This document shows positions 1 to 64,000 of a stretch of 64,000 nucleotides of DNA, one piece after another. The notes below the pieces were generated by a model. The model did no database searches. It saw only the letters and a program-made list of their open reading frames with translations, and was not told where the DNA came from. The stretch is taken from the IMG/VR virus record IMGVR_UViG_3300023055_000005; one strand, written 5' to 3'. Positions within the stretch are counted from its first letter, which is position 1. Each line of letters begins with the position of its first letter. Source of the DNA: a virus. Its lineage: Duplodnaviria; Caudoviricetes. The position numbers and the translations under genes were made by a program.

Positions 1-420
1 CCGCCGACTGAGTAAGACGAACTCGCTCCACGACACCCCATACCGGTCCTTGATCCCGTTGATCATGTACCGATACATCTTGTGCTCAAGCGGGCCGTAA
101 GACCCGTATTGCTCTTTGGGGTGCATGGCAACAGCAGCCATGGGGCGAAGATCTACATCCCCCGTCTCTTCAGTGTAGCGAGAGTCGTGGTAGAAGATCC
201 CGTAGTAGTCGTCGTACTCCTCCATGCACATCAACTGCACTGACATGGAGTCAACTTCCGAACTGACCGTAGCCAGCAGGTTGTTGTGCGGACCTAGATC
301 GTTGACCTTATCCAACCCGAAACGATCAAAGACTACATGACCGTTCGGGTCTTCTTGTTCAAGGTCTACATCACAGAGGCGGAAATCGCCTTCGCTGTGC
401 GCTGGCCGAGGAGCGTGAAA
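1..420 (-). CDS. Partial conserved phiKZ-like ORF running off the window start; possible -1 frameshift (T-like) partner of the 568-aa gene
   Basis: Frame is open from above 420 down to 1 (..DPNGHVVFDRFG..MEEYDDYYGIFYHD..HKMYRYMINGIKDRYGVSWSEFVLLSRR). First ATG is at 246 with only a weak SD. Absent from the ORF track because it has no stop in the window. Confidence 0.75.
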
Positions 421-2072
421 AAAAGTCGTGTCACGTCGAGCGGCAGCAGGCGCGGATGCTTGGAGCCTTCCACGGTCTGCGGGGCGGAACAGACACGGCA
501 GTTGTAGCGCGGGATCGCCACCATTGCCACGGTCACCGAGTCGATGAACTTCTGCACGCCTTCGGTGAAGCGCTCCACCACGTCCTGGCGGCTGGAGATT
601 TCGCCGAGCAGTTCGACGAACGATTCACGCACGTCATCCTGGTCATCTTCTTCCGGGTTGAAGGTGAGCACACCTGCAACTTCTTCTTCCTTGTTCTTGA
701 AGATGATGCGCTTGACCCAGTGGCTGTACTGACGAGCGGTGGCCATGCGGGACTGCGCCATGATGTACTGGTCGCGTTCCTGCCCTTCCAGGGCGGTGCC
801 GAAGGCCGCGTCCACGCGCTCTTCGATGGAGTTGATCCATTCGAAGGAGGACTTCTCGTACAGCTCCACCGTGGGGACGGCGAACTCGACGTAGATGTCA
901 TCGCTGATGGCGCACAGCGCGGTTTCGGCGTAGGAGTGGCTGTTGACGTACTCGGTCAGCTCTGCGTCGTTGCTCTTCTGCGTACGACGGGCCATCAGCT
1001 TGCGCTGGCTCTGGCTCAGTGCACGACGGTCCACGAAGAGCAGGCGCGAGAGGTTCAGCACTTCTTCTTCGATGTGCTGGCACTGGCCGGTGTGGTTGGT
1101 GCACGGACGGGCCAGCGGGTAGCCGTTGGGGTTGTTGATCAGACCCAGCTGCAGCATGAGCAGCGGGATATCGGTGATCAGCATCTTCTGCTTGATCGAT
1201 GCCGGGGAGATGTCCTTCAGCGTGCTGTCGTACATCTTGCTGATGGCGAAGTTCGTCACCGTCAGCTGATGGTAGACGTTGTTGGCCGAGAAGGCCAAGC
1301 CGCCGGAGACACGACCCAGGGAGATCTTGCTGTTGCCCAGCTGCTGTTCCAGTTCCAGCATCTCGCCTTCACCCGGCGCCTGCAGCGACACCCAGAAGCC
1401 GGAGTGCCACATCGGTGCCTGTGCCAGCGAACCCACGCCCAGACGCGCCTTCAGGCGGCTCTTGGCTTCTTCGCCGGAGACACGGCCGTTGGTGGTGGAG
1501 TTGCCGCCGGTGGCGATCGGACGGCCGATGGCCAGCTCTTCGCCGTTGTGGTCAACAGTCTGCTGCCAGTCCGAGCCTTCGCGACTCAGGGCACGGCTGC
1601 CGTACTGACCGGTGGGCATCAGGCGCGAACCACGAGCAGCACCTTCCAGCCAGCGGATGATTTCCGGCGTCGGGGTGAGGTTGAGGTTGCCCATGCTTTC
1701 ACCGACCGGAGCGAACTCCTCGGCGGTCTGGTTCAGGGACCACAGGTGGAAGCCCTTCTCCATGTCCTGCGCTTCGGCTTCGGTGGCCAGCGGACGGGTG
1801 ACCGGACGGGTGAGGGTCACGGTCTTGCTCGGCGGCACGGCTTCCGAGCGCTTGGGCTGAACGCGACGCGCGGCGTCGGCGGCGAGCACACGTTCCTGCT
1901 TGCCGATCGGGGTCTCGACATTGGTCGCCGGGTCTTCGACGGAAGGCGGGTCAGCCGGGGTACGATCATGGTTCACGAACGTGCGCGGGTCGTCAACCGG
2001 GATCGCTGCCGCCTCGACGGGCGTTTCCACGGGTGGCTGGTCGTCGATGTTCTCGTTGGGATCCTGCGTCAC
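366..2072 (-). CDS. Conserved phiKZ-like protein, possible baseplate-hub/tail assembly chaperone (T4 gp26-like Cys motifs)
   Basis: 568 aa, GGAG SD before GTG, biased codons, PCTNHTGQC and CRVC Cys clusters, lies next to the gp80 block. Function is inferred. Confidence 0.6.
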   Translation of the reverse strand: MTQDPNENIDDQPPVETPVEAAAIPVDDPRTFVNHDRTPADPPSVEDPATNVETPIGKQERVLAADAARRVQPKRSEAVPPSKTVTLTRPVTRPLATEAEAQDMEKGFHLWSLNQTAEEFAPVGESMGNLNLTPTPEIIRWLEGAARGSRLMPTGQYGSRALSREGSDWQQTVDHNGEELAIGRPIATGGNSTTNGRVSGEEAKSRLKARLGVGSLAQAPMWHSGFWVSLQAPGEGEMLELEQQLGNSKISLGRVSGGLAFSANNVYHQLTVTNFAISKMYDSTLKDISPASIKQKMLITDIPLLMLQLGLINNPNGYPLARPCTNHTGQCQHIEEEVLNLSRLLFVDRRALSQSQRKLMARRTQKSNDAELTEYVNSHSYAETALCAISDDIYVEFAVPTVELYEKSSFEWINSIEERVDAAFGTALEGQERDQYIMAQSRMATARQYSHWVKRIIFKNKEEEVAGVLTFNPEEDDQDDVRESFVELLGEISSRQDVVERFTEGVQKFIDSVTVAMVAIPRYNCRVCSAPQTVEGSKHPRLLPLDVTRLFFTLLGQRTAKAISASVM

Positions 2073-2608
2073 TGCTCGTTCTCCTGTTGCGGGGTTTCGG
2101 CTGCTTCGGTGGCCGCTGCACTGGCCTTCAGCTCGTCACGGGTTTCCTGGTCGTAGTAGCCCAGCGTGTGCACGATGTTGGGCATCACGATGCGCGTGTG
2201 GCGACCTTGCCAGTCGGCGTACTTCTCGCCGATGTCGATGACCTGGATGGTTTCGTCACCGGTCATGCGCGGACGGCTGGTGGCACGCACGCGCTTGGTG
2301 ACGGTGTTGCTGAACTCCACGTGTTCCTTGCGGATCGAGTCCAGCTCGTTGCGGAAGGTGCGGCTGTCCTGGCTGACGACCTGAGCCACCTTGACCAGAG
2401 CGGGGCGATCTTCGACCGGCACCTGACGCAGGGCGTCCTTGTTGCGCAGGATCTGCGAGATCGGCAACACCTGTGCCAGCTGTTCTTCGCAGCCGGAGTA
2501 GACTTCATCCAGCTCGCGCAGGGACTGTGCAGTCACGTCACGATCACGGCCAGCCTTGTAGGGGCGACGGGCGCCAGTGTTCTTGCGGTTCTTGTTGCTT
2601 ACGGGCAT
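2069..2608 (-). CDS. Conserved hypothetical helical protein
   Basis: Start moved to MPVSNK (ATG 2608) because a GGAG SD precedes it; stop overlaps the next gene's GTG. Confidence 0.7.
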   Translation of the reverse strand: MPVSNKNRKNTGARRPYKAGRDRDVTAQSLRELDEVYSGCEEQLAQVLPISQILRNKDALRQVPVEDRPALVKVAQVVSQDSRTFRNELDSIRKEHVEFSNTVTKRVRATSRPRMTGDETIQVIDIGEKYADWQGRHTRIVMPNIVHTLGYYDQETRDELKASAAATEAAETPQQENEQ

Positions 2609-2706
2609 GTCTTTATCCACTCCGGGGATATGTATGTCAAAAACGAATTGCAGCCTTTTCATATAAAGGCTGGTGTGTGTACTATTTAACCGAAAAGGAG
2701 ATTTGC

Positions 2707-3534
2707 ATGTCTGGTCTACTGACTGGCATTGCTCAGCTGGGTTGCTCCCCTGAGCGGGTGTTGTTGCTGGAACGCGTCCAAGACGTGCTGGCTGCTGTGG
2801 GCTTCACGGATATCGAAACTGAAGTGGAGAATGTCTACTTCAGCGGACAGGAAGTGGAGACGCATGTGTTGATCGAACTGATCGACAATCTCTTCCACGG
2901 TTACCTCGACAGTTCCATCAAACAGCAGGGCGTGTTCACTCGCGACGACGCCAGCATGGAACAGAAGGTGATCCTGCTGGAAGACCTGCAACGCTTCGCC
3001 AACTTCGACAGCCCGCAGTTCTTCATCGAGCAGATGGACCTGGACGCCTCCGATACCGAGCGCCTGTGCGCTGGTCTGGATATCGTTGGCCAGTGGACTG
3101 CAGACCAGTATCTGGAGTTCATCGTCCACGTCAACAAGGGCTTGATCGATCGCATCCGTTCGTTCACCTCCGAAGTGGTCTCCACCGAGTCCGACGACAG
3201 TGCTGAGCTTGCTCGCGGTCGTCTGCGTATCCGTGGGTTCACCGAGACCTTCGGTAGCAACATGGTCGCAGAGCTGATCCGTGAGGGCTACAGCTGCGGT
3301 AACGACTACACCCTGTACTTGCACCAGCTGCGCGAACTGCTGCCTCAGCTGAGCGATCAGGATCTTTCCAAGAACATGGTGGCAGTAATGCTGGCCAGCT
3401 CCTTGCCGAAGGAACTGGTGCTCTCCACCGCGCTGGAAGAAATCGAACATCTTGATCTGCCGCTGTTGCGCGTGAGTGCAATCAACGGTCTGGTCGCAAA
3501 GACCTACGGGGATTTCATCAATGCTCAAGCGTGA
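2707..3534 (+). CDS. Conserved hypothetical protein upstream of RNAP subunit (phiKZ gp79-like by synteny)
   Basis: AAGGAG SD before ATG 2707; 275 aa, acidic; overlaps the RNAP gene start. Confidence 0.7.
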   Translation: MSGLLTGIAQLGCSPERVLLLERVQDVLAAVGFTDIETEVENVYFSGQEVETHVLIELIDNLFHGYLDSSIKQQGVFTRDDASMEQKVILLEDLQRFANFDSPQFFIEQMDLDASDTERLCAGLDIVGQWTADQYLEFIVHVNKGLIDRIRSFTSEVVSTESDDSAELARGRLRIRGFTETFGSNMVAELIREGYSCGNDYTLYLHQLRELLPQLSDQDLSKNMVAVMLASSLPKELVLSTALEEIEHLDLPLLRVSAINGLVAKTYGDFINAQA

Positions 3535-4855
3535 CTATTTCCTCCTCGCCATGAACAGCGGGGCATACCGCTGGAAGGCGTGGACGATCGAAGCGTTCGC
3601 TGTCACCAACCTTGCCGCCAAGGATCAGAACCGCAAGGCTGACCCGTGGACCGACCCGGAAGGTGCAAAGCAGCCTGGTGGCTATCCGTGTTCGCTGTTC
3701 TGCGAAGGCGATGTGGTGTGGTTCCATCATCCGGAAAGCGGCGAGCGCATTGTCATCGAAGACATCAAGCCGATGACCCAGCCGTTCAACTTCATGGACG
3801 AACTGGAGATCACCCCGGATGAAGTACCGAACCTGGACAAGGCAACCGTCACCACCTACGGCAACCTGCTGTTCAACTTCAACGTGTTCGTCTACGCATT
3901 CGGCGATGTGATGCCTTACATCAACGGGCCGGTCAAGGTTCGTAAGCTGGAGGCAGAACTGGAACGCCGGATGTACGATGACGGTGAGACTCCGCCTGAA
4001 GGTGGTGTCACCATCGCGCAGTATAAGAAGTTCGCTGAAGCCATGCTCTCGCTGGCTGGCCTGACGCAGCTGTGCGTACCGGCAGCTACTCCCAAGACGC
4101 TCGTGGTCAACCCGGCCATTATCAAGCGTCGTGACGAACTGCTGGCAGAGAACAAGGATCGTCTCCATGACCCGGCGGTGATTGCCGACATCGAGAACGA
4201 GCTGATCGCCATGGATCGTGCGGACTTGGCTGGCGATGAGAGCATGGGCTTCTTCATCGACAACAAGTCCTTCGACATCGTCCGTAAGAAGACGCTGATC
4301 ATGCACGGTGCCGAGTCTGCGTTCCAGGACGGCAACCATGTCCAGCTGATCCCGACCTCTCTGGATGAAGGCCTCGATCCGGACTACATGACCGAGTACG
4401 CCAACTCGCTGCGTGAGGGTTCCTACGCCCGTGGCACGTTGACGGCACTGGGTGGTTCGAAGGTGAAGGAAACCTATCGAGTCTCACAGAACGTGAGCGT
4501 CCAGCCGGAAGACTGCGGCGTGAAGTTCGGCATCCCCACCCTGATTCCGAAGGGGAAGGAAAAGTTCTACATCGGCAACTACTACTTCGAGAATGGCAAA
4601 CAAGGCCAGGTCACCGAAGAGAACGTGTCCGATCTGCAGACCCGTGCGATCGAAGTAAGGTCGCCCATCTATTGCCATGCGGAAGGCTCGAACTACTGCC
4701 GCTTCTGCGTAGGCGATGCGCTGGCCTCGGCTCCCGAAGCAATCCCCACCCTGCTGGCTGACGTCGGCTCGGACATGATGGGTCGCTTCATGGCACTGAT
4801 GCACGGCAAGAAACTCTCCACGGCCAAGTACGATTTCAAAACGGCCATTTCGTAG
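3521..4855 (+). CDS. gp80: Virion RNA polymerase beta-prime fragment (phiKZ gp80-like)
   Basis: Beta-prime-type motifs GSYARG..LGG..K, EDCG and RSPIYC..YCRFCVG (Zn site); N-terminus MLKRDYFL; position next to a gp82-like polymerase. Confidence 0.9.
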   Translation: MLKRDYFLLAMNSGAYRWKAWTIEAFAVTNLAAKDQNRKADPWTDPEGAKQPGGYPCSLFCEGDVVWFHHPESGERIVIEDIKPMTQPFNFMDELEITPDEVPNLDKATVTTYGNLLFNFNVFVYAFGDVMPYINGPVKVRKLEAELERRMYDDGETPPEGGVTIAQYKKFAEAMLSLAGLTQLCVPAATPKTLVVNPAIIKRRDELLAENKDRLHDPAVIADIENELIAMDRADLAGDESMGFFIDNKSFDIVRKKTLIMHGAESAFQDGNHVQLIPTSLDEGLDPDYMTEYANSLREGSYARGTLTALGGSKVKETYRVSQNVSVQPEDCGVKFGIPTLIPKGKEKFYIGNYYFENGKQGQVTEENVSDLQTRAIEVRSPIYCHAEGSNYCRFCVGDALASAPEAIPTLLADVGSDMMGRFMALMHGKKLSTAKYDFKTAIS

Positions 4856-4912
4856 CATGGTATGCAGAATGCCAATGCTGCCCAACAACTTCATTGACCC
4901 AGAGGTATAAAC

Positions 4913-5788
4913 ATGTCGTATCAGCAGAAGAAGCTCAAGGACTGGACCGATGCCGATTTCAAGGCCTGGTCGCAGGCCGGCGCCGAGAATGTCAACGGCA
5001 CCAAGAACACCGTCATCTTCAACCGTGCCCGCGGCCGCTTCGAAGGCGCAGCTGATCTGGATGATGCCGCACTGATCGGCCTGCTGAGCCAGCTGGAAAT
5101 CGAAGGCGAGGCTCCGGTTGCCGAAGTCGCCTCGGCCAGCGAAGAAGACGCCGGCCCGTCCGAAACCGTCGAAGGCGTCGTGCTCGACGAAGCTCCGACT
5201 GCCGAAGAAACCGAAGCTGCCGAGCGTGTCGACAGCGTCGTGGAAACCCCGGTCAACACCCGCGCTGAACTGGACGCCGTGCCCGACGACATCGCCGGCC
5301 CGAACACCCCGACCCCGCGCGTTGCCACGGTGAAGGAAAACGTGTTCACCCCGATGGGCAAGCTGACCACCGACGTGCTGGTGCGCAGCGAGCTGGAGAC
5401 CTACCTGAAGGAAATGGCTCCGGGCAAGGCCGTCAGCGCTGACCGCGTGGTCGAACTGCAGCTGCGCCTGTGGCGCGTCATCAAGCGCGTGCTGAGCTCC
5501 AACGGTAGCGACTTCAGCGCCAGCTTCGGCTACATGCTGCAGGTCTTCGCCGAGAACGACACCAAGCACTTCCACGTCGACCGCATCATGCGTGGCTTCA
5601 ACCGCATCGGCGCCCGCCTGCCGGCCCGCGAGTTCAACGCGTTCCGCAACATGCTGGACACGATGAAGCTGCTGGGCAATCCGGCCACCCGCAAGATCAC
5701 CCTGACGCAGACCGATCTGCCGTACGCTCTGCGCCATCTGGGCGATGAAGAGCAGGGCAAGGTCCGCGCGTACTTCGAAGGCCTGTAA
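4913..5788 (+). CDS. Conserved hypothetical protein (gp81-like by synteny) with acidic linker
   Basis: 291 aa, strong codon bias, GAGG SD, TATG at 4861 upstream. Confidence 0.75.
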   Translation: MSYQQKKLKDWTDADFKAWSQAGAENVNGTKNTVIFNRARGRFEGAADLDDAALIGLLSQLEIEGEAPVAEVASASEEDAGPSETVEGVVLDEAPTAEETEAAERVDSVVETPVNTRAELDAVPDDIAGPNTPTPRVATVKENVFTPMGKLTTDVLVRSELETYLKEMAPGKAVSADRVVELQLRLWRVIKRVLSSNGSDFSASFGYMLQVFAENDTKHFHVDRIMRGFNRIGARLPAREFNAFRNMLDTMKLLGNPATRKITLTQTDLPYALRHLGDEEQGKVRAYFEGL

Positions 5789-5797
5789 CGGGCCATG

Positions 5798-5850
5798 TAG
5801 CCTGCCTAGGAGGACTTCGGTTCTCCTAGGCAGCTATGCCCTTTATGCCG
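5798..5850 (+). terminator. Hairpin followed by TATGCC (twice)
   Basis: ctgcctaggag/ctcctaggcag stem directly after the 4913 gene. Confidence 0.8.
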
Positions 5851-5860
5851 TCAAAATAAT

Positions 5861-5885
5861 TTCAACCATACAACACCTACGTGAG
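5861..5885 (+). promoter_or_regulatory. Phage (putative early) promoter copy 1
   Basis: TTCAACCA-TACAAC-ACCTAC-GTGAG aligns without gaps with seven other copies. Confidence 0.65.
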
Positions 5886-5914
5886 GTCTCAACAAAACGC
5901 AGGCCTTACTAAGC

Positions 5915-5948
5915 GGCATAAAGCCCAGGGCGCGGGAACGCCCTGGGC
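5915..5948. terminator. Hairpin with 5-prime GGCATA flank
   Basis: gcccagggc/gccctgggc 9-bp stem. Confidence 0.6.
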
Positions 5949-5986
5949 CGTACTGCCTTACTTCTACTTCAATGCGGAGAAAGCGC

Positions 5987-6115
5987 ATGTCAAACAAACG
6001 TCCTCGACCCCCAAAGATTGAGTACGTCAAACCAACTAAACATCCACTGGGCCAAAAGCCCGGTAGGATCTTGAAGCAGCTCTTTCGAGCGAATGGAGGT
6101 GAGGTAGCAGCCTAA
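5987..6115 (+). CDS. Small basic protein (42 aa) missed by the ORF track
   Basis: GGAG SD; MSNKRPRPPKIEYVKPTKHPLGQKPGRILKQLFRANGGEVAA. Confidence 0.6.
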   Translation: MSNKRPRPPKIEYVKPTKHPLGQKPGRILKQLFRANGGEVAA

Positions 6116-6190
6116 CCGCCATTCATAGTATCGGCTAGGGGGTAAGAAATTACCTCCTAGACTACCCCTTAAAAGTCGATTCCAATAACT

Positions 6191-6215
6191 TTCACCTCTA
6201 TATAACTCAGGTGAA
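6191..6215 (+). promoter_or_regulatory. Phage (putative early) promoter copy 2
   Basis: TTCACCTC-TATATA-ACTCAG-GTGAA; resembles the phiKZ early TATATTAC-type promoter as I recall it. Confidence 0.8.
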
Positions 6216-6270
6216 GAGCCACATCAATCAAAGTAATTCCCTTCCGTTAGACTCACCAAGGAGTAACATC

Positions 6271-6450
6271 ATGGACATCAGTGATAACGCAGTGAAGCTG
6301 ATCGTAGCAGGTGCTGTCGTAACTGCTGCTGGTTTGGGTTATGTGACCTACAAGAAGGGTCGCAAAGATGGCGTCCGTCTGGGCGCTGCCATCCAGCTCG
6401 GGCTGTACGACGACAAGCTGCGCAAGAACAAATCCCCCAAGGCCAAGTAA
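6271..6450 (+). CDS. Single-pass membrane microprotein with basic tail (59 aa)
   Basis: AAGGAG SD; hydrophobic LIVAGAVVTAAGLGYVTY followed by a K/R-rich tail. Confidence 0.8.
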   Translation: MDISDNAVKLIVAGAVVTAAGLGYVTYKKGRKDGVRLGAAIQLGLYDDKLRKNKSPKAK

Positions 6451-6460
6451 GGACACTATC

Positions 6461-6664
6461 ATGATCATCGCAAAAGAAGACGCAATCGTTGCTGGCATCT
6501 CTCTGGCTGTTGGCGTCGCTGCAGTTGGCGCTGCCATGTACTTCGAAGGCAAGGCCCGTGGCCTGCGCTCCACCGGCGCTATCCAAGCAATGGCTGCTGG
6601 CGTTCGTGCCACGGCGGAGGCTGAAGCTGCCGCCAAGAAGCCGGCCAAGAAGACCCGTCGCTAA
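6461..6664 (+). CDS. Single-pass membrane microprotein with AKKP tail (67 aa)
   Basis: AAGGA SD; AIVAGISLAVGVAAVGAAMYF; ends AKKPAKKTRR. Confidence 0.8.
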   Translation: MIIAKEDAIVAGISLAVGVAAVGAAMYFEGKARGLRSTGAIQAMAAGVRATAEAEAAAKKPAKKTRR

Positions 6665-6733
6665 ACGCACCAAGCTGTAAACTGCAATACGAACACCCAA
6701 CCCCTTCCGCAGTACCCCTAAAGGAGCATCACC

Positions 6734-6961
6734 ATGAACTTCAAGCACACCGCTATCTTCGCCCTGCTGGTTTCCTTCTTCGGAATCATCGGCTATGGCA
6801 TCGCTGACAAGGCACTGGCCTATGAGGTCTCTGTCTGCGGCACCGGCATCACCCTCGCATCCCAGCTGATGCGCGACAACACTCCCCACTGCAGCGTGAC
6901 CTCGATCGGTTTCTTCAGTGGCCACCAGTCTTCCCGGATCGTTTTCCAGGAGCAGCAGTAA
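6734..6961 (+). CDS. Small membrane or secreted protein (75 aa)
   Basis: AAGGAG SD; N-terminal hydrophobic segment; two Cys. Confidence 0.75.
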   Translation: MNFKHTAIFALLVSFFGIIGYGIADKALAYEVSVCGTGITLASQLMRDNTPHCSVTSIGFFSGHQSSRIVFQEQQ

Positions 6962-7302
6962 TGACCGGTATCAAAGGAACCTACAAAGACGACAAGGGCG
7001 TCGTCCGTGATATCCGCCAGATGCCCAACGTGGCTGAGGAAGTAATCAAGATGGAAGCTGAGGCCGCTGAGATCGACGAGGCTGAAACTTTCCTCGAAGA
7101 CCTGGTCAACGTCAAGAAAGAAGACGTGCTCCTCACGATCGACGTACCCGAAGCCAGCGGTTGGTTCCGTAAGAAGCTGTTCTTGTCCGATGCCTTCATG
7201 ACCGAACTTGAACGCCAGCTCTACGGGGAAGGACGTGACCGCATTCGTGCTCGCCGCCGCCGTGCTCGTCAAGCTTCCAATCGCCGCCGCCGCAAGAAGT
7301 AA
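6961..7302 (+). CDS. Hypothetical protein with arginine-rich C-terminus
   Basis: TAATG coupling; ends RIRARRRRARQASNRRRRKK. Confidence 0.8.
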   Translation: MTGIKGTYKDDKGVVRDIRQMPNVAEEVIKMEAEAAEIDEAETFLEDLVNVKKEDVLLTIDVPEASGWFRKKLFLSDAFMTELERQLYGEGRDRIRARRRRARQASNRRRRKK

Positions 7303-7308
7303 CCCGCC

Positions 7309-7350
7309 AGTACTGGGAGTCTCCGTAAGGAGGCTCTCGGTGCTATGTCC
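7309..7350 (+). terminator. Hairpin followed by TATGTC
   Basis: 16-bp stem with G-U pairs and a GTAA loop. Confidence 0.75.
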
Positions 7351-7396
7351 ACCCAAAGGCTTTTCTTTTAGCCAGGAGCAATGAGGAACTACAGCC

Positions 7397-7798
7397 ATGA
7401 TCGACACGGCTACGCTTAACCAAGTGCACATGGAACAAGTCGCCCAGTGCGGCAAGAAGTTCCACCATGCAGCAGAAGTTATCGGCTGTGACGTCATGCG
7501 TCGTATCGCTTCCCTGCTCCTCGACCGGGACAAGCTGTACAACTACTACCGCCGCCCCGGTTACACTGCCAGCCTGAATCAGCCCAAGCCGGAGATCGAA
7601 ATCAAACTCCCGCTCTTCCTGGGCTATGACCTGCTGAACTCCATCGACAACTCGATCCAGCTTACGCTCCAGAGCGAACTGGAACGAGCCCTAGACGAAG
7701 TCGCCGAAACCGTCCGCCTGCAAATTGGCAAGCGTACCTACAGCGGCGAAGATCGTTCCGACAAACTCACCATCGTCCTCAAGGGCGAACTGATCTAA
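7397..7798 (+). CDS. Hypothetical protein
   Basis: GAGG SD, biased codons. Confidence 0.75.
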   Translation: MIDTATLNQVHMEQVAQCGKKFHHAAEVIGCDVMRRIASLLLDRDKLYNYYRRPGYTASLNQPKPEIEIKLPLFLGYDLLNSIDNSIQLTLQSELERALDEVAETVRLQIGKRTYSGEDRSDKLTIVLKGELI

Positions 7799-7826
7799 TT
7801 CCCTCAACTACCAAAGGTATACGAAA

Positions 7827-8195
7827 ATGATCCAAGTCAACACCAACAAGCTGCGCGGCGAACTGACCGAAAACCAGCAGGTGATCGTCAAGACCGCCAT
7901 CGCCGCCATCGCCACTGCTCTCACCGACGGTGAGCTGGTTCTCTCCAGCTCGGAAACCATCAAGGACATGCTCATCATCAAGCTGCCGTTGGCCGAGGCC
8001 TTCAGCCGCGAACTGCACCAGTCCATCGACTTCGCCACCAAGTACGAGATCCAGCGTCGTCTGGCGGCGGAGATTGTCGAAGCCCGCAACGTGATCTTCA
8101 ACATCGATATCGGCGATCGCTACGAGTCCGATGAGCAGTACGAGAAGAAGTGCCTGGACACCCTGAACTTCACCATCCCGGCGCCCACGGTCTAA
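7827..8195 (+). CDS. Hypothetical protein
   Basis: AAGG SD, biased codons. Confidence 0.75.
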   Translation: MIQVNTNKLRGELTENQQVIVKTAIAAIATALTDGELVLSSSETIKDMLIIKLPLAEAFSRELHQSIDFATKYEIQRRLAAEIVEARNVIFNIDIGDRYESDEQYEKKCLDTLNFTIPAPTV

Positions 8196-8259
8196 TCGAC
8201 CTGGGCTCCACCCTTTCCCCCGCAACAAACCTTCCGTTTACTAGCAAAGGAGTTTCACC

Positions 8260-8676
8260 ATGAAGAACCCGCTCAATGTCGTCGCCGCTTACAACGAAGC
8301 CAACCTGGTCAGCTTCCACAAGACCGGCCTGCGCAACATCGCAACCGAACGTTCCGAGACGCTGGTAACCCTCGGCAATGCCCTGACCGAGATCATGGGC
8401 AACCCGAACGAGATCCGCAAAGCCTACGAACCCGCTGAAGGCGTGGTGCGCTTCTCCGTCCGCGTCAAGTACTGGGACAAGTTCGTCACCGGCATGATGC
8501 GTCCGGCCCTCGACGACGCTGGCCTGAACGGCACCGAGATCACCTGCAACACCGACGTCGAAGTCATCGGTTACGATTTCGCCGACGTCCTCATGGTCAC
8601 CTTCACCGTACCGCTGGTCGACCCGGCCATCCTGGAAGCGGCCGCTCTGTCCGAGCTGGAACCGGCGGGGGAGTAA
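8260..8676 (+). CDS. Hypothetical protein
   Basis: AAGGAGTTTCACCATG leader. Confidence 0.8.
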   Translation: MKNPLNVVAAYNEANLVSFHKTGLRNIATERSETLVTLGNALTEIMGNPNEIRKAYEPAEGVVRFSVRVKYWDKFVTGMMRPALDDAGLNGTEITCNTDVEVIGYDFADVLMVTFTVPLVDPAILEAAALSELEPAGE

Positions 8677-8739
8677 TCCCCCGTAACACCCCCCTCCCCC
8701 AAGTCATCCACCATCCCTTAGTCTTTGGAGTACCTAGTC

Positions 8740-8859
8740 ATGATCAAGAACATTCTCGCAGTCGTCGGTGCCGCTGTCGTCCTGAAGCACGCTGTCAAGA
8801 TCGGTGTCAAGTTGTCCAAGGACTACGCCGAGCTGGAAGGCTACCGTCGCGTCAAGTAA
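8740..8859 (+). CDS. Amphipathic/membrane micropeptide (39 aa) missed by the track
   Basis: GGAG SD; MIKNILAVVGAAVVLKHAVKIGVKLSKDYAELEGYRRVK. Confidence 0.7.
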   Translation: MIKNILAVVGAAVVLKHAVKIGVKLSKDYAELEGYRRVK

Positions 8860-8899
8860 GTCTGCAGTACAACTCCCTCCGCTACCAAAGGTAATCGCA

Positions 8900-9109
8900 A
8901 TGTCCATGTTCTCCCGCAATGACCTGATCGCACTGGGCGCCACTGCTGTTGTCGCCATCGGTGTCACCTACGTCAACCACCGCATCTCCAAGAACGTGAT
9001 CGCCGCACTGACCTCTCCGGAGTCGCGTGCCAAGATCGCCGGTGCCAAGAACAAGCCGGCTCCCAAGAAGAAGCTGAAGAAGGTTGCCACCCGCGCCGCC
9101 GCTGCTTGA
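8900..9109 (+). CDS. Single-pass membrane microprotein with Lys-rich tail (69 aa)
   Basis: AAGG SD; LIALGATAVVAIGVTYV; tail KNKPAPKKKLKKVATRAAAA. Confidence 0.8.
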   Translation: MSMFSRNDLIALGATAVVAIGVTYVNHRISKNVIAALTSPESRAKIAGAKNKPAPKKKLKKVATRAAAA

Positions 9110-9126
9110 AGTCGATTCAAACAAAC

Positions 9127-9151
9127 TTGAGTTCTATATAACTCAGGTGAA
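9127..9151 (+). promoter_or_regulatory. Phage (putative early) promoter copy 3
   Basis: TTGAGTTC-TATATA-ACTCAG-GTGAA; identical to copy 2 over the last 18 nt. Confidence 0.8.
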
Positions 9152-9213
9152 GTAGTACCCGCAATACCTGCAACACCCACCCTTATTTCCAAAACAAGCA
9201 AAGGAGTTTCACC

Positions 9214-9663
9214 ATGTCCGCAGTCCTCAAGAATTCCGCCACCACCGTCATCACCGCTGAAGTGCTGCGCCAGATCGCAGCCAAGCTGCCGCAGATCGAA
9301 TACAACCCCGATTGGGCCAACGGCACCGGTTACTTCAACGGCGCCTGTGAGTTCAAGCTGGAGCACACCGCCGCCTTCACCGATGACATCGGCCGTGTCG
9401 GCATCATCCACCCGGTTGACCTGCCGCAGGGCCGTACCGGCAACATCGTCCTGTTCCAGCGTGACAGCAGCAGCCGTGTCTGCGCCAACGTCCCGCTGGG
9501 CTACAACAACGATGACGAAGAAAACGCCAACATCGGCAAGACCTACCAGGGCAAGATGGTCACCAACGGCTTCACCCTCAGCGCCCATGGTCGCTGGTAC
9601 GACTACGAAGATCTGTCCAACCGCATGATCTTCGACCTGGACACCCTGCTCGCCCTCGCATAA
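9214..9663 (+). CDS. Conserved jumbo-phage early protein (W-x-NGTGY family)
   Basis: AAGGAGTTTCACCATG leader; DWANGTGYF..DDIGR..GNIVLFQR. Confidence 0.8.
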   Translation: MSAVLKNSATTVITAEVLRQIAAKLPQIEYNPDWANGTGYFNGACEFKLEHTAAFTDDIGRVGIIHPVDLPQGRTGNIVLFQRDSSSRVCANVPLGYNNDDEENANIGKTYQGKMVTNGFTLSAHGRWYDYEDLSNRMIFDLDTLLALA

Positions 9664-9691
9664 ACCAACCCAAGTAAAAGGATTCCCGCTC

Positions 9692-9874
9692 ATGTCCCTG
9701 GACGAACGCATTGAACGTAGTCGTCGCGAACTCCTGGCCCACATTGGCGGGAAGTCCGATTACCAGATCCGCGACGAAGCACGCCGCTTCAACGCAGCAC
9801 ATCAGTACAAGAACAACAACTCCTCCGCACAGGTCAAGCGCCTGTGCAACTCCTCCTACAAGTTCGACGCCTAA
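9692..9874 (+). CDS. Hypothetical protein (60 aa)
   Basis: AAGGA SD, biased codons. Confidence 0.65.
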   Translation: MSLDERIERSRRELLAHIGGKSDYQIRDEARRFNAAHQYKNNNSSAQVKRLCNSSYKFDA

Positions 9875-9889
9875 GAAAGGAATCTCCAA

Positions 9890-10171
9890 ATGTTCATGCA
9901 CTCCTCCGAACGTACCGCCCTGTTCGCAACCGCCGCCATCGCTGCAGTCATCGTCGGCGCCGCCGTTGTCCACCAGCGCAAGCAGAAGAAGGCGATGACC
10001 GAGTTCGAAGAATCCATCGCCAACCTCGGCAAGATCAACCTGAGCCCGGCTGCCACCTTCGCCGCTCACGGCGGCGTGGTTGAACTGTCCAAGTTCCGCG
10101 CAGCCAAGGGCAAGAAGGCCGCAGCCAAGAAGACCCCCACCAAGAAGCCGGCCGTTCGTAAGGTCCGCTAA
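9890..10171 (+). CDS. Single-pass membrane protein with histone-H1-like tail
   Basis: ALFATAAIAAVIVGAAVV; tail AKGKKAAAKKTPTKKPAVRKVR. Confidence 0.8.
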   Translation: MFMHSSERTALFATAAIAAVIVGAAVVHQRKQKKAMTEFEESIANLGKINLSPAATFAAHGGVVELSKFRAAKGKKAAAKKTPTKKPAVRKVR

Positions 10172-10172
10172 C

Positions 10173-10268
10173 ATGGGCAGCCTGATCTGGCGCGTCTCCT
10201 CCCGCGCTGTCGTGGCTGCGGGCATCATCTACCTCCTCAACTTCCACCCGATGAACAAGTACGAATAA
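10173..10268 (+). CDS. Hydrophobic micropeptide (31 aa)
   Basis: TAAGG SD; MGSLIWRVSSRAVVAAGIIYLLNFHPMNKYE. Confidence 0.5.
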   Translation: MGSLIWRVSSRAVVAAGIIYLLNFHPMNKYE

Positions 10269-10317
10269 TCGTACCTCATCAATCCCTTCTCGCAATACCA
10301 ATCCAAGGAGTTTCACC

Positions 10318-10755
10318 ATGACTTTCGCAAACATCGTCTTCGTCGCCATGACCGTCGCCTGCCTGTTCGGTGCATACCAGCTGTACTGCATGCACACCGG
10401 CAAGCTGACCAAGCGCATCCTGCGCAACGTACACCGCCTGACCGATTCCCTGTTGGCCATGAACCGCCGCACCAGTTCCGAGCGTCAGGACTGGGTGGGT
10501 CAGATGAACCTGTGGTACGGCGTCATCACCGTGGTCTTCTGCCTGGTGGCCGTGTACTTCGGTGCCATCCACGTCTGCATCCCGCTGATCGCCGCCTTCG
10601 GTATCACCCGCGAAAGCAACGCCATGTACCTGCGACTGGTGGAAGCTGACGTGGCCAACCTCGAAGAGAGCGCCAACACCATCAAGCGTGACATCATGGA
10701 AGGTTGCCGTAATCTGGACCTGAGCAACATCAGCGCCAACGTCGACCGTCTGTAA
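10318..10755 (+). CDS. Multi-pass membrane protein
   Basis: AAGGAGTTTCACCATG leader; two to three hydrophobic segments. Confidence 0.8.
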   Translation: MTFANIVFVAMTVACLFGAYQLYCMHTGKLTKRILRNVHRLTDSLLAMNRRTSSERQDWVGQMNLWYGVITVVFCLVAVYFGAIHVCIPLIAAFGITRESNAMYLRLVEADVANLEESANTIKRDIMEGCRNLDLSNISANVDRL

Positions 10756-10757
10756 GC

Positions 10758-10812
10758 GGCATAGCTGGGCTCCCCGCGAGGGGAGCCCAGTATCCAGTCC
10801 TCTTTTTTTTTG
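10758..10812. terminator. Bidirectional terminator between convergent genes
   Basis: GGCATA, an 11-bp stem ctgggctcccc/ggggagcccag, then a T-tract. Confidence 0.85.
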
Positions 10813-10814
10813 CT

Positions 10815-12560
10815 TTACGCGTGCTCTGCCTGACGCGCACGTTCACCGATGCGGTGGATGTTGTCCAACACGTCCGGGTTCTGAACCAGTCCGCGGTCAC
10901 GACGGAAGTTCTGCAGGAGCGTATCCATGCTCGGGGCGTTGTACAGGGTACGCACGATCTCCACGGCATTGGTAGTGCCGCCGGTGATGTTGATGCCCTG
11001 TGCACGCTGCACCTCTTCGGGAATGTCGCGCATCATGCACAGCTCGCGCAACGTGGTTTCCTTGGAGATGTTCATCACCACTTCCAACGTCGGGTAAGTA
11101 CCAACGGCGTCGCAGTCTGCCACGTGAGTGAAGATTGCGGTGGGATGGTTCGGCAGCTCTTCGATCAGACAGACACCATCGTCGACCAGGTACGAAGGCA
11201 GCGTCACGATCCAGTCGTTCATACCGAGCACGAACTTGTCGTTCTCATCCACCATGTCACGACCGGTGGAACCCATGATCTTGCCTTCGTTCTGCACGAA
11301 GAAATGCAAGTCATCGCAGGTGCGCTTGGGCTGAGACGGGAACTTGCTGTACTCGGAGTGTTCGACCAGAACCGAGATCACGCGCTTCAGATCGTTGGTC
11401 TCATCATCGAGCATCTCCATACCAACGCAGTCGAACACGTTGTAGATGCAGTACTCGATCGGGTACTTGCTCTGCATGAACTTGTGCCAGTCCAGACCCT
11501 TCAAATGGTCAGCGACGTCGAAGTTCAGCTTGCGCACACCCAGGTTCTTGTTGAGGATGTGATCCAGTCGGTAACTGGTTTCATTACCCTTGGTGACACG
11601 CAGCTTCTTGTAGACGCACATGGCGTCAAGGAAGACGAAGGCGGACGGACATTCCATCGTGTGCCAACGATCGGCAGGGTGGATGGGTTTCAGTGCGCCA
11701 GTTGCGGTCTGCTGCTTCGAACGTCCTTCCTTGTATCGGACAAAGCGGAATGCCGGCGGAACACTCGGATCGGAGAACACGTCAGCGGAGTTGATGCGTT
11801 CACGTTCCAGTGCAGCCAGGATCTTGGGTAAGTCGAAGTTGATGTTCCAGATCGCGATGATGTCAGGCGAGATCTCGTGAGCACGTTCGAAGATCTTCCT
11901 GATCAGCTCACCCGGCGTCTTACCAAAGTGAACCTGCAAGTTGATCCCTCGTGCCTTCTTGACTTCGCCGAGGTAGGTTTCCATCGCATTGTGCAGAGCC
12001 TTCTCAGGCTCAGGGATGTGCTTGACGAACGAGTCCTTGACGCAGAGGATGACATCCTGCTTGCAGGCCAAGGTGATCGAGACGATCTCCTCAGTACCAT
12101 GAACAACGTCCGTTTCAATGTCGAGCGTGGCCACCAAGTTATCGCTGATGTGCTGCGGGAACTTGTGACGGTAACTGTGCTTCAGCAGAACCGGGGTGGT
12201 GATGTCCGAACCGTAGAGGTACGGAGACATGCCTGCCATCGGCATGCCGCCCTGGATCATGCCGCGGCCGAGCGCCTTGGATACACTGGCCAACAGCTTG
12301 TGCTGAGGCGTGGTGTACTTCTGCAGCTTGTCAACGTCCTCCCACTCCTTCTTATCGGTGTGGTTGCGGAAGTTCGGCTTGGTGACGTAGAAGTCACGGG
12401 GGTAATCCTTGAAGCGACGGATGCGGGGGACACAGCGACCATCCTTCAGATAGACCTTCTCCTTCACGACCAAAAGGTCGAAAGGTGCGTCTTTCGGATG
12501 GCAGTAAACGGCGTGTTTACACTCCAATCCGACAATGTCTTCCTGTTTAATTTGGGTCAT
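10815..12560 (-). CDS. gp82: Split family B DNA polymerase, exonuclease/motif-A subunit (phiKZ gp82-like)
   Basis: ExoI LDIETD, ExoII WNINFD, ExoIII YNVFD and a motif-A-like DAVGTYP; no motif C in this chain, as expected for the phiKZ gp82/gp50 split. Confidence 0.88.
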   Translation of the reverse strand: MTQIKQEDIVGLECKHAVYCHPKDAPFDLLVVKEKVYLKDGRCVPRIRRFKDYPRDFYVTKPNFRNHTDKKEWEDVDKLQKYTTPQHKLLASVSKALGRGMIQGGMPMAGMSPYLYGSDITTPVLLKHSYRHKFPQHISDNLVATLDIETDVVHGTEEIVSITLACKQDVILCVKDSFVKHIPEPEKALHNAMETYLGEVKKARGINLQVHFGKTPGELIRKIFERAHEISPDIIAIWNINFDLPKILAALERERINSADVFSDPSVPPAFRFVRYKEGRSKQQTATGALKPIHPADRWHTMECPSAFVFLDAMCVYKKLRVTKGNETSYRLDHILNKNLGVRKLNFDVADHLKGLDWHKFMQSKYPIEYCIYNVFDCVGMEMLDDETNDLKRVISVLVEHSEYSKFPSQPKRTCDDLHFFVQNEGKIMGSTGRDMVDENDKFVLGMNDWIVTLPSYLVDDGVCLIEELPNHPTAIFTHVADCDAVGTYPTLEVVMNISKETTLRELCMMRDIPEEVQRAQGINITGGTTNAVEIVRTLYNAPSMDTLLQNFRRDRGLVQNPDVLDNIHRIGERARQAEHA

Positions 12561-12645
12561 TAAGAGCTCCGCTGAGTACCGCTATTCCTGAGACTATACT
12601 ATCACTATGAGCAGTAAATAATCACAGAGATCCAAAGGAACCCCT

Positions 12646-13953
12646 ATGGCCGCCCTCGGCGACTGGTTGCTCAGTCAAGAAGCAATCGATTTCCAGAACA
12701 ACCCGCGAGCACTCGAAGCGCTGGCTGAAGCCTTCACCAAAGCGATGGAAGTGCCGGTGCGTGACGGCCGTCAGCTCGATGAAGCTGGACTGGCCAAACT
12801 CGTCTTTGACCTGACGGGAATGAAGGTCCGCTTCTTCGTCTTTGAGAGCCAGAGCATCGACGCTTTCGTTCTCATCCCGGCAATGCGCAACGGCCACTCC
12901 TGGTTCCCTTCCCCCACCCCGCAGAAGTGGGCTTCATGGGAAGCGCTGAAGAAACTGGAAGAAGTCGGCAACATGATCGAAGGCGAGGTCAATCTCAAAA
13001 CGGGCCGCGTCTCCGGCGTGTTCTCCGAGATCGACATCGACGTCTTCTTCGCCACCGGCTGGTTCAAGCTCAACCTCACTCCGATGGAGCGCGTGGCCAT
13101 CCTCCTGCATGAGCTGGGTCACCCGTTCACGTACTTGGAGTATCTGAACGAGACCACGCGTACCAACTACGCAATGGCCGCCATCAAGGAAGGGTTCGCC
13201 CAGTCCGAAGATCGCACCAACCGCTACAAGTTGGTCGCCCAGCTGGAGAAGACCCTCAACGTCACGCTGGCAGATCACAACGGCCTGGTCACCGCTACCG
13301 ATCCGGGTGTGGTCGAAGTCATCGTAGTTACCTCCGTGGTTGACCGGGTTCGCTCTGAAATGGGCAACAGCACCTACGACAACTTCGCCATGGAGTCGCT
13401 GGCTGATCAGTACGCCTCCCGCATGGGTGCTGGCGCTGAGCTGGCATCGGCACTGGTCAAGATCAGCAAGGCAGGCTTCGCTCGTTCGACCGCCTCGTCC
13501 GCTCTGCTGTTTGGCTATGAGTACTTCGCCACGATGTATCAGGTTCTGCCGCGCATGTTGGTTACCATGCTCGCATTCAGCCTCAGCGGCCCTCTGGCAG
13601 TAGCCACGGCATTGGGGTCACTGCTCTACGGCAAGAACGACCTCGGCAAGTACGAAGACCTCCCAGCTCGTCTGGCGGCAATCGAGCGGGACATGATCGG
13701 TCGTCTGCGGAAGGGGAACCTGCCCAAATCCAAGGTCGAGCAGTTGGTTCGCGATCTGCGTGCAACCCGCCAGATCATCGACTCCACCAAGACCGAAGAA
13801 ACGGTGGTCTCTCGCATCGTGACGTTCTTCTCTCTGCGTGCACGTAGTCAGCGCAATGCCGTCTCTGCCCAGCGTGAGCTGGAGAAGCTGGGTCGCTCGC
13901 GTCTGTTCGTCACCGCAGCCGAAATCAATCTCAATCTGAAGGTGAACAACTGA
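12646..13953 (+). CDS. Virion protein with M48-like zinc metallopeptidase motifs (gp84-like by synteny)
   Basis: LLHELGH plus a downstream ESLADQYA; hydrophobic C-terminal helices. Confidence 0.7.
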   Translation: MAALGDWLLSQEAIDFQNNPRALEALAEAFTKAMEVPVRDGRQLDEAGLAKLVFDLTGMKVRFFVFESQSIDAFVLIPAMRNGHSWFPSPTPQKWASWEALKKLEEVGNMIEGEVNLKTGRVSGVFSEIDIDVFFATGWFKLNLTPMERVAILLHELGHPFTYLEYLNETTRTNYAMAAIKEGFAQSEDRTNRYKLVAQLEKTLNVTLADHNGLVTATDPGVVEVIVVTSVVDRVRSEMGNSTYDNFAMESLADQYASRMGAGAELASALVKISKAGFARSTASSALLFGYEYFATMYQVLPRMLVTMLAFSLSGPLAVATALGSLLYGKNDLGKYEDLPARLAAIERDMIGRLRKGNLPKSKVEQLVRDLRATRQIIDSTKTEETVVSRIVTFFSLRARSQRNAVSAQRELEKLGRSRLFVTAAEINLNLKVNN

Positions 13954-14411
13954 TGGACGGCATTCCTGATTCTGTGACCATGGCGCTGGACTGCGACGGC
14001 CTCATGGGCAAGGAGCGTCTGGAGGTGGTCACCAGTGCACTGGCGCTTGCAATGGCCTACGCACTTCCCCTGCCCTCTGGCGCAGTGGAGAACGTGGAGC
14101 TCTACTTCTCGCAGAACTTCCGCGAAGAAACCAACCGCATCATCTCCAAGGTCAACGAACGTGAGCCGCTGAACATCCCGGCCATCCAGTCGTTGACGGC
14201 GAGTCTGTGGAAGACCCGCTACCGCATGGTGTTCGAACCCAGCCACCCCTCGGCGATCATCGCCCTGGAACAAGCGCTGGCCTCCGGCACCCTCGGCGAG
14301 ATCAACTTCGATCTCGTCTCCTCCCTCCGTGACGAAAAGCGCCAGCGTCAGATTCGCTTCCTGACCCGGCGCTTTGAAGAGCACACCACCAAACAAGGCG
14401 AGAAGTTCTGA
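13953..14411 (+). CDS. Virion-module protein (gp85-like by synteny)
   Basis: TGATG coupling on both sides. Confidence 0.7.
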   Translation: MDGIPDSVTMALDCDGLMGKERLEVVTSALALAMAYALPLPSGAVENVELYFSQNFREETNRIISKVNEREPLNIPAIQSLTASLWKTRYRMVFEPSHPSAIIALEQALASGTLGEINFDLVSSLRDEKRQRQIRFLTRRFEEHTTKQGEKF

Positions 14412-15661
14412 TGGACGTTACCGATCTCGATGAAACCACCCTGCTTCCGGAAGACTTCGGTAGCGAAGAGCTGTCCAAGATGGAAGACGTGGAGACCTCC
14501 ATGGAGGCGCTGCTCGGACACATCGAACGTATCGCTGAAGTCGGCGGTATCTCGATGGAGCAGGCCGAACAGCTGGTGGTCGAACACGCCATCGAACTTG
14601 GCCGCATCCCGGTCAAGAGCTTCACCAAGGAACCTTCCACCACCAACCTGAAGGTGGCGCAGGAAGCAATCACCGTGGGTCAGGCTGTCCTGATCGGCGC
14701 TCTGGTCGGCGTGGCAGCAGCCCTGCTCATCAAGCTGACGGTGTGGATGGTGGAGTACTTCCGCAGCAACCGCACCAAGGAAGCCAAGACCTCCGTGGTG
14801 GTCAACAACGTCATGGCGCTGAACGAAGCCATGGACGAAGTCGAGCCGCTGTTCCAGGGCACCGCATTGCAGGAGATCCGCAAGCGCCTGGGCAACGACC
14901 GTGAAATGGTGTCGCAGCTGCGCGCCATCCATGAAGACCTGCTGACCAGCGGTCCGTTCTCCACGTTCCTGGGCACCTGCTGGGAGAAGCTGGATCAGTG
15001 GGAGGAGAAGCTCAGCGAGAAGATCTCCAACTACATCCGTCTCTCCGGCCAGACCGTGCGCGAAGGCGACCAGCGCTCCAACGACGTGCTGGTGGAAATG
15101 CTCGATGAGATCGCACGTCCCATTCCGATGTTCTCCTTCCCCAGCGAAGTGACCGCCGGTGTGTTCGTGTCCGAATCCATCCACTCGGACATCCTGCCGG
15201 TGGCCAACGCCATCTACCAGTCGGTGACCAAGCTGGATCAGCAGCCGGTGGCAGTGGACGATATCGACCGCCTGGTCAAGCGTGTGGTCGATGGTGCCTT
15301 CGTGACCCGTTCGGTCTACGGTCCGATGGAAAGCTCCCTGCGTGGCGCCGTTCGTCTGAACGCAGCCGCCCGGAAGCTCAAGTCCGTGGAGAAGACCACC
15401 TCCAACGATCCGCGCGTGGCCTCCACCTACAGCAAGGCGCTGAAGAACATCACCGAAGAGACCCGTGCTCTGGTGGTCATGTGGAACTCAGTGGAAGTGA
15501 TGGCAGCGGCCCGTCGTCGCCTGCTCACGCTTTCGCTGAACCGCATGCTGGCCTTCTTCTCCGAGTTGAACAAGGTGGCCATGGCATCCGAAGACGCTGA
15601 ACTGCGTGGTCGTATCGCCAAGATCACCGCCGAACTGAAGCGCCGCATGCGTCGTTTCTGA
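14411..15661 (+). CDS. Head/ejection protein (gp86-like by synteny)
   Basis: Acidic propeptide with SMEA/AQEA protease-type sites, then a hydrophobic segment. Confidence 0.65.
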   Translation: MDVTDLDETTLLPEDFGSEELSKMEDVETSMEALLGHIERIAEVGGISMEQAEQLVVEHAIELGRIPVKSFTKEPSTTNLKVAQEAITVGQAVLIGALVGVAAALLIKLTVWMVEYFRSNRTKEAKTSVVVNNVMALNEAMDEVEPLFQGTALQEIRKRLGNDREMVSQLRAIHEDLLTSGPFSTFLGTCWEKLDQWEEKLSEKISNYIRLSGQTVREGDQRSNDVLVEMLDEIARPIPMFSFPSEVTAGVFVSESIHSDILPVANAIYQSVTKLDQQPVAVDDIDRLVKRVVDGAFVTRSVYGPMESSLRGAVRLNAAARKLKSVEKTTSNDPRVASTYSKALKNITEETRALVVMWNSVEVMAAARRRLLTLSLNRMLAFFSELNKVAMASEDAELRGRIAKITAELKRRMRRF

Positions 15662-15663
15662 AC

Positions 15664-15705
15664 AACATAGAGGGAGGGGCGAAAGCCCCTCCCCTTATGC
15701 CTTTT
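15664..15705. terminator. Bidirectional hairpin with CATA...TATGCC flanks
   Basis: gggaggggc-gaaa-gcccctccc between convergent genes. Confidence 0.85.
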
Positions 15706-18613
15706 ACTTGGCTTTGGCGTGACGCAGCGGATCGATCTGCACGTCGTCTTCAACCGCCAGGGTGTCATCGCTCTTGGCGACAAGACGCTTGCGGACGGAG
15801 CAACGCAGAGTATCATCCAGTGTCGTGATGACGGGGAAGTTGTTGGCTCCACCCAGACCAGACACACTGAATGCGATCGCTTCATTGCCGATCTCTTCGC
15901 GCAGCTTATCGGTGATGTCATCGATGCTCACCACCGACTGGATCAGACGATCAGCGATGACCAGCTTGATCGAACGAGTCAGCGACTCACGCAGACGTGC
16001 ATCAGCGTATTCCGCACGGCCCAGGTACAGACCCACACGCAGACCCTGTTCAGCCGGGATGGTGGAGATCAGACCTTCTTCAACCATGACCTGCACGTTG
16101 CCCAGCGTGGTCTGCGGAGCGAAGTACAGTTCGGTGCCTTCCAGCAACTTGGCCCGGATTGCAGCGATGTCAGTGCTGAGCCAACGCACCACCGTACGCG
16201 CCGTGGTGTCACGGTAGTCGATGGAGGTCGGGTTGGTGGAGAACCAGTACTTGCCGTCCAGGAAGAACAGGTCGATCTGACGCTGCATCTTCCGGGTGGA
16301 CTCCACGATCGGATTGCCTTCGGCATCACGCATGACGTCACCCTTCGGGAAACGAATCATCGGTTTGCCTTCGTCGTCCAGACGGACCTCGCCCTTGGCA
16401 TGGAGCATCCGGTACTTGATCTCGCCATCGACGATATCGTACAGGATCGTGCCAGTCTTGGGATCGCGTTCGAACTCGGGTTCCTCGTAGACCCACGGCA
16501 CGTCAGCGGCGTACTTCTTGAAGTCCTCATCGGACACCACCGAACGAGACGCCGTCCACAGTCCGTCCAACGAACTGCCCAGGTTGCTATTGAACTTCTC
16601 ATGGGTCAAGGCGATGGCGTCTTCCGGCAGCATCTCCTTGGCAATGATCAGGTCGATATCGGTGGTCAGCGTATCGGCTGGGCGGTAGTCGCTCAGCACG
16701 TAGACCAGATCGAAGCTCTCGGTCAGCGATGCCGGCACCGGACGGGTGCTTCCACCAAACATCTGGAAGTTGGTCAGGTACAGGTCGTGGTTGGAGTTGA
16801 TGTCCAGGTTGGACTCCAGCTCGAACACGAAGGCGCGCTCACCGGTTTCCATCTTGACTTCCAGCACGCCATTGAGGTAAGCACGACCGCTCTCACCAGT
16901 GGGCTGGAAGCTCAGCTGAGCATGGACGCTCGAATCGGGCAGCGCCAGTGCTTCTTCGCTCGATGCGGTAACGACGGTGATGCGATAACCCTTGTCGGTA
17001 CGCTCGATGTCGAAGCTGTCCGTGGAGATGGTCATCCCCAGCGTGTCGTTCTCGGCGATGAAGTTGCGGCTGTCGATGGACGGATCGTCCAGGTAATAGC
17101 CACGGGCCTCGAAGACATTGCCGGTGATATCCAGCACGTAGTGGTACGGGCTGTACAGATAGCGCTCTGCATTGATCAGGCGCGCCTGCGTCTCCAGGAT
17201 CGTGCTGCGGATCATGTCCAGCTCGTCTTGCTCCACGATCTTCGTCAGACCGTTGTCGAGCTTGTACAGGATCTCCGGCGTCAGCGTGACGCGCTCACCG
17301 TTGTCCCTGACACCCTTGTAGCCCTTCAGGCCGTCCAGGGACTGCTGGAAGGTCATGATGCCAGCGCCGATGGGGCTGAGCACCGAACCATCTTCAGGCA
17401 GCGGCAACGGACGGGAGGTCTTGTAGATGCGGCGGGTCAGGTTGTCCACGGTCTTGACCGAGGAGTAGCCTTCGTTGGTCAGCGTGGAGATGATCTGCCA
17501 CGGGGTGATCGGCTGGTTGGATGCGCCGTGGGCATTCATCATGACCTGCTCGCGCAGTTCTTCGAAGCCCTTGGCACCGCTACCACCAGTCACGACTTCA
17601 TCGGAGAAGATGAGCATCGTGCTGAGGTTCTCCAGCGCAGCCCAGTACAACCCGTTGTCGTCGTTGTCGAAGTCCTGCCAACGGTAGCCGAACGCGTCGG
17701 ACTCGTAGTTGGACAGGATCATGGACAGGTCACCCTCGGTGGAGTACACGTCCAGACGCAGCTGACGCTTGATCGTACCTGCCGTGGCGTACACTTCCGG
17801 GACCGAGTACAGCACGCGGTCGGAGAACACCTGCAGCGCAACCGTGGGTTGTGCCGGATCGAAGACCTGCTTGGTCTCGGTGGTGAGGATCTCTTCCCAC
17901 GGGCCATCGCCGGAACGGTGGTAGGCACGGGTGGCGTAGTAGCTACCAGCAAAGCTGATGGCGCCACTGGTCGGCGAAGCACGGCTGACGGTGAAGTTGC
18001 TGGTGCTAACCTTCATCTGCATCACCGGGATTTCGATGAACAACATCTCGATCCCACCCTGGGCGGTACTCTTCCAGGTCTTCAGCAGGTTGGTGGACAA
18101 CGGCATCAGCGGAGACGGACGGGAGACGTCGTAGACAACGCGCTCGGTGCCAGCACTGTTGATGCGGATCTCGATCGGGTACTGCATCGAGAAGGTGATG
18201 CCTGCGACAGTGAACTCGGTATTGCGCGGGATCACCATCTTCTGCACGCCATTCACGCCGGTCGGCACAGCACGAGCCAGCACTTCTTCCAGTGCCATCG
18301 CCACGGTGATCGTGGTACGCGCCGGAGTTGCCCAGCGGCCGATGTAGTCCTTGTCGGACATGTGCAGGTACAGTTCCTCTTCGTCCAGTGCCATGCGGGC
18401 GAACTGGCGACGGGTGTTGGCGGCACTTTCATGCATGGCCGAGGCGGCCAGCGTGGCTGCCATTTCGATCAGCTGCACAGCAGGCTGGCTGGCGTCGACG
18501 AAGATGAGATCTCCGTTGTTGGCCTGCTCCAGCATGTTGATGCCAACTTCGAACATGGCGCCGGGGTTGTAGCGTGCCTTGTCCAACAGCACCATTACTT
18601 CGTTCGAGTTCAC
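15704..18613 (-). CDS. Large baseplate (wedge-like) structural protein (gp87-like by synteny)
   Basis: 969 aa from GTG 18613 (GAGGAGG SD, GTGA overlap with the upstream stop); beta-rich. Confidence 0.7.
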   Translation of the reverse strand: MNSNEVMVLLDKARYNPGAMFEVGINMLEQANNGDLIFVDASQPAVQLIEMAATLAASAMHESAANTRRQFARMALDEEELYLHMSDKDYIGRWATPARTTITVAMALEEVLARAVPTGVNGVQKMVIPRNTEFTVAGITFSMQYPIEIRINSAGTERVVYDVSRPSPLMPLSTNLLKTWKSTAQGGIEMLFIEIPVMQMKVSTSNFTVSRASPTSGAISFAGSYYATRAYHRSGDGPWEEILTTETKQVFDPAQPTVALQVFSDRVLYSVPEVYATAGTIKRQLRLDVYSTEGDLSMILSNYESDAFGYRWQDFDNDDNGLYWAALENLSTMLIFSDEVVTGGSGAKGFEELREQVMMNAHGASNQPITPWQIISTLTNEGYSSVKTVDNLTRRIYKTSRPLPLPEDGSVLSPIGAGIMTFQQSLDGLKGYKGVRDNGERVTLTPEILYKLDNGLTKIVEQDELDMIRSTILETQARLINAERYLYSPYHYVLDITGNVFEARGYYLDDPSIDSRNFIAENDTLGMTISTDSFDIERTDKGYRITVVTASSEEALALPDSSVHAQLSFQPTGESGRAYLNGVLEVKMETGERAFVFELESNLDINSNHDLYLTNFQMFGGSTRPVPASLTESFDLVYVLSDYRPADTLTTDIDLIIAKEMLPEDAIALTHEKFNSNLGSSLDGLWTASRSVVSDEDFKKYAADVPWVYEEPEFERDPKTGTILYDIVDGEIKYRMLHAKGEVRLDDEGKPMIRFPKGDVMRDAEGNPIVESTRKMQRQIDLFFLDGKYWFSTNPTSIDYRDTTARTVVRWLSTDIAAIRAKLLEGTELYFAPQTTLGNVQVMVEEGLISTIPAEQGLRVGLYLGRAEYADARLRESLTRSIKLVIADRLIQSVVSIDDITDKLREEIGNEAIAFSVSGLGGANNFPVITTLDDTLRCSVRKRLVAKSDDTLAVEDDVQIDPLRHAKAK

Positions 18614-19644
18614 GACAGCAGCCTCCTCTTGGCATCTTCGTAATCGACCTTGGTAACCCACCATTCAAGACGGCTGGATCGGGGGTCGATTCGAGGGTAG
18701 CCTCGGTAGTTGAAAAAGGTCAGTTCGGCTTTGGTCAGGCGCTGCATCTTTTCTTCGCGAGTACCATCAAACATGTCGCTATTGAAGAAGCAGACCGTGG
18801 AGTTGAACTCCACCAACAGGATCGGATCGTAGGGCTCGTAACCAAGGCACTGGAAACGAACACTGATCTCCTTACTGTCCTGACTCATTGCCTGATCGGC
18901 ATTGAAGTTGAACACCGCGCCCAACGGATTTGCCGTGGGGAATGCGCCGGCACAGGCCGTGATACGCTGGACGTACTGGCGGGTCGGATCAAGCACGAGG
19001 CGATAGATTCGCGTCATGTAGTCGATCTCGTTTTCCAGCACCATCAGCGGATACGGCAGCATCGTGCCCTGCGTCACTTCTGCGATGTACTTCATCCACA
19101 CGTAATACAGCAATGTTATAGGGTCGCCTGTCACATTGCGGTAAGTTGCGTTAAGCGGGAAGGCTGAGAAGTCACGCGAGATGCCATCGGCCATCGTGTA
19201 AACTTCTCGGTGTGCACCCGGCTTCGAGGTGAACGTATCGAGCTCTTGATCAGGCCACCCCGTCAAACTGAGGAGGTGGTTGGTCAATGGCGTTATGAAC
19301 GCTTGCTTCGGATCGACCAGCGGAGTGTTTACTGCCTTTCGAGCGCCGGGGTCTTCAGGATAGTGACCCCACGGATCGAGCAAGCAGCGAATAGCCCGCT
19401 GGTAGCTGTATTCCTCCGGTGTCAACAGAGGAGTCAGCTGGCGACACGACGCTACATTGTCGTACGCAAGATTCAACAAAGGCCTGGTGAAAAAGATCAG
19501 ACCCTGATTGTCGGTATTCAGGGGAATCGGATTACCCAAGCCGCGATGGTTGATGCCGAACATCGCATCACTTGATGCCCGGCTGAAGGAACCAAGGCCT
19601 GATCCCTGAGCGATCAGGTTGATATCCTCTTGATATGTACTCAT
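18610..19644 (-). CDS. Tail-tube-fold/baseplate protein (gp88-like by synteny)
   Basis: FFTRPLLNL and LSLTGWPD motifs recalled from phiKZ-like homologs; divergent from the gp89-like gene. Confidence 0.65.
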   Translation of the reverse strand: MSTYQEDINLIAQGSGLGSFSRASSDAMFGINHRGLGNPIPLNTDNQGLIFFTRPLLNLAYDNVASCRQLTPLLTPEEYSYQRAIRCLLDPWGHYPEDPGARKAVNTPLVDPKQAFITPLTNHLLSLTGWPDQELDTFTSKPGAHREVYTMADGISRDFSAFPLNATYRNVTGDPITLLYYVWMKYIAEVTQGTMLPYPLMVLENEIDYMTRIYRLVLDPTRQYVQRITACAGAFPTANPLGAVFNFNADQAMSQDSKEISVRFQCLGYEPYDPILLVEFNSTVCFFNSDMFDGTREEKMQRLTKAELTFFNYRGYPRIDPRSSRLEWWVTKVDYEDAKRRLLS

Positions 19645-19679
19645 TTCTGTTTCAACCTCCGATAAAAGGGCTTTCCAAA

Positions 19680-21089
19680 ATGATTCTCAAATCGGTGCTG
19701 GCGAATACCGCGCTGAAGTTCGTGACCCAGTCGCTGCCATTCTTGATGGCAAAGAACAACAAGTCACTGATCGACGTCTCTGCTCCCACTCGCGTGGAGC
19801 CGGTCGTCCTGGTCGATTCGCGTCTGCAGTCTCAGCCCTACATGGGCGATGTCATGCAGTCGCTCACCTCGCTCTTCGCAGCGTACTACATGATGGCGGT
19901 AAGCCTGCGTGTCAACGTCGGACGTGTCGACGTGGTGCGCCTGTTGGAACCCCTGAATCCCAAGCGTGCTGGTCTTGGCACCAGCGCTGACATGCAGCGC
20001 GCCTCGGCGTACCTGATGTCGTCCATGGAATCCTACCGCTTCGGCCTGCCCTCGCCGAACCTGCCGGTTCCGGGTCTGGAAAGCTACGGCCTGGAAGCCG
20101 ACGACTACCAGAGCCAGCGCATGAAGCTGGACGAACGTCGCCTGGCCCTGGACACCCGTCGCTTCAACGCCGAACAGCAGCGTCAGCGTGAACAGCGCGC
20201 CGGCGAGCAGGACAAGGAATTCCAGAACCGTCTGCGTGATCAGAGTCGTGCTGACGCTGAAGCCCGCAAGCAGGAGCTGGAAGAATCCCGCTTCGCCGAC
20301 CAGCGCACGCGCGCTGATCGACGTGAGAAGCAGGACGCGCTTCGCCAGGCGGCGGAGGATGAACGTCGTGCAGCCGAAGAAGAGCAGCGTGATTTCGAAC
20401 GCTCTCAGCCCGGTGCGGAATTCTCCAACGTTGATGTGTTGAAGGACACCGCCAACCTGAGCGTCGGCAAGATGCTGGAAGTGTCGGTCACCGACAACGG
20501 TCAGACCGCTCGCTTCCCCATCCAGCTGCGTCTGATCGCCTCGCTGATCGCGCCCCGGAACCTGGTTCATATATTGGGCGACCTGTCCAAGAACATGACC
20601 ATCAAAGAGCGCTACCACATGTGGCGTTCGGGTCAGCTGGAGTTCGTCAAGGACATCGTCTTCTGCACCGACCTGATCGACAACCACCGTCGTACGCTGG
20701 CGCAGGATGGCACCCGGACCTACCGGAACATCCTGAAGACCCGCAACAACAACGGTCTGGCTGCGATCTTCCGTGGTAGCCCGTCGCTGGCCACCGCTTC
20801 GAACATGTGCGTGATGTCCGGCGACACCGTCAAGGAACTGGAGCGTGAGGCACGTGGCCGTCTGAGTGACAGCCGCTTCCGCCAGCGCATCTTCGAAGGT
20901 TCCTACCTGATGGTGCTGGTCGTGGTCGACGAGAAGTGGGAGAGCGTCACCTTCTACCATCGCGGCATCGACCTGCCGACGGAACTGAACCTGCGCGACA
21001 TCAAGGGCGCTTCCAAGGGTGGCAGCAGCACTGCTGACATCATGGAAATCTTCAAGGCCCTCAACAGCCAGAACGCCCCCTCCTTCTGA
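19680..21089 (+). CDS. Inner-body head protein (gp89-like) with charged insert
   Basis: TRVEPVVLVD N-terminal motif, GLES/GLEA sites, E/R/Q-rich central segment; start at ATG 19680 after an AAGGG SD. Confidence 0.7.
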   Translation: MILKSVLANTALKFVTQSLPFLMAKNNKSLIDVSAPTRVEPVVLVDSRLQSQPYMGDVMQSLTSLFAAYYMMAVSLRVNVGRVDVVRLLEPLNPKRAGLGTSADMQRASAYLMSSMESYRFGLPSPNLPVPGLESYGLEADDYQSQRMKLDERRLALDTRRFNAEQQRQREQRAGEQDKEFQNRLRDQSRADAEARKQELEESRFADQRTRADRREKQDALRQAAEDERRAAEEEQRDFERSQPGAEFSNVDVLKDTANLSVGKMLEVSVTDNGQTARFPIQLRLIASLIAPRNLVHILGDLSKNMTIKERYHMWRSGQLEFVKDIVFCTDLIDNHRRTLAQDGTRTYRNILKTRNNNGLAAIFRGSPSLATASNMCVMSGDTVKELEREARGRLSDSRFRQRIFEGSYLMVLVVVDEKWESVTFYHRGIDLPTELNLRDIKGASKGGSSTADIMEIFKALNSQNAPSF

Positions 21090-21107
21090 TCCAAGGAACA
21101 TCGGAAA

Positions 21108-22019
21108 ATGAAAGCCCTCGAATTTGTCCGGAGTCTCGGTGAGACCCTGCGACGCGATCAGATCACCGCCGCGCTGGCCGCGTTGGACAACGAAGTCAAC
21201 GAGGTGACCATCACCCCGTTCCAGCATGGCGTCAAAGTGCTGGAGGGCCGCGGCGGCTTCCGTAGCCGCGCGGTCCAAGAGGTCAGCAAGACCTTCCTGA
21301 ATGCCAATCGCGCCTGGGGTGAAAACTACCCCGTGCTGATGCTGCGCTTGATGGAGGAGATGCCCATGAAGGTGGACATGATCCTGCATTACACCAAGAG
21401 CAGCTTCAACAAGGACGTGACGCCGGAAGAGATGGATTACCGTCGTGCCGCGGTGCTTCAGTACCTCGGTGCGCTGGACTTCTTCGTCACCTACTCCCGC
21501 CATCTGTTGCTGTGGACCATCGACTGCGAAACCGCAGCGGCCCAGGGCAACGTGAATGAGCGTGGAGCATCGACGATGCCGCAGGCTGAACTGGAGATGC
21601 TCCAGAAGGGCCTGCCGGGCTTCATCGCGGTGTGCAAGCTGCTGGAGATCCCGGTCGCTGAAGTGGACCGTGCACTGAAGTCGATCCCGGACGCCGCCGT
21701 GCGTTCTGAGAACGATGATGCTCTGCGTCAGGGCATCGGTGCCAACAAGCTCGATCCGCTGCGCATGGACTTCCTGCCGCCGCGCTGGAACCCGTTCTTC
21801 CACATCCGTGCTGGTCTGGCCATGTTCTCGGCCAATCGCTACCAGGCCGCTGTGGAAGAGGCTCGCGCCATCGAGTACAGCCTGCTCAACCTGGAGCAGG
21901 TCTACGCTGGCCGCCAGTCCGATCCGGCTGCTGTCAAAGCACTGGGCTACACCCGCCGCCGTCTTCTGGACAAGCGCCGGGAAATCGCCAAGTACGAAGA
22001 CAAGTACCTCAACAACTAA
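21108..22019 (+). CDS. Inner-body head protein (gp90-like by synteny)
   Basis: KLDPLRMDFLP..NPFF motif; AAGGA SD. Confidence 0.7.
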   Translation: MKALEFVRSLGETLRRDQITAALAALDNEVNEVTITPFQHGVKVLEGRGGFRSRAVQEVSKTFLNANRAWGENYPVLMLRLMEEMPMKVDMILHYTKSSFNKDVTPEEMDYRRAAVLQYLGALDFFVTYSRHLLLWTIDCETAAAQGNVNERGASTMPQAELEMLQKGLPGFIAVCKLLEIPVAEVDRALKSIPDAAVRSENDDALRQGIGANKLDPLRMDFLPPRWNPFFHIRAGLAMFSANRYQAAVEEARAIEYSLLNLEQVYAGRQSDPAAVKALGYTRRRLLDKRREIAKYEDKYLNN

Positions 22020-22031
22020 GGAGAGTTACCG

Positions 22032-22541
22032 ATGGCAGCTCTCCTGATCTATCCCCGCCGCTACTTCCGCCGCGTTCCGACGGGCTCGGGTGTGATTCGT
22101 GTCAATGGTGATCCGGAGGTCAACAAGATCTTCGATGACTTCATGGCACAGAAGCTCAACACCCAGTCCTTCGCCAAGCGTGCAGAAGTGTTGGTCGTGG
22201 CCGGCCGTCTGCTCCACAACTTCGTGGAGTGGGCCAAGGACCAGCAGGCCAACGCAAACCTGCGGGGATACAACTACGACTTCCTGGTCGATACGGTCAA
22301 CTTCATCAATTCCGGCAAGCGAAAGATGTCGGCGGTGAACTGGCTGGATCTGGTCAACGAAGACGATTTCCCCACGCATGGGAACAATGTCGTTCGCGCC
22401 GTGCCCTTGGATTTGGGCATGTTTGAGAACGATTCGGCCTATGTTGTGACCAAGTGGTGCTCGCGTGATGGCGGCTTCGAGGACATGATTCTGTCATTGT
22501 ACCTCATCTTCGGCCGCAGCAGTCAGAACCGCAACGACTGA
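22032..22541 (+). CDS. Virion-module protein (gp91/92-like by synteny)
   Basis: GGAG SD; co-linear with the head genes. Confidence 0.7.
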   Translation: MAALLIYPRRYFRRVPTGSGVIRVNGDPEVNKIFDDFMAQKLNTQSFAKRAEVLVVAGRLLHNFVEWAKDQQANANLRGYNYDFLVDTVNFINSGKRKMSAVNWLDLVNEDDFPTHGNNVVRAVPLDLGMFENDSAYVVTKWCSRDGGFEDMILSLYLIFGRSSQNRND

Positions 22542-22737
22542 TCACACTAGACTAGCGCAAGCTATTCTATAGGGAAAATGCGCACCGCTGGAAACATGTG
22601 CGTATTTTTCACGAGTATTATTTGGACCTATTTTGTTGGTGCGCACCACTGGCAGAAACCCGCAGCAGGGAATGCTGTAACAGCTGTTACTCGCCGCGGG
22701 TCATTCCCCGGCACAACCCATATAGAAGGACATTGCA

Positions 22738-24069
22738 ATGAGCGTTCGCGACTTTTTCGCCTCCCTGGAATCGGAAGATGAGACCGGTGCAGAGCCGATC
22801 GAAGAAACCGGTGCCGACAGCCTCGAAGCCGATCTGACCGAAGTGGAAGAAGCCGGCAGCGAAGCCGACGCCGATGCCTCGGCCGTCGAGCAGCTGGAAG
22901 AAACCGCCGAATCCCTGGAATCCATCGCCCTGTCGCTGGAAGCCGACGCCCAGAACGGCGGCCTGGATCCGGTTGCTGCCCGTTACGCGCAGCGCGCCAT
23001 CGACTTCGCCCTGCGCCCGCTGGGCCCGTCGGCCAAGTTCACCCACGCCTCGCTCGAATCCTTCGGCGGCGACAGCTCCAAGCGTGATGCCACCCTGTCC
23101 ATGGAAGCCGACGTCAAGGCGTGGCTGAAGAAGGTCTGGGAAGCCATCAAGCGTGCCATCGCCAAGGTCCGCGACAGCATCAAGAAGCTGTTCATCAAGC
23201 TCTTCGCTGCTGCCCCGAAGCTGAAGCGCCGCGCCGAAGCCCTGCAGACCGCTGCCAAGGGCCTGGAAGGCGAGCCGAAGGAAAAGCAGCTGGTCATCCC
23301 CGGCAACGTCGCCTCCGGCATCGCCGTCGGCAAGGGCCTGACCTCGCTGTCCGACACCGCCAAGAACCTGCGCGAGCAGGGCGACTGGGTGTTCGACGAC
23401 TTCTTCAAGAAGACCTGGGCCTACGGCGAATCCTTCGCCTCGGCGCTGGCCGGCTGGAAGTTCGACAGCGAGAAGAACTTCGATGCCTCGGCCAAGGCCG
23501 TCGACACCCTGATCGGCGCCGTGCCGACCGTCGCCGGTGCCAAGGTCTCCTCGGGTGACAAGCGCTTCCAGGGTCTGGAAGTCGACCGTTCGGAAGCCCT
23601 GCCGGGCAACCAGGCCGTCTTCGTGACCTGCAAGAAGGCTGGTGCCACCCTGGCCTCGAAGATCGAGACCCTGGGCACCTACAACGTCAGCGTCCGTGAC
23701 TTCACCGCCACCCCGGTGGAAGTGAAGGAAGTGAAGCTGTCGGTGCCGAGCAAGCAGGAGCTGGAGAAGGTCGGCGAAGAAATCGCTGCCCTGGCCGGCC
23801 GCGTGACGAAGTACAACAACAGCTTCCAGTCGATCGACGCCCTGATCAACAAGGTGAAGACCGCTGGCGACCAGTTCTCGGCCGCTGCCGAGAAGTCGGA
23901 CAAGCTGACCGGCGAGAACAAGGCTTCGGCCCGCCAGATCCTGTCGGCGGCCAAGGCTTGCGCCAACGTGATCGACGCGCCGGCTGCGGCGATGACCCGC
24001 TACCTGATCACCACGGGCGCCAAGGTTCTGGCCCTGGGCGAGAAGGCTGCTGGCATGTACAAGGCCTAA
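22738..24069 (+). CDS. Abundant inner-body/ejection head protein (gp93-family paralog)
   Basis: Acidic propeptide with repeated SLES/SLEA/SMEA sites and the amphipathic WLKKVWEAIKRAIAKV helix; extreme codon bias. Confidence 0.8.
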   Translation: MSVRDFFASLESEDETGAEPIEETGADSLEADLTEVEEAGSEADADASAVEQLEETAESLESIALSLEADAQNGGLDPVAARYAQRAIDFALRPLGPSAKFTHASLESFGGDSSKRDATLSMEADVKAWLKKVWEAIKRAIAKVRDSIKKLFIKLFAAAPKLKRRAEALQTAAKGLEGEPKEKQLVIPGNVASGIAVGKGLTSLSDTAKNLREQGDWVFDDFFKKTWAYGESFASALAGWKFDSEKNFDASAKAVDTLIGAVPTVAGAKVSSGDKRFQGLEVDRSEALPGNQAVFVTCKKAGATLASKIETLGTYNVSVRDFTATPVEVKEVKLSVPSKQELEKVGEEIAALAGRVTKYNNSFQSIDALINKVKTAGDQFSAAAEKSDKLTGENKASARQILSAAKACANVIDAPAAAMTRYLITTGAKVLALGEKAAGMYKA

Positions 24070-24091
24070 TCGGCCTCGTAAGCGCTGATAG

Positions 24092-24127
24092 AGCCGAGGC
24101 CCCTCCGGGGGCCTCGGTTTTATATCG
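24092..24127 (+). terminator. Hairpin terminator
   Basis: agccgaggcccc/ggggcctcggtt followed by TTTATATC. Confidence 0.75.
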
Positions 24128-24148
24128 TCAACCAAGGAGAGTTCAATC

Positions 24149-25459
24149 GTGGATGATTACAAATCGTCCGACGTCGAAGCTTTCGCCGATGATGCCATTG
24201 CTCAGGCAGTGGTTGAAACCCGTGATCCCAATGTGGCCGTAGCGGAGGACGTTGTTGAAACGGCCTTCACTGAATCGGTTGCAGAGATCGATCGTGGGGC
24301 TGGTGAGCTGGATGACGTCAATCGCGCAATGGACCTTGCCGATGGGTTGCAGCGTCTGTCTCTGGTCACCTCCGATATCCAGGAAGCTACTCCCCACGAA
24401 GCTGCCCTCACCCAGATCGCTCTGGAGATGGCACTGGCTGGTACGGGTCGCTTGCCGGAGTCGCTGGCACCGGGGCTGGAAAGCAGCATCGGCTCGAAGA
24501 TCTCGATGGAAGGTGTGGGCGAGACCATCGCTCGTATCTGGCAGCGCATCATGGACGTCATCCGTCGTGTGCTGGCTTCCATCGCTGCATTCTTCCAACG
24601 CGCCATGGGACAGATCGCTGTCCTGAAGCGTCGTGCACAACGTATCGTCTCCCGTGCCAAGGCCGCCTCCGGGCAGCCGCTGGAGTCGCCGACCGTCGCT
24701 CTGGGCAGTGATGCCTATTCGCTGGCAGTGCAGGGGCGTCCCCCGGCAGCTGTGGGCCAGATCGATGCGGCGCTGCGTGAGATGACACGTCAGGGTGAGA
24801 TCCTGTTCCAGGTCTACCCCACTGCCATCAACGATACCCTGGGCAAGGTCAACGAAGCTCTGGGTGATTTCGCCAATGGTCGTGCGCAGCAGGCTGTGCG
24901 TGCGGTCAAGTCCGGCGAAGACATCTTCGATCCGTGGAAGATGGCTACCAAGTTCCGTACCTCGGTTCCCTTTGCTGATCCGCGCTTTGAGCCGGGTACT
25001 GCCAAGGTGGTTCGTGGTCTGCCTGGTGGCTGGGGTCTGGTGTTCGTTGCGGCAGGTCATCAGGGCGCTGGCATGCAGTGGGTCCGTACGGTCTCCGATG
25101 CACAGCAGCCCAGTGGCACCGAGACCATGGCGACGATTCCTGCACAGCAGTGCAACTCGTTGGCTGAACGTGTCTTTGACATGCTCACCTTCGTGGAGAA
25201 GGTCGAAGGCGGCAACTTCTTCCAGAACATGGAGAAGGCCTTCGGTGAACTGGATCGACGCGGCAAGCAGGTGATGTCTGCCACTGAGGCAGAGAAGAAC
25301 CCGCAGGCCAGTGGAGCCAAGAAGGTGCTGTTGGGCTTCCTGTCCAACTTCACCCATCGCACCATCGGTCCGATGAGTCAGTTCCTGGGCCACTTCATTG
25401 TGGTCTGTCGTTCGGCCATGTCCGTCATGGAACGTTCGCTGGCTCTGCATCAGCGTTAA
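24149..25459 (+). CDS. Head protein, gp93-family paralog
   Basis: GLES/SMEG sites followed by IARIWQRIMDVIRRV; AAGGAG SD. Confidence 0.75.
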   Translation: MDDYKSSDVEAFADDAIAQAVVETRDPNVAVAEDVVETAFTESVAEIDRGAGELDDVNRAMDLADGLQRLSLVTSDIQEATPHEAALTQIALEMALAGTGRLPESLAPGLESSIGSKISMEGVGETIARIWQRIMDVIRRVLASIAAFFQRAMGQIAVLKRRAQRIVSRAKAASGQPLESPTVALGSDAYSLAVQGRPPAAVGQIDAALREMTRQGEILFQVYPTAINDTLGKVNEALGDFANGRAQQAVRAVKSGEDIFDPWKMATKFRTSVPFADPRFEPGTAKVVRGLPGGWGLVFVAAGHQGAGMQWVRTVSDAQQPSGTETMATIPAQQCNSLAERVFDMLTFVEKVEGGNFFQNMEKAFGELDRRGKQVMSATEAEKNPQASGAKKVLLGFLSNFTHRTIGPMSQFLGHFIVVCRSAMSVMERSLALHQR

Positions 25460-25466
25460 CTGGTAT

Positions 25467-25505
25467 GGGGAGACCCTTCGGGGTCTCCCCCTATGTCGCT
25501 ATGCC
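25467..25505 (+). terminator. Hairpin (TTCG loop) followed by TATGTC and TATGCC
   Basis: ggggagaccc/gggtctcccc stem. Confidence 0.8.
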
Positions 25506-25528
25506 CTAAAACCATGATTCAAATAAGT

Positions 25529-25553
25529 TTCACCCCTATATCACCCATGTGAG
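25529..25553 (+). promoter_or_regulatory. Phage (putative early) promoter copy 4
   Basis: TTCACCCC-TATATC-ACCCAT-GTGAG. Confidence 0.8.
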
Positions 25554-25618
25554 CGTCGAGTTCATTTTCGGCGTTAATCCCAACCAAAGATTCACCACCC
25601 TGAAACAAGGAGCTTCAC

Positions 25619-26005
25619 ATGTCCAAGAATACCCCCGTCCGTGACGTCAACACCGCTGTCAACCTGCTCCGCGCCGCTGCCCTGGCCAACATCAACGGCG
25701 AGCTGCTGCCGAAGCTGATCAAGGATCTGTCCGAGAACGACTCGGTGACCGTCTCCGGCAACCTGATCGACCGCGCCACCTTCGATGCCGCCATGGGCGA
25801 AATCAACGCATCGCTGATGCTGACCGACGGCCACGCCGCCGGCCTGGAAGCCTACACCGGCGAAGCCGCTGAAGAAGGCATGGGCTGGGTCGGCAAGACC
25901 ATGATCGCTGGCGTTGTCGTCGGTGGTCTGGCCGGTCTGGCCTACTGGTACTTCAACCGCGACGGTGCCGTCGACGGCGCGCTGTTCGGTGGCCGCGGCT
26001 ACTAA
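25619..26005 (+). CDS. Tail-anchored membrane protein in a single-gene unit
   Basis: AAGGAG SD; C-terminal TM TMIAGVVVGGLAGLAYWYF. Confidence 0.8.
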   Translation: MSKNTPVRDVNTAVNLLRAAALANINGELLPKLIKDLSENDSVTVSGNLIDRATFDAAMGEINASLMLTDGHAAGLEAYTGEAAEEGMGWVGKTMIAGVVVGGLAGLAYWYFNRDGAVDGALFGGRGY

Positions 26006-26020
26006 GCCGATTGCCAGCCG

Positions 26021-26076
26021 GACATAGTCTCCACTCCCCTACGGGGGAGTGGAGCTACAGGTAGTCTTTTTTTTGT
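26021..26076 (+). terminator. Hairpin with GACATA flank and T-tract
   Basis: ctccactcccc/ggggagtggag stem. Confidence 0.8.
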
Positions 26077-26110
26077 CGATGTTATGACCCACGCCTAGAA
26101 AGAGGCTGAC

Positions 26111-27820
26111 ATGCCCAGCGGTTCCATCACGATCGACGAGACCTACGACAGCATCAGCCGTCCTGTGGTTTATGATGTCGTCCGCCAGATCCAGAAGCTC
26201 ACGGGCGCTCCGATCGGCACCACCATTCAGTACATCGGTGTATCCGGTGCAAGCTACATGAATGGCTCGACCCTGACTCCAGCCGAAGAGTTCAACACCT
26301 TCTCCCATGCAAACAAGATGCGTGTGGAAGTGGTGGAGGACGTGGACGAGCGTTCATTCCTGACCATGAACACGCACCAGAAAAATGCCATCGCAATCTT
26401 CAGCGATCAGACATTGGGTGTGTTGGTGTATCCGATCTACTCGGCTACCATGGCCAAGATCAACTTCCAGTTCCGTGCAGAGAATGCCACCATCGCCGAA
26501 CGCTTCCGTAATGACCTGCGCATGCGCACGGCCAAGGGGCGGATGGAAAACCTGCACGTCATCGACTACAGCTACTCCTTCCCCAAAGAGTTCCAGTACA
26601 TCCTTTCCCGTATCTACGATCTGCGCGAGACGCAGGCTGGCTACGGACAGGAGTTCGAGGAGTATCTGGAAGAGCACGGCACCAACAAGCTGACTGTGGT
26701 CGTCAATCAGGCTGGTGAACAACCGCGCTTGGTGATTGCCGAACAGCAGATTCAGGTGCAGGGCTGGTTCGAGTTCTCCGCGTTGCCCGATCATCCCACC
26801 AAGGATGGTGAAGCCTCTGCGGTGCAGTTCGACTTCAGCTACGTCTTCCAGTACGACAAGGTCACCGGTGCTCACATCGAGTACCCGATGGTCGTGCACA
26901 ACAGCGTGATCCCTGAGGACATTCGTCCTGACATCAGTGAGGGCATCTACTCGCCCACTCAGCACAACCGAGCTCAGTCGTTTGACACGCTGGCGCTGGA
27001 GCAGTTCAGCAAACTGTTCCGTCCTGAAGGTTGCTGCTTGGATGGCGTGGTGTTGCCCAACTTCGATGACTGGGTTCCGCGTCGTGTTCCGCTGGATACT
27101 TCTTCGATCCTCACGCTGATGATCGCAGCCAGTCCTGAGTCCGACCGCAACCTGGGTAACCTGAACGAACTGGGTTACTGGAAGATCGACGAAGACCTCA
27201 TGGCCTTCATGATCGCTGAGCGTCGCCACATTCCCTTCCTCGGCAAGTCGCTGGTACACATGTGCCTGTTTGAGGGCAACATGCCTCTGACCGATGGGGC
27301 CGTGTCACTGGAGGAGGATGGCTGCGCTATCAAGCGGCTGGAGATCGACATGCGCAAGGTCTACCACCTGCGTCTGTCCATGGTCAACCAGTTGCAGCGC
27401 ATCGCTCCGGAAGATTGGAACCGCATGCGTAAGCATGGCAAGGCTGTGGTCAAGCTGCTCACCCAGATCCAGTGCGGCTTTGCTAGCGGTGCGTGGATTC
27501 CTGAGCTGCTGCCCAATGGCTCGGTTGCCATGCGTGACATCGAGATCATCATCAAGCGCGTGCAGTTGCAGCGCGGCAATCACTTCAACGGCGTGGAGCA
27601 CGTAATGCTCACCGTTGGCAACTACACGCTTGTAACCTGGAGAAAAGAAGATGTCCTTCGTAACGGGACCGAATCCGGAGAAAGCTCCTCCGAAACCGAC
27701 CCTTCAAAAGACTGGGGCAGTCGTGACGAATCCCGAGTATCGCGGTGTGACGGTGAATACCCGACACGTCCCGAGCTCTTCCCTGCTGACCTACGTCAGC
27801 GGCCAAAGCTGGATCGTTGA
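26111..27820 (+). CDS. Virion structural protein (gp98-like by synteny)
   Basis: 569 aa; GAGG SD and TATG upstream; last 170 nt overlap the next gene. Confidence 0.7.
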   Translation: MPSGSITIDETYDSISRPVVYDVVRQIQKLTGAPIGTTIQYIGVSGASYMNGSTLTPAEEFNTFSHANKMRVEVVEDVDERSFLTMNTHQKNAIAIFSDQTLGVLVYPIYSATMAKINFQFRAENATIAERFRNDLRMRTAKGRMENLHVIDYSYSFPKEFQYILSRIYDLRETQAGYGQEFEEYLEEHGTNKLTVVVNQAGEQPRLVIAEQQIQVQGWFEFSALPDHPTKDGEASAVQFDFSYVFQYDKVTGAHIEYPMVVHNSVIPEDIRPDISEGIYSPTQHNRAQSFDTLALEQFSKLFRPEGCCLDGVVLPNFDDWVPRRVPLDTSSILTLMIAASPESDRNLGNLNELGYWKIDEDLMAFMIAERRHIPFLGKSLVHMCLFEGNMPLTDGAVSLEEDGCAIKRLEIDMRKVYHLRLSMVNQLQRIAPEDWNRMRKHGKAVVKLLTQIQCGFASGAWIPELLPNGSVAMRDIEIIIKRVQLQRGNHFNGVEHVMLTVGNYTLVTWRKEDVLRNGTESGESSSETDPSKDWGSRDESRVSRCDGEYPTRPELFPADLRQRPKLDR

Positions 27821-29057
27821 CTACTACAGTCAGATCCTGGATCGTGACAACGCCACCAGCGGCCAGCAGCGCGGCAAGCCTGCCGACCAGCAGCCGTACC
27901 GTCTGATCAAGGGGCTGGAGCTTCGTGTCTCCAGCGCCTTCAACGATGGCCAGACGCAGGAAGTGGACACCAAGTCCATGCAGGTGCGTGGCTCGGCAAC
28001 GATCTACCCCTGCCTGATTCCCAACGTCGGTGACATGTTCATTGCTGACGTCGGCGATGGTCGCGAGGCAGTGCTGCAGGTCACGCAGGCAGAGCGCAAG
28101 ACGATCTTCAAGGACACGGTTCACACGATCGAGTACGAGGTCGTCTCTTACAACGACCCCGGTCGTCGTGAGGACTTCCGTCGCAAGACGACGGTGACCT
28201 ATCACTTCGTCCGCGACTTCCTGCATCACGGCCAGAGCCCGCTCATCATCGATGAGCTGTACAACAACCAGCGCAACATGATCCAGCTGTATCAGGATCT
28301 GGTGGGTTCGTACTTCCGTGACTTCTTCAGTCACGATCTGGATACGCTCATCGTCCCGGATCAGACCGGCATCACCTACGACCCGTTCATGGTGCGCTTC
28401 GTCAGTCAGTGCTTCGAGGCTGGCGAGAACCCGTTCCGCGCACGCATGCGTTCGTTGAACGTTGGTGGCGATCGTGCCATGAGCCAGCTCACCGTGCTCG
28501 ATGCCATCGCTGCCCTCAATGGCCGTATCCTGCCCACCGCAGTCTACAAGATGCAGTTGGTGGATACGAGCCGGTTCAGGGAGCACGTGGTCTACAACGG
28601 CATCTTCTTCACCAAGGTGCGCGATGTGGTGTTCCCCGCCGAAGTCCGTACCGACGTGGATGCCAACTACACCCGCAACAACGTGGTGGCAGGCTCCAAC
28701 AGTTCCTTGCAGCGCTCCGGCGCTCGCGTCAAGGATATCCGCCGTCTCATCCGCACAATGGAAGTGCCCTCGCTGCTCGATCTGGGCACGGCTCCTGACC
28801 ACCTGCCTGACATCAATCGGGTGGCTGACTCGGAGTACTACATCTTCACCGAGAAGTTCTACCACTCCCGTAGTGGCTTGCGCTCGACGAAGATGGAGAT
28901 CGAGGTGCACAAGCTGTTGAGCGGTCAGCCGATGGACACCTCGGTGTTGGTGAAGATGGCTTCTGAATGCGGCTACTGGGATAACCTGGAGCGATTCTAC
29001 TTCATCCCCATCCTGTGCGTCCTCTTGAAAATTGCATACAGGTCCAATCCATCATGA
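27651..29057 (+). CDS. Virion structural protein (gp99-like by synteny)
   Basis: GGAG SD; YVSGQSWIVDYYSQ and PNVGDMFIADVGDG motifs. Confidence 0.7.
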   Translation: MSFVTGPNPEKAPPKPTLQKTGAVVTNPEYRGVTVNTRHVPSSSLLTYVSGQSWIVDYYSQILDRDNATSGQQRGKPADQQPYRLIKGLELRVSSAFNDGQTQEVDTKSMQVRGSATIYPCLIPNVGDMFIADVGDGREAVLQVTQAERKTIFKDTVHTIEYEVVSYNDPGRREDFRRKTTVTYHFVRDFLHHGQSPLIIDELYNNQRNMIQLYQDLVGSYFRDFFSHDLDTLIVPDQTGITYDPFMVRFVSQCFEAGENPFRARMRSLNVGGDRAMSQLTVLDAIAALNGRILPTAVYKMQLVDTSRFREHVVYNGIFFTKVRDVVFPAEVRTDVDANYTRNNVVAGSNSSLQRSGARVKDIRRLIRTMEVPSLLDLGTAPDHLPDINRVADSEYYIFTEKFYHSRSGLRSTKMEIEVHKLLSGQPMDTSVLVKMASECGYWDNLERFYFIPILCVLLKIAYRSNPS

Positions 29058-29665
29058 GCTTCCTTCCGCCCGATCCCGTAAAGGTTTTCCGTCCCCGTCA
29101 GAAGGCTGCAGACAAGAGTGTGGCGCAGAAGCTGTTCGACTTCCGCTACACTACCCAAATCTCCAAAGTCCATTTGATCTCGGAAAAGGAGATTGCGCAG
29201 TTCGGCACCGTCTCCACGGGCGACAAGGCAGTAGACAAGGCGATGGCCAACGAGATCGTCAACGCTCGTCTGACCGCTCCGCAGATGGCAGAGTTCCTGG
29301 ATGAGGACATCACCTTCGCCTTGGTCAACACCAAGGACAGTGTGGAGATCTTCAGGCACTTGATGGAGCTGTTGAACGACTGGGCCAATCGGGCAACCGA
29401 AGAGCTGCAGAGCGTGACCGTTCCGCTGGAAGAGTTGGCCAAGCTGGAGAAGCTGGCCGCTCACATGTACCAGAGTGCAAAGTTCTGGATCGCCAAGGGT
29501 GAGTACGGCAACGACCTGATGCATCGCCTGTCGATGTTCGGTTCTCGTCGCCGTCGCCATCTGAGCAACATCGGCGAACCCAAGCGCGCTGTCATCCGTG
29601 AGAGCGCAGGGATCAAGATCGTCGAAGGTATCCAGCGCTCGCTCGCTGAGCGGGAAGAATACTGA
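29054..29665 (+). CDS. Conserved protein (gp100-like by synteny)
   Basis: ATGA overlap start at 29054. Confidence 0.65.
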   Translation: MSFLPPDPVKVFRPRQKAADKSVAQKLFDFRYTTQISKVHLISEKEIAQFGTVSTGDKAVDKAMANEIVNARLTAPQMAEFLDEDITFALVNTKDSVEIFRHLMELLNDWANRATEELQSVTVPLEELAKLEKLAAHMYQSAKFWIAKGEYGNDLMHRLSMFGSRRRRHLSNIGEPKRAVIRESAGIKIVEGIQRSLAEREEY

Positions 29666-31041
29666 TGGCAAAGACAATCCGCGAATCCCCGCTCTGGGAT
29701 GAGATCCAGGACGTCATGAACGAAGGCTCCAAGGCAATCCAGTATCACTGGACTGCTGTGCTGCGAGCCAAGGAGATTGAGTACGACACCATCTGTGTGC
29801 TCAACATCGACAACGACCGTCACTTCCACGGACGCTTTGCTGATCACATGTTCGTTGAGCTGGCCGTTCAGCCGGGTACGTTCTACGCTGACATCTTCCC
29901 GCACAACGACACGCTTGAGATGATTCTCACCCGTACGCCCAAGTTCATTGCAGGTTCGACCGAGACGCCGGATGAAGCACCGATGGTGCAGACCTACCGG
30001 GCCAGTATCGTCAACCCGAAGAATCCCTTGGTCACCATGAAGCAGGACTTTGGTGACAACAAGGAAGCGATGAATCTGTCCGACGTGGCCCGCGTGACGT
30101 TCCAGGTCTTTGACCATGCGCTGGAACAGCTGATGATGAAGACCGTCAACCAGGGCGCGACTCGTTCTCGCCCCGGTGGATTGGCTCGCTGGATTCTCAC
30201 CAACCTCAGTAAGGACATTGAGGTCGATGACGAATACAAGATCACCGGCGTGAGCATCGTGGACTACTCCAACCAAGAGGCTCGTCCTCTGGTGATGGTG
30301 CCTGCCGGTACGCGCTTCGTCGATGCGCCGCTGTATATCCACGAGCATCAGGGTGGGATCTACTCTGCGGGCTTTGGGTACTACCTGCATGGACGCAGCT
30401 GGTACATGTACCCTTCCTACGACGTGACACGCTTCAACACGGCCCGTCCGAAGCTTACGGTCATCGCAGTACCTGCCGACAAGCTGCCGGGCGTAGAGCG
30501 CACCTACCTGCGCGACAACACGCATACCACCATCATCGCAACCGGTGGCATCGAGTACATGGATCCAACGGAAGGCCAGAAGCTCTCTGATGGTAACGGT
30601 GTCCGCTACAACGACAGCCGTAACGTCATGGAAGCCTATGGTGAAGTGGAGGGCAACAAGCTCAGTGTCGACAACTCGCTCAACACGACCGAGTACGTCA
30701 CCGAGCAGCGTGCCAATGGGCTGAACAACGTCCAGAGTGGTGCGCGTAAGTTCACCTCCAATCCGTTCGTCGAGTCCTCGTTGCTGGCCAAGCGCAATGG
30801 TGCGTATGTACAGGTGGTCTGGGAGAACAGCTCGGTTGACATGATCGAGCCGAACATGCCAGTGCGCTACATGTACGTGCAGGGCGGAGACGTGAAGGAA
30901 GCCTTTGGTACGCTGGCACATGCTCGGATGCTCGTCAATCCCACCCAGCAGGGCGTGACGTTCGCCACTCATGTCCAGAAGACCATCTTGACGATCTTCA
31001 TCGGCTCCAAGTTGGACTGGGCTCAGGTATCCAATGAATGA
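29665..31041 (+). CDS. Baseplate hub-like structural protein (gp101-like by synteny)
   Basis: GGIYSAGFGYY..WYMYP motif; TGATG coupling. Confidence 0.65.
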   Translation: MAKTIRESPLWDEIQDVMNEGSKAIQYHWTAVLRAKEIEYDTICVLNIDNDRHFHGRFADHMFVELAVQPGTFYADIFPHNDTLEMILTRTPKFIAGSTETPDEAPMVQTYRASIVNPKNPLVTMKQDFGDNKEAMNLSDVARVTFQVFDHALEQLMMKTVNQGATRSRPGGLARWILTNLSKDIEVDDEYKITGVSIVDYSNQEARPLVMVPAGTRFVDAPLYIHEHQGGIYSAGFGYYLHGRSWYMYPSYDVTRFNTARPKLTVIAVPADKLPGVERTYLRDNTHTTIIATGGIEYMDPTEGQKLSDGNGVRYNDSRNVMEAYGEVEGNKLSVDNSLNTTEYVTEQRANGLNNVQSGARKFTSNPFVESSLLAKRNGAYVQVVWENSSVDMIEPNMPVRYMYVQGGDVKEAFGTLAHARMLVNPTQQGVTFATHVQKTILTIFIGSKLDWAQVSNE

Positions 31042-31078
31042 CATAAGGGAGGGGCCTAGCGCCCCTCCCAATATGCGC
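31040..31078 (+). terminator. Hairpin with GACATA...TATGC flanks
   Basis: gggaggggc/gcccctccc stem. Confidence 0.8.
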
Positions 31079-31089
31079 TGTAAAAAAGA

Positions 31090-31114
31090 TTTGACCGTAC
31101 ACTATCCAATTGAG
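31090..31114 (+). promoter_or_regulatory. Phage promoter copy 5 (TACACTATC subtype)
   Basis: TTTGACCG-TACACT-ATCCAA-TTGAG. Confidence 0.6.
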
Positions 31115-31143
31115 GCAACACTTCATTCAACAGGGGGAAAGAA

Positions 31144-31638
31144 ATGGCTTTTCGACGTTATCGCATGAAACCGGGTGAAATTGGTCCTTCGCGCCGGGTG
31201 ACTTACATGAGCATCCAGAACATGGCCCTGCTCGGTACGCCTTCGGTGGTCATTTCCATCGGCGGCAAGTACGACAGCTGGCCCACCTTCAAGGTCGAGC
31301 ACAAGGAAGTTCTGCGTCTGAACTTCGGCATCTCCAGCAACACCTTCGATCCGCACTTCGATGAAGCGATGGCCAAGCAGGTCGTGGAACTGATGGAGCG
31401 CTGGCCGGCAGAAGACATCATGATCCACTGCGGCGAAGGTCGCATCCGTTCCTCCTCCCTGGCCCGAGGGATCGAGTACTTCAGTCAGGGCGATATCATG
31501 GTCGATGTTGACCACCCGCTGTGCTCGCGTCACATGAACCAGGAAGATCGTCAGATCGTCAGGACCATGGGACTGTACGAACACACCCCCAGTACCGACA
31601 AGGAAAGTGAAGATGCGCAATCCGGTAACGTACAGTAA
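31144..31638 (+). CDS. Cys-dependent (PTP/dual-specificity-like) phosphatase
   Basis: IHCGEGRIRS fits the HCxxGxxRS (CX5R) active-site loop. Confidence 0.75.
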   Translation: MAFRRYRMKPGEIGPSRRVTYMSIQNMALLGTPSVVISIGGKYDSWPTFKVEHKEVLRLNFGISSNTFDPHFDEAMAKQVVELMERWPAEDIMIHCGEGRIRSSSLARGIEYFSQGDIMVDVDHPLCSRHMNQEDRQIVRTMGLYEHTPSTDKESEDAQSGNVQ

Positions 31639-32338
31639 CAGTCGGCGTGTGGCCGCTTACTCGGCGGCTCTGTTCCGAGCTCTGGGTAAGCGCATTGCTA
31701 CCTTCGCATCGGCGGAGGATCCCAACATCGTCTTCAGTGTCGTGGGTGCTCAGGGTGCTGAGCAGTCCATACCTCCGGTCGGCATCGATCTGGATCAGAC
31801 GCTGCTGGTCCCGGTCCCGTATGCGGAAGTGGACCCCAACCTGCGGGTGATCTTCGCAGCGCAGGACGACGATGGCATCGGTGTTGGCAATGAGCTGCCC
31901 TGGCATGTGCGTGAAGACCTGCTGCACTTCAAGGCGGCTACCATCGGCTGTCCGGTGATCATGGGCCTGCAGACCTTCAAGTCGCTTCCGCCCAAGGGCC
32001 TGCCCAATCGCCACATCATCGTGGTGTCCAGTACGCTGGACTACGTTGTCGGCCAGACCTTCGATCTGGTCCGCAGCCTCGATGAAGCGATCGCTCGTGC
32101 ACGGCACATCACCGATAGCGAGTACTACGTCATCGGTGGTACGCGCCTGTTCGAAGAAGCGATCCGCAAGGCTTCTCAGGTTCACGCCACGGCAATCCAT
32201 CATGACCTGAACAAGTTGTGCGACACCTACATTCCCTACGTCTGGGAGCGGCTGGAGTCGGACTACTTCCTCATGGACAAGTTCGTCCAACATGAGCAGT
32301 GCACGATCAAGATCTTCCGTCGGGTGCGTAACCCGTAA
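31613..32338 (+). CDS. folA: Dihydrofolate reductase with N-terminal extension
   Basis: GIGVGNELPWHVREDLLHFK..VIMGLQTFKSLP..LPNR..IIVVSS and VIGGTRLF. Confidence 0.9.
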   Translation: MRNPVTYSNSRRVAAYSAALFRALGKRIATFASAEDPNIVFSVVGAQGAEQSIPPVGIDLDQTLLVPVPYAEVDPNLRVIFAAQDDDGIGVGNELPWHVREDLLHFKAATIGCPVIMGLQTFKSLPPKGLPNRHIIVVSSTLDYVVGQTFDLVRSLDEAIARARHITDSEYYVIGGTRLFEEAIRKASQVHATAIHHDLNKLCDTYIPYVWERLESDYFLMDKFVQHEQCTIKIFRRVRNP

Positions 32339-32383
32339 GCCTCTGCAGAGCCATCCTATGCCTTAACCACAAAGGGTATAACG

Positions 32384-33265
32384 ATGGCTCTGCTCCTCCG
32401 TAAGGGCGACTCCTCCTCGGCGGTCGCCGCAGTCCAGAAAGCTCTGGGCATCAAAGACGATGGTATCTTCGGTCCCGGCACCGAAGCTGCTGTCAAGAAG
32501 TTCCAGGCTTCCAAGGGTCTGGCGGCTGACGGTCTCGTCGGCCCCGGTACTTTCGCAGCCCTGGGTCTGGCTCCCGAACCTGCCCGCAAGAAGCTCGTCG
32601 AGCAGGACTTCATCGACGCAGCCAAGCTGCTGAGCAAGCCGAACAAGCCGTGCCTGGTCAATGCCATCAAGGCAGTGGCTCAGGTGGAATCGGCCGGTGA
32701 TGCTTTCGGTGCCAACGGCCTGCCGGTGATCCTGTGGGAACGCCACAAGTTCGACAAGTACCTGGTCGAGATCGGCAAGCCCGGCGTGCCGCGTGCGGAG
32801 ATGATCGCCCTGCGCGACAATCTGCGTGCTACCCAGCCCGAGCTGTGCCTGAACGTCGGCAAGGTCTACCGCTCGACCTACAACAAGAACCCCGCCAAGT
32901 ACAAGCCCACCGATCTGTATTCGGGTGGCGCTGCCGAATGGGCGTTCATGGAACGTGGTCGTAAGTACAGCGACACCGCTGCACTGATGTCGGCCTCCTT
33001 CGGCATGTTCCAGATCATGGGGTTCAACTACCAGCTGGCCGGATTCACCTCCGTGCAGGCTTTCGCTGAAGCCATGAAGATCGGCGAGCGTGAGCACCTG
33101 CTGGCCTTCGTGAACTTCATCAAGTCCAACGCAGCACTGTGGAACGCACTGCTGGCACTGGACTGGGAAGAGTTCGCACGCCTGTACAACGGCGCCGGCT
33201 ACAAGCAGTTCGCTTACCACACCCGCATGGGTGATGCGTTCAAGACGCTCAACAACAAGAAGTAA
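32384..33265 (+). CDS. Modular endolysin: peptidoglycan-binding domain plus DUF3380-type N-acetylmuramidase
   Basis: LRKGDSSSAVAAVQKALG..DGIFGPGTEAAVKKFQ (PG_binding_1); AVAQVES, ILWERH, SASFGMFQIMGFN. Confidence 0.9.
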   Translation: MALLLRKGDSSSAVAAVQKALGIKDDGIFGPGTEAAVKKFQASKGLAADGLVGPGTFAALGLAPEPARKKLVEQDFIDAAKLLSKPNKPCLVNAIKAVAQVESAGDAFGANGLPVILWERHKFDKYLVEIGKPGVPRAEMIALRDNLRATQPELCLNVGKVYRSTYNKNPAKYKPTDLYSGGAAEWAFMERGRKYSDTAALMSASFGMFQIMGFNYQLAGFTSVQAFAEAMKIGEREHLLAFVNFIKSNAALWNALLALDWEEFARLYNGAGYKQFAYHTRMGDAFKTLNNKK

Positions 33266-33267
33266 AA

Positions 33268-33302
33268 GTCATGGGAGAGGGGGCAACCTCTCTCCTATGC
33301 CG
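33268..33302 (+). terminator. Hairpin followed by TATGCC
   Basis: ggagaggg/cctctctcc stem after the endolysin. Confidence 0.75.
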
Positions 33303-33323
33303 TAAACCTAATGGAGAAGTACG

Positions 33324-33728
33324 ATGCACGAGATTGTAGTAGGCACCGCTTCGGAGGTGCGGCATATCAGAAAGACCTTAGCTCGACTGAGGCTTCCCGT
33401 CCACGAGATTGACGAGTTCGTGACTGGGATACTTCACTTTGTCGGGGAGATTATCTTCCACACCTTTGCAGACGGGGTAGTTCTATCAGACTACTTTGAG
33501 GAGACTGTACAGGAGGCGTTGTTTGAAGCCTTCCGTGACAGCAACTTCAACGAGGTGATTACCGATGACCAACTGATGTCGTGGACGCGTAGCTTGTATT
33601 ACATGGTCGCGCCTGCCCTTGTCGAGATGCGTACCGGAGATGGGTACATTATCTCAGGGGTTGGGTTCTCGCGAACATTTGGCGATGATGCTGTTTACTT
33701 CTATGAAGAGACAAGGCTTCGTCGTTAG
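33324..33728 (+). CDS. Hypothetical protein with atypical codon usage
   Basis: GGAG SD; many A/T-ending codons. Confidence 0.65.
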   Translation: MHEIVVGTASEVRHIRKTLARLRLPVHEIDEFVTGILHFVGEIIFHTFADGVVLSDYFEETVQEALFEAFRDSNFNEVITDDQLMSWTRSLYYMVAPALVEMRTGDGYIISGVGFSRTFGDDAVYFYEETRLRR

Positions 33729-33783
33729 CGTAAAAACAAACACGTATTCACGATCATTTGAACAACTCCTCGGATAACCGACT

Positions 33784-34107
33784 ATGCACGCACAACCGAT
33801 GATGACCGAGGACGACAAGATCCTCAAGTTGCCCGAAGACCAGCCGTTGGGCAACCGGGCCTTCTCGCTTCGTTTCATCGTGAAAGACGCCACCACCGAA
33901 AGTCAGCATGCACTGGCACGCTCCTGCATCTTGGAGAACGCCCTGCTGTGCGACAGCCGCTTCAGTCACCTGAGCGTGCTTCCGGTGGAGTTCATCCAGC
34001 CGTTGGTCAACGTCTGGCGTGAAGAGAACAGTGGTCACGCGCGTCTGCGTTACCTGTTCGAATCCAAGCGTCCCCGCCGAAAGTTCCACAAGAAGAAACG
34101 CGGCTAA
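33784..34107 (+). CDS. Hypothetical protein
   Basis: Open frame with biased codons and a basic C-terminus. Confidence 0.7.
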   Translation: MHAQPMMTEDDKILKLPEDQPLGNRAFSLRFIVKDATTESQHALARSCILENALLCDSRFSHLSVLPVEFIQPLVNVWREENSGHARLRYLFESKRPRRKFHKKKRG

Positions 34108-34137
34108 TCCCCGCAAAAAAAAAACTACCACAAGGAA

Positions 34138-34416
34138 ATGTACGAAATGCGCAAGAAGATCCTGACGTCGGCCATCGAGCATGTGCTGGGCGAACAGCAC
34201 CTGAAGTATCAGCAGGAACTGCACCTGCAGAACATCCGCCGTATGGCAGAAGAGCGCGCAACCAAGCGCCTGAAGCAGGCTGGTGGCAAGCTGAACTACA
34301 CCGCGGTGCCGTTCAAGCCGGCGGCTGAAGCCATCTACGCCGGTGATCCGGAACTGCTGGCCGAAGTCAACACCATCATCTCCAGCAACCTGGTCGCCGC
34401 TGCACTGGCGCATTAA
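34138..34416 (+). CDS. Hypothetical protein
   Basis: AAGGA SD, biased codons. Confidence 0.7.
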   Translation: MYEMRKKILTSAIEHVLGEQHLKYQQELHLQNIRRMAEERATKRLKQAGGKLNYTAVPFKPAAEAIYAGDPELLAEVNTIISSNLVAAALAH

Positions 34417-34459
34417 TCGTCAGAGGGAGGGCGTTGGCCCTCCCTCTATGGAGTTACAC

Positions 34460-35161
34460 ATGGGTAAGAATTACCGCAATGGCCGACTGATTGCCATCGA
34501 AGGTGGTGATGCAGTTGGCAAGGGGACCGTACTGACGAAGTTGGTCGGCTACCTCGAAGATCGCGAAATCCCGTACGCAGTGGCCAGTTCGTGGACCAGT
34601 ACGCAGCTGGGCCGTGAGATCTACCCGATCATCACTGACTCCGGTCTGGGTCTCAATCCGTTCCTGCGCGCATCTCTGGCGCTGACGGTGCACCGCTCGA
34701 TCTGGGATGAGATCACCAAGCCTGCGTTGCAAGCAGGCAAGCTGGTGCTGATGGATCGCTCCTACCTGAGCACGCTGGTCTACCAGTGCAAGCTGGAAGG
34801 TTGTCCGCGCGATGAGTTCGAACGTCTGCGCGAGCTGATCCTGCCCTCGGGTATCCCTGACCTCACCCTGTTGCTGTGCTGCAATGTGTCCACCTCCCTG
34901 GAACGCATCGCTGCTCGTACCGGCAAGATGGATCGGATGGATACCAAAGACCCGGTCAAGATCGCTGCCATCCGTCAGCACTATATCGAAGCGGCCCGTC
35001 AGGAGACGCGCAACCGCGTGGCTATCCTCGACACGGACTGTGGTCCAGAGATGGTCCTCAACCGCGCACTGACCCTGCTGCAACAGGCAGGCATTCTGTG
35101 TCAGGTGGAGGATGAGTATCTGGTGGCAAGTGGTGCTGGCATCAGGGGGTTCTCGCTGTGA
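34460..35161 (+). CDS. tmk: Thymidylate kinase
   Basis: IAIEGGDAVGKGT P-loop, LMDRSYLSTLVYQ, PDLTLLL; GGAG SD before ATG 34460. Confidence 0.9.
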   Translation: MGKNYRNGRLIAIEGGDAVGKGTVLTKLVGYLEDREIPYAVASSWTSTQLGREIYPIITDSGLGLNPFLRASLALTVHRSIWDEITKPALQAGKLVLMDRSYLSTLVYQCKLEGCPRDEFERLRELILPSGIPDLTLLLCCNVSTSLERIAARTGKMDRMDTKDPVKIAAIRQHYIEAARQETRNRVAILDTDCGPEMVLNRALTLLQQAGILCQVEDEYLVASGAGIRGFSL

Positions 35162-35433
35162 ACCATCGCTCCAGTAAATCTCTTGAAGAGTTGCGTAAGG
35201 AATACGGACGTTCCGTACGGACCTTCCTCTTCTTCGGCCTTCTCGCAGTCTTCGATATCAGCTATGGCCTCCACTTCCTCCTCGCCCCCACCCATCCGCT
35301 CGATCCTATCGCAGCTGTTCTCTGCTTTGCGATCGCTGTGTGGGCAAATCACCACGCTACGGTGGCGCAGCGGCGGTACAAGATCTTGGAAGGGCGACTC
35401 ATGCCCTACAAGGAAGGCAAGAAAAATGACTGA
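35158..35433 (+). CDS. Two-TM membrane protein
   Basis: GTGA overlap; two hydrophobic segments. Confidence 0.65.
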   Translation: MNHRSSKSLEELRKEYGRSVRTFLFFGLLAVFDISYGLHFLLAPTHPLDPIAAVLCFAIAVWANHHATVAQRRYKILEGRLMPYKEGKKND

Positions 35434-35875
35434 CCTGTCATCGGTTGACCCCTACGCCGAACGCAACCTGTTGCTGGCCCTGCTGTCCCATCACTACCCG
35501 GCTTTCATCTGCCGCACCAACGAGCACGGGTGGGACGATGACTGGCGCTGGAGTTGCTACCTGCGCCTGCCGGCTGGCCAGATCAACTTCCACTTCCACG
35601 ACAGCCAGCTGATGATCTTCCAGCATCTGCCGGTCAAGGAAGAAGGCTGGGATGGAGCGGACAAGAAAGAAGTCCTCATCCGACTGGACACCATGGTGCG
35701 TCAGTTCGGCGATCTCACCCACGTACCCAAGGTCGACCTGAAGTGGTTGATCGACGATGTGCGTATTGCCTCCCGTGACCTGGCTGGCAAGTCCCCGCTG
35801 ACCGCTCTGAACGAACTGGTCGATCGAGCCAAAGAACACAACAAGCAGTACGAAATCCAAAAGGAGCTTTTTTGA
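35426..35875 (+). CDS. WDGH-domain-like protein
   Basis: YAERNLL..YLRLPAGQINFHF..EGWDGAD resembles the family pattern; start at ATG 35426. Confidence 0.6.
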   Translation: MTDLSSVDPYAERNLLLALLSHHYPAFICRTNEHGWDDDWRWSCYLRLPAGQINFHFHDSQLMIFQHLPVKEEGWDGADKKEVLIRLDTMVRQFGDLTHVPKVDLKWLIDDVRIASRDLAGKSPLTALNELVDRAKEHNKQYEIQKELF

Positions 35876-36285
35876 ACGCTGTCTATCCCTATCTGGTCTG
35901 GTCGCTGGCCATTGTGCTGGTGATCGCAATCATCGCCATCTTCTACCTCGTGCGTCAGATCGCGCTGGTCTACCAGGCTCGCGCGGAATACGAGCAGAAC
36001 GCCCAGAAGGCGTCCTGGATGGTCGCCCGCATGGAGAACGCGTATGAAGATCTGGCCCAGGACTGCCATATCCTCTACTTCGCGCTGGCGCAGGCATGGT
36101 CCTCCTTCCGCGTCATGAAAGAAGACCGGTGGCACATCTACATCAACCTGCCCACTGGGCTGGTGGTGTACGTCATTCCGCCCGAACAGGACGAGCTGTT
36201 CTCGGTGATCGATATCGGTCCTGAAGTCGACGAAGAGATCACGCCCATCAAGGTCCGCGAGCGTCTGCTCGGCACCGCCCTCTAA
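35872..36285 (+). CDS. TM-anchored protein with a related LPTG module
   Basis: N-terminal TM; WHIYINLPTGLVVYVIP parallels the preceding gene. Confidence 0.65.
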   Translation: MNAVYPYLVWSLAIVLVIAIIAIFYLVRQIALVYQARAEYEQNAQKASWMVARMENAYEDLAQDCHILYFALAQAWSSFRVMKEDRWHIYINLPTGLVVYVIPPEQDELFSVIDIGPEVDEEITPIKVRERLLGTAL

Positions 36286-36294
36286 GGAGCTGCC

Positions 36295-36570
36295 ATGAAA
36301 CGCGAGTTCTTTGTCGAACGACTGCAAGGCCCTTTCGATTCGCTGACCACTACCGATCTCACTGAAGCTGTGAAGGCGTACTACCAGTACCCGAAAGGCT
36401 CCAGCATGTACCTGCTCGGGGACTGGGGGCAGAAGGTCTTCGTGCGCATGCCGCCCAACGTCGACACCTTCTCCGAGTTCGAAACCACCGCTCAAGCCAA
36501 GGTTCCCTCGCCAGAGCTCACCGATGAACAGAAGTTCGAGATCGTCCTCGGACTTCGCAAGCTGATCTAG
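36295..36570 (+). CDS. Hypothetical protein
   Basis: TAAGGAG SD. Confidence 0.75.
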   Translation: MKREFFVERLQGPFDSLTTTDLTEAVKAYYQYPKGSSMYLLGDWGQKVFVRMPPNVDTFSEFETTAQAKVPSPELTDEQKFEIVLGLRKLI

Positions 36571-36578
36571 GAAGAGCA

Positions 36579-36965
36579 ATGCAGAAGCACTTTTACATCA
36601 AGTACGGCCAGGGTATGAACCATGGCGTTGGTGCCATCACCACGATGGACGAGAAGGGCGAGATCAAGTTGAACGACTCGCTGATGATCGCCGTCTTCGC
36701 CTACTTCAACGCCTACGGCAAGCCGAACCTGCGCCTGTTGGCTGGTCCGTACATCGACACGCGTGGTGTGCCAGCTGACGGTACGGCCGAAGAGATCCGC
36801 TCCATCGAGAAGTACAGCTCGCTGGTTGAACTCTTCCAGGCCATCGGTCTGCCCATTCCCGATGACCGCGTGTTCTACATGCGTGGACGCACCGCTGGCA
36901 GGACTGCGGCGATGAACCACGTCAACAACGCCCTGCGCAGCTTCCTGCTTGGGGATGAGAGTTAG
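36579..36965 (+). CDS. Hypothetical protein
   Basis: Operon position, biased codons. Confidence 0.7.
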   Translation: MQKHFYIKYGQGMNHGVGAITTMDEKGEIKLNDSLMIAVFAYFNAYGKPNLRLLAGPYIDTRGVPADGTAEEIRSIEKYSSLVELFQAIGLPIPDDRVFYMRGRTAGRTAAMNHVNNALRSFLLGDES

Positions 36966-36967
36966 CG

Positions 36968-37330
36968 ATGGGCAAGGATAAGAAGATCAAGATCTACAGT
37001 GAGGGGAAAGACAGTACCTTCACTTCCAACGGTAAGACCTACGCGTTGGACGGGTTGTTCCGCGAGACCCACAAGTACTCCATCACCATCCTGCCGATCT
37101 CCAAGCTGGACTGGGTGTTTGAGTATGTCACCCCCGACCCTGACCGCGTGGTCAAGGCCGACGAAGAAGTCCCTATCATCGTGGTGCGTGATCTCCATGC
37201 GCCGGCAGGGCAGCAGTTCATCGTGGTTGACGGTCTGCATCGATTGATGAAAGCGGTGAGCAAGCGCCGCAACACCATCAAGACCAAGCTGATCTCCAAG
37301 CCACTCCTCGACATGTTCGAAATCAAGTAA
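36968..37330 (+). CDS. Stand-alone ParB/sulfiredoxin-like domain protein
   Basis: PIIVV..IVVDGLHRLMKA motif. Confidence 0.7.
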   Translation: MGKDKKIKIYSEGKDSTFTSNGKTYALDGLFRETHKYSITILPISKLDWVFEYVTPDPDRVVKADEEVPIIVVRDLHAPAGQQFIVVDGLHRLMKAVSKRRNTIKTKLISKPLLDMFEIK

Positions 37331-37339
37331 AGGGAAACC

Positions 37340-38563
37340 ATGCGTCAGTACATTGAGATGCTCAAGCACGTGTTCAACGTCGGGCGCCATCGTGGCGATC
37401 GCACCGGCACTGGCACGATGTCCACCTTCGGCTATCAGGCCCGCTTCAACCTGAAGGACGGCCTGCCGGTGGTGACCGGTAAGGAGATCCACCTGCCGTC
37501 GGTCATCCATGAGCTGCTGTGGCTCATCAAGGGCGACACCAACATCGCCTACCTGCAGGCCAATGGCGTGCGTATCTGGAACGAGTGGGCTGCTCCGGAG
37601 GACGTCTACGTGGTCTCCCCGTTGTTGCCCGAGCAGATGCGTGATGCGATCGTGGCACATGACCCGTTCCTGAAGGCATGGGCCAACGTCAACATCTTCT
37701 GCCCGGACTACCTGAGCGAAAAGCTGGTCAAGCTCGGCCTGCCCATCACCCAGAACGTCAAGGTCAAGAGCAAGGGTGACCTGGGTCCGGTGTACGGCAA
37801 GCAGTGGCGTAACGTCGAAGATACCCGCCTGATCACCCAGGACGAGTACGTGGCCGGCGTGTACGCTGACAAGTACGACATCTCGAAGATCCCGGTGCGG
37901 ATGGCGCATGGCGAGTTCTACGTGGCCACGCGCAAGATCGATCAGCTGGCCAACGCCATCGAGATCCTCAAGCGCGATCCGGACAGCCGCCGCATCCTGG
38001 TGGATTCGTGGAACCCGGCTGACCTGGACCACATGGCACTGACCCCGTGCCACAACCTGTTCCAGTTCGGCACCACCCCGCTGAACCGCGAAGAGCGCTG
38101 GGCCCTGTTCAACCAGTTCGCCAAGACGTCGGACATGGCCAAGATCCGCAAGGACATTCGCGACAATGGCTTCGATGCGAACAACATCGAGCACACGGCC
38201 TTCGATGAAGCCCTGAAGCTGCATGGTGTACCGACCCACCGCCTGAACTGCATGCTGAACATCCGCTCCAATGACATCTTCCTGGGCGCGCCGTTCAACA
38301 TCACCAGCTATGCGATCCTGACCCACCTGGTGGCGCAGGTCGTCGGCATGGACGTGGGTGAGCTGGTGTACAACATCGGTGACATGCATGTCTACAATAA
38401 TCATGTCGAGCAGGTCGGCGTCCAGCTCCAGCGCGAGCCCTACCCGCTGCCCACGCTGATGCTCAACCCGACGATCAAGAACATCGACGATTTCACCATC
38501 GACGATATCGTGGTCACGAACTACAAGCATCATCCCAAGATCAAGGCCAAGGTGTCCGTCTGA
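37340..38563 (+). CDS. thyA: Thymidylate synthase with insertions
   Basis: DRTGTGT, ELLWLIKGDTN, GPVYGKQWR, MALTPCH, RSNDIFLGAPFN. Confidence 0.97.
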   Translation: MRQYIEMLKHVFNVGRHRGDRTGTGTMSTFGYQARFNLKDGLPVVTGKEIHLPSVIHELLWLIKGDTNIAYLQANGVRIWNEWAAPEDVYVVSPLLPEQMRDAIVAHDPFLKAWANVNIFCPDYLSEKLVKLGLPITQNVKVKSKGDLGPVYGKQWRNVEDTRLITQDEYVAGVYADKYDISKIPVRMAHGEFYVATRKIDQLANAIEILKRDPDSRRILVDSWNPADLDHMALTPCHNLFQFGTTPLNREERWALFNQFAKTSDMAKIRKDIRDNGFDANNIEHTAFDEALKLHGVPTHRLNCMLNIRSNDIFLGAPFNITSYAILTHLVAQVVGMDVGELVYNIGDMHVYNNHVEQVGVQLQREPYPLPTLMLNPTIKNIDDFTIDDIVVTNYKHHPKIKAKVSV

Positions 38564-38597
38564 TGTCTCTTCCCCTCATGAACCTCAATAACCAACG

Positions 38598-38885
38598 ATG
38601 AGCGAGAAGACCAAGGAGATCCTTGTCGTACTCGGATGCCTTGCTTTCCTGGCCGTGATGATCACGGCCATCATTGTCAGTTCTATCCAAGCGCAGAAAA
38701 CGAAGAATCTTGAGCGGACACTGGTGCGGGACTGCACTGCTACAGGTTATCAGCGCGTGGAGAAGCGAGGGAGTGCCTCCTTCGGGGTTTCTGCTAGCGG
38801 TAACCTTGTGGCGGTGCCTACCGACGAGATCATCATCTACAACGAGTACCTCTGTCCGGACGGTACGAAACGCTACGCCCAGTAG
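38598..38885 (+). CDS. N-terminal TM protein with two Cys
   Basis: ILVVLGCLAFLAVMITAIIVSSI; YLCPDG. Confidence 0.65.
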   Translation: MSEKTKEILVVLGCLAFLAVMITAIIVSSIQAQKTKNLERTLVRDCTATGYQRVEKRGSASFGVSASGNLVAVPTDEIIIYNEYLCPDGTKRYAQ

Positions 38886-38901
38886 CGAGGAGAGCTAGGT
38901 C

Positions 38902-39102
38902 ATGTTCAGCAAAGAGAAACACTTCACATCGGTGATTGCGCAGGGGATCATCAGTGACCTCAGTCGCTCTGTACGCGAGGCAGAGAAGGCGGCCAGCGAA
39001 AGAGCCAAGCGCGAGGCAATTCGCACCGGTGGTCGGAAGGCTGGTCTCCAGAACTCCGGCGGGAAGAAGTTCCAACGCATGGCTGCCCGTAGCCGCGGGT
39101 GA
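38902..39102 (+). CDS. Small basic protein
   Basis: GAGGAG SD. Confidence 0.65.
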   Translation: MFSKEKHFTSVIAQGIISDLSRSVREAEKAASERAKREAIRTGGRKAGLQNSGGKKFQRMAARSRG

Positions 39103-39107
39103 TAACG

Positions 39108-39137
39108 CAGGAGAGCCTTCGGGCTCTCCTGTATGCC
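39108..39137 (+). terminator. Hairpin (TTCG) followed by TATGCC
   Basis: caggagagcc/ggctctcctg stem. Confidence 0.8.
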
Positions 39138-39187
39138 GTAAATGAAAACGCAATGAAAGAATGTAATGACTAACCGAGGAGTATGAC

Positions 39188-39526
39188 GTGGAAGAGATTG
39201 TTGATAACGAAGCAATGCGCCAAGCCCGCAAAGAGGCGGCACTGGCAGACCTGACCGCACTGGCATTGTCCACCTGGGGGATCATCTCCGAAGAGTGCGA
39301 CAAGGACAAGGGTTCCAAGGAACTGTACCGCACCAAGTTCGAAGCCATGCTGGCCGACCGACTGGTTACCATCAGTCAGGGCTGGTCCTCCGCCTACGGG
39401 TTCGAGAAGATCGAAGTGATCTGGGACGGCCCTTCGCTGGTCACCACGTTCCACTACCAGCGCCGCACCATCAAGGACCATGTCATCTTCAGCTACAAGG
39501 TAGACCCGAAGGCGTGGTGGGTGTAA
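39188..39526 (+). CDS. Hypothetical protein
   Basis: GAGGAG SD, GTG start. Confidence 0.7.
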   Translation: MEEIVDNEAMRQARKEAALADLTALALSTWGIISEECDKDKGSKELYRTKFEAMLADRLVTISQGWSSAYGFEKIEVIWDGPSLVTTFHYQRRTIKDHVIFSYKVDPKAWWV

Positions 39527-39885
39527 TGGACGAACGGCAACTACGCAAGCTCTGGGAGGATGAGGTCAAAGACATCATCCTGGAGGCCGTGCTCGAATCC
39601 AGGCTGAACCGAAACAGCTGGCAGGACAACGGAGACCGCGAGTACGAGCTGAAGCGCACTGTACCTGCGTTGCTGAAGACGCGTAGTTCCTACACCGGCC
39701 AGATCCCCGGTCAGTACTACTCCAGTGAAGTGAGCTGGGATGATCGTGAAGTTTCTGTGCTGGTGGACTTTCGCCATGGCGACGACATGTACACCGTCGA
39801 AGTTGTCCACTCACTGCGCACCAAGTTTACCAACGTACGGCAGGGAACTCTCTTTGCCAATCATCGACAACCGAAATTAGTCTAA
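39526..39885 (+). CDS. Hypothetical protein
   Basis: TAATG coupling; true start is 39526, not 39295. Confidence 0.7.
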   Translation: MDERQLRKLWEDEVKDIILEAVLESRLNRNSWQDNGDREYELKRTVPALLKTRSSYTGQIPGQYYSSEVSWDDREVSVLVDFRHGDDMYTVEVVHSLRTKFTNVRQGTLFANHRQPKLV

Positions 39886-39895
39886 GGAATTATGT

Positions 39896-40630
39896 ATGTC
39901 TGATGTAAAGGCTGTAGCCGTAGTTGCCACGGACCATAGTCGTTTGCTCGCGCGGATCATCCGTACTTTGATTCACGATTACTACTCCATGCGTACCAGA
40001 ATGCTGCCGCCGGAAGACTACGACAAGCAGCTAGGTGATCTGATCAAGGCCAAGCTGTGGCATGGTTACAATCGCGGCTATCTGCCGGGACGTCACATGC
40101 GTATTGACGTCACCAGCAACCACAACTCCGTCGATGTTGACTTCAAGGCCTGGGGTGATCCGGGTGGGAATGAGGTAAACATCAAGATCCACGAACCCTT
40201 TGGCAATGGACTCGATCCGCGTTTCTTCGATAGCGTGAAAGAGGACTGGACAGCGGACGGTTTCCTGCATGACCTGATCCTGTTCGCCAAAGGTCAGTAC
40301 GGTCGTTGGACGGATTTCGACGGGCTGGTGGAAATCTACATGCACCACTACGCCACCCTGACCCCGCCCAAGATCACTGAGCGGAACTTCTTCTACATCT
40401 ACCCTGTGATCGAAAGAGCACTTTCCGAAATCGGAGAGCGGCTCAATCCGCATGAACACATGGACATGCTGCGTCACCTCAGTCAGCGTGACTTCGAGGC
40501 GGCCATTGGGGTGAATATCAGCCATCTGACCCTCATGCCGGTCGGACGTGTCAACGATGTCCCGATGATGTGGAAACCCAATCCGGTGATAGCTGAAAAG
40601 CTCGCACCTTTTGTCAACAGGGAGCCGTAA
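39896..40630 (+). CDS. Hypothetical protein
   Basis: TAAGGA SD. Confidence 0.7.
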   Translation: MSDVKAVAVVATDHSRLLARIIRTLIHDYYSMRTRMLPPEDYDKQLGDLIKAKLWHGYNRGYLPGRHMRIDVTSNHNSVDVDFKAWGDPGGNEVNIKIHEPFGNGLDPRFFDSVKEDWTADGFLHDLILFAKGQYGRWTDFDGLVEIYMHHYATLTPPKITERNFFYIYPVIERALSEIGERLNPHEHMDMLRHLSQRDFEAAIGVNISHLTLMPVGRVNDVPMMWKPNPVIAEKLAPFVNREP

Positions 40631-40962
40631 TGCCTGATCGTCACCTCATCATGCGCAATGGCACTACCCAGTACAGCTACGCTCACAAGGGTCGTGTCTA
40701 CGAACCCACGGTCAGCCGCATCAACCCCGATGGCTCCCTCACTCGGCTACAGCCCGGCGAGAAGGGTGACTACGTCATGGAGTTCCGTGGGCGTCAGCGT
40801 CGGATTACGTTGCTGCCGGGCGCACTCCCGGAAGGCGCGGCACCGGATGCCGAAATCCCGATGGACATCCGCGTCTCCAGTTGGCGCAAGCGTGATCCCC
40901 GCAGGCTGCGTCGCGGTCAGCAGCGTACGCTGTACAAGAAGCGCAAGCAGACTCGTGCATGA
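40630..40962 (+). CDS. Hypothetical protein with Arg-rich tail
   Basis: TAATG coupling. Confidence 0.7.
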   Translation: MPDRHLIMRNGTTQYSYAHKGRVYEPTVSRINPDGSLTRLQPGEKGDYVMEFRGRQRRITLLPGALPEGAAPDAEIPMDIRVSSWRKRDPRRLRRGQQRTLYKKRKQTRA

Positions 40963-41234
40963 AGTACGTTGTCATGGTAGCCAGCACGATCATCTTCGCC
41001 GCGCTGGTGATCATCTCGATCATCCTCGCATCGCTGTTGTTCATCTCCGGCTATAGTCCTCGTGTGCAGACTGCCAATGTTGAAACTCCCAGCATTGGCG
41101 TGGAGGTGCGGTACTTCATGGTGGACGGAATGCAGTGGGTGCACTTCATTCCTCCTGGTAGCTCCATGGAGTGCATACAGCGCCGGCACAAAGCCCTCTC
41201 GGTCCAATGTGTACCGCTGAAGCAAGAGCCCTGA
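40959..41234 (+). CDS. N-terminal TM protein
   Basis: ATGA overlap; long hydrophobic N-terminus. Confidence 0.65.
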   Translation: MKYVVMVASTIIFAALVIISIILASLLFISGYSPRVQTANVETPSIGVEVRYFMVDGMQWVHFIPPGSSMECIQRRHKALSVQCVPLKQEP

Positions 41235-41238
41235 GAAA

Positions 41239-41279
41239 GGCATACAGGAGGCCCTACGGGGCCTCCTGCTTTTATGCCG
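41239..41279. terminator. Hairpin with GGCATA...TATGCC flanks
   Basis: caggaggccc/gggcctcctg stem. Confidence 0.8.
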
Positions 41280-41305
41280 TTTCTTTTCTTTTGGCTTAAA
41301 GATCT

Positions 41306-41330
41306 TTCAGCCCTACATTACCTAGTTGTA
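41306..41330 (+). promoter_or_regulatory. Phage (putative early) promoter copy 6
   Basis: TTCAGCCC-TACATT-ACCTAG-TTGTA; contains TACATTAC, close to phiKZ TATATTAC. Confidence 0.7.
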
Positions 41331-41370
41331 CCATACCCAAACCGAATCAAACTACTAACGGAGTAATACC

Positions 41371-42123
41371 GTGACTCGCAAGATTGGTCCCTACGAACAC
41401 TACCTGCACATCGAAACCTCCGCAGACGACTACGAACGTCTGAAGGCTGCCGGCATCAATGGCGCCCATCACTGGAACACCGACCGGCAAGCCTTGGACG
41501 CCCTGGCACGCACTGTCGAAGAGATCGCTCCCAAGGCGATGTTGATGTACTGCTCCGGCACTGACATGCGTGTGCGTGGTACGCGCGTCTCTGTCCTGCA
41601 GCTCCCTAGCTGCATGCAGTACGAGGTTCGTCAGGATCTCGGCTATGGCTACAAGATCCTCCACTCCGACGAAGAGCTGGCTGACTGCGACTGCCTGCTC
41701 TCCAGCATGATCAACGAAGATCACCCCAAGGTCCAGGGACTGCCCTGCGGCACGACGATCAAGGTCATCAGCACCAAGATCGTGGAGAGCGCAGACTTCA
41801 CCTCTGACGAACAGTTGGAGTACTGGATCAATGGCCGGGATATCCACCGCAGCAAGGACGCTGAGCAGACCATCAAGTTCACCAACCTCAACGAAGGTGA
41901 GTGCTGCCCGGACTTCGGCTGCTGTGCTCCCACCACGGGCTCTGTGGAGGCGCGTAAGGCCTATTACAATGCGCACAAGGCCAAGGACTCCGATACCAAG
42001 CAGAAGCTGCTGATGGGCTTCCTGGGCAGCGCTGTGCTGAACGCAAGCGAGGCTGCCGGTGATAAGCCGAAGAGCACTTACATCGCTGGCAGTGGTCCGG
42101 CGCGTTCCACCAAACTGAACTGA
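41371..42123 (+). CDS. Two-domain protein with ECCPDFGCC Cys motif
   Basis: GGAG SD, GTG start. Confidence 0.75.
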   Translation: MTRKIGPYEHYLHIETSADDYERLKAAGINGAHHWNTDRQALDALARTVEEIAPKAMLMYCSGTDMRVRGTRVSVLQLPSCMQYEVRQDLGYGYKILHSDEELADCDCLLSSMINEDHPKVQGLPCGTTIKVISTKIVESADFTSDEQLEYWINGRDIHRSKDAEQTIKFTNLNEGECCPDFGCCAPTTGSVEARKAYYNAHKAKDSDTKQKLLMGFLGSAVLNASEAAGDKPKSTYIAGSGPARSTKLN

Positions 42124-42132
42124 GAAATCGCA

Positions 42133-42795
42133 ATGAAGAAAGAGTACAAGGTCAAGTTCTGGGGCAGCTGCATGAACGATGGCTGGATCTGGAAGCAGAT
42201 GCCCGAACTCGGCGAATCGAAGCATCATTGGTTCGACACCGCTGAAGAGCGCACTGCTTTCATCGAAAAGATCAAGGCAGTGATGGCTACCGGGGAGAAG
42301 AACGGTCCTGTCGCAATCTTCGATACCTGTGAAGGGGATGACACGCGCATTCGTAGCGTCGCCGTCTGCACCATGGTCACGCCCGATGGTAAGCGCTACA
42401 CCATCACCGAGGACTTCGGATACGGCGATCTCCAGAAGACCGCTGATTTCATCTTCTTCGACTACGAGGAGAACAACCGTTCTTGCGATCATCGTCGGCA
42501 GGCCATGATTGCGGCACGCTATCCGGATTACGTGCGTAGCGATGAACTGGATACGTGCAATGAAACCATCGTCTTGGAAAACCTCCACGTTACGCTGGTC
42601 AGCGAGTTTATCACCGAGGAGCAGCAGGCGGAGTTGCTCAGGGATGGACGCCATGTCATCGCAATGTTCCCGGAGGCATTCGGTGGCCCTGACGGTTCGG
42701 TGGATTTCACCAAGTGTCGTCCGTATTTTTTCCAGAGCATGCCGCAGGTTGACGTCGCTGCTTTCTACGCTGCCAGTAACAAGCAAACCCACTGA
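42133..42795 (+). CDS. Hypothetical protein with NxSCD motif
   Basis: YEENNRSCDHRR. Confidence 0.7.
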   Translation: MKKEYKVKFWGSCMNDGWIWKQMPELGESKHHWFDTAEERTAFIEKIKAVMATGEKNGPVAIFDTCEGDDTRIRSVAVCTMVTPDGKRYTITEDFGYGDLQKTADFIFFDYEENNRSCDHRRQAMIAARYPDYVRSDELDTCNETIVLENLHVTLVSEFITEEQQAELLRDGRHVIAMFPEAFGGPDGSVDFTKCRPYFFQSMPQVDVAAFYAASNKQTH

Positions 42796-42926
42796 GTATT
42801 TTCGAACTCCCCCTGGCTATGAAATAGGGGAAGCAGAGACCGCTCTTACGCGTAGCGTTATGCCTTAAATATTAGGGGAGGCGTAGCCTCCCTTTCCTTT
42901 TATCTTTTGCCCTTCAGGAACTGCAA

Positions 42927-43511
42927 ATGGAAAAGTACGGACCGCATGCAAGTTCACCTGCAGACCGGATCAACACAGCTGAGCTGTTGCAACACCAGAT
43001 CACAGCAGCGTTGAACAGGCATGCGACTTACTCCAAGGTCGGAACCATTGAACAGCGTATCACCTACCCGCTGGACTTCTACTGCTATCGCACGGTGCGG
43101 TATGGAGGCCCCAAGGGTACTGGCAAGAGCACTGCCATCGCCAAGCTTGCTCGACCGGGGGACATGATCATCGTCTCCTCCCAGCCGTGTCGTAACAGGA
43201 TGGCGACCTTGCTGGTGGAGAACGGCAAGAGCGACAATGACATCACGATCTTGGACGCCGAAGAGTTCATGGACAAGATCTTCGCCAAACTGCCTGAGGA
43301 ACCACCTGCAATCCTCAACAAGCGTCATGAAGTTCACTCGGCAGGTGATGAAGGTATCCGTCGCGTGTTTGTAGATGACGTCATGCTCATCTGCCCACGT
43401 TTCCAGAAGATGGTGCACGGTACACCTGTCCCGGCCTTCGTACCGGCGGTGTTGCGCTATGGCTGCCATTGCAGCTACCCCCAGCCTGTCATTGTGCTGG
43501 TGAACCTGTGA
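42927..43511 (+). CDS. Small P-loop NTPase
   Basis: Walker A GGPKGTGKST and Walker-B-like VFVDD. Confidence 0.7.
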   Translation: MEKYGPHASSPADRINTAELLQHQITAALNRHATYSKVGTIEQRITYPLDFYCYRTVRYGGPKGTGKSTAIAKLARPGDMIIVSSQPCRNRMATLLVENGKSDNDITILDAEEFMDKIFAKLPEEPPAILNKRHEVHSAGDEGIRRVFVDDVMLICPRFQKMVHGTPVPAFVPAVLRYGCHCSYPQPVIVLVNL

Positions 43512-43522
43512 GCGGGGAATGC

Positions 43523-43672
43523 ATGCGGATGGCCACCAACGCTGAGGCGGCACTGGCAATCAGTCTCTACGTGATCATCATGGTCGCCACGATACTGATC
43601 CTCCCCAACACCAAGCACATCTGGAGATGGGTCAAACGCCTCTTCTCCAAGAAGGCTGACGACAATGCCTGA
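43523..43672 (+). CDS. Small membrane protein
   Basis: One TM segment; stop overlaps the next start. Confidence 0.55.
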   Translation: MRMATNAEAALAISLYVIIMVATILILPNTKHIWRWVKRLFSKKADDNA

Positions 43673-43895
43673 CTACGTGAAGCGATTTGAGTTTCGTCTT
43701 CGCCAGAGCGCTGCACTTGTCAATGCAAGACAAGAGCTGACTCGTTTAAAAGCTTACATGTCATCCCCTTGTTACGAGGAGCTCGATGCAGCCCGGCAGG
43801 AATGGGTTCGAGAACAGATCGTAGTGGAAGAGAAACGCCTGCAGTACCTGACGGCGTGGAGTCACTACTTCGAGTCCTCTAAGAGCAAGCCTTAA
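43665..43895 (+). CDS. Small helical protein
   Basis: AAGG SD. Confidence 0.6.
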   Translation: MPDYVKRFEFRLRQSAALVNARQELTRLKAYMSSPCYEELDAARQEWVREQIVVEEKRLQYLTAWSHYFESSKSKP

Positions 43896-43917
43896 TCAAT
43901 CACTTGGGGAGGGGGTC

Positions 43918-44385
43918 ATGGAAATTGCACTGTACATTGGCGCTGGGCTGCTGGTCATCATCATTCTGCTGGCACTGCGCAATCGCTCGTATCTGAAAGA
44001 CCTGATGGCTTCCATGGATGAAGTCTTGGGGGATGCCGACGACGTCGCGTTCCCGAAGGAGATTCCGGAGGACATCATCCAGCAGACCCGCCAACGCGAA
44101 TGGCCGCCTGCTCCGTGGCAGACCGACCCCAGGGTCACACTGGCTACCTCTGGTCTGTATCCGTTCTTGCGAATGGAAGCGTCCAGTAGTGAAGCCAGAC
44201 TGAGGGCACTCACCCAGGCCTACGAACAGGAAAAGGGCAAGGAAAATCCTGACGAAGAACTGGTCAAACACCTGCAACAACTCCGCCTGCATGAGAGCAA
44301 TCTCGGGGCAAGTTTTCTGTTGGCGTATCTTCGCGCCGAAACCATCGCTGCACAACCACAAGGAACCGCTACGCATGTCGGGTAA
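43918..44385 (+). CDS. N-terminal TM protein
   Basis: GGAGGGG SD. Confidence 0.7.
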   Translation: MEIALYIGAGLLVIIILLALRNRSYLKDLMASMDEVLGDADDVAFPKEIPEDIIQQTRQREWPPAPWQTDPRVTLATSGLYPFLRMEASSSEARLRALTQAYEQEKGKENPDEELVKHLQQLRLHESNLGASFLLAYLRAETIAAQPQGTATHVG

Positions 44386-44815
44386 CTTCTTCAAGGAAAA
44401 GATCGTCGTCCATCACAGCCCGTTCGTCGAACAGGATTTGCTGAATGCGGTCAAGGAACAGATCGCCGACCGCCTGGACAGCCAGGGTCTGCCGCACGAT
44501 CCCAGCGTCATCGTGTTCAACAACCTCGGGCCGTCCGGCGCCGGTGATGTGCTGACCTTCGCATGGGAAGGCGAGTTCTTCGTGGCCGGTCCGCAGAACG
44601 CTGGCCAGAGCCTGGGCACCGTCGTGCACAACAGCGACGTGAACGTCTTCCTCGGCAAGCGCGAAGCCAAGCTCGGCACCTTCGCCAAGAACTTCATCAA
44701 CGGCCTGGGCAACATCGACCTGAACGCTACCCAGGTTCCGTCGCTGGCCGACGTCATCCGTCAGATCAACGACTTCCGCGACATCTTCCCGCGCCTGGAA
44801 GCAACCCGCGTCTAA
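44375..44815 (+). CDS. Hypothetical protein with strong codon bias
   Basis: AAGGA SD before ATG 44375. Confidence 0.75.
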   Translation: MSGNFFKEKIVVHHSPFVEQDLLNAVKEQIADRLDSQGLPHDPSVIVFNNLGPSGAGDVLTFAWEGEFFVAGPQNAGQSLGTVVHNSDVNVFLGKREAKLGTFAKNFINGLGNIDLNATQVPSLADVIRQINDFRDIFPRLEATRV

Positions 44816-44880
44816 TAGCGCCGGCCTGTAATACCTGCCCCCACCTCCGGGTGGGGGTTTTATACCGAATGGAGAAAGAC

Positions 44881-45018
44881 GTGACACCCGTCGAAGCCTA
44901 CCTCATCAGCCAGATCATCTACGCTGTCATCGTTTGCGTGTTTGTAGTACCCGCAATGATCGGCGCAGGTATTGATGTGTACCGTATCCACAAGACCAAA
45001 GTGAAGGTAAAGAAATGA
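44881..45018 (+). CDS. Small membrane protein (45 aa)
   Basis: GGAG SD, GTG start, one TM segment. Confidence 0.55.
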   Translation: MTPVEAYLISQIIYAVIVCVFVVPAMIGAGIDVYRIHKTKVKVKK

Positions 45019-46211
45019 CGCAGCATTACGTTGGAACCAAGGTCATCCAGGCATACGAGAACGAGAAGGACGGCAAGCCCGGCTTCGCCGTTCAGTACCC
45101 GGATGGCTACACCTCCTGGTCCCCGAAGGAAGTCTTCGAAGAAGCTTACCTTCCGATCGGCGTCATCCCGGCCGGTACGCCGGACTTCGTGCAGCGCATG
45201 ATTGCTGAACGTGTCCAGCTCAACGACCGTAAGAATAAGCTTAACGATTTCTACGTCGAAGCCAAGAAGAACGGCGGTCACCCGGATCTTCAGGGCGACG
45301 AGCTGTCGGACATCGACGATCAGCTTGAACGGATGGTCGAATATCTCCAAGCACTGGATCAGCGCATCCAACGCCACGGCTTCATCTTCCACGACACCGG
45401 CCGTGTGCTCACGGTGCAGCAGGCCCAGGTCGAAAGCTATACCCGGATCAAAGAAATCATCGTCCAGATCATCGCCGCCGCGGAGAAGAAGGGCGAGCCG
45501 CTGGACCTTGCTGCCACGCAGGATATCCCGAAGGCAATCCGCGAGAAAATCTTCCTCGAATTCGACGCGGGCAGTGTAGTTGAATGCTCTTTCGAGAATG
45601 CCTATTGGAATGTGAGGGTGAGGGGGATGCTGCTGTTCAGCCGCTCGGTCCACGAGTACAAGATCCGCCACCTGGAATGCTACCGTAGCACCGTCGACAA
45701 GCGCATCGCCCAGGCTATCCAAAGTGCCTATGCGGAAGTCACCTCGATTGGCAATACCGCCAATGATGTCGTGTTCATGAACTACCTCTCTACGCACTTC
45801 CTCAAGAAGGTCGGGGACATGGGTCAGGTCGCCATCGCCGGCCGCCGCATCGACGACTACTGGAAGTTCATTGTCGATTACACCGATGACGTGCTGCAGG
45901 GAATCTTCCTCTGCTACAATTCGGTCAGATACTCGGCTTTCAGGGTGGAGATGCTGAGTCTGAACTCTCGCCAGTCTCGCTTCGAGCAGGCGCTGGACTC
46001 CTTGCGCACGCTCGTCCCCGACAGTGTCAGGGAAGCAATCCTTACCAAGCTCGATGAAAGCATCTGCCCGGTGGGCGACGTACTTGGGCCGTTGCCAACC
46101 CTTACTATCACCCGCCGCGGCGCGGCTATTGTCTACAAGGATGAAGCCTTGGAGCGTCTGAACCAGATGATCCAGGCGGCCGTCGCCAAGATGCAGGAGG
46201 CCAAGGCATGA
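45015..46211 (+). CDS. Multidomain fusion: YSWSPK-type module, crAss001_48/T4 RIIB.1-like helical hairpin, unknown C-terminal domain
   Basis: YVGTKVIQA..YPDGYTSWSPKEVFEEAY; QRMIAERVQL..KL..QL..M.EYL..L..RI. Confidence 0.7.
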   Translation: MTQHYVGTKVIQAYENEKDGKPGFAVQYPDGYTSWSPKEVFEEAYLPIGVIPAGTPDFVQRMIAERVQLNDRKNKLNDFYVEAKKNGGHPDLQGDELSDIDDQLERMVEYLQALDQRIQRHGFIFHDTGRVLTVQQAQVESYTRIKEIIVQIIAAAEKKGEPLDLAATQDIPKAIREKIFLEFDAGSVVECSFENAYWNVRVRGMLLFSRSVHEYKIRHLECYRSTVDKRIAQAIQSAYAEVTSIGNTANDVVFMNYLSTHFLKKVGDMGQVAIAGRRIDDYWKFIVDYTDDVLQGIFLCYNSVRYSAFRVEMLSLNSRQSRFEQALDSLRTLVPDSVREAILTKLDESICPVGDVLGPLPTLTITRRGAAIVYKDEALERLNQMIQAAVAKMQEAKA

Positions 46212-46936
46212 CCGACTCCTACGGAAACTACGCGCTGCTCGTATCTTTCCCGGATCAGAGCGAGACCTTCACCCTCGGCGTAGAGGCCGGTGTGTTCTGG
46301 CAGCGCCTGTCCATGGGTGAACGTGAGTTTGAGTACTTGGCTCACACCAAGAACCTCGCATGCCTGGAACGGATGGCCGCGTCGATGGATCTCCAGGTCA
46401 AGACCATCGCCAGTGACGATGAGTGGACGACCCTCGGTATCTACCCGAAGGCGGCGGAGAAAGAAAGGCCGCGGCTGATGCTGATCAACGGTGGCATTCA
46501 CGTGAGCACGGAGAAGATGGAGGGCGTGTCTGAAGCACTCGCCAATCATGAACTCCAACGCACATTGGTGCAGGTGCTCGATGGCAAGTACCGTGCCGGT
46601 GAGGTTGTCACTGTCCGCCGCAATCTCGAAGGCATCATCCCGCTGTTCGGCAATATCTTCAGCGCAGACACCACCTTCATCGTCAACACCAACGCCACCT
46701 TCGACGAGCTGCAGGCAGTCATCGAACCGCTGCTCGTGCCCATCGGCAGTAAGCGTTCGCAGGTCTACCTGTCGTACTCGCTGCCGGTTGTCGATGCGTG
46801 CTATGCCAAGTATGTGGTGATCGATCGTCGCCGCATGCCTGGCAGTGAGAGCGATGCCTTCCAGCGTACCGAGGCCTTGATCAAGGGTATTACCAAGATC
46901 GCCAAGGTGCCGCCGGTGTTCATCGTAATGGACTAA
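46208..46936 (+). CDS. Two-domain hypothetical protein
   Basis: ATGA overlap. Confidence 0.7.
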   Translation: MTDSYGNYALLVSFPDQSETFTLGVEAGVFWQRLSMGEREFEYLAHTKNLACLERMAASMDLQVKTIASDDEWTTLGIYPKAAEKERPRLMLINGGIHVSTEKMEGVSEALANHELQRTLVQVLDGKYRAGEVVTVRRNLEGIIPLFGNIFSADTTFIVNTNATFDELQAVIEPLLVPIGSKRSQVYLSYSLPVVDACYAKYVVIDRRRMPGSESDAFQRTEALIKGITKIAKVPPVFIVMD

Positions 46937-46942
46937 GTGAAC

Positions 46943-46981
46943 GGGAGGGGCTTCGGCCCCTCCCTCTATGTCTTTTTTTTT
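46943..46981 (+). terminator. Hairpin (TTCG), TATGTC and T-tract
   Basis: gggaggggc/gcccctccc stem. Confidence 0.85.
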
Positions 46982-47041
46982 GTCTGGTTTTCTGCCCACT
47001 ATATGGGGCGCTTTCGCCCGTCTACGCAGCTAACCGGGATC

Positions 47042-47434
47042 ATGGCAATGTTGAAACACTTCGTACTACTGAAAACTTTCGAGCACGGCTGGCAGGCCAA
47101 GCAGTTTGTTCTGATCCTGCGTCAGCGCCTGACCAGCTCCAAGTCCTTCCTGGGCGCATGGAGCTGGGCACAGACGACGATGACTCTGCCCGACCACCCA
47201 GAGCAATTCGAAGGTCCAGTCATTCTGGAGAACGGCTATCGCGACGTGGCCTGCTATCGCGACAAGTGCCGCAACGGCGAAGGTGACGTGTACACCTATC
47301 CGGCCATGAAGGACTGGATCGAAGGTGGGTTCTGCGGTGAGCCGCCGTCCCCGCCACAAGAGTCCGACGACCAACAGACGTTGGGCGACTTGGGCAACAT
47401 TTCCAAACTTACCAAGTCTGAGGACGCGCCATGA
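47042..47434 (+). CDS. Hypothetical protein
   Basis: Start moved to ATG 47042 or 47048. Confidence 0.6.
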   Translation: MAMLKHFVLLKTFEHGWQAKQFVLILRQRLTSSKSFLGAWSWAQTTMTLPDHPEQFEGPVILENGYRDVACYRDKCRNGEGDVYTYPAMKDWIEGGFCGEPPSPPQESDDQQTLGDLGNISKLTKSEDAP

Positions 47435-47862
47435 GCAGTACCAACAAACGACAGTGCTGCTACCTCGGTGAAGGTCGCTATCTGGTCCGCAGTGCAGAAG
47501 GCTACGAAGAAGCCAAGCAGCAAGCGCTCAAGCAGAGCGGCCTGCGTGGTCCGGATGTCAAGATCAAGTACACCGGCGTCTTCCGCTTCGGCTATCCGGC
47601 GGTGGTCTGGTTCTGGCCGATCTTCCGTGGGAACATGCGTTGGGACATCTACGCCTGCTCCTACCACCTGAACACGTACATGGAGTTCCTCCACAAGCGC
47701 CTGAAGGAGCTGGAGAACCATGACGTGCTGATCGCCGAGCTGGGCTATACCAAGCTGGCCGAGGTGGCCGCCGGTCGTGCAGCCGATGATCCGGAGTTCC
47801 ACGCTGATCTTCTGCGCCTGCTCGAAGAAGGCGCTGCCTCCAACGAAACCAAGGAACCCTGA
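47431..47862 (+). CDS. Hypothetical protein
   Basis: ATGA overlap, GAGG SD. Confidence 0.7.
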   Translation: MSSTNKRQCCYLGEGRYLVRSAEGYEEAKQQALKQSGLRGPDVKIKYTGVFRFGYPAVVWFWPIFRGNMRWDIYACSYHLNTYMEFLHKRLKELENHDVLIAELGYTKLAEVAAGRAADDPEFHADLLRLLEEGAASNETKEP

Positions 47863-48092
47863 TGTTCATCGGTCTGTTCAAAATGGCACTCGGCATCGGC
47901 GGGTTGTTCTTCACCCTGCTGGGCATGTTCGTGTTCTTCAAGGTGTTCATCGCGCCCAAGGTTGCGCCGATGGATACCTCCAACCGGATCAACCACCTGC
48001 GCCTGCTTTGGTTCGTGCTGGCCAGGCCGGAACTGTTCGTCGACACGTTCCCGTGGCTGAAGAACGATGAGCTGAAGAACGTCACCAAGTGA
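47862..48092 (+). CDS. Small membrane protein
   Basis: TGATG coupling; N-terminal TM. Confidence 0.7.
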   Translation: MFIGLFKMALGIGGLFFTLLGMFVFFKVFIAPKVAPMDTSNRINHLRLLWFVLARPELFVDTFPWLKNDELKNVTK

Positions 48093-48130
48093 CATATCGC
48101 CCCTCCCAGACGGGAGGGGCTTTATGCCGA
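48091..48130. terminator. Hairpin with GACATA...TATGCC flanks
   Basis: gcccctccc/gggaggggc stem. Confidence 0.8.
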
Positions 48131-48141
48131 TTCCAATATGT

Positions 48142-48166
48142 TTCAACCCTATATAACTCATGTGAG
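48142..48166 (+). promoter_or_regulatory. Phage (putative early) promoter copy 7
   Basis: TTCAACCC-TATATA-ACTCAT-GTGAG. Confidence 0.8.
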
Positions 48167-48216
48167 GTTCCAATCAAAAGACCTCATTCCCTTCTTAAAC
48201 TCAATGGAGATTCAAC

Positions 48217-48423
48217 ATGAACAAGTCCACCCCGAAGACCAACAACGTCGCCGCTCGTCGTATCGCTCCGGCACGTAAGCCCCTCATCAAGCGCCTTGGT
48301 TCGGCTGTCGTCGATACCGCCAAGGACAAGCAGGTCCAGATTGTTGTCGGTGGTTCGCTCGCAGTTTGCGCGCTGATCATCACCGGCGCAGTCCTGGCTG
48401 ATAAGTACCTGGAACGTAACTAA
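48217..48423 (+). CDS. Tail-anchored membrane microprotein with basic N-terminus
   Basis: GGAG SD; C-terminal IVVGGSLAVCALIITGAVLA. Confidence 0.75.
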   Translation: MNKSTPKTNNVAARRIAPARKPLIKRLGSAVVDTAKDKQVQIVVGGSLAVCALIITGAVLADKYLERN

Positions 48424-48497
48424 CTCCAGACCGCAGCAAACTGAGCCGTCATTTCGGCGGCTCTTTTATTTCCCTTCCAATAATGGAGTAACAAAGA

Positions 48498-49523
48498 ATG
48501 AAAAAGAAAGTAACTGAAACGAAGAACGCCGCAACTACCGTGGACAACACCGAGTACTACGAACTGATTGCCAAGCGCAAGAAGCTCGCCGCTCGTGCCA
48601 AGAAGCTGACGGACGCTGGCAAGCCGGTCCCGACCAAGCTTCGCGACGAAATGGCTGCCCTGAAACGACAGACCAACAAGTCCTCCATCGTCCTCGGCAA
48701 GGGTCTCAAGACCCTGGCTACCAAGCCGAACGATGTGAAGGAAGTCAAGGTGGTTGACATCACCACCACGACCACCATCACCGAACTGGCAAAGGCGCTG
48801 GGCATGCGTCCGAGCGGACTGGTGAGCCGCCTGTTCCGTCATGGGACTACTGCGGTGAGCGGTGACAAGGTGACCACGCTCAAGAGCGCCGTCAAGGTTC
48901 TCAACGAGATCGGCTCGAAGGAAGGCTTCAAGGTCCAGCTCGTCGAATCCACTGCGGTGGACAAGCTCACCGATGCGTTCAGCACTGCGACCAAGAATCG
49001 CCGTGTGCGCAAGAAGCCGCTGACCAAGATCGCCATTTCCCCGCGTATCACCATCGAGCAGCTGGCTGAAAAGCTGGACATCACCAAGAACGCGCTGGTC
49101 AAGCACTACTTCGCCGAGAAGAAGATCGTGTCCACCTCGCAGACCGTTGCGTCGGCAGGTCGCATCCTCGCTCGCAAGATCGCTCACGAGCTGGGCTTCG
49201 AGTTGACCTACACCAAGGTCGGCAAGGTGTCCAAGACGGTCTCCCAGTCCGAAGCGGGTCTCACCATGCGTCAGCTGGAAAACGAGATCTTCAAGGTCGA
49301 CGGTCTGCGCATCGTCTTCCGCGTCGATCAGAACGTTCGCTCGGGGATTGCCAAGTGGGGTCAGCGTATGCCTGACAGCGCCACGATCTCCAGCCTGCAC
49401 GCTCGGCTGAAGCGGCACCACGCGGACTTCAAGGACTGCCAGTTTGTCATCACCGACAAGAACGGCGACGCCTTCACGTCCACCAGCAACCGCAAGCAGA
49501 AGCTCTCGGCTCTGGCTTTCTAA
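48498..49523 (+). CDS. Basic protein with two IF2 N-terminal-domain-like repeats
   Basis: TITELAKALGMRPSGLVSRLF and ITIEQLAEKLDITKNALVKHYF..ARKIAHELG resemble IF2 ITVxELAxK..VIK..M..AE++A+E+G. Confidence 0.7.
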   Translation: MKKKVTETKNAATTVDNTEYYELIAKRKKLAARAKKLTDAGKPVPTKLRDEMAALKRQTNKSSIVLGKGLKTLATKPNDVKEVKVVDITTTTTITELAKALGMRPSGLVSRLFRHGTTAVSGDKVTTLKSAVKVLNEIGSKEGFKVQLVESTAVDKLTDAFSTATKNRRVRKKPLTKIAISPRITIEQLAEKLDITKNALVKHYFAEKKIVSTSQTVASAGRILARKIAHELGFELTYTKVGKVSKTVSQSEAGLTMRQLENEIFKVDGLRIVFRVDQNVRSGIAKWGQRMPDSATISSLHARLKRHHADFKDCQFVITDKNGDAFTSTSNRKQKLSALAF

Positions 49524-49559
49524 GCAGTACCCACCAACCACTGGTATAAGGAGATAGAA

Positions 49560-50000
49560 GTGAACGTTGGTGTTTGTGAGAAGGTTGTCCCTCAGCGTCG
49601 TGAGTTCTACGTGACGCACTCGTTTGAGGGTAACCTCTACTTCAGGAATCTCCACCCGATGAATGTCGAGGAGCCTGTCCTGAAATTGACGTGTGAGATC
49701 CCTACGCTCGGCATGGAACATGCTGATCGGAATGGTCGCATTGACGTCATGAAGTTGTGCATCTTGAAGAAGTTCGAGGCTCAAGGTCTGAACGGTATGG
49801 AACTGGGCGCCCTGTTAGGGTTGCTCAGTCCCCGCTGCATATGCCCTGAGTTACTCGATGAGCTGCCTGCGACTGTGCTGAACCATGTACAGATCGAGGA
49901 TGAACGGCTGATCAAAATCTCCGGTACGCATTGGGGCGAATATCTGGAAGCTAACTACCTGGCGGTAAGTTGGCCCAGTGAAAAGTTCCTCGGCTGCTGA
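49560..50000 (+). CDS. Hypothetical protein, weaker codon bias
   Basis: AAGGAG SD, GTG start. Confidence 0.65.
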   Translation: MNVGVCEKVVPQRREFYVTHSFEGNLYFRNLHPMNVEEPVLKLTCEIPTLGMEHADRNGRIDVMKLCILKKFEAQGLNGMELGALLGLLSPRCICPELLDELPATVLNHVQIEDERLIKISGTHWGEYLEANYLAVSWPSEKFLGC

Positions 50001-50093
50001 GAAAGAGTAGTAACTGGCTGTACTCTGCTGTACCATGTATGGCGGAGGTAACCCCTCCGCCTTTTCTCGCTTAAACCTAATGGAGTTTCAAAT

Positions 50094-50636
50094 ATGTGGG
50101 GCAATTACGTCGGAACGTTGGAAATCAGCCGTGCCAAGAGCACCGCTCATCGCTCGGGTCGCATCATGTTCTTCGATCGCGCTACTGACCTGTTCGCTCA
50201 CGTCCTGTTCGATCTGGACCCGATCAACTACGAAGACCCCAAGGACTACCGCGGTCTGTTCGTGGTGGATGAGATCTTCACCAACATCCTCGATGAAAAC
50301 GAAGCCGACCGCTTCCGCGACATCATCGCGCTGTCGATCCACTTCCTGTTCAACAACAAGGACTTCAAGGATCGGCACCGCATCACTCACACCGAGATCC
50401 TCATCGGCGTTGGCGAGCTGGATGAGAATCCTGTCCACAGCTCGCTGATGCAGAGCACGACCAAGTTCCTGGTCGACGAGCATCACGAGGAAGGTGACAA
50501 TGTCATCACCATCGAGAAGCTGCGCGAGTTCGCTCGCAACGACTCGGTCATGAACAAGCAGATCGGCATGTACACCGCCGGTGAGCGCGAGCCCACCATG
50601 GTGATCGACTGCACGTCGGCATTCGCCACGCTGTAA
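50094..50636 (+). CDS. Hypothetical protein
   Basis: GGAG SD, biased codons. Confidence 0.75.
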   Translation: MWGNYVGTLEISRAKSTAHRSGRIMFFDRATDLFAHVLFDLDPINYEDPKDYRGLFVVDEIFTNILDENEADRFRDIIALSIHFLFNNKDFKDRHRITHTEILIGVGELDENPVHSSLMQSTTKFLVDEHHEEGDNVITIEKLREFARNDSVMNKQIGMYTAGEREPTMVIDCTSAFATL

Positions 50637-50705
50637 CATCCTAGAGGGCAGGACTTCGGTTCTGCCCCCTTTCCTTTCGTAATACCCCCCAATGGAGAAA
50701 TTCGT

Positions 50706-51209
50706 ATGAACAGCAAGACCCCGCGTTACATAGCGGTCCTTGACATGCTGAACATCGGCCGCATGACCAACGCCGACGGTGACCTCATGGTCATCGATAC
50801 CACCACCGCTGAACACGTTTTTCTTTATTTGGCAATTCGTGAAGAAGGAAGTGAAGAAGAGGGGGATTATGGTGTCGAGTTGGAGATAGTCGGCGCACGC
50901 GACAACATTCCCCAGAACCCGGTCGAAGAGGACAACCTGGCAGCTGCTCGGCGACTGGCCAACGGTGCCTACAGCATCCTCTGCAGCGCTCTGGACATCA
51001 TCCGGGAAAATCCAGAAAGCGAAGTCTTCGCCCACCGCGCCCTGGCTAAGGCCTCCGTCAAATACAACTGCGAAGATAGCGAACATCTGACTGAGAAAGT
51101 GCTGTACTCGGTCATGCAATCGAATGATGCCTGTCATGAAAAAGTCGAACTGACCATCCTGACCGACAAGTTGATCAGGCGCACCTTTGATCTGGGTGAT
51201 CGTACCTAA
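50706..51209 (+). CDS. Hypothetical acidic protein
   Basis: GGAG SD. Confidence 0.7.
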   Translation: MNSKTPRYIAVLDMLNIGRMTNADGDLMVIDTTTAEHVFLYLAIREEGSEEEGDYGVELEIVGARDNIPQNPVEEDNLAAARRLANGAYSILCSALDIIRENPESEVFAHRALAKASVKYNCEDSEHLTEKVLYSVMQSNDACHEKVELTILTDKLIRRTFDLGDRT

Positions 51210-51248
51210 GTCCCACACTCGCCCAACAACTACCCAACCGAGGTTCCC

Positions 51249-51503
51249 ATGGCCAGCAAAGCCGTCAAGCGGTTGACCGCAAGGTATACCCGCAAGCGCA
51301 ACTCGTTCCTGCTCTACGCAGCCCTGATGATGATCGTCTGTTTCTCGATGGGACTCATCCTTCCCAACGCCAGTGTGTTCGGCAGTTACAAGTGGGCGGT
51401 ACTGGGAGTGCAGCTGGGATTGTTCTTCTTCGCCGCAGTCGCCGCAGTCAAGAAGTTCTGGCCGGCATACTACGACTACCTCCGATTGCGGAGTGTGGCG
51501 TAA
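51249..51503 (+). CDS. Two-TM membrane protein
   Basis: GAGG SD; two hydrophobic segments. Confidence 0.7.
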   Translation: MASKAVKRLTARYTRKRNSFLLYAALMMIVCFSMGLILPNASVFGSYKWAVLGVQLGLFFFAAVAAVKKFWPAYYDYLRLRSVA

Positions 51504-51529
51504 TTTGCTACACGAGCAGGCCTATAATC

Positions 51530-51810
51530 TGTACAAGTCAGTGTGCACTGCAGCTCCTCCGATAACCCGAATGTAGGCACGGCCATGCGTGCTGATCATC
51601 TATCCCGTTCGTGTACGGGAAAGCTCTTTAGGGGGAGCCATAATCGGAGTCAAAGCGCAGCACATACCCTGCATCAACATCGTTTGTCTGATCGACCTAC
51701 TTGCTCGGGTTGCTAGGATCGCGGAGTTGTTGCCTGACTCTTCTGCTAGGTTGGGGTGGCAGTTTATTCCAAGCATTAGGCCTGCTCCTTCGGGGGCAGG
51801 CTTTATGCCC
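51530..51810 (+). ncRNA. Candidate structured non-coding RNA (multi-helix junction plus pseudoknot) ending in a UUCG terminator
   Basis: About 340-nt gap without an SD-led, codon-biased ORF; about eight complementary segments found by eye; G-U pairs favour the + strand. Confidence 0.6.
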
Positions 51811-51844
51811 TTATGCGCTTTTCGAATACCACAACGGAGTTCCA

Positions 51845-52009
51845 ATGACTGAAGATAAGTTCACCAAGTGTAAGCCGGGTTCCTTCCTCGACAAGATGTA
51901 CCGCGAGAAGTTCGGGCAGGTTTACATTGACTACATTGAAGTGGAAGAGCAGTGCACCTCGCGCTCCTCCACTGGGCCGGAGTTTGAGTTCGAGGATCTC
52001 GACGCATGA
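51845..52009 (+). CDS. Small acidic protein (54 aa)
   Basis: GGAG SD before ATG 51845. Confidence 0.65.
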   Translation: MTEDKFTKCKPGSFLDKMYREKFGQVYIDYIEVEEQCTSRSSTGPEFEFEDLDA

Positions 52010-52539
52010 ACTTCATGCCCCTGCTCTGCAATAAGCTGTGCATCTGCAAGTCCTCGTTCGGCTGGCTCATCATGACGCCGCTGTTCGTCTACATGTCCTC
52101 CTCTTCGGCGATGATGGGTCCGATCGTCTCCGGGTCCACCGCACTCACGATCAACGGCTGGTTGGTCACGTGGAAGTGGAAAGGCAAGCTGGTGTTCATG
52201 TGGTCCTTCACTGAACTGCTCCCCGCGGTTAAGAAGTGGATCCTTGGACCGAATACCAACGAGTTCAAGGAGACCGGGGCGTGGACCTACGCCTACCTGC
52301 CTGATGGCTCGTCGGCGATCGTCAAAGAGGGCTACCTCACCGTCCACAATCGCCGCTGGCGTAAGAGCGTTCCACATGGCCGTCTGTACGAGGTCGTTGG
52401 CTTCCCCGGTTATCTCAAGGCGCCATGCCTTCAAAGCGCCGCAGAAAAGGCCGAAGCATCCTTCAAGGCACTCGAAGAGTTGTCGGGACTGGTCAACGAA
52501 CTGCAAACCGATATCAACAACTCTGCACTGAAAGCGTAA
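52006..52539 (+). CDS. Hypothetical protein
   Basis: ATGA overlap. Confidence 0.7.
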   Translation: MNFMPLLCNKLCICKSSFGWLIMTPLFVYMSSSSAMMGPIVSGSTALTINGWLVTWKWKGKLVFMWSFTELLPAVKKWILGPNTNEFKETGAWTYAYLPDGSSAIVKEGYLTVHNRRWRKSVPHGRLYEVVGFPGYLKAPCLQSAAEKAEASFKALEELSGLVNELQTDINNSALKA

Positions 52540-52588
52540 CACCCTCCTTCGCAGTATCACTAAAACACAACGTATCACGGAGATAGAC

Positions 52589-53095
52589 ATGAGCAACATT
52601 GCACAGCTGACCCAGACCGTTTCCCTCGAAGTCAATGCCTACACCGATCAGGCACGACTCCAGGAGATCGCAGCCAAGCTGCGTTCGATGATGGTCCAGG
52701 ACGGCCAGGATGAAGCAAACCTGACGACCCACGCTTCGTCCGACAACAAGCCGGAATATCCGACGGCTGTGATCAAGACCGAGTTCCGCTGCAAGGGTTT
52801 TCGCAACATGCTGGAGATCGACATCCAGCTCAGCGAAAGCCTGCTGACCAACAACCTGCTGATGGTGGACCACAAACGTCGCCTGCAAGCCTACGCCGCC
52901 GGTAAGGAAGCGCTGTGGGTCATCAACGAGTTGAACAAGACTCTGCTGGATGATCCGGAAAGTTCCAACCCGCAGCTGGACAAGTACATCAACCGCGGCC
53001 AGCGCATCATCCTGCGGAAAGAGTACGACGCTCACGCATTCCACCGCGAACTGGTCAAGCTGCAGGACGAAATCCTCGGCTCCCTCCCCAAGTAA
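52589..53095 (+). CDS. Hypothetical helical protein
   Basis: GGAG SD. Confidence 0.75.
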   Translation: MSNIAQLTQTVSLEVNAYTDQARLQEIAAKLRSMMVQDGQDEANLTTHASSDNKPEYPTAVIKTEFRCKGFRNMLEIDIQLSESLLTNNLLMVDHKRRLQAYAAGKEALWVINELNKTLLDDPESSNPQLDKYINRGQRIILRKEYDAHAFHRELVKLQDEILGSLPK

Positions 53096-53166
53096 CTGAC
53101 CCACCCTCTCAGGGCGGGGGCACAACCCGCCCTTTCCTTTGAGCAATACCCTTAACGGAGTTTCAC

Positions 53167-54108
53167 ATGACCAACGTACAGCTTACCCAGAAACTGGACT
53201 TCCCCGGCTGGCATGATGTCAATGGCATCCCCAGTGGACTGTGGGACGATCCCAACTGCGACTTCGAGTCCTACATCGAGGGTCGCTACAACTACGCCGA
53301 TGTTGAGTTCCATCACCCGCAGTTCCTGCCCTACGGCGTTCGTGAACAGGCTCGTGCCGATACCAGCCTGAGCCGTGGCATGAATGAGTTCAAGACCGAC
53401 CTGCGTTACGTGGTCACCAACGGCATGCTGGTGTTTGAAACCTACTACACCTACAGCGGCGCCAGCGTTGATCGGTTCCCGGCAGTTGCTGTACTGACCC
53501 CGGACGAACTACTGGTCTTCGGCGCACCTGACTGGGGCCTGTGGGCGGATCGTACTTTCACCAAGGACGATTACCTGCGCTTCAACATCGCCAAGCTGCG
53601 TCTGTCGTTGCCGCTGCTGATGCGGCACAACCTGATCATGCAAGGCGACAACAAGTACGTCTTCGCCGAGATCTATCGCTCCAACCGCTCGGCCAACACC
53701 AGCAACCGTGCAGCCACTCCGGTGCACTTGAACCGCGCTGGTGCAACGCTGACCCGCCGGCTGGCCAATGCGTTCCCGTCCATGGGGAGCTTCCTGGAAC
53801 GGGGCGTGTTCTCCGCTCGCGCTTTCGAGGTGCAACCGATCCTCGATGAACTCACCGGTATGCACAAAGACCTGGAGTTCGGCCACCTGATGCATCGTGG
53901 CAAGTACGCTCGGATGAATGCCAAGTTGATCGATCTGTACGGCAAGATCAACCAGACCATCCGGCTCAACCGTGGCGAAGAGCCGCCGCAGGTGCTGTAC
54001 GACATGATCAAGCAGTACAGCATTGAGGCCGCCTCAGTGGCCCGTGAAGACATTCGCCGGTTCGGTCGCACGCGCGATACGGGTTACCTGTCAGTGCTGC
54101 CCAAGTAA
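53167..54108 (+). CDS. Hypothetical protein (313 aa)
   Basis: GGAGTTTCACATG leader. Confidence 0.8.
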   Translation: MTNVQLTQKLDFPGWHDVNGIPSGLWDDPNCDFESYIEGRYNYADVEFHHPQFLPYGVREQARADTSLSRGMNEFKTDLRYVVTNGMLVFETYYTYSGASVDRFPAVAVLTPDELLVFGAPDWGLWADRTFTKDDYLRFNIAKLRLSLPLLMRHNLIMQGDNKYVFAEIYRSNRSANTSNRAATPVHLNRAGATLTRRLANAFPSMGSFLERGVFSARAFEVQPILDELTGMHKDLEFGHLMHRGKYARMNAKLIDLYGKINQTIRLNRGEEPPQVLYDMIKQYSIEAASVAREDIRRFGRTRDTGYLSVLPK

Positions 54109-54112
54109 GCAG

Positions 54113-54170
54113 TCATAGCGCCCTAGCCCTTCGGGGCTAGGGCAACTCTCCAAGCCTTTTCTTTTTTGTT
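54113..54170 (+). terminator. Hairpin (TTCG) with GTCATA flank and distal T-tract
   Basis: gccctagccc/gggctagggc stem. Confidence 0.75.
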
Positions 54171-54199
54171 GTCATGCTATGACAATGGGAGAACTGTAT

Positions 54200-54721
54200 A
54201 TGGTCACAGCAATTGGAATTGGCGTCAGGCTGGGCAAAATGGTTGCCTGGTTCATCAAGGGCGGCTGGAAGAAGATCATTGCGCTGATGATCTTGGCTCT
54301 GATCGCATACGGTATCGTCATGGGGGTCATGCGTGTCTATGACCACATCTACGACCGTGGTGCGGCGGCACAGTTCAAGCTGGACACGGCCGATCTGACC
54401 AAGACCAAAAAGGAACTGGCAGACAAGACCGAAGAACTGCGCAAGTTCAAAGAGGACTACCGACTTTGGATCGAAGCCGGTGATCGTGTCTCTGGTGAAG
54501 TCGACGTGGGACAAAAGGAGCTGATGGCCGAATTGCGCCTGAAGCTGTTGGCGTCTGAACAGAAGGTCAAGGAAAAGGAACTGTTGATCAATGAAATCCG
54601 CAAACAAATTGGCGCTGAAGACGACGTTGCTAGTGCTGGTACTGCTGGCCTTGCTCGGTTGTACAACCAATCGCTCGAAAAGCCCAAGCCCGCAGCAAAA
54701 CCTGCCGCAAGTAACCGATGA
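54200..54721 (+). CDS. i-spanin (Rz-like)
   Basis: N-terminal TM, long coiled coil, GLARLYN motif; overlaps a lipoprotein gene; GGAG SD before ATG 54200. Confidence 0.75.
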   Translation: MVTAIGIGVRLGKMVAWFIKGGWKKIIALMILALIAYGIVMGVMRVYDHIYDRGAAAQFKLDTADLTKTKKELADKTEELRKFKEDYRLWIEAGDRVSGEVDVGQKELMAELRLKLLASEQKVKEKELLINEIRKQIGAEDDVASAGTAGLARLYNQSLEKPKPAAKPAASNR

Positions 54722-54959
54722 GATGATGAAGGAGCGTCCTGAGCTGAAGGAGGCTCCGGTCGGCAGCAAAGGGCGCGAACCCAAGCTCAGCGATATCGCG
54801 GCAGTGATGCTCCCCAACAACGCCGAAGCAGTGGCGCGTGGGGAAGTCATCGAAGCCTGGCAGCACTGGTACAGGACCAACCGTGCAATCATCGAGGCGG
54901 CATTTGCCAAGTATGGCATCAAACCGCCGGTCCTTACCGAAGACAAGACGAGCAAGTAA
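54591..54959 (+). CDS. o-spanin (Rz1-like lipoprotein)
   Basis: MKSANKLALKTTLLVLVLLALLG-C lipobox; Pro-rich linker; starts 131 nt inside the i-spanin gene in another frame. Confidence 0.8.
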   Translation: MKSANKLALKTTLLVLVLLALLGCTTNRSKSPSPQQNLPQVTDEMMKERPELKEAPVGSKGREPKLSDIAAVMLPNNAEAVARGEVIEAWQHWYRTNRAIIEAAFAKYGIKPPVLTEDKTSK

Positions 54960-55360
54960 TGAGCGATTTCGAAAACGAGTTTGCAGCCGTTGAGGCTGAA
55001 GCTCAGGCACTGGTCAGCAAGCAGGAAATCTTCACCTTCAGTCCTGCCGAGATCTTTGCCAATACCCGTGAAGCCAAGTACGCAATCGGCGATGATGCCT
55101 GGATGGGTATCTTCATGGGCAACGCAAAGCCCAAGCCTGAAGACAAGCCCGATGGCGCCGTCGAGGTGGTTATCGTTGGTGTGGTCAACTTCCACAACAG
55201 CGTGGCCTACCGCGTGGGTTACCGTGGTGATGATGGAATGATCCGGTTCGACAACGACCTGATCGACGAAGAAGACCTGTACGACGACCCGATGTATCTG
55301 GACCGTCCCAGGCAGACTCCGGAACGAGGCAAGCGCCCGGCGTTGTTCATCGTCAAGTAG
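54959..55360 (+). CDS. Acidic protein with SspB-like C-terminal tail
   Basis: TAATG coupling; ends RGKRPALFIVK. Confidence 0.75.
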   Translation: MSDFENEFAAVEAEAQALVSKQEIFTFSPAEIFANTREAKYAIGDDAWMGIFMGNAKPKPEDKPDGAVEVVIVGVVNFHNSVAYRVGYRGDDGMIRFDNDLIDEEDLYDDPMYLDRPRQTPERGKRPALFIVK

Positions 55361-55368
55361 CCAGCTAG

Positions 55369-55400
55369 GCAGGGGGCTTCGGCCTCCTGCTCTATGCTGT
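55369..55400 (+). terminator. Hairpin (TTCG) followed by TATGCT
   Basis: gcagggggc/gcctcctgc stem. Confidence 0.75.
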
Positions 55401-55464
55401 CAAAAAAGAAATCCGGGGTCAGTGGTATGTAGAAACCTTCACTCACTTTGGAAGAGCAAGTCCA

Positions 55465-56679
55465 ATGTCCGAATTCACGCATCACCAGAAAACCGTCATC
55501 GTCCAGGGTCTGTTGATCCTGTTGGAAGCAGAGCCGGCAGAGTTGCTGGAAGAAGTGCTGGCGCTCATCAGCTTCAAGGAAGGCGAGGTGACCGATCCGG
55601 AGCCGATCTGGATCCACGACATGTTCCTCGTGCGAAACAACGCGATCGAGCTGATCACCAAGTTCATGTCCGAGCGCGGACTGAGTCGGACGACCACGCC
55701 CGAGCGCATCCGCAATTCGACCCTCTATGGTCACCTGGCAGGTAAGAACGGTTTCTCCCTTTCCGTGCCCGCTGGACAGGAAATCAATGTCAAGCTCGAC
55801 CAGGACTCTGGTCCGATCGAACGGGACTTCCTGCTGCGCGCTGTTGTGCCGGGGTTCCGTGATGGTACGGTCGAGAGCGAGTTCGACATCACCCAGGACG
55901 TCCCCAATTACCTGATCTCCGGCGCGGTGCCGAGGGCGCCGAAAGTCGACCTGAATCACGGTATCACCACCTTCTCCATCGGTGATGGAATCCTGGCACG
56001 CATGCACCAGTCCGGCAAGTACGGTTACCAGCGTCTGGTCGATGCGAACACGCCCACGGAACTGCCCGCACAGTCCAACGACCAGCATATCTTCAACATC
56101 CTGTACCCGATGACGAAGATCAATACCACGATGGCGCTGCAGGGCGAAATCGAACGCTTCCTGTTCATCGATGACCAGACCCTGGGTAACAACGGTCCGC
56201 TGCTGTCGCGCGCCGGTATCCCGCGGCCGACCCGTACTGATGCCATCGAGTACATGGTGCATGCGCTGGCCACCAAGCTGCGTACCCGCATCGTCATCGA
56301 GAACTACGATCTGAAGTGGGAACGCCTGTCGGCCTACTGCCACTGCACCCGTGAAGTTCACCTGAAGTACAACGAAGAGACCAAGCGCTGGGTAGTCGGC
56401 CCGACCGTCACCTTCCACGACGACCCGACGCTGGAACTGACGCCCGACCGCGCAGCCAATCTGGTTCTGGACATGGCAAGCATCGAAGTAGCTCCGTACC
56501 CCCACGATCACCCGTTCATGGATCTGTCGTTGCGAGAAGTGCTGGCGGTGGCTAGCGTGGACGACAGTATCGGCGTGCTGGCCTGGGGTCCGCGTACCCT
56601 GAGCGAGCCCAACAGCGCCCTGCTGCGAAACTCCAGCGACACCATCTTGCGCAACCTCATCGAGCGCAGCCGCTTCTAA
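55465..56679 (+). CDS. Hypothetical protein (404 aa)
   Basis: Long open frame with biased codons. Confidence 0.75.
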   Translation: MSEFTHHQKTVIVQGLLILLEAEPAELLEEVLALISFKEGEVTDPEPIWIHDMFLVRNNAIELITKFMSERGLSRTTTPERIRNSTLYGHLAGKNGFSLSVPAGQEINVKLDQDSGPIERDFLLRAVVPGFRDGTVESEFDITQDVPNYLISGAVPRAPKVDLNHGITTFSIGDGILARMHQSGKYGYQRLVDANTPTELPAQSNDQHIFNILYPMTKINTTMALQGEIERFLFIDDQTLGNNGPLLSRAGIPRPTRTDAIEYMVHALATKLRTRIVIENYDLKWERLSAYCHCTREVHLKYNEETKRWVVGPTVTFHDDPTLELTPDRAANLVLDMASIEVAPYPHDHPFMDLSLREVLAVASVDDSIGVLAWGPRTLSEPNSALLRNSSDTILRNLIERSRF

Positions 56680-56701
56680 CTCAACGACCAAGGGATTCAC
56701 C

Positions 56702-57529
56702 ATGAACGCCGACAACAGCAACCAACCCATGTCCCCCAAGATCACAGCTGACGCGATGCATCTCACCATCGCCTCCAAGCTGTTCGAGCAGGTCTACAGC
56801 GTCAACGAGCTGGCCGGCAATGCACGCAAGCAGGGTCATCGCGCTGCCAAGCACCAGATGGATATCATCGATCTGGAAGTGGACGAACTGCGCGATGGCA
56901 TCGCCACCAACGACCTGCACGAAATCATCGACGGCGTCGGCGATGGCCTGTTCACCATCATTGGCCTGGCTGGTCGTTACGGCTTCGACGCTTCCGAAGT
57001 GCTGCGCCGGGTGAACGAGAGCCAGTTCTCCAAGTTCGACAAGAACACCGACGACCTGCTGGACACCCGTACCAAGTACACCCGCCTGGGCGTGGAAACC
57101 TTCTTCATCAAGAAGGAATACCAGGGCGAGACCGTCTACGTCACCAAGGTCACCGAAACCGTCACCGGCACCGACGGCAAGGTCTACCTGAAGGGCAAGT
57201 GGCTGAAGTCGGTCAACTTCAAGGAACCGCGCTTTGATGACATGATCGAGCAGATCATCAAGCAGGAACTGAAGCTGCGCTGCCCGGTCGAACCCAACGG
57301 TGCCTCCCCGGTCTCGGAATGGCCGGTCACGCTGAAGTCGTACCTGACCAAGCTGGACACCGAAAAGCAGCAGTACATGCTGCGCGAGGCCGGCTTCTTC
57401 CTCGGCGAAGAAGGGGTTATCATCGACCAGCTGGCCGAATGGGCTGCCGCCGAAGCTGCCGAAAAAGCCCGCGGTGAAAACGGTGTCTTCCTGAGCGAAG
57501 AACAGATGACGGAAGTGCCCAAGGTCTAA
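56702..57529 (+). CDS. MazG-like/PRA-PH all-alpha nucleotide pyrophosphohydrolase
   Basis: LEVDEL..EIIDGVGD..G..V.ESQFSKF pattern. Confidence 0.8.
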   Translation: MNADNSNQPMSPKITADAMHLTIASKLFEQVYSVNELAGNARKQGHRAAKHQMDIIDLEVDELRDGIATNDLHEIIDGVGDGLFTIIGLAGRYGFDASEVLRRVNESQFSKFDKNTDDLLDTRTKYTRLGVETFFIKKEYQGETVYVTKVTETVTGTDGKVYLKGKWLKSVNFKEPRFDDMIEQIIKQELKLRCPVEPNGASPVSEWPVTLKSYLTKLDTEKQQYMLREAGFFLGEEGVIIDQLAEWAAAEAAEKARGENGVFLSEEQMTEVPKV

Positions 57530-57536
57530 GGCGAAC

Positions 57537-57576
57537 GGCATAGAGGGAGAGCCCGCCAGCTCTCCCTCTAAATGTC
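57537..57576. terminator. Bidirectional hairpin with GGCATA flank
   Basis: tagagggagagc/gctctccctcta stem between convergent genes. Confidence 0.8.
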
Positions 57577-57769
57577 ACGCGACCAGACGGTCAATCGGCA
57601 CTTCATTGATGTAACGGTCCGCGTCGTCCCGCTTGGGGAAGCGCGCCAACATCGTACCGCTTTCGGTGTTGATCACATGGAAGGGATACTTGTCCCCTTC
57701 CACTTCTTTTACATGGGCCAGATCGGCGCGAGTCTTCTCCGCCGTCTGTACCTCCTTTTTGCCTTTCAT
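57575..57769 (-). CDS. Small protein (64 aa) on the opposite strand
   Basis: TAAGG SD before MKGKKEVQ; ends at the bidirectional hairpin. Confidence 0.6.
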   Translation of the reverse strand: MKGKKEVQTAEKTRADLAHVKEVEGDKYPFHVINTESGTMLARFPKRDDADRYINEVPIDRLVA

Positions 57770-57812
57770 TGCCTTAGCCTGGTTTGGTGGGGAGTGAAGG
57801 TGCGGAGTAAAC

Positions 57813-58517
57813 ATGAATACAACCCTCAATAACTATAGCCGTGAACGCGGTGATGTGGCAGCCAACCAGATGCTGCTCATGATCGTGGATCTGGTCCTGA
57901 CCCACGACGTTCCGGTCGAAGCGCGAGTGGATTACGGCAACATGCCGCCCACCGCTGATCCCTTCACCACGGAGCTTTTCTCCAACCCGACCATGCAAGG
58001 TGCTCTGGTTGTCCCGGAGCTGGTGACCTTCAAGAAGCCGCCGGCTGGTGCCGCAGCTGCTGAAGTGGACATGCTGCTGGAGAACAAGAACTTCAACGGT
58101 GGCAGCTACAAGATCCTGAAGGACGGCATCGAGCCCTTCTTCCGCAATGTGGCCTGGGGTTCGTTCACCTTCAACTTCGAACTGATCGAAGCCACGTTCA
58201 AGGAACGCAGCGAAGCCGATCAGCGCCAGATGATGGCCGAACTGACCATGGCGCTGCAGGTGTTCGTCCACAAGGAAAACTCCCCCGGCGATATCGAAGA
58301 AGGTGATCTGGTCGTCCTGCCCAAGGGCATCGGCGGCACCAAGATCCAGCACCCCATCCACGCCATCGTGAAGGAAGTGCTGAGCAAGCCGTTCCAGCCG
58401 CCGGGTTCGCCCGACCGTCACAACCTCGTGCTGCTGACCATGGATGCCCTGGGTCGGCCGTTCCTGATGTACTCCAACCGCAACCACGCCGAACTGGTGT
58501 TGAAAGGTAAGCGCTGA
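57813..58517 (+). CDS. Conserved hypothetical protein
   Basis: GGAG SD, strong codon bias. Confidence 0.75.
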   Translation: MNTTLNNYSRERGDVAANQMLLMIVDLVLTHDVPVEARVDYGNMPPTADPFTTELFSNPTMQGALVVPELVTFKKPPAGAAAAEVDMLLENKNFNGGSYKILKDGIEPFFRNVAWGSFTFNFELIEATFKERSEADQRQMMAELTMALQVFVHKENSPGDIEEGDLVVLPKGIGGTKIQHPIHAIVKEVLSKPFQPPGSPDRHNLVLLTMDALGRPFLMYSNRNHAELVLKGKR

Positions 58518-59014
58518 TGTACGGATTTGATCTGAGCACTGAACTGGCCGGTCACGCCGATCTGCAGATGTGGCAGGTCAAACAGTGGAAGGACGCAGGC
58601 ATTGCCCTGCCTACCTCCACCGCCATGACGCGTGAACGTGGCGAAGAACCTGTACCCGTCATCGCAGGCATCCGTGAAATCGGCCTGGTGCAGAAGAACG
58701 CCCCCGCTATCAAGGTCACCCTGATGGACGGCACCTCCTTCGTCTGTGGCGAGTCGCAGGAGTTCTACGATGGTGATCGCTGGGTCAAGCCCGGCGCTGG
58801 TATCGTACTGATGGCCTACGGTCGTCATGCAGGTGGCTCCCGCGACAGCTGGCCGGTGGAGATCGACTCGGTCACTGAAGGTCTGGTGGTCGACCTGTAT
58901 CAGCCCAGCATCTACGGCCGTGACAATGTCGTGCTGGCCAATCGACTGGTTGCTCGCCTGCCTCTGCCGGCTAACCTGAAGGGTGTGATTGCCGACCTTG
59001 CGGTGGGTGCGTGA
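58517..59014 (+). CDS. Stand-alone degenerate Hint (intein-like) fold protein
   Basis: IKVTLMDGTSFVCGESQEFYDGDRWV (block-B-like) and VEIDSV..DL..DNVVLANRLV (block-F/G-like). Confidence 0.5.
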   Translation: MYGFDLSTELAGHADLQMWQVKQWKDAGIALPTSTAMTRERGEEPVPVIAGIREIGLVQKNAPAIKVTLMDGTSFVCGESQEFYDGDRWVKPGAGIVLMAYGRHAGGSRDSWPVEIDSVTEGLVVDLYQPSIYGRDNVVLANRLVARLPLPANLKGVIADLAVGA

Positions 59015-59080
59015 GCGCCAGCTAATATATGACGCCGCAGTTTGCTGCGGCGGATTTTAGCCCTCAAGGAACCCCTTTCA

Positions 59081-60793
59081 ATGAAGACTCTGCAGCAGCG
59101 TGTTGCACGTGAGAAGCTGGAACAGGCAGTCGCCGACTCCGCCCAGCTGATCCACGTTGACCGCTCCGTCCGTCGTATCCTCCCGGCCATGGAGTCGGTG
59201 GGTGCACAGCTGAAGAAGAACGGCGGCAAGTCCCCGTTCCTGGCCATCGCCCTGCGCGCTGGCGCTCGTGAACTCCTGCCCCTGAACAAGGCACCGGCCA
59301 TGGAGTCCTTCGAGGACACCGAGGGTCTGCAGGGAGTCAGCGACGAGATCGTCGAACGCCTGAACGTGATGGGTCCGCAGGTCGCCGTGGAATCGGCCCG
59401 TGCCCAGAACCTGATCGCCGGCCTGAACTACCAGCTCACCACCGAATCGTTCGAAGAGGAAGTGGCCGAGGGTATCCCGGTCGACGAAGACGGCGACGAA
59501 GACGAAACGCTCTACGCCGACGACGGTGCTACCGAAGCCGATGCCGCTGCCGCTGCTGAAGAAGAAGCGGAACTGTCGGCGGCCGAGGACGAGACTGAAG
59601 TCTCCACCGAAGAGCTGATGGAAGAAGAAGAAGCCATCATCGAAACCGGCGAGCGTGAATCCGAAGCCGAAGCGGCCAACGACACCCTGAACGAATTCCA
59701 GGGCGCCGTGGAAACCGTCAACGAAGAAGGCGGCTTCGCTGATGAAGCTGCGGTGGAAGAAGCCGAAGTCGCGCTGGAAGCCATCGCTGCGATGTACAAC
59801 ACCCCGGCCGTCAAGCTGAGCTTCGAGAAGGCTGACAACGGCAAGCTGCTGGTGTCCACCGAAGCCATCGACCAGATGCGCGGCAACCTGGTGATCTCCC
59901 AGGAAAACATCGCCAAGCGTGCACTGGCTGCCCTGATCCGTCGTGACGTGGCGTTCTACAACGCCATCGAAACCGGTGCGTTCATGCTGGGCCGCCTGAT
60001 GAAGAAGGTCGCCGACACCCCGTCCCAGCGTCAGCCGCGCAAGGTCGAAGTCGTCGTCAACATGTCCTCGCTGCACCGCAACGGCGAACTGCCGACGGAC
60101 CTGGCCGGTCACCTGATCGGTTACGCCCAGCTGGCCGAATACGTCACCGGTCGTTTCGTGGACGTGGCCAAGGACGCCTACCAGACCAACATCGGCCTGG
60201 TCAGTGGCCTGAACCGCATCACCGACGTCGAGTTCCAGCGTCGCTGGGCTGGCCTGCCGTCCAAGTGGCGTGACCCGCGTTCTGCCCTGACCGAAGCGCA
60301 GATGCAGTACCCGATCCCGGGCGGTCGCCGCATGTTCGAGAACAAGTCCACGACCTACGACGGCACGGATCGTACGACCCAGTTCCTGGACAAGTACGCC
60401 AGCTTCAACATCCCCACCCGGATGTTCGAAGACTCCGACGGCACCCGCGTGGGTCGCATCCTCGTCCCGGTGCTGCCGCCGGAGAAGATCGGTGCGATCA
60501 CCCGTGCGTTCCTGAAGGTCGCGCAGGGCTTCAGTCGCAAGCGCTCGGCGATGGAATACCTGAAGACCTACGTCCTGGGTCCGGCCGGTGTTGCCATCTT
60601 CAACACCGCAGTGCATGCGCTGTCCACCCCGGGCTTCCAGGGTGACCGCGACCAGCGCTTCTACGTGAAACGTGCACTGAAGCTGAGCAGCGAGATGCGT
60701 TACCGCGTCACGACTGACAACATGCGGATGTTCAAGTTCATCCTGTACTCGTACAACGTGATGGCCCGCAAGATGCTCAAGCAGTACAGCTGA
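59081..60793 (+). CDS. Head/inner-body protein, gp93/gp162-family-like, with long acidic propeptide
   Basis: AMES/AVES/TTES/STEA sites and an E/A/D-rich linker; start at MKTLQQ. Confidence 0.7.
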   Translation: MKTLQQRVAREKLEQAVADSAQLIHVDRSVRRILPAMESVGAQLKKNGGKSPFLAIALRAGARELLPLNKAPAMESFEDTEGLQGVSDEIVERLNVMGPQVAVESARAQNLIAGLNYQLTTESFEEEVAEGIPVDEDGDEDETLYADDGATEADAAAAAEEEAELSAAEDETEVSTEELMEEEEAIIETGERESEAEAANDTLNEFQGAVETVNEEGGFADEAAVEEAEVALEAIAAMYNTPAVKLSFEKADNGKLLVSTEAIDQMRGNLVISQENIAKRALAALIRRDVAFYNAIETGAFMLGRLMKKVADTPSQRQPRKVEVVVNMSSLHRNGELPTDLAGHLIGYAQLAEYVTGRFVDVAKDAYQTNIGLVSGLNRITDVEFQRRWAGLPSKWRDPRSALTEAQMQYPIPGGRRMFENKSTTYDGTDRTTQFLDKYASFNIPTRMFEDSDGTRVGRILVPVLPPEKIGAITRAFLKVAQGFSRKRSAMEYLKTYVLGPAGVAIFNTAVHALSTPGFQGDRDQRFYVKRALKLSSEMRYRVTTDNMRMFKFILYSYNVMARKMLKQYS

Positions 60794-60802
60794 TTCGTCA
60801 GC

Positions 60803-60840
60803 GACATACGGAGGGGGCACTCGCCCCCTCCGCTATGCCG
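60803..60840. terminator. Hairpin with GACATA...TATGCC flanks
   Basis: cggagggggc/gccccctccg stem. Confidence 0.8.
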
Positions 60841-60907
60841 TAAACGTCCCCAATCTTATGGCAGGGGAGAACCCGCCATAATCGACAGACCCGATAGGAA
60901 CTCTGAC

Positions 60908-61177
60908 ATGGGGATGAACCACAAAGACCCCTTGGGTGATCTCGTGGAACAGCTGCGTCAATACCAGCAGTCGCCAATCACGGCGCTGAAGGCATTGCAG
61001 CCGGAGATCATCTACCTCGCCGAGGAAACACTTATCGACGGGGAGGGTCAACCCAACCGCGACGCCATTGCAATGCTTCGCAAGCATGGCTTCGACGTCG
61101 GTCCACATGCGACTGACAAAGGCGACTGGCTTCAAGGTGCAATCCAAACTCGTAATGGCTTGATCCTTTTCGGATGA
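60908..61177 (+). CDS. Conserved small phage protein
   Basis: GFDVG..DWLQGAIQTRNGLILFG C-terminal motif. Confidence 0.7.
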   Translation: MGMNHKDPLGDLVEQLRQYQQSPITALKALQPEIIYLAEETLIDGEGQPNRDAIAMLRKHGFDVGPHATDKGDWLQGAIQTRNGLILFG

Positions 61178-61187
61178 GGCTTGAGAT

Positions 61188-61307
61188 ATGGACGAAGTAA
61201 CCGAAGATAACAAAGATGTGTCCGAGGCGCTGCTACAGGCGCAGCACGAAGCGAATTGTAAGTTCGCTGACATGCTGACACATGCCCTTACGGGCGAATG
61301 TGGCTGA
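61188..61307 (+). CDS. Micropeptide (39 aa) missed by the track
   Basis: GAGG/GAG upstream; ends just before a hairpin. Confidence 0.4.
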   Translation: MDEVTEDNKDVSEALLQAQHEANCKFADMLTHALTGECG

Positions 61308-61314
61308 GCATTGG

Positions 61315-61344
61315 GGGAGGAGCTTCGGCTCTTCCCTTATGCCG
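61315..61344 (+). terminator. Hairpin (TTCG) followed by TATGCC
   Basis: gggaggagc/gctcttccc stem. Confidence 0.7.
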
Positions 61345-61357
61345 CATCCCAGCGTAT

Positions 61358-61382
61358 TTCAAACCTACACTATCGAACTGAG
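61358..61382 (+). promoter_or_regulatory. Phage promoter copy 8 (TACACTATC subtype)
   Basis: TTCAAACC-TACACT-ATCGAA-CTGAG. Confidence 0.65.
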
Positions 61383-61429
61383 TATTACCTAACGCATCAA
61401 TCCAATCTATTGTAACAGTGGAGAAAGAC

Positions 61430-61738
61430 GTGAATAAGCGTAGTGAAAACCAGAATGAAAACGTCACGGTCGCCCAGAAGAAGTTCGATGCTACCCGCGC
61501 GCTTCTGAGGGAAGGTCTTACCAACGGCCAAGTGTCAGGCACAATGATCGACACTATCTTCGAAGCCATCGAAAAGTACAAGATCGATGTGACCGAACCC
61601 CCGACCGACCGATCCGTAGTGAGGATTGCCTTCTGGGGCGTGGTCTTCTACTACGAGGTGCCGGCCGTAGATGCCTTGTACGAATCCGTGATACAGCACT
61701 GGCCGGAAGCTGCCCCGCAGCTGCAGGAGATCAAGTGA
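61430..61738 (+). CDS. Hypothetical protein
   Basis: GGAG SD before GTG 61430. Confidence 0.7.
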   Translation: MNKRSENQNENVTVAQKKFDATRALLREGLTNGQVSGTMIDTIFEAIEKYKIDVTEPPTDRSVVRIAFWGVVFYYEVPAVDALYESVIQHWPEAAPQLQEIK

Positions 61739-62259
61739 TGAACCCGCCCAAGATCAACTCGCACATCGGTACTGCGGGCTTTGTTATCGAAGGCCTGTAC
61801 AACTGGATCTTCGCCATGGGCGGCTCGCCCCATATCTGCATCGTCGCCGACTGGGAAGGCAATCAGCTTCCCGCCGATCTTCCCGTGCAGACCCAGCAGA
61901 TTGCTAACGATGACGATGACCGCATCATCGAACTGCCGACCATCATCCTGAACATCGGTGACAAGGCTACGCGCGGTCTGACCTTCTACCGCGGCAAAGA
62001 ATCCAAGAGCACCCACGATCCTGTCACCCACCTGCTGTTCTCTGCTCGCAGTAATGGCGTGCACTTCGATGCCACCATCGATGTCAACTCGATCCTGTCG
62101 GCGTTCATGCTGGAAGAATCTGGCAGGGGTATGTCGCTGGGCAACAACTCGGCACTGGAAGAGTACGTCTCCAAGCTGGTCTCGGGCACGTCCGCCGAAG
62201 CACCCGTTCCTGTCGCCCCCAAACCCACTGGTCGTCCGACTCTGTCGGTCGTCAAGTAA
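61738..62259 (+). CDS. sspB: ClpXP adaptor, stringent starvation protein B homolog
   Basis: LYNWI..PHI, IILNI..AT..L, FSAR..G, GRGMS and the C-terminal XB motif GRPTLSVVK. Confidence 0.85.
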   Translation: MNPPKINSHIGTAGFVIEGLYNWIFAMGGSPHICIVADWEGNQLPADLPVQTQQIANDDDDRIIELPTIILNIGDKATRGLTFYRGKESKSTHDPVTHLLFSARSNGVHFDATIDVNSILSAFMLEESGRGMSLGNNSALEEYVSKLVSGTSAEAPVPVAPKPTGRPTLSVVK

Positions 62260-62268
62260 GGAATCGCA

Positions 62269-62700
62269 ATGGACAGTCAATACGACTTCCGGCAAGTGAG
62301 TGACGTAGAGTTCCTCAACCTGATGGCAGAACGCGGCATCAACTCCATCCACCACGAAGACCGCGGGATGCTTGTCTACCTGCGTGAGTGCGATGAAGGT
62401 GATCGCTACAGCGAGGTGGAACTGCGTGCTGTGGTCTACCTCCCCACCGAACAGGTGGTGGGGCTGATCCTGATCGTGGCTGAAGTTGACTGGGGAATCT
62501 ACCTTGCGGACTTCGCTTTCCGCGATAACCACAACTCCCCCGAGCTGTTGCATGGCGTGGGTGATTTCATCCGCTCTGTGACGCCTCAGCATCGTCGTGT
62601 CTTTGCCGACTACGAACCGCACGAAAAGCCGATGTGGGATGAACTTCAGATCCCGAGTCTGGAAGACTTCCGCACCGGCGTCCAACGAACTCAGTGGTGA
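62269..62700 (+). CDS. Hypothetical protein
   Basis: TAAGGA SD. Confidence 0.7.
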   Translation: MDSQYDFRQVSDVEFLNLMAERGINSIHHEDRGMLVYLRECDEGDRYSEVELRAVVYLPTEQVVGLILIVAEVDWGIYLADFAFRDNHNSPELLHGVGDFIRSVTPQHRRVFADYEPHEKPMWDELQIPSLEDFRTGVQRTQW

Positions 62701-62703
62701 CTT

Positions 62704-63246
62704 ATGTTCAACCGTCCCCGCAATAACCGCACTGGACCAAATCCAGCCGAGCAGCGCTACAACTATCAGCGCGAAGCGTTCGACCGGACCAACAACCGGC
62801 CCAACCCTCCGCCACCGGCAGATCAGGATGATGATATCGAGGCGGCGTACAGGAAGTACAACTCCAAGCGTCCCGTCGCATCATCGGGGATGGAGGACGA
62901 AAACAAGGCCCGCTTTCTCTACAGCTTCCTGAAAGTGCAGGACGGCAAAATGGGGATGCTGTTCGATCGCGGCCTGGTGGTGCGCACTGCACATCCGACC
63001 ATCCTGCATCTGCCGGAGCACCTGCTCTGCAATGAGAAGGAAGCTGCTGCAGTGGCTATGTTGTTGCAGCGCCTGTGCGGGTTCTTTGTTGAACCCAGTC
63101 TGCCTCACGGGTACGGCCACACCAAAACGTTCTACGTGTACACCAATCAGTCCAGGTTGTTCAATGGGCGGGCTGGACACGCGCACCCCAACCCCTTTGC
63201 CATCATCCTGCCGGATGGATGGCTGACACGTCTCAAGAAGGCATGA
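62704..63246 (+). CDS. Hypothetical protein with disordered N/R/P-rich N-terminus
   Basis: Operon position; stop overlaps the dcd start. Confidence 0.7.
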   Translation: MFNRPRNNRTGPNPAEQRYNYQREAFDRTNNRPNPPPPADQDDDIEAAYRKYNSKRPVASSGMEDENKARFLYSFLKVQDGKMGMLFDRGLVVRTAHPTILHLPEHLLCNEKEAAAVAMLLQRLCGFFVEPSLPHGYGHTKTFYVYTNQSRLFNGRAGHAHPNPFAIILPDGWLTRLKKA

Positions 63247-64000
63247 ACATGGATCCACAAGTAATTGCAAGGGCGTGCCAGCACGGCATCCTCAACGACG
63301 TCGCCATCCGTGAACTGTGCACCATGCCGACCAAGCTCACCAACGAATGGCGTCCGATGATTGCCCCGTTCGAGCCGAGCCTGATCCGTACCGTGGGTAT
63401 CGCCGAAGAAGAGGTCAAGCGGATCTTCGACGAAGAGAACCGGCAGTTTGCCATCGACCCGAATCACGTCAGTCGCGAAGCGATCAAGCTCCGTAGCGGC
63501 GCACCTGGTTACCAGCAGCACAAGGTGATCTCCTACGGCACGACCAGCTACGGCTACGATGTGACGCTGGATGAAGTCGGCTTCAAGATCTTCTCCGGTC
63601 TGAACGTCACCGAGATCGACCCGATGGACTTCGACGAAGCCTGTCTGGTTGACGCCGTGGTCCGTGTCAATCCGAAGAACGGCCTGAAGTACATCTTGCT
63701 CCCGCCGCACAGCTACGGCCTGGGTGTGACGCGTGAGTACTTCTTCATGCCCCGTGACACCGTGTCGCTGTGCATCGGCAAGAGCACCTACGCTCGCGCT
63801 GGTGTGCTGATCAACGCCACGCCGATCGAGCCGGGCTTCGAAGGAAATGTGGTGATCGAAGTCGCTAACCTGACCCCGATCCCCGCACGTGTCTACCTGA
63901 ACTCCGGCATCGCCCAGTTCCTGTTCTTCCGTGGCGAGGAAGAGTGCGAAGTCAGCTACGCCGATCGCGGTGGCAAGTACCAAGGTCAGCGCGGCGTGCC
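63243..64000 (+). CDS. dcd: dCTP deaminase (partial, runs off the window)
   Basis: MIAPFEP, KVISYGTTSYGYDV, CIGKSTYAR.G, TPIEPGFEG, EGIAQ-like SGIAQFLFF, SYADRGGKYQGQRG; absent from the track because it has no stop in the window. Confidence 0.95.
   Translation, partial: MNMDPQVIARACQHGILNDVAIRELCTMPTKLTNEWRPMIAPFEPSLIRTVGIAEEEVKRIFDEENRQFAIDPNHVSREAIKLRSGAPGYQQHKVISYGTTSYGYDVTLDEVGFKIFSGLNVTEIDPMDFDEACLVDAVVRVNPKNGLKYILLPPHSYGLGVTREYFFMPRDTVSLCIGKSTYARAGVLINATPIEPGFEGNVVIEVANLTPIPARVYLNSGIAQFLFFRGEEECEVSYADRGGKYQGQRGV

Follow-up and report, generated by a model that had tools for sequence, protein, structure and literature searches.

Two programmed −1 frameshifts of double-stranded DNA phages are the closest described parallels to the locus reported here. 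As summarized in a 2016 recoding review (PMC5009743), a minority of ribosomes shift at G_GU_UUC in T7 gene 10A/10B (Condron, Atkins and Gesteland 1991), and that summary gives this site no canonical nearby pseudoknot and a distant stimulatory contribution. In the same review's account of phage lambda, a shift late in the upstream open reading frame (ORF) yields a short and a long product, gpG and gpGT, in a fixed ratio (Levin 1993; Xu, Hendrix and Duda 2004). Both products are described there as absent from the virion, and the tail-assembly-chaperone frameshift as conserved in many long-tailed phages despite sequence divergence (PMC5009743).

The locus described here belongs to the phiKZ gp77 family, a widely shared gene of the phiKZ-like nucleus-forming jumbo phages (Chimalliviridae), and comparative sequence evidence indicates that this core gene very probably carries a programmed −1 ribosomal frameshift. 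The site resembles that of T7 10A/10B in its setting in a dsDNA phage, in its U-rich heptamer close to the gene's 3′ end, and in the C-terminally extended second form that it would produce. Unlike T7 gene 10, which encodes a capsid protein, the gp77 family is a non-virion core protein, its predicted extension is a whole conserved domain of ~170 residues, and the site is conserved across the entire phage family. A first-pass annotation of the sequence had likened the arrangement to lambda G/GT, and this likeness stands for the logic of a short and long pair. The gp77 family is also missing from solved virion structures, as lambda G and GT are from the virion. The likeness does not extend to the proteins, for which no sequence or fold relation to lambda G/T was found, or to the gene order, since gp77-family genes do not lie beside a tape-measure gene as G/GT does. 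In addition, the upstream protein is four times the size of gpG, and the heptamer is U-based rather than the G_GGA_AAG of lambda. Membership in the G/GT tail chaperones was considered and rejected, as there was no Pfam or PHROG chaperone match and the gene context is wrong. Searches of the full-text literature and of the 2016 recoding review (PMC5009743) found no published description of the slip site and no record annotating it; literature matches to "gp77" follow the gene numbering of other phages and do not concern phiKZ gp77.

A slippery heptamer near the 3′ end of a gp77-family gene

The window, that is, the whole 64,000-nucleotide stretch of DNA analysed, comes from a phiKZ-like nucleus-forming giant Xanthomonas phage. 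Four features define the putative recoding site:

366–2072, minus strand: zero-frame gene from the ORF list, 568 aa, GTG start, encoding the short product
417–423, minus strand: slippery heptamer U_UUU_UUC, an in-phase X_XXY_YYZ inside a seven-T run (424–418)
366–416, minus strand: dual-coding overlap of the last 16 zero-frame codons and stop with the first 17 −1-frame codons
1–417, minus strand: −1 frame extension, 139 codons in the window, running off the window start

Full-length homology and gene neighbourhood place the 568-aa gene in the phiKZ gp77 family (phrog_4585; E = 1.8e-98 in a PHROG search). Its homologues are phiKZ gp77, 201phi2-1 gp136, PhiPA3 gp074, and EL gp47, and the GenBank notes of PhiPA3 and 201phi2-1 equate their homologues with phiKZ gp77. 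Relatives of the family form 1287 clusters at 50% identity, and tblastn gave matches in 214 phage records. All annotated loci fetched have a gp78-like gene upstream and a small ORF downstream of the gp77 homologue. The neighbours are genes resembling those of gp78 and gp79, one for an RNA-polymerase subunit, and one for a helicase, and 3′ of the −1 ORF lies a macro-domain gene or a terminator. The 568-aa protein yields a confident AF2 model (pLDDT 85, pTM 0.82). Sequence searches for the family among solved structures, virion structures included, returned no match, and a Foldseek search of the model against the PDB gave nothing below E 0.1. A wide search with VIA-align reached a best Z of 5.1, which is within noise. 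The Goslar virion paper goes without mention of Goslar's gp77-family member, and no PHIKZ077 entry was found in the Grad-seq supplements.

The first-pass annotation had drawn attention to the minus-strand codons CTT TTT TTC, and these do lie in the 568-aa frame (CTT 425–423, TTT 422–420, TTC 419–417; context ...GTG ACA CGA CTT TTT TTC ACG...), where they encode Leu550, Phe551, and Phe552. The Phe-Phe pair is 16 codons ahead of the stop codon TAG (368–366), also as described, and the zero-frame C-terminus reads ...DVTRLFFTLLGQRTAKAISASVM before the stop. The −1 frame, which had been reported open to the window edge, is stop-free from ~640 to base 1 and reads FF followed by HAPRPAHSEGDFRLCDVDLEQEDPNGHVVFDRFGLDK... 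from the slip site. The same annotation had called both CTT and TTT rare. Codon counts from 36 long ORFs of the window support this for TTT (63 versus 546 TTC, or 10% of the Phe codons), so that Phe551 uses TTT against a 9:1 preference for TTC, but not for CTT, which accounts for 346 of 1508 Leu codons.

Conservation of the slippery run and −1 frame across the family

Aligning this gene end across phiKZ-like phages had been suggested as a check of the proposed frameshift, and in the homologues the slippery run is retained and the −1 frame stays open, so the refutation proposed alongside this check fails. A phased slippery U run is found at the same codon pair in 39 distinct relatives, which span AT-rich phiKZ to GC-rich Xanthomonas phages; all 39 have a phased U_UUY, and most have the full X_XXY_YYZ heptamer. 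Reading-frame lengths were compared in 33 distinct contexts, taken from phages in GenBank, contigs in IMG/VR, and the contig of the phage itself; the window copy is cut by the window edge. Past the slip site, the −1 frame stays open for 151–179 codons in all 32 complete contexts, and the +1 frame stays open no further than 26 codons in 27 of the 33. Six further relatives were read by eye, and in each the −1 frame continues without a stop into the homologous domain. The open −1 frame of phiKZ spans 165 codons, which is not expected by chance at its AT-rich composition.

When the −1-frame translations are aligned, conservation runs from the slip site on and includes the part that is free of start codons. 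Variable columns past the zero-frame stop number 48, 39, and 95 at −1-frame codon positions 1, 2, and 3, respectively (chi-square p = 3e-7). What these sequence comparisons show is the signal, the open frame, the conservation of both, and a −1 frame that already codes ahead of any start codon. Nucleotide identity peaks in the 30 nt after the slip in five separate clades (tied for highest in one), and in a trio of Xanthomonas phages positions 467–310 are almost invariant while the flanks are ~85% identical. Within the dual-coding overlap (366–416), the window phage is identical to phage Xoo-sp14 and one base differs in the related sequence L041. No in-frame fusion of the two ORFs was found among the best 150 of the 1287 clusters; therefore, the two-frame layout itself is maintained. 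Phe-Phe is conserved in the zero-frame protein as well, being kept by 148 of 154 cluster representatives, and stands at the start of the last helix in the AF2 model, so part of the conservation of the U run could reflect a coding constraint.

Alternative explanations for the conserved arrangement

Two start codons in the −1 frame bear on how the downstream ORF is translated:

313–315, minus strand: TTG, the first canonical −1-frame start, without a Shine-Dalgarno sequence; the domain's invariant His, Phe, and Gly come before it
244–246, minus strand: ATG, start of the annotated 119-aa gene in the Xoo-sp14 record and in an automatic gene call on the phage's contig

Every database record and every automatic gene call gives the locus as two separate genes. 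The downstream ORF would then begin at TTG 315, at ATG 246, at a non-canonical start, or by reinitiation, and the U run would be kept for Phe-Phe alone, a pair that is indeed invariant in the protein alignment and lies at the start of the last helix. An ATG 18 codons past the slip in the Psa21 clade fits this account, as does the ATG at 246 in the window, which is preceded by a weak GGAAG, in agreement with the weak Shine-Dalgarno sequence noted at first pass. That reading had also placed the first −1-frame ATG at 246, which is correct, and past the slip that frame has no ATG, GTG, or TTG before TTG 315. However, the position of the start is not conserved. Across relatives the distance from the slip to the next ATG, GTG, or TTG of the −1 frame ranges between 8 and 85 codons (85 in phiKZ, within a 165-codon conserved domain), and GenBank starts for the downstream gene differ by record, for example a TTG, or an ATG inside the conserved GH...FG motif. 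What is constant is the length of the −1 ORF measured from the slip site, not from any start codon. The invariant residues His27, Phe33, and Gly34 of the domain precede the window's first start codon, the −1-frame coding signature begins directly past the zero-frame stop, and the codons upstream of ATG 246 vary mainly at sites that are synonymous in the −1 frame; ATG 246 is probably not the true N-terminus of the domain. The slippery run also persists where Phe-Phe has been lost, as all six representatives without the pair retain a run in their DNA (U_UUU_UUG, U_UUU_UUA twice, CUU_UUU_A, GUU_UUU_U, and G_GGU_UUU) together with an open homologous −1 frame, and where the pair is present its first codon is TTT even in GC-rich phages. 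Some independent initiation at the downstream ORF is possible, but two separate genes, as a full account of the locus, are highly improbable.

The same fusion protein could also arise by standard translation if the phage or host polymerase stuttered on the T run and left some of the transcripts with one extra U. Runs of 7–8 T occur in many relatives, and bacterial polymerases slip at such lengths (reviewed in PMC5009743). Nucleus-forming phages carry their own unusual multi-subunit polymerases, and the RTH11 GenBank record is one T shorter than LucasX and L042, which marks the run length as error-prone, in sequencing or in nature. Transcriptional slippage is inefficient on runs of 4–5 T, however, and only 4–5 T are present in Noxifer, PA1C, and the relatives L033, L046, and L049. 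The last of these has G_GGU_UUU, a classic two-tRNA heptamer that is sensible only for ribosomal slippage, and the U_UUY codon phase is always kept, even with changed amino acids. RNA-seq contigs from phiKZ infections in four studies contain only the genomic T-run length; therefore, bulk mRNA is unedited, although this is a weak test, as contigs drop rare variants. We consider slippage by a polymerase very unlikely, and both it and independent initiation are weaker explanations than programmed frameshifting. The remaining alternative is a chance T run with an open off-frame in a GC-rich genome, without function. Within the window the heptamer alone does not exceed chance expectation (15 overlapping matches to TTTTTTY versus 8.3 expected, with 7 of 100 shuffles reaching 15), and a long open off-frame is not remarkable at 60% G+C, where GC-rich DNA has long shadow ORFs; a 566-aa plus-strand shadow ORF opposes the 568-aa gene, and upstream of the T run, too, the −1 frame has no stop for 69 codons. 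The significance of the site comes from its conservation in relatives and not from the single sequence. The recurrence of the same layout, with a conserved −1-frame protein, in 39 distinct relatives of widely differing base composition makes coincidence extremely improbable. The slipping agent (the ribosome, not the polymerase), the efficiency of the shift, and its function are matters of inference.

Predicted frameshift products

Comparative conservation strongly supports the original proposal that a programmed −1 frameshift at U_UUU_UUC joins the 568-aa gene to the downstream ORF. Under programmed frameshifting, most ribosomes would remain in the zero frame to the TAG at 368–366 and produce the 568-aa protein, while a fraction would pause with tRNA-Phe on CUU UUU UUC, re-pair one base back, and continue with CAC GCU CCU... 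in the −1 frame. In the shifted product, a conserved 176-residue domain would take the place of the 16 C-terminal residues, which form most of the last helix, and the predicted long product (residues 1–552 plus the −1 extension) would be ~728 aa in length. The expected masses of the short and long forms are ~62 and ~79 kDa, and the phiKZ counterparts would be 533 and 687 aa long. The full extension of 176 codons is found on the phage's own Logan contig (L043:4656–5183). One further feature is predicted from the junction:

trans-frame tryptic peptide spanning the junction, minus strand: LFFHAPRPAHSEGDFR, then LCDVDLEQEDPNGHVVFDR

The −1 extension matches phrog_12109. Its fold model is of moderate confidence (pLDDT 66), and searches against BFVD returned matches limited to its own chimallivirus orthologues. 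The element shared by all relatives is a phased U_UUY on which re-pairing of tRNA-Phe is possible; P-site re-pairing would be imperfect in several clades (G/A_UUU_UUY, C_GUU_UUU). If the locus is read in this way, what databases record as a small downstream "gene" is for the most part, or altogether, the 3′ portion of the long form.

Candidate stimulatory structures

Folding of the sequence downstream of the heptamer predicts two structures:

372–399, minus strand: bulged 10-bp hairpin CACAG-cga-AGGCG/CGCCU-CUGUG, from the minimum-free-energy fold
315–350, minus strand: another hairpin, of 13 bp and interrupted by a one-base bulge, from the fold of 300–416 (z = −3.3)

The first hairpin had been put forward as a companion of the slippery site. 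It is real and starts 17 nt past the heptamer, but it is altered in L041 (87% identical), where an uncompensated U-to-A change falls in the outer stem, and it has no family-wide counterpart; its role as a stimulator of frameshifting is possible but unproven. The second hairpin sits in the near-invariant block past the zero-frame stop, in sequence that also encodes the conserved DPNGHVVFDRFG motif. In a three-way alignment, variation in the first 55 columns past the stop is confined to 4, versus ~20 of the next 49. Across 38 distinct loci, no conserved downstream structure was detected in 75 nt (mean fold z of −0.29 versus −0.38 for controls), and no Shine-Dalgarno-like motif was seen in the 30 nt upstream of the slip.

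Hairpins at −1 sites are usually spaced 5–9 nt from the slippery sequence, and the gp77 site has neither a stimulatory element at that distance nor a 5′ Shine-Dalgarno-like one. Accepted sites such as T7 gene 10 are also without a nearby element (PMC5009743). Therefore, the missing stimulator lowers the expected efficiency of the shift and not its membership among programmed frameshifts.

A possible relationship to T4 gp26/gp51

The first-pass annotation also saw a resemblance to the T4 gp26/gp51 pair, a suggestion to which predicted-fold matches and weak Pfam matches lend some support and which profile–profile comparison does not confirm. Foldseek searches against BFVD matched the 568-aa model to models labelled "baseplate hub assembly protein/chaperone" (E = 4.5e-5 to 1e-3), with a TM score of ~0.5 by target and an rmsd of ~8 Å; these are comparisons between models, as the family has no solved structure. 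The window protein itself has no match to PF12322 (T4_baseplate), and 2 of 63 family members match it weakly (best E = 0.014), below the Pfam gathering score. A comparison by hhalign with the gp26-family profile was not significant (probability 1.3%).

The gp77 family shares with T4 gp26/gp51 a Cys pair in mid-protein and, at the C-terminus, a CxxC with Phe-Phe-x-Leu-Leu after it. T4 gene 26 likewise yields two products, but through an internal start annotated as 26′. The gp77 family is 2–3 times longer, and T4 gp26 ends three residues past its Phe-Phe, which is encoded by TTC TTT; a slippery run and an extension are both lacking there. On the predicted models, the 568-aa protein might be distantly related to gp26/gp51, the baseplate-hub assembly chaperones of T4, an assignment that we make tentatively, and a "baseplate chaperone" function for the gp77 family is offered as a hypothesis. 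If the protein is such a relative, the short and long forms would take part in assembly at a fixed ratio, like lambda G and GT. It is more doubtful that all nucleus-forming jumbo phages frameshift to make two forms of an enlarged gp26/gp51-like non-virion protein, as a baseplate-hub counterpart of G/GT; if true, this would be a second, independently evolved case of frameshifting that sets the ratio of two assembly factors.

Implications for phiKZ-like phages

phiKZ and its relatives rank among the most intensively studied phages, for the phage nucleus, for their own RNA polymerases, and for use in therapy. In every record examined, the annotation treats the pair as hypothetical genes unrelated to each other, the second often cut at an arbitrary start. 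If the frameshift is real, a domain of ~170 residues would be mis-annotated family-wide, being mainly the C-terminus of a protein of 690–730 aa, and results from knock-outs, tagging, Tn-seq, and interaction work on either "gene" would need to be re-read. It would also add a family-wide phage recoding event beside the tail-chaperone shift, one whose minimal signal is a phased U_UUY without conserved structure. Baseplate-hub assembly would provide a testable functional lead for the gp77 family.

Proposed slip site and reading frames

Sequence comparisons across relatives argue strongly for a programmed -1 ribosomal frameshift as the best explanation for how the 568-aa gene, a phiKZ gp77 homologue, would be joined to the ORF downstream of it. 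This fusion had been proposed in the first-pass annotation, and the comparative tests agree with it. The gene ends as follows.

2072-366, minus strand: 568-aa ORF with a GTG start, ending ...GTG ACA CGA CTT TTT TTC ACG CTC ... GTG ATG TAG
425-417, minus strand: codons CTT TTT TTC
423-417, minus strand: heptamer U_UUU_UUC in X_XXY_YYZ phase, 16 codons ahead of the stop

The heptamer lies in zero-frame phase as originally described, and the -1 frame (FF followed by HAPRPAHSEGDFRLCDVDLEQEDPNGHVVFDRFGLDK...) is stop-free as far as base 1 of the window. On the phage's own contig (L043), found by exact protein look-up, it runs 176 codons from slip to stop. ATG, GTG and TTG are absent from this frame from about 640 down, the first being TTG at 315 and the first ATG, as noted earlier, at 246. 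The accompanying claim of rare codons holds for TTT (63 in the window vs 546 TTC) but not for CTT, which accounts for 346 of 1508 Leu codons. In 60% G+C DNA, a T run with an open off-frame is by itself within chance expectation, so the case for frameshifting must rest on relatives. A 566-aa ORF opposite the gene (456-2156, plus strand) is regarded as a shadow ORF arising from GC-rich coding sequence rather than as a genuine gene.

Gene family and neighbourhood

The 568-aa protein falls in phrog_4585 (E 1.8e-98), and tblastn matched it in 214 phage records, all from phiKZ-like jumbo phages; homologues in GenBank notes are phiKZ gp77, 201phi2-1 gp136, PhiPA3 gp074 and EL gp47. An exhaustive HMMER search recovered 1287 clusters of relatives at 50% identity, and the closest sequenced phage is Xanthomonas phage Xoo-sp14 (86% nucleotide identity). 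The downstream ORF belongs to phrog_12109, with counterparts 201phi2-1 gp135 and PhiPA3 gp073. Upstream lie a gp78-like gene and then RNA-polymerase subunit and helicase genes. By its position, the upstream gene of 197 aa corresponds to gp78. Its stop shares bases with the GTG at which the 568-aa gene starts (GTGA, 2069-2072, minus strand), an overlap that suggests translational coupling of the two; an AGGAG precedes the GTG by 8 nt. Just outside the window start, a minus-strand gene beginning at the -1 ORF stop (L043:5186-5647) codes for a macro-domain protein of 153 aa (PF01661, E 1.3e-4). Three distant relatives from metagenomes (L046-L048) likewise have macro-domain genes 3′ of the small ORF, while Xoo-sp14 has none at the corresponding position.

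Conservation of the slip site and the open frame

Junctions were read from 13 GenBank phages, 29 IMG/VR loci, the phage's own contig and six metagenomic contigs picked as the hardest cases, giving 39 distinct sequence contexts plus phage RTH11. A U run occupies the codon pair aligned with Phe551-Phe552 in 39/39 contexts, as U_UUU_UUU, U_UUU_UUC, G/A_UUU_UUU, G/A_UUU_UUC or C_GUU_UUU. Past the run, the -1 frame stays open for a strikingly constant 151-179 codons (32 complete contexts), while the +1 frame is open for at most 26 codons in 27 of 33. Even in AT-rich phiKZ, where chance would not predict such an off-frame, it is open for 165 codons. Slippery run and open -1 frame are thus both kept in the 39 distinct contexts, and on this evidence the predicted frameshift is conserved across the phiKZ-like nucleus-forming jumbo phages. 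We found no published description of a frameshift site in the gp77 family, and two separate genes are annotated in every database record examined.

The first canonical -1-frame start lies 8 to 85 codons past the slip, varying between contexts, so that start choices differ between records: the annotated downstream gene begins with TTG in Noxifer and 201phi2-1 and with ATG in PA1C. In four contexts, the first start after the slip is preceded by a GTG further upstream. By three measures, the stretch from the slip to the annotated starts appears to be translated. The -1 translations of relatives can be aligned beginning with the codon that directly follows the slip, and they share the motif D-x-R-x-S-R-L-x-[IV]-D-L-x-D-P-N-G-H-V-x(5)-F-G, whose invariant His27, Phe33 and Gly34 are all encoded before the window's TTG 315; the annotated ATG of PA1C cuts its GH...FG portion. 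From the zero-frame stop to codon 40, alignments of five separate clades have 48, 39 and 95 variable columns on -1-frame positions 1, 2 and 3 (p = 3e-7). Finally, the window and Xoo-sp14 differ mostly synonymously in the codons at positions 310 to 246, including a TCG-to-AGT serine switch.

Selection on the U run and ribosomal versus transcriptional slippage

Some protein constraint on Phe-Phe exists, since the pair is invariant in alignments and opens the last helix of the predicted model; three observations are more than this constraint would account for. In every Phe-Phe context read, TTT encodes the first Phe, against a 9:1 TTC bias in the window phage. Six of the 154 representatives lack Phe-Phe, and the DNA of all six still has a slippery run (U_UUU_UUG, U_UUU_UUA twice, CUU_UUU_A, GUU_UUU_U and G_GGU_UUU) and a homologous -1 frame that is open. 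Nucleotide identity peaks in the 30 nt directly 3′ of the run in all five clades examined (tied in one).

A polymerase that adds one U in a minor mRNA population could also join the frames, but we consider such transcriptional slippage improbable. U runs are only 4-5 long in Noxifer, PA1C and three further loci (L033, L046 and L049), and the G_GGU_UUU variant favours tRNA re-pairing on the ribosome. Contigs from four RNA-seq studies of phiKZ infection carry the genomic run length, so the bulk of phiKZ mRNA is unedited, although a small share of +1 U transcripts could go unnoticed in contigs. What every relative retains is a U_UUY in phase, where tRNA-Phe could re-pair one base back, so that the ribosome would enter the -1 frame. 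The RTH11 record (L004, OQ790161, about 1480-1700) has 7 T vs 8 in LucasX and L042, and its annotated upstream CDS (WJJ54901) therefore continues for about 65 codons in the third frame, matching neither the short nor the long product. The missing T probably reflects a sequencing error in the homopolymer, and the case shows the fragility of the T run.

Downstream RNA structure

Folding the 75 nt downstream of the slip in 38 distinct loci revealed no conserved stimulator (mean z -0.29 vs -0.38 in control windows); the sole outliers, at z about -3, were the Psa21 clade and L046. Frameshifting without nearby structure has a precedent in T7 gene 10. Seven Psa21-clade loci (L006, L018, L020, L024, L025, L027 and L040) share a long-range stem, UUGGCGGGC ... 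GCCUGUCAA, within +4 to +70 nt of the slip, starting 4 nt past the run (z -1.6 to -3.5). This stem is specific to the clade and could stimulate frameshifting locally.

The bulged hairpin of the first-pass annotation is present with a 17-nt spacer. Among the window phage, Xoo-sp14 and an 87%-identical relative (L041), it lies with a second hairpin inside an almost invariant block that reaches from about 45 nt before the run to 105 nt past it.

399-372, minus strand: bulged hairpin, within the invariant block
350-315, minus strand: second hairpin, 13 bp, within the invariant block

Each hairpin carries one uncompensated change in L041. Dual coding cannot account for the whole block, because it reaches 55 nt past the zero-frame stop. 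These 55 nt (310-365, minus strand) have four variable columns, one of them synonymous, in the three phages, vs about 20 in the next 49 nt, which suggests RNA-level constraint.

Possible function of the two products

AF2 models the 568-aa protein with confidence (pLDDT 85, pTM 0.82). Solved structures gave no match by sequence or fold, and the paper on the Goslar virion makes no mention of that phage's family member; together these points suggest a non-virion protein. Among predicted viral structures, its own orthologues came first, followed by T4-like 'baseplate hub assembly protein/chaperone' models (E 4.5e-5 to 1e-3, TM about 0.5). A kinship with T4 gp26 and gp51, both in PF12322, had been suggested earlier. 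The fold matches lend it some support, and the end of T4 gp26 (...CPECG...FFELL) resembles the family C-terminus (CxxC ... FFTLL). However, profile-profile comparison with the gp26 family was not significant, and PF12322, although it drew more gp77-family members than any other Pfam family, was hit by only 2 of 63 (best E 0.014). With the sequence-side tests weak or not significant, we treat the link as a lead, not as membership, and a baseplate-chaperone function as plausible but unproven. Unlike the gp77 family, T4 gene 26 encodes its Phe-Phe as TTC TTT, without a slippery run. The T4 gp26 end (L051:3803-3830, ...CPECGKTHAHVIRGLKEFFELL) was likened to window 417-470, and T4 gene 25 begins in the -1 frame with a one-base overlap with the gene 26 stop.

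The shift would exchange most of the short form's last helix for a Pro-rich linker and the -1 domain, whose model is moderate (pLDDT 66), is confident in a helical C-terminal part and gave no informative structural matches. No in-frame fusion occurs among the best 150 of the 1287 cluster representatives, so the two-frame layout itself is maintained, as would be expected if the phage requires both forms at a fixed ratio.

Follow-up and report, generated by a model that had tools for sequence, protein, structure and literature searches.

The Caudoviricetes genome fragment analysed here (IMG/VR record IMGVR_UViG_3300023055_000005; 64,000 nucleotides, referred to below as the window) encodes a modular, strongly basic protein, P0001, in which our searches show a helical hairpin, two three-helix modules of the type found as N2 in bacterial initiation factor 2 (IF2) with a basic helix between them, and a C-terminal domain of the phrog_10601 type. 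What is new is the setting, in which a known anchoring module occurs in a phage protein that has no GTPase, is predicted to be dimeric, and joins the module to a domain of unknown function; our search of the literature found no description of a phage-encoded IF2_N protein. As to what the protein does, our best reading is a tentative one, namely that P0001 binds the 30S shoulder as a dimer and would there compete with the anchor of IF2 or supplement it. The features on which the analysis draws are as follows (positions are those of the window).

48100-48119, plus strand: GC-rich hairpin CCCCTCCC-AGAC-GGGAGGGG at the end of the preceding gene's unit, read in the sequence, with analogues at the corresponding position in Xoo-sp14 and an IMG/VR relative
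48129-48157, plus strand: repeated promoter-like motif GATTCCAATA-N-CTATATAAC, with a putative promoter role
48217-48423, plus strand: small gene from the open reading frame list, 68 aa, a basic N-terminus followed by one hydrophobic helix, membrane-anchored in appearance
48443-48473, plus strand: terminator-like hairpin of 8 pairs with a loop of 5, then the T-run TTTTATTT, 25 nt 5′ of the start codon
48485-48488, plus strand: Shine-Dalgarno sequence GGAG, read in the sequence 10 nt 5′ of the ATG and kept in Xoo-sp14 and in the IMG/VR relative L006
48498-49523, plus strand: coding sequence of P0001, 341 aa, pI 10.2, from the open reading frame list and homologs
48537-48683, plus strand: basic helical hairpin, residues 14-62, from the AlphaFold model
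48747-48941, plus strand: IF2_N-type module 1, residues 84-148, from the model and profiles
48954-49022, plus strand: conserved basic stretch between the modules, residues 153-175 (AF..AT+.RR.RK), made up of a helix (153-166 in the model) and a tail
49023-49211, plus strand: IF2_N-type module 2, residues 176-238, from Pfam (18.6 bits), TIGR00487 and hhalign to module 1
49233-49520, plus strand: conserved C-terminal domain, residues 246-341, phrog_10601-like, from homologs, profiles and a predicted homodimer interface

The gene and its phage

The coding sequence at 48498-49523 is a real gene. Its GC3 of 0.81 is that of the real genes of the window, and full-length homologs of its product are found at 50-82% identity. 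The source is a jumbo phage of approximately 234 kb, which public soil runs contain in one contig of 234,185 bp and which is a relative of the Xanthomonas phage Xoo-sp14. Parts of the region show 82% DNA identity to Xoo-sp14 (232 kb), in which the ortholog of P0001 is the hypothetical protein Xoosp14_51 (gp51), 51% identical. Large open reading frames in other parts of the window match PHROG families of the phiKZ type, and homologs of the phiKZ chimallin gp054 are encoded by Xoo-sp14 and by both long IMG/VR contigs that bear relatives of P0001. Xoo-sp14 has been classed with the chimalliviruses, that is, with the nucleus-forming jumbo phages (bioRxiv 10.1101/2024.03.21.585822). The stretch is also contained in 21 soil ‘metatranscriptome’ runs, in each case within whole-genome contigs (191-234 kb) of flat depth, and these matches are therefore no proof that the P0001 gene is transcribed; as contigs, they also do not resolve the starts or ends of transcripts.

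The sequence-only reading had placed the gene second in a unit behind one copy of a repeated promoter. The motif at 48129-48157 is real: four strict copies occur in the window (6178, 9114, 25516 and 48129) compared with none in 100 shuffles, and it is kept 5′ of the orthologous gene pair in both Xoo-sp14 and L006. The first gene of the proposed unit is likewise kept, since its counterpart lies 5′ of the P0001 ortholog both in Xoo-sp14 (as gene 50) and in L006. The single unit is less secure, as a conserved hairpin and T-run separate this small gene from P0001, so that co-transcription would need read-through. The block of approximately 45 nt at this hairpin is nearly identical (about 95%) in three phages, although their proteins share only 50-56% identity. 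A second position in the unit is plausible, as is ‘early’ expression, for which the analogy is with the early operons of phiKZ.

Two repeats resembling the N2 module of IF2

In the model, the Lys-rich N-terminal helix that had been read from the sequence takes the form of the helical hairpin at residues 14-62, for which only generic structural matches were found. It is followed by two segments that had been proposed to be related to each other, and this relationship holds for residues ~84-148 and ~176-238. A direct BLASTP comparison of the two repeats (residues 80-165 against 166-250) gave no alignment, whereas profiles built from orthologs aligned over 67 columns with an hhalign probability of 95.9% (E 5.8e-9), indicating that the repeats are real but old (~20% identity). 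When the 18 repeats of thirteen family members were aligned, one common pattern ran over their whole length. Each repeat in both AlphaFold models begins and ends with a strand, between which lie two helices, a short bridge and a third helix (pLDDT 70-86), and the three-helix bundle superposes on the N2 or the N/G1 module of IF2. Between the two repeats, the linker at residues 153-175 has a pI of 11.1, and its motif is shared by the distant members P0008, P0012, P0015 and P0016. High charge is not limited to the linker, as the domains of P0001 and all 12 relatives are strongly basic (pI 9.9-10.7).

That the repeats are IF2_N modules, as was suggested from the sequence, is borne out by Pfam, NCBIfam, a profile search of PDB sequences and four structure libraries. 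Against Pfam IF2_N (PF04760), the whole of P0001 scores 29.8 bits compared with a cut-off of 25.3, this score being the sum of two stretches of ~18 bits that each fall below the cut-off alone and cover profile positions 2-35 of 53. By itself, module 2 of the ortholog from Xoo-sp14 reaches 28.1 bits. In a scan of single repeats, IF2_N was matched by 15 of 18 (best E 3.2e-7), while the runner-up, HTH_10, was matched by six. A profile of all 18 repeats searched against 177,635 PDB sequences placed residues 259-320 of Pseudomonas aeruginosa IF2, the N2 module, at the top (E 9.2e-6, 28.2 bits), with an alignment that spans profile positions 4-70 of 72, whereas the N1 module of the same IF2 scored -0.9 bits. 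The next matches were Escherichia coli IF2 310-365 (again N2) and Thermus thermophilus IF2 6-33. By sequence, then, the repeats are of the N2 and not the N1 type. The NCBIfam model for IF-2 (TIGR00487) aligned residues 177-249 to its positions 5-74 with an E of 1.3e-5, a match confined to the first 74 of 587 positions and scoring 24 bits against a cut-off of 424.

Structure comparison gave the same ranking. In Foldseek searches of the PDB with two independent models, 7uiu and 7unv (IF2 N2 on the ribosome) rank first, with a TM-score by target of 0.58-0.59 for 7uiu. In the AFDB clusters the N-terminal regions of IF2 come first, and in Swiss-Prot all 30 of the rows listed are IF2 (best E 3.8e-6). 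The Swiss-Prot superposition places residues 91-251 on IF2 residues ~4-183, thereby including both modules and the linker in an N1-linker-N2 layout.

A better fit of the repeats to helix-turn-helix (HTH) or MerR-type folds had been named as the outcome that would tell against this assignment, and the reverse was found, with IF2_N beating every HTH or MerR family. None of the HTH families reached its curated threshold (18.2-18.8 bits against 23.1 for HTH_10, 18.4 against 23 for HTH_3 and 16.6 against 21.9 for HTH_24), and their matches are limited to 17-30 residues of module 2. For module 2, the HTH_10 score is about equal to that of IF2_N (18.6 bits). Taken singly, the modules are only marginally IF2_N-like. 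The profile of module 1 alone finds IF2 N2 at an E of 0.016; that of module 2 alone has a TetR HTH as its top PDB sequence match (E 0.078 over 32 positions), with IF2 N2 at an E of 0.16 over 59 positions. A profile of whole P0001 against PDB sequences yielded chance matches only (SPC42 coiled coil, E 0.09). The assignment therefore draws on the combined sequence and model evidence, which makes it sound but not overwhelming.

In IF2, the N2 module anchors the factor at the 30S shoulder, where it contacts the 16S rRNA helix h16 by means of the turn S277-V278-K279, R259 and a tail in the minor groove (PMC9192638). In the profile alignment to P. aeruginosa IF2, G102-M103-R104 of module 1 take the place of the S-V-K turn, and K84 that of R259. 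The five close orthologs hardly vary in the segment LGM-PSGLVSRLFRHG, a near-invariance that would point to a specific binding surface. Among distant family members, the residue equivalent to K279 varies. IF2_N-type modules are not exclusive to IF2, as some small stand-alone proteins and phage proteins of the KilAC/ANT antirepressor type also have them, and the fold alone does not therefore imply ribosome binding.

A constant C-terminal domain with a variable number of modules

The absence of a GTPase, noted at the outset, is confirmed by the lack of any GTP_EFTU or MMR_HSR1 match in P0001 at E ≤ 10 and by the mere ~95 amino acids that follow module 2. Domain II and the C1/C2 fMet-tRNA-binding domains were likewise not found; P0001 ends at residue 341, and its C-terminal domain matches phrog_10601 instead. 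A C-terminal domain had been foreseen as a small beta domain; the domain is there, and in the model it is alpha/beta and not purely beta. These ~95 amino acids are the best-conserved part of the family and are common to all distant homologs. P0001 matches phrog_10601 at an E of 2.1e-5, as do 10 of 11 C-domains of the family (best E 1.5e-7). The domain aligns with the 96-aa gp128 of Erwinia phage Ea35-70 (hhalign probability 96.7%, E 4.2e-10; Foldseek TM-score 0.71), and its profile detects two tandem copies in a 354-aa protein of Erwinia phage Stratton (E 2.5e-5). Structural matches in BFVD, AFDB and the Atlas are hypothetical proteins of 81-115 aa (TM-score 0.59-0.73), while the profile found nothing usable among PDB sequences or in Pfam. 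No paralog of the domain was found in the window, and an open reading frame in L007 (7290-7670) gave a match that is not significant (E 0.1).

Three other suggestions concerning this domain were set aside. For a beta-grasp fold, a structure search of the Atlas with residues 244-341 gave likenesses to ThiS, Dsc3_N, FERM_N and PB1 at TM-scores of 0.38-0.46, which is too weak. A remnant of the IF2 G domain, with S-x4-G-L-T as a decayed Walker A motif, was rejected as the motif is missing in Ea35-70 gp128 and in the Stratton copies; moreover, the TIGR00487 match stops at position 74 and a G domain is twice as large as the C-domain. Finally, one structural match, from Serratia phage Yaphecito, is labelled ‘putative toxin’, a label whose basis is unknown.

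The C-domain is predicted to homodimerise. The predicted complex has an ipSAE of 0.85 compared with 0.48 for the best of three controls, the partner chain has a pLDDT of at least 85, and three runs share 100% of contacts. For reference, 20 of 30 homodimers with a solved structure attained the same mark, compared with 1 of 23 solved monomers, counts that apply only roughly here as an alignment of our own was used. The predicted interface is formed by the invariant RVVFR strand, the 315-329 hairpin and F341, and its use of these elements may account for much of the conservation of the domain. Such a dimer fits the tandem duplication seen in Stratton.

In all, the family comprises approximately 13 proteins among the billions of sequences searched. 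When 1.84 billion representatives were searched exhaustively with an HMM, only seven further proteins came up at E ≤ 1e-17, mainly sharing the C-domain, and an eighth match (E 6e-4) is repetitive and looks spurious. A second iteration with the C-domain profile in a word-indexed search gained only two near-copies of P0012, and a second iteration in IMG/VR gained three more loci. The architectures range from the C-domain alone (P0010, 113 aa) through one module and the C-domain (P0009 and P0011) and one module, a basic helix and the C-domain (P0008 and P0012) to three or so modules and the C-domain (P0007). In jumbo phages more widely, the phrog_10601 domain is thus found alone, in tandem, or after one to three IF2_N modules. 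As the number of modules varies from zero to three while the C-domain is constant, the core function of the family may not depend on IF2_N. No IF2_N-type module was detectable in phiKZ, RSF1 or Ea35-70 with the family profile or PF04760, which limits the fusion to phages resembling Xoo-sp14 and a small number of uncultured jumbo phages. The C-domain was also not found by profile in phiKZ or RSF1, and the whole phiKZ genome gave no match at E ≤ 1 to either the repeat profile or the C-domain profile.

Possible targets and comparison with known systems

In the reading that we tentatively prefer, the C-domains would pair through the RVVFR strand to give a working particle with four IF2_N modules. 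Like IF2 N2, these would grip a structured RNA helix, for which h16 at the host 30S shoulder is the likeliest candidate, with the basic flanks of the modules lying in the groove like the N2 tail. P0001 would then sit on cytoplasmic ribosomes at the normal anchor site of IF2, and the outcome would be either competition for that anchor or the holding of a phage protein beside the mRNA entry side of 30S. The choice of initiating mRNAs could thereby be altered in a cell in which phage transcription is enclosed in the phage nucleus and uncoupled from translation. For the chimallivirus phiKZ, early proteins that bind ribosomes have been documented (PMC10914614). The fuller version of this proposal, in which a GTPase-less dimeric mimic of the IF2 N-terminal region sits on h16, displaces or reprograms IF2 anchoring and steers initiation to the exported mRNAs, is possible but on balance doubtful. 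Counted against binding at the 30S shoulder are the marginal scores of single modules, a Pfam coverage of 35 of 53 positions, the variable K279 position and the HTH-like scores of module 2.

A dimer of HTH-like modules would fit a DNA-binding regulator equally well, and the main rival reading, that of P0001 as a dimeric DNA-binding protein, deserves weight although we consider it rather unlikely. Here, the IF2_N-like modules would serve as HTH units and the C-domain would dimerise, with the protein acting as a promoter regulator or as a histone-like coat on the DNA of the phage nucleus. An HTH-like module, a linker and a dimerisation domain make up the classic layout of phage regulators, and the minimal members P0009 and P0011 consist of exactly one module and the C-domain. 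The weak matches include HTH_10, HTH_3, HTH_24, LacI, MerR and PHROG families of ‘transcriptional regulators’, module 2 on its own finds the TetR HTH before any other PDB sequence, and the very basic composition suits DNA as well as RNA. The HTH families all remain below their cut-offs over short segments, however, and both the vote of single repeats and the structure libraries put IF2 ahead; in the combined repeat profile, the best DNA-binding protein has an E of 0.17 compared with 9.2e-6 for IF2 N2. A pI above 10 in every domain is also rare among sequence-specific regulators. The conserved inverted repeat just 5′ of the gene is a candidate operator, but it is shaped like an ordinary intrinsic terminator. 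The same element bears on another possibility, that P0001 binds RNA other than that of the ribosome, such as phage mRNAs or other structured RNA, in order to protect, chaperone or autoregulate exported transcripts, its own 5′ hairpin being one possible target. The conservation of this leader hairpin (~95%) beyond that of the proteins, the recurrence of GC-rich hairpins through the genome and the extremely basic composition would all be compatible with such a role, yet the hairpin is more simply explained as the terminator of the upstream gene and no particular RNA is tied to P0001. To our knowledge, 16S h16 is also the only documented RNA target of an IF2_N module of the N2 type. As N2 reads its RNA helix by shape and minor-groove contacts (PMC9192638), this mode of binding could be transferred to other hairpins; on the whole, we regard a non-ribosomal RNA target as unlikely.

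Far less probable is that P0001 acts as a decoy of the IF2 N-terminus that binds a host partner of IF2 such as NusA and so uncouples host transcription from translation. The KH2-AR1 region of E. coli NusA is the binding site of the N1 IF2_N module (PMC12297416), and P0001 copies the arrangement of N1, linker and N2. Its repeats nevertheless resemble N2 and not N1 (28.2 compared with -0.9 bits in the same IF2), the authors of that work point to a lack of conservation between species for both the N-terminus of IF2 and the C-terminus of NusA (PMC12297416), and transcription in chimalliviruses runs on phage RNA polymerases (PMC10914614).

How phages control host translation is understood far less well than how they control transcription. 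In nucleus-forming jumbo phages, where transcription and translation are physically apart, how exported mRNAs win ribosomes is an open question. The sequence of P0001 would point to one ribosomal site, the dock of IF2 N2 on 16S h16, which makes for a sharp hypothesis. If true, P0001 would be the first phage factor at the h16 site and the first viral mimic of the anchoring module of an initiation factor, adding both a new site and a new principle (anchoring-module mimicry) to phage takeover of ribosomes, and it could serve as a tool for dissecting the contribution of the poorly understood IF2 N-terminal region to initiation. Should P0001 bind DNA instead, IF2_N would become a general nucleic-acid-binding unit and phrog_10601 a dimerisation module of jumbo-phage regulators.

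Among known systems, dimeric HTH phage regulators and antirepressor-type proteins of the KilAC/ANT class resemble P0001 in two respects, a three-helix module whose turn is HTH-like and a C-terminal domain for which dimerisation is predicted. The ANT, HTH_10 and LacI matches of P0001 are all weak and below cut-off while IF2_N is consistently best, and P0001 differs in having two tandem modules per chain and an extreme charge. Proteins of the phrog_10601 type, such as Ea35-70 gp128 and the 354-aa protein of Stratton, are homologous to residues ~255-341 of P0001 but are without IF2_N modules. The phiKZ protein gp014 and other early proteins that co-sediment with ribosomes (PMC10914614) share with P0001 the setting of a nucleus-forming jumbo phage, and ribosome attachment, which is demonstrated for phiKZ, is a hypothesis for P0001. 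This set has no sequence relation to P0001, and gp014 binds 50S near 5S rRNA and is not a mimic of IF2 (PMC10914614). The closest likeness is to the N-terminal region of IF2 itself (PF04760; PDB 7UIU and 7UNV; T. thermophilus N/G1, 4B3X), which also has two IF2_N-type modules and a basic or helical linker. The two share the signature T-I/V-x-E-L-A-x-x-L-G...L-V/I-K-x-L-F-x-x-G and the fold of a strand, a three-helix bundle and a strand, at an identity of only ~20-23% and with a 5-residue insertion before helix 3 in the modules of P0001. Beyond the modules the two proteins part: P0001 is without the G domain, domain II and the C1/C2 tRNA-binding domains, and where IF2 has its GTPase it carries a phage-specific domain that is predicted to dimerise.

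Elements upstream of the IF2_N gene

The intergenic region ahead of the gene for the IF2_N-type protein (48498-49523) contains a leader block of about 45 nt, AAACTGAGCCGTCATTTCGGCGGCTCTTTTATTTCCCTTCC, which is near-identical across three phages, whereas the flanking proteins there are just 50-56% identical. Such conservation exceeds what a plain terminator requires, and the block could be a regulatory element acting as RNA or as DNA. Directly upstream of the IF2_N gene lies a small gene that holds this immediate 5′ position in all three Xoo-sp14-like phages; because its 68-aa product combines a basic N-terminus with a single hydrophobic helix at the C-terminal end, it looks tail-anchored.

Leader block, upstream gene and promoter-like element
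48438-48482, leader block AAACTGAGCCGTCATTTCGGCGGCTCTTTTATTTCCCTTCC; also at 5943-5985 of the Xoo-sp14 locus (L001) and 5203-5247 of the IMG/VR relative's locus (L006)
48217-48423, +, gene for the 68-aa protein
6178-6206, 9114-9142, 25516-25544 and 48129-48157, +, strict matches to a promoter-like element

Repeated elements across the phage genome

The promoter-like element reads GATTC(C/A)AA(T/C)A..TT(C/G)A...CTATAT(A/C)AC, followed by TCA(G/T)GTGA, and its four strict copies in the window compare with none in shuffled sequence. It is also kept at the orthologous position in Xoo-sp14 and one IMG/VR relative, and is probably the promoter class for one temporal gene set in this phage group. A hairpin, GGGAGGGGCTTCGGCCCCTCCC, occurs at 46943-46964 and at no fewer than five further sites in the 234-kb genome. 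Its copies, located in phage contigs from public runs, are spread over the genome on both strands and look like a terminator-type repeat family.

Soil libraries and the C-terminal domain in other phages

The phage is present in 21 soil runs from 2018-2019 labelled as metatranscriptomic RNA-Seq, in which it forms single contigs 191-234 kb long with a depth of 124-272; for runs X7, X16 and X23, the region concerned was 45000-53000. Either heavy DNA carry-over or a very active phage transcribed throughout would account for single contigs in libraries so labelled. The phage's full genome length is apparently 234,185 bp.

Two proteins of other phages bear on the C-terminal phrog_10601-type domain (residues 246-341).

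Proteins with likeness to the C-terminal domain
7290-7670 of L007 (324-kb IMG/VR phage), +, 126-aa ORF, faint likeness
1018-2082 of L023 (Erwinia phage Stratton), 354-aa protein, two tandem phrog_10601-type domains

The 126-aa ORF sits two genes downstream of that phage's family member, and its faint likeness (RRSVGAGY...L..RL...; hmmsearch E 0.1) may mark a very distant paralog of the domain or a chance match. The Stratton protein lacks the IF2_N module, and a search of this phage for a chimallin homolog detected none; the phrog_10601-type domain is therefore not confined to nucleus-forming phages.

Follow-up and report, generated by a model that had tools for sequence, protein, structure and literature searches.

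A conserved, clade-restricted structured RNA in the early region of Xoo-sp14-like Xanthomonas jumbo phages

In nucleus-forming jumbo phages transcription and translation are separated, and to our knowledge the RNA biology of these viruses has barely been charted; few small RNAs (sRNAs) have been mapped, and we know of none to which a function has been assigned. Intergenic and 5' UTR-derived sRNAs are made by the nucleus-forming giant phages 201phi2-1 and phiKZ, as revealed by ONT-cappable-seq (PMC11512511, PMC10914365). We describe an RNA element located within a 64,000-nucleotide stretch of phage DNA (IMG/VR record IMGVR_UViG_3300023055_000005), referred to here as the window, that resembles those sRNAs in belonging to a broadly related phage and in forming a short noncoding unit bounded by an intrinsic terminator. 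The sRNAs of 201phi2-1 and phiKZ are shorter than 250 nt and were observed experimentally, whereas the element is about 270 nt long, multi-branched and known from sequence alone. There is no sequence or model match between them, and R1, a covariance model of the 5' domain of the element, finds no copy in four related jumbo phages (RTH11, LucasX, pEa_SNUABM_54 and FLC9), from which the neighboring 313-aa gene is likewise absent.

Other described RNAs share particular features with the element. Junction-aptamer riboswitch and attenuator leaders, such as those organized around a four-way junction, combine a conserved multi-helix junction, a variable region and a terminator ahead of open reading frames (ORFs), as does the element, and in both the terminator arm has other conceivable partners; but the element matches no Rfam family at even E = 0.2, is followed by no ligand-related genes, has a weak antiterminator and is distributed over six phages only. 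The 7-bp closing stem (P2), three hairpins and four-way junction recall the cloverleaf of tRNAs and tRNA-like structures, but the element lacks a 7-nt anticodon-type loop, the T-loop consensus and a CCA end, and its stem extends into a further rod (P1b-P1). The put RNA of phage HK022, a cis-acting antitermination RNA of about 70 nt with two stem-loops, lies just after promoters; the element is also a structured RNA of an early operon, one with several terminators directly before genes, but it is present as a single copy 3.4 kb from the nearest promoter motif (at 48141). GOLLD, ROOL, HEARO and other large structured ncRNAs in Rfam, like the element, are phage-carried RNAs of complex fold, but the element is much smaller and shows no Rfam 15 match at the gathering threshold or at E <= 10.

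A cmscan of the whole window against Rfam 15 (4,227 models, including ribozymes, riboswitches, 6S, SRP, RNase P, tmRNA, GOLLD and ROOL) returned no match at the gathering threshold. On 51400-51950 the best sub-threshold hit was to STnc70 (18.4 bits, with 40 needed), the Na+ riboswitch (16.2 bits, with 40.5 needed) and a toxic sRNA (14.2 bits, with 50 needed) also fell below threshold, and no ribozyme or riboswitch model matched at E <= 10. ARAGORN detected no tRNA or tmRNA gene in the window. A sequence-only reading of this DNA had proposed an unclassified structured RNA here, and the designation stands: there is no Rfam or tRNA match and no conserved ORF, and conservation far exceeds that of the flanks.

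The gap between genes that contains the element, 51504-51844, is real: the stop codon of an 84-aa ORF occupies 51501-51503 and the ATG of a 54-aa ORF is at 51845. By blastn, the window is 76.5% identical to Xanthomonas jumbo phage Xoo-sp14 (MT939492, 232 kb) over 51200-52100, and window positions 10.8-59.6 kb are colinear with the first 50 kb of the Xoo-sp14 genome. The DNA polymerase of the window is 94% identical to that of Xoo-sp14 and 38-47% identical to those of RTH11, LucasX, 201phi2-1 and PhiPA3, and the window phage can thus be placed among the phiKZ-like giant phages. The corresponding 340-nt gap in Xoo-sp14 is unannotated and is the largest truly noncoding gap in the first 50 kb of that genome. 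Flanking proteins display amino acid identities of only 47-83% between relatives, and the neighboring proteins are all ORFans, with no match in Pfam, PHROGs or the ESM Atlas. The upstream 167-aa gene (50706-51209) has no detectable counterpart in Xoo-sp14 and its product is 35% identical in the IMG/VR relative; a 180-aa protein encoded nearby is 82% identical in the IMG/VR relative and only 42% in Xoo-sp14, so that a fast-changing gene cassette lies directly beside a highly conserved RNA. An Arg-rich and an IF2N-like protein had been mentioned as speculative partners of the RNA. A 341-aa protein (48498-49523), encoded two genes after the promoter motif at 48141, has an IF2_N match in Pfam (E = 5e-7, above the cutoff) and weak HTH matches. 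The Arg-rich ORFs of the window appear to be off-frame artifacts of a G+C-rich genome.

Six copies of the element were found in all: those of the window, Xoo-sp14 (L001), one IMG/VR contig (UViG_3300011217_000001; L003/L004) and three SRA contigs (L005, L006 and L016). They fall into clade A (window, L005 and L016) and clade B (Xoo-sp14, L006 and L004), and with R1 the window and Xoo-sp14 each yield a single copy. Scans with invariant 18- to 22-mers extended to metagenome contigs, prokaryote genomes and IMG/VR: JGI metagenome contigs gave four chance matches to a 20-mer, none of which fitted R1; 185,579 prokaryote genomes gave no match to a 22-mer; and three further scans of IMG/VR returned only the contig already known, an earlier 25-mer having given no match. 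Protein searches with three flanking genes recovered only the Xoo-sp14-like group and one new 1-kb contig. As far as these searches reach, the element is confined to Xoo-sp14-like Xanthomonas jumbo phages and represents an undescribed family. The sixth copy, L016:590-885 (SRR25399906 contig), is a mosaic with a window-like 3' arm and an L005-like tail and terminator, which suggests recombination among these phages. The parts of the element and its immediate neighbors, with nucleotide identities between the window and clade B where given, are as follows.

51249-51503, + strand: 84-aa ORF, upstream neighbor of the element; 72-85% identity
51504-51535, + strand: 5' flank, conserved (84-88% identity) and unique in the window, with invariant TTTGCTACAC
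51521-51528, + strand: CCTATAAT box, 7-8 nt upstream of P0
51536-51665 (130 nt), + strand: 5' domain as compared between clades; 92-95% identity
51536-51541, + strand: 5' strand of P0, AGUCAG, pairing with 51734-51739
51542-51665, + strand: 5' domain as folded, a bulged rod ending in a four-way junction
51542-46/51660-64, + strand: rod helix P1
51549-51/51657-59, + strand: rod helix P1a
51553-55/51654-56, + strand: rod helix P1b
51557-63/51643-49, + strand: rod helix P2 (7 bp)
51576-81/51588-93, plus 51571-73/51597-99, + strand: H1, hairpin of the 5' domain
51603-08/51615-20, + strand: H2, hairpin of the 5' domain
51623-27/51634-38, + strand: H3, hairpin of the 5' domain
51671-51733, + strand: 3' arm, a long imperfect hairpin with stem sequence largely rewritten between clades in the same register; 66% identity in the variable part within these limits
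51694-98/51707-11, + strand: H4, apex of the 3' arm, with invariant loop ACUUGCUC at 51699-51706
51734-51739, + strand: 3' strand of P0, CUGACU, within an invariant 18-nt block, GUUGUUGCCUGACUCUUC
51734-51762, + strand: P0'-H5 block; 93% identity
51743-51762 (51743-48/51757-62), + strand: H5, CUGCUA/UGGCAG, with invariant G-rich loop GGUUGGGG and a U-rich spacer after it
51773-51808 (stem 51780-88/51793-801), + strand: terminator GCCUGCUCC-UUCG-GGGGCAGGC with an outer GCAU...AUGC palindrome
51845-52009, + strand: 54-aa ORF, downstream neighbor of the element; 64% identity

The element is an island of 92-95% nucleotide identity between flanks at 64-85%, a contrast that is also evident in a sliding profile. 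The few substitutions in the core sort by the split between clades A and B, and therefore indicate vertical descent under purifying selection and not recent transfer.

All of the complementary segments named in the sequence-only reading were located where it had placed them, and much of the architecture built from them was recovered when the homologs were folded. The bulged closing rod (P1, P1a, P1b and P2), the three hairpins H1-H3 and the UUCG terminator are conserved in 6/6 homologs, and folding of these six sequences agrees with a four-way junction in a + strand phage RNA. In the architecture that emerged, P0 closes a unit composed of the 5' four-way-junction arm and the 3' hairpin arm, and is followed by H5, which also appears in the list of the terminator scan, and then by the terminator. 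Among five sequences this architecture, P0 included, is the minimum free energy (MFE) structure in clade A, and in clade B it comes within 0.8-1.5 kcal/mol of the MFE. RNAalifold applied to six sequences yields the same architecture as the consensus, in which six of 80 pairs carry double changes. P0 cannot be tested by covariation, because both of its strands are invariant, and the same applies to most of the 5' domain. The 3' arm is only 66% identical overall, yet its rod shape is retained. An 11-nt inverted repeat bracketing the element (51514-24/51777-87) proved to be specific to the window and was discarded.

When RNAfold was run against shuffled controls, the + strand of 51530-51810 folded at -106.9 kcal/mol (z = -2.27), compared with a z of -1.66 for the - strand; the core gave -2.22, and the 5' domain alone gave -2.90 in the window and -3.29 in Xoo-sp14. 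The z-scores agree with the earlier argument from G-U pairs for the + strand, on which all such pairs lie. Covariation in relatives was also borne out, with compensatory double changes at six pairs: U-A to C-G in P1 (in the L004 lineage), U-G to G-C at 51689:51716 in the lower part of the 3' arm, A-U to G-C at 51695:51710 in H4, U-A to C-G at 51744:51761 in H5, and two pairs of the terminator, which has one-sided changes at two others. In the 5' domain, which has 39 pairs, pairing over the homologs reaches 99.5%, with three wobble-compatible one-sided changes in addition to the double change in P1. Over the full structure in five sequences, helices are 96.7-100% paired (leaving out the outer terminator helix, which was mis-indexed), with eight wobble-compatible one-sided changes; the covariation score was reached by 0/500 shuffles and slid controls were near zero, a result to be read in the light of a structure chosen and refined partly with these same sequences in view and of a set of six close sequences in two clades, amounting to about three independent lineages and hence few compensatory events. 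For the 5' domain alone the score was reached by 84/500 shuffles and is not significant, because this domain hardly varies. Taken together, these data show a conserved fold common to both clades, in keeping with a + strand RNA maintained by selection.

Parts of the original model fared less well. A 7-bp pseudoknot had been proposed between 51564-70 and 51705-11, but its only variable pair, 51565:51710, is lost in 3/5 sequences (A-U becomes U opposite C in clade B); the change at 51710 is compensated by 51695 within the competing H4, which uses the 3' strand of the pseudoknot. The hairpin 51693-721, in whose loop the pseudoknot had been placed, reaches just 54% pairing over the homologs, and the suggested GUAGG/CCUAC extension gains a mismatch in clade B. 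An invariant 5-bp core of the pseudoknot, CCCGA/UCGGG, may represent an alternative conformer. Two later stems in the same model can be formed in every sequence, but they show no compensatory changes and compete with the 3' arm and H5, the rival helices, which are better supported, H5 by its double change.

The element ends in the standard terminator type of the phage, a G+C-rich hairpin whose loop is often CUUCGG, enclosed by an outer (G)GCATA...TATGCC palindrome. Of the terminators of this shared design, about 24 lie on the + strand of the window (with the TATGCC tail) and 12 on the - strand, and the phage RNA polymerase or a processing factor may recognize the conserved UAUGCC tail as a signal. 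Elsewhere in the genome terminators follow stop codons closely, so the spacer of about 275 nt before the terminator of the element is unusual. A promoter-like motif of about 35 nt, gattccaATAAnTTTCAnCCCTATATaACtCAnGTGAgg (ATAAnTTTCAnCCCTATATaACtCAnGTGAgg), occurs just downstream of several terminators, with 11 matches in the window against 5.1 expected and all good ones on the + strand. Examples of both signals are as follows.

5790-5850, 15650-15702, 25450-25506, 39090-39138, 41230-41279, 48080-48129, 60790-60840 and 61295-61344: terminators of the shared design
5860, 6190, 25528, 41305, 48141 and 61357, + strand: promoter-like motif

The nearest promoter motif upstream of the element is that at 48141, which places the element inside a long + strand early unit with terminators directly before genes. 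Stretches of about 30 nt at 46942-46972 and 48093-48154 recur in at least five other places in the genome and are probably shared terminator and promoter modules. The CCTATAAT box resembles only the CCCTATAT core of the phage promoter motif and not the whole motif, sharing CCTATA with it, and no sigma-70-type site was found at the element; the 5' flank (51504-51535) could be a promoter or processing region.

Seventeen soil "metatranscriptomic" runs contain the element; compared over 12 kb, these runs prove to include the whole phage, assembled into contigs of 190-205 kb at depths of 124-272, and the next 10 kb is equally well represented in more than 24 such runs. The complete phage genome is present in more than 30 small soil "metatranscriptome" libraries (X4-X32; 120-370 Mb each, 2018-2019), and these whole-genome contigs could stem from carried-over DNA, from a bloom of the phage or from a contaminant common to the libraries. 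Because the entire phage genome is present, the soil runs are uninformative on a discrete RNA, and contigs from RNA runs cannot show transcript ends or levels. The low-depth run X14 contains a 1,138-nt contig (50711-51848) that spans the 167-aa gene, the 84-aa gene and the element, and other X14 contigs ignore unit borders.

We favor, with moderate confidence, the view that the element is a stable, trans-acting noncoding RNA of the + strand, extending over approximately 51536-51808 at the end of the early operon. The RNA would be made as the last 270 nt or so of the early + strand transcription unit, with transcription either continuing from the 84-aa gene or beginning at the CCTATAAT box upstream of P0, and its paired 5' end and terminator hairpin would make it stable. 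In trans, a protein or other factor would bind specifically to the 5' domain, whose junctions and loops are nearly invariant, and the invariant loops of H4 and H5 would be available to pair with other sequences. Such a specific binding surface is suggested by the paired 5' end, the 3' terminator and the near-invariance of junctions and loops. Over 9-10 nt, the H4 loop region (51698-51707), UACUUGCUC(G), is complementary to (C)GAGCAAGUA at 54949-54958, directly before the ATG of a 133-aa gene at 54959, which overlaps the gene before it in TAATG; the match is kept in all relatives. The window shows no enrichment of antisense targets (27 10-mers compared with 19 in shuffles), and the match between H4 and 54959 is within chance expectation. 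Nor is there enrichment of the shared start-region motif CCAACGGAGTT, which was considered as a target for the loop of H5.

It is scarcely credible that the element is a small protein gene, either in the + frame that runs from 51528 to about 51716 (for example from an ATG at 51585, giving 42-44 aa) or in the ORF at 51589. The longer frame does stay open for about 62 codons in 5/5 sequences examined, but 10 of the 12 substitutions in its conserved part are nonsynonymous and two synonymous, with some radical replacements (N/I, G/E, T/P and Q/P), its C terminus is rewritten by the variable part of the element, and its listed start is a GTG with neither a Shine-Dalgarno sequence nor an ATG. The 51589 ORF is interrupted by a stop in L005, an ORF on the minus strand is broken in L005 and frameshifted in L004, and the three ORFs of the element have no Pfam or PHROG match. 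No ORF in the element is under protein-level constraint, and these substitution patterns show it to be noncoding. Function at the level of DNA, as a cluster of protein-binding sites, an origin or a recombination hotspot, or else a chance fold within a spacer, would accord with several 6-bp palindromes in the core (GTGCAC, CTGCAG and TGATCA) and with the modest z of the whole element (-2.3); we regard these readings as very improbable, since the compensatory and wobble changes keep pairing only as + strand RNA (G-U pairs being A-C mismatches on the other strand), no origin-like turn in GC skew and no repeats typical of origins occur at the element, and a chance fold cannot explain the identity of the island compared with that of its flanks.

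If the element acts as RNA, it could do so in cis. The main rival to a trans-acting RNA is a leader or attenuator, riboswitch-like or protein sensing, that controls read-through into the 54-aa, 177-aa and 168-aa genes, which lack a promoter of their own; the 5' domain would sense a ligand or protein, and the expression platform would consist of the variable 3' arm, H5 and the terminator. The layout, with a conserved sensor, a variable linker and a terminator, is appropriate to this role, only 44 nt free of any promoter motif separate the end of the terminator from the next ATG, and competing pairings can be drawn: GGGGUGG (51753-59) can pair with the 5' arm of the terminator in every homolog, as is predicted when the RNA is folded without the 3' arm of the terminator, and a pairing of GCGG (51721-24) with CYGC (51743-46) could replace both the 3' arm and H5. 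We nevertheless consider attenuation somewhat unlikely. The antiterminator, with four G-C and three G-U pairs, is weak beside the G+C-rich UUCG terminator with its 9 bp, and its conservation carries no information, as the changes are all one-sided opposite G or U and slid controls are 71-86% paired; other terminators of the operon also lie directly before genes, without a leader, there is no Rfam riboswitch match, and the downstream genes are ORFans that offer no hint of a ligand. The alternative that the element is a structured 3' UTR of the 167-aa/84-aa transcript, serving only to stabilize or process that mRNA, draws on the stretch from the 84-aa gene to the element, in which there is neither a terminator nor a full promoter motif, and on the X14 contig that covers both genes and the element. 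It seems quite unlikely to us: a terminator hairpin alone suffices elsewhere in the genome, near-invariance of 130 nt, loops and junctions included, far exceeds what stability would demand, and the X14 contig proves little, since contig ends in that run disregard other unit borders.

A trans-acting RNA is the reading that we carry forward, and the element itself is a genuine, novel, clade-restricted structured RNA. The family is tiny, with six known copies, and offers no pointer to a new mechanism so far. It is a more tentative and, in our estimation, unlikely proposition that the four-way-junction domain is a new metabolite or protein sensor or the RNA core of a new phage ribonucleoprotein; if so, a new sensor or ribonucleoprotein would control read-through in the early operon or take over a host factor, using a fold without known relatives. 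The multi-branched, 200-nt core of the element is among the most strongly selected features of the early region, while the surrounding ORFan genes drift, and as Xoo-sp14 is a cultured phage of the rice pathogen Xanthomonas oryzae, the RNA is accessible to experiment.
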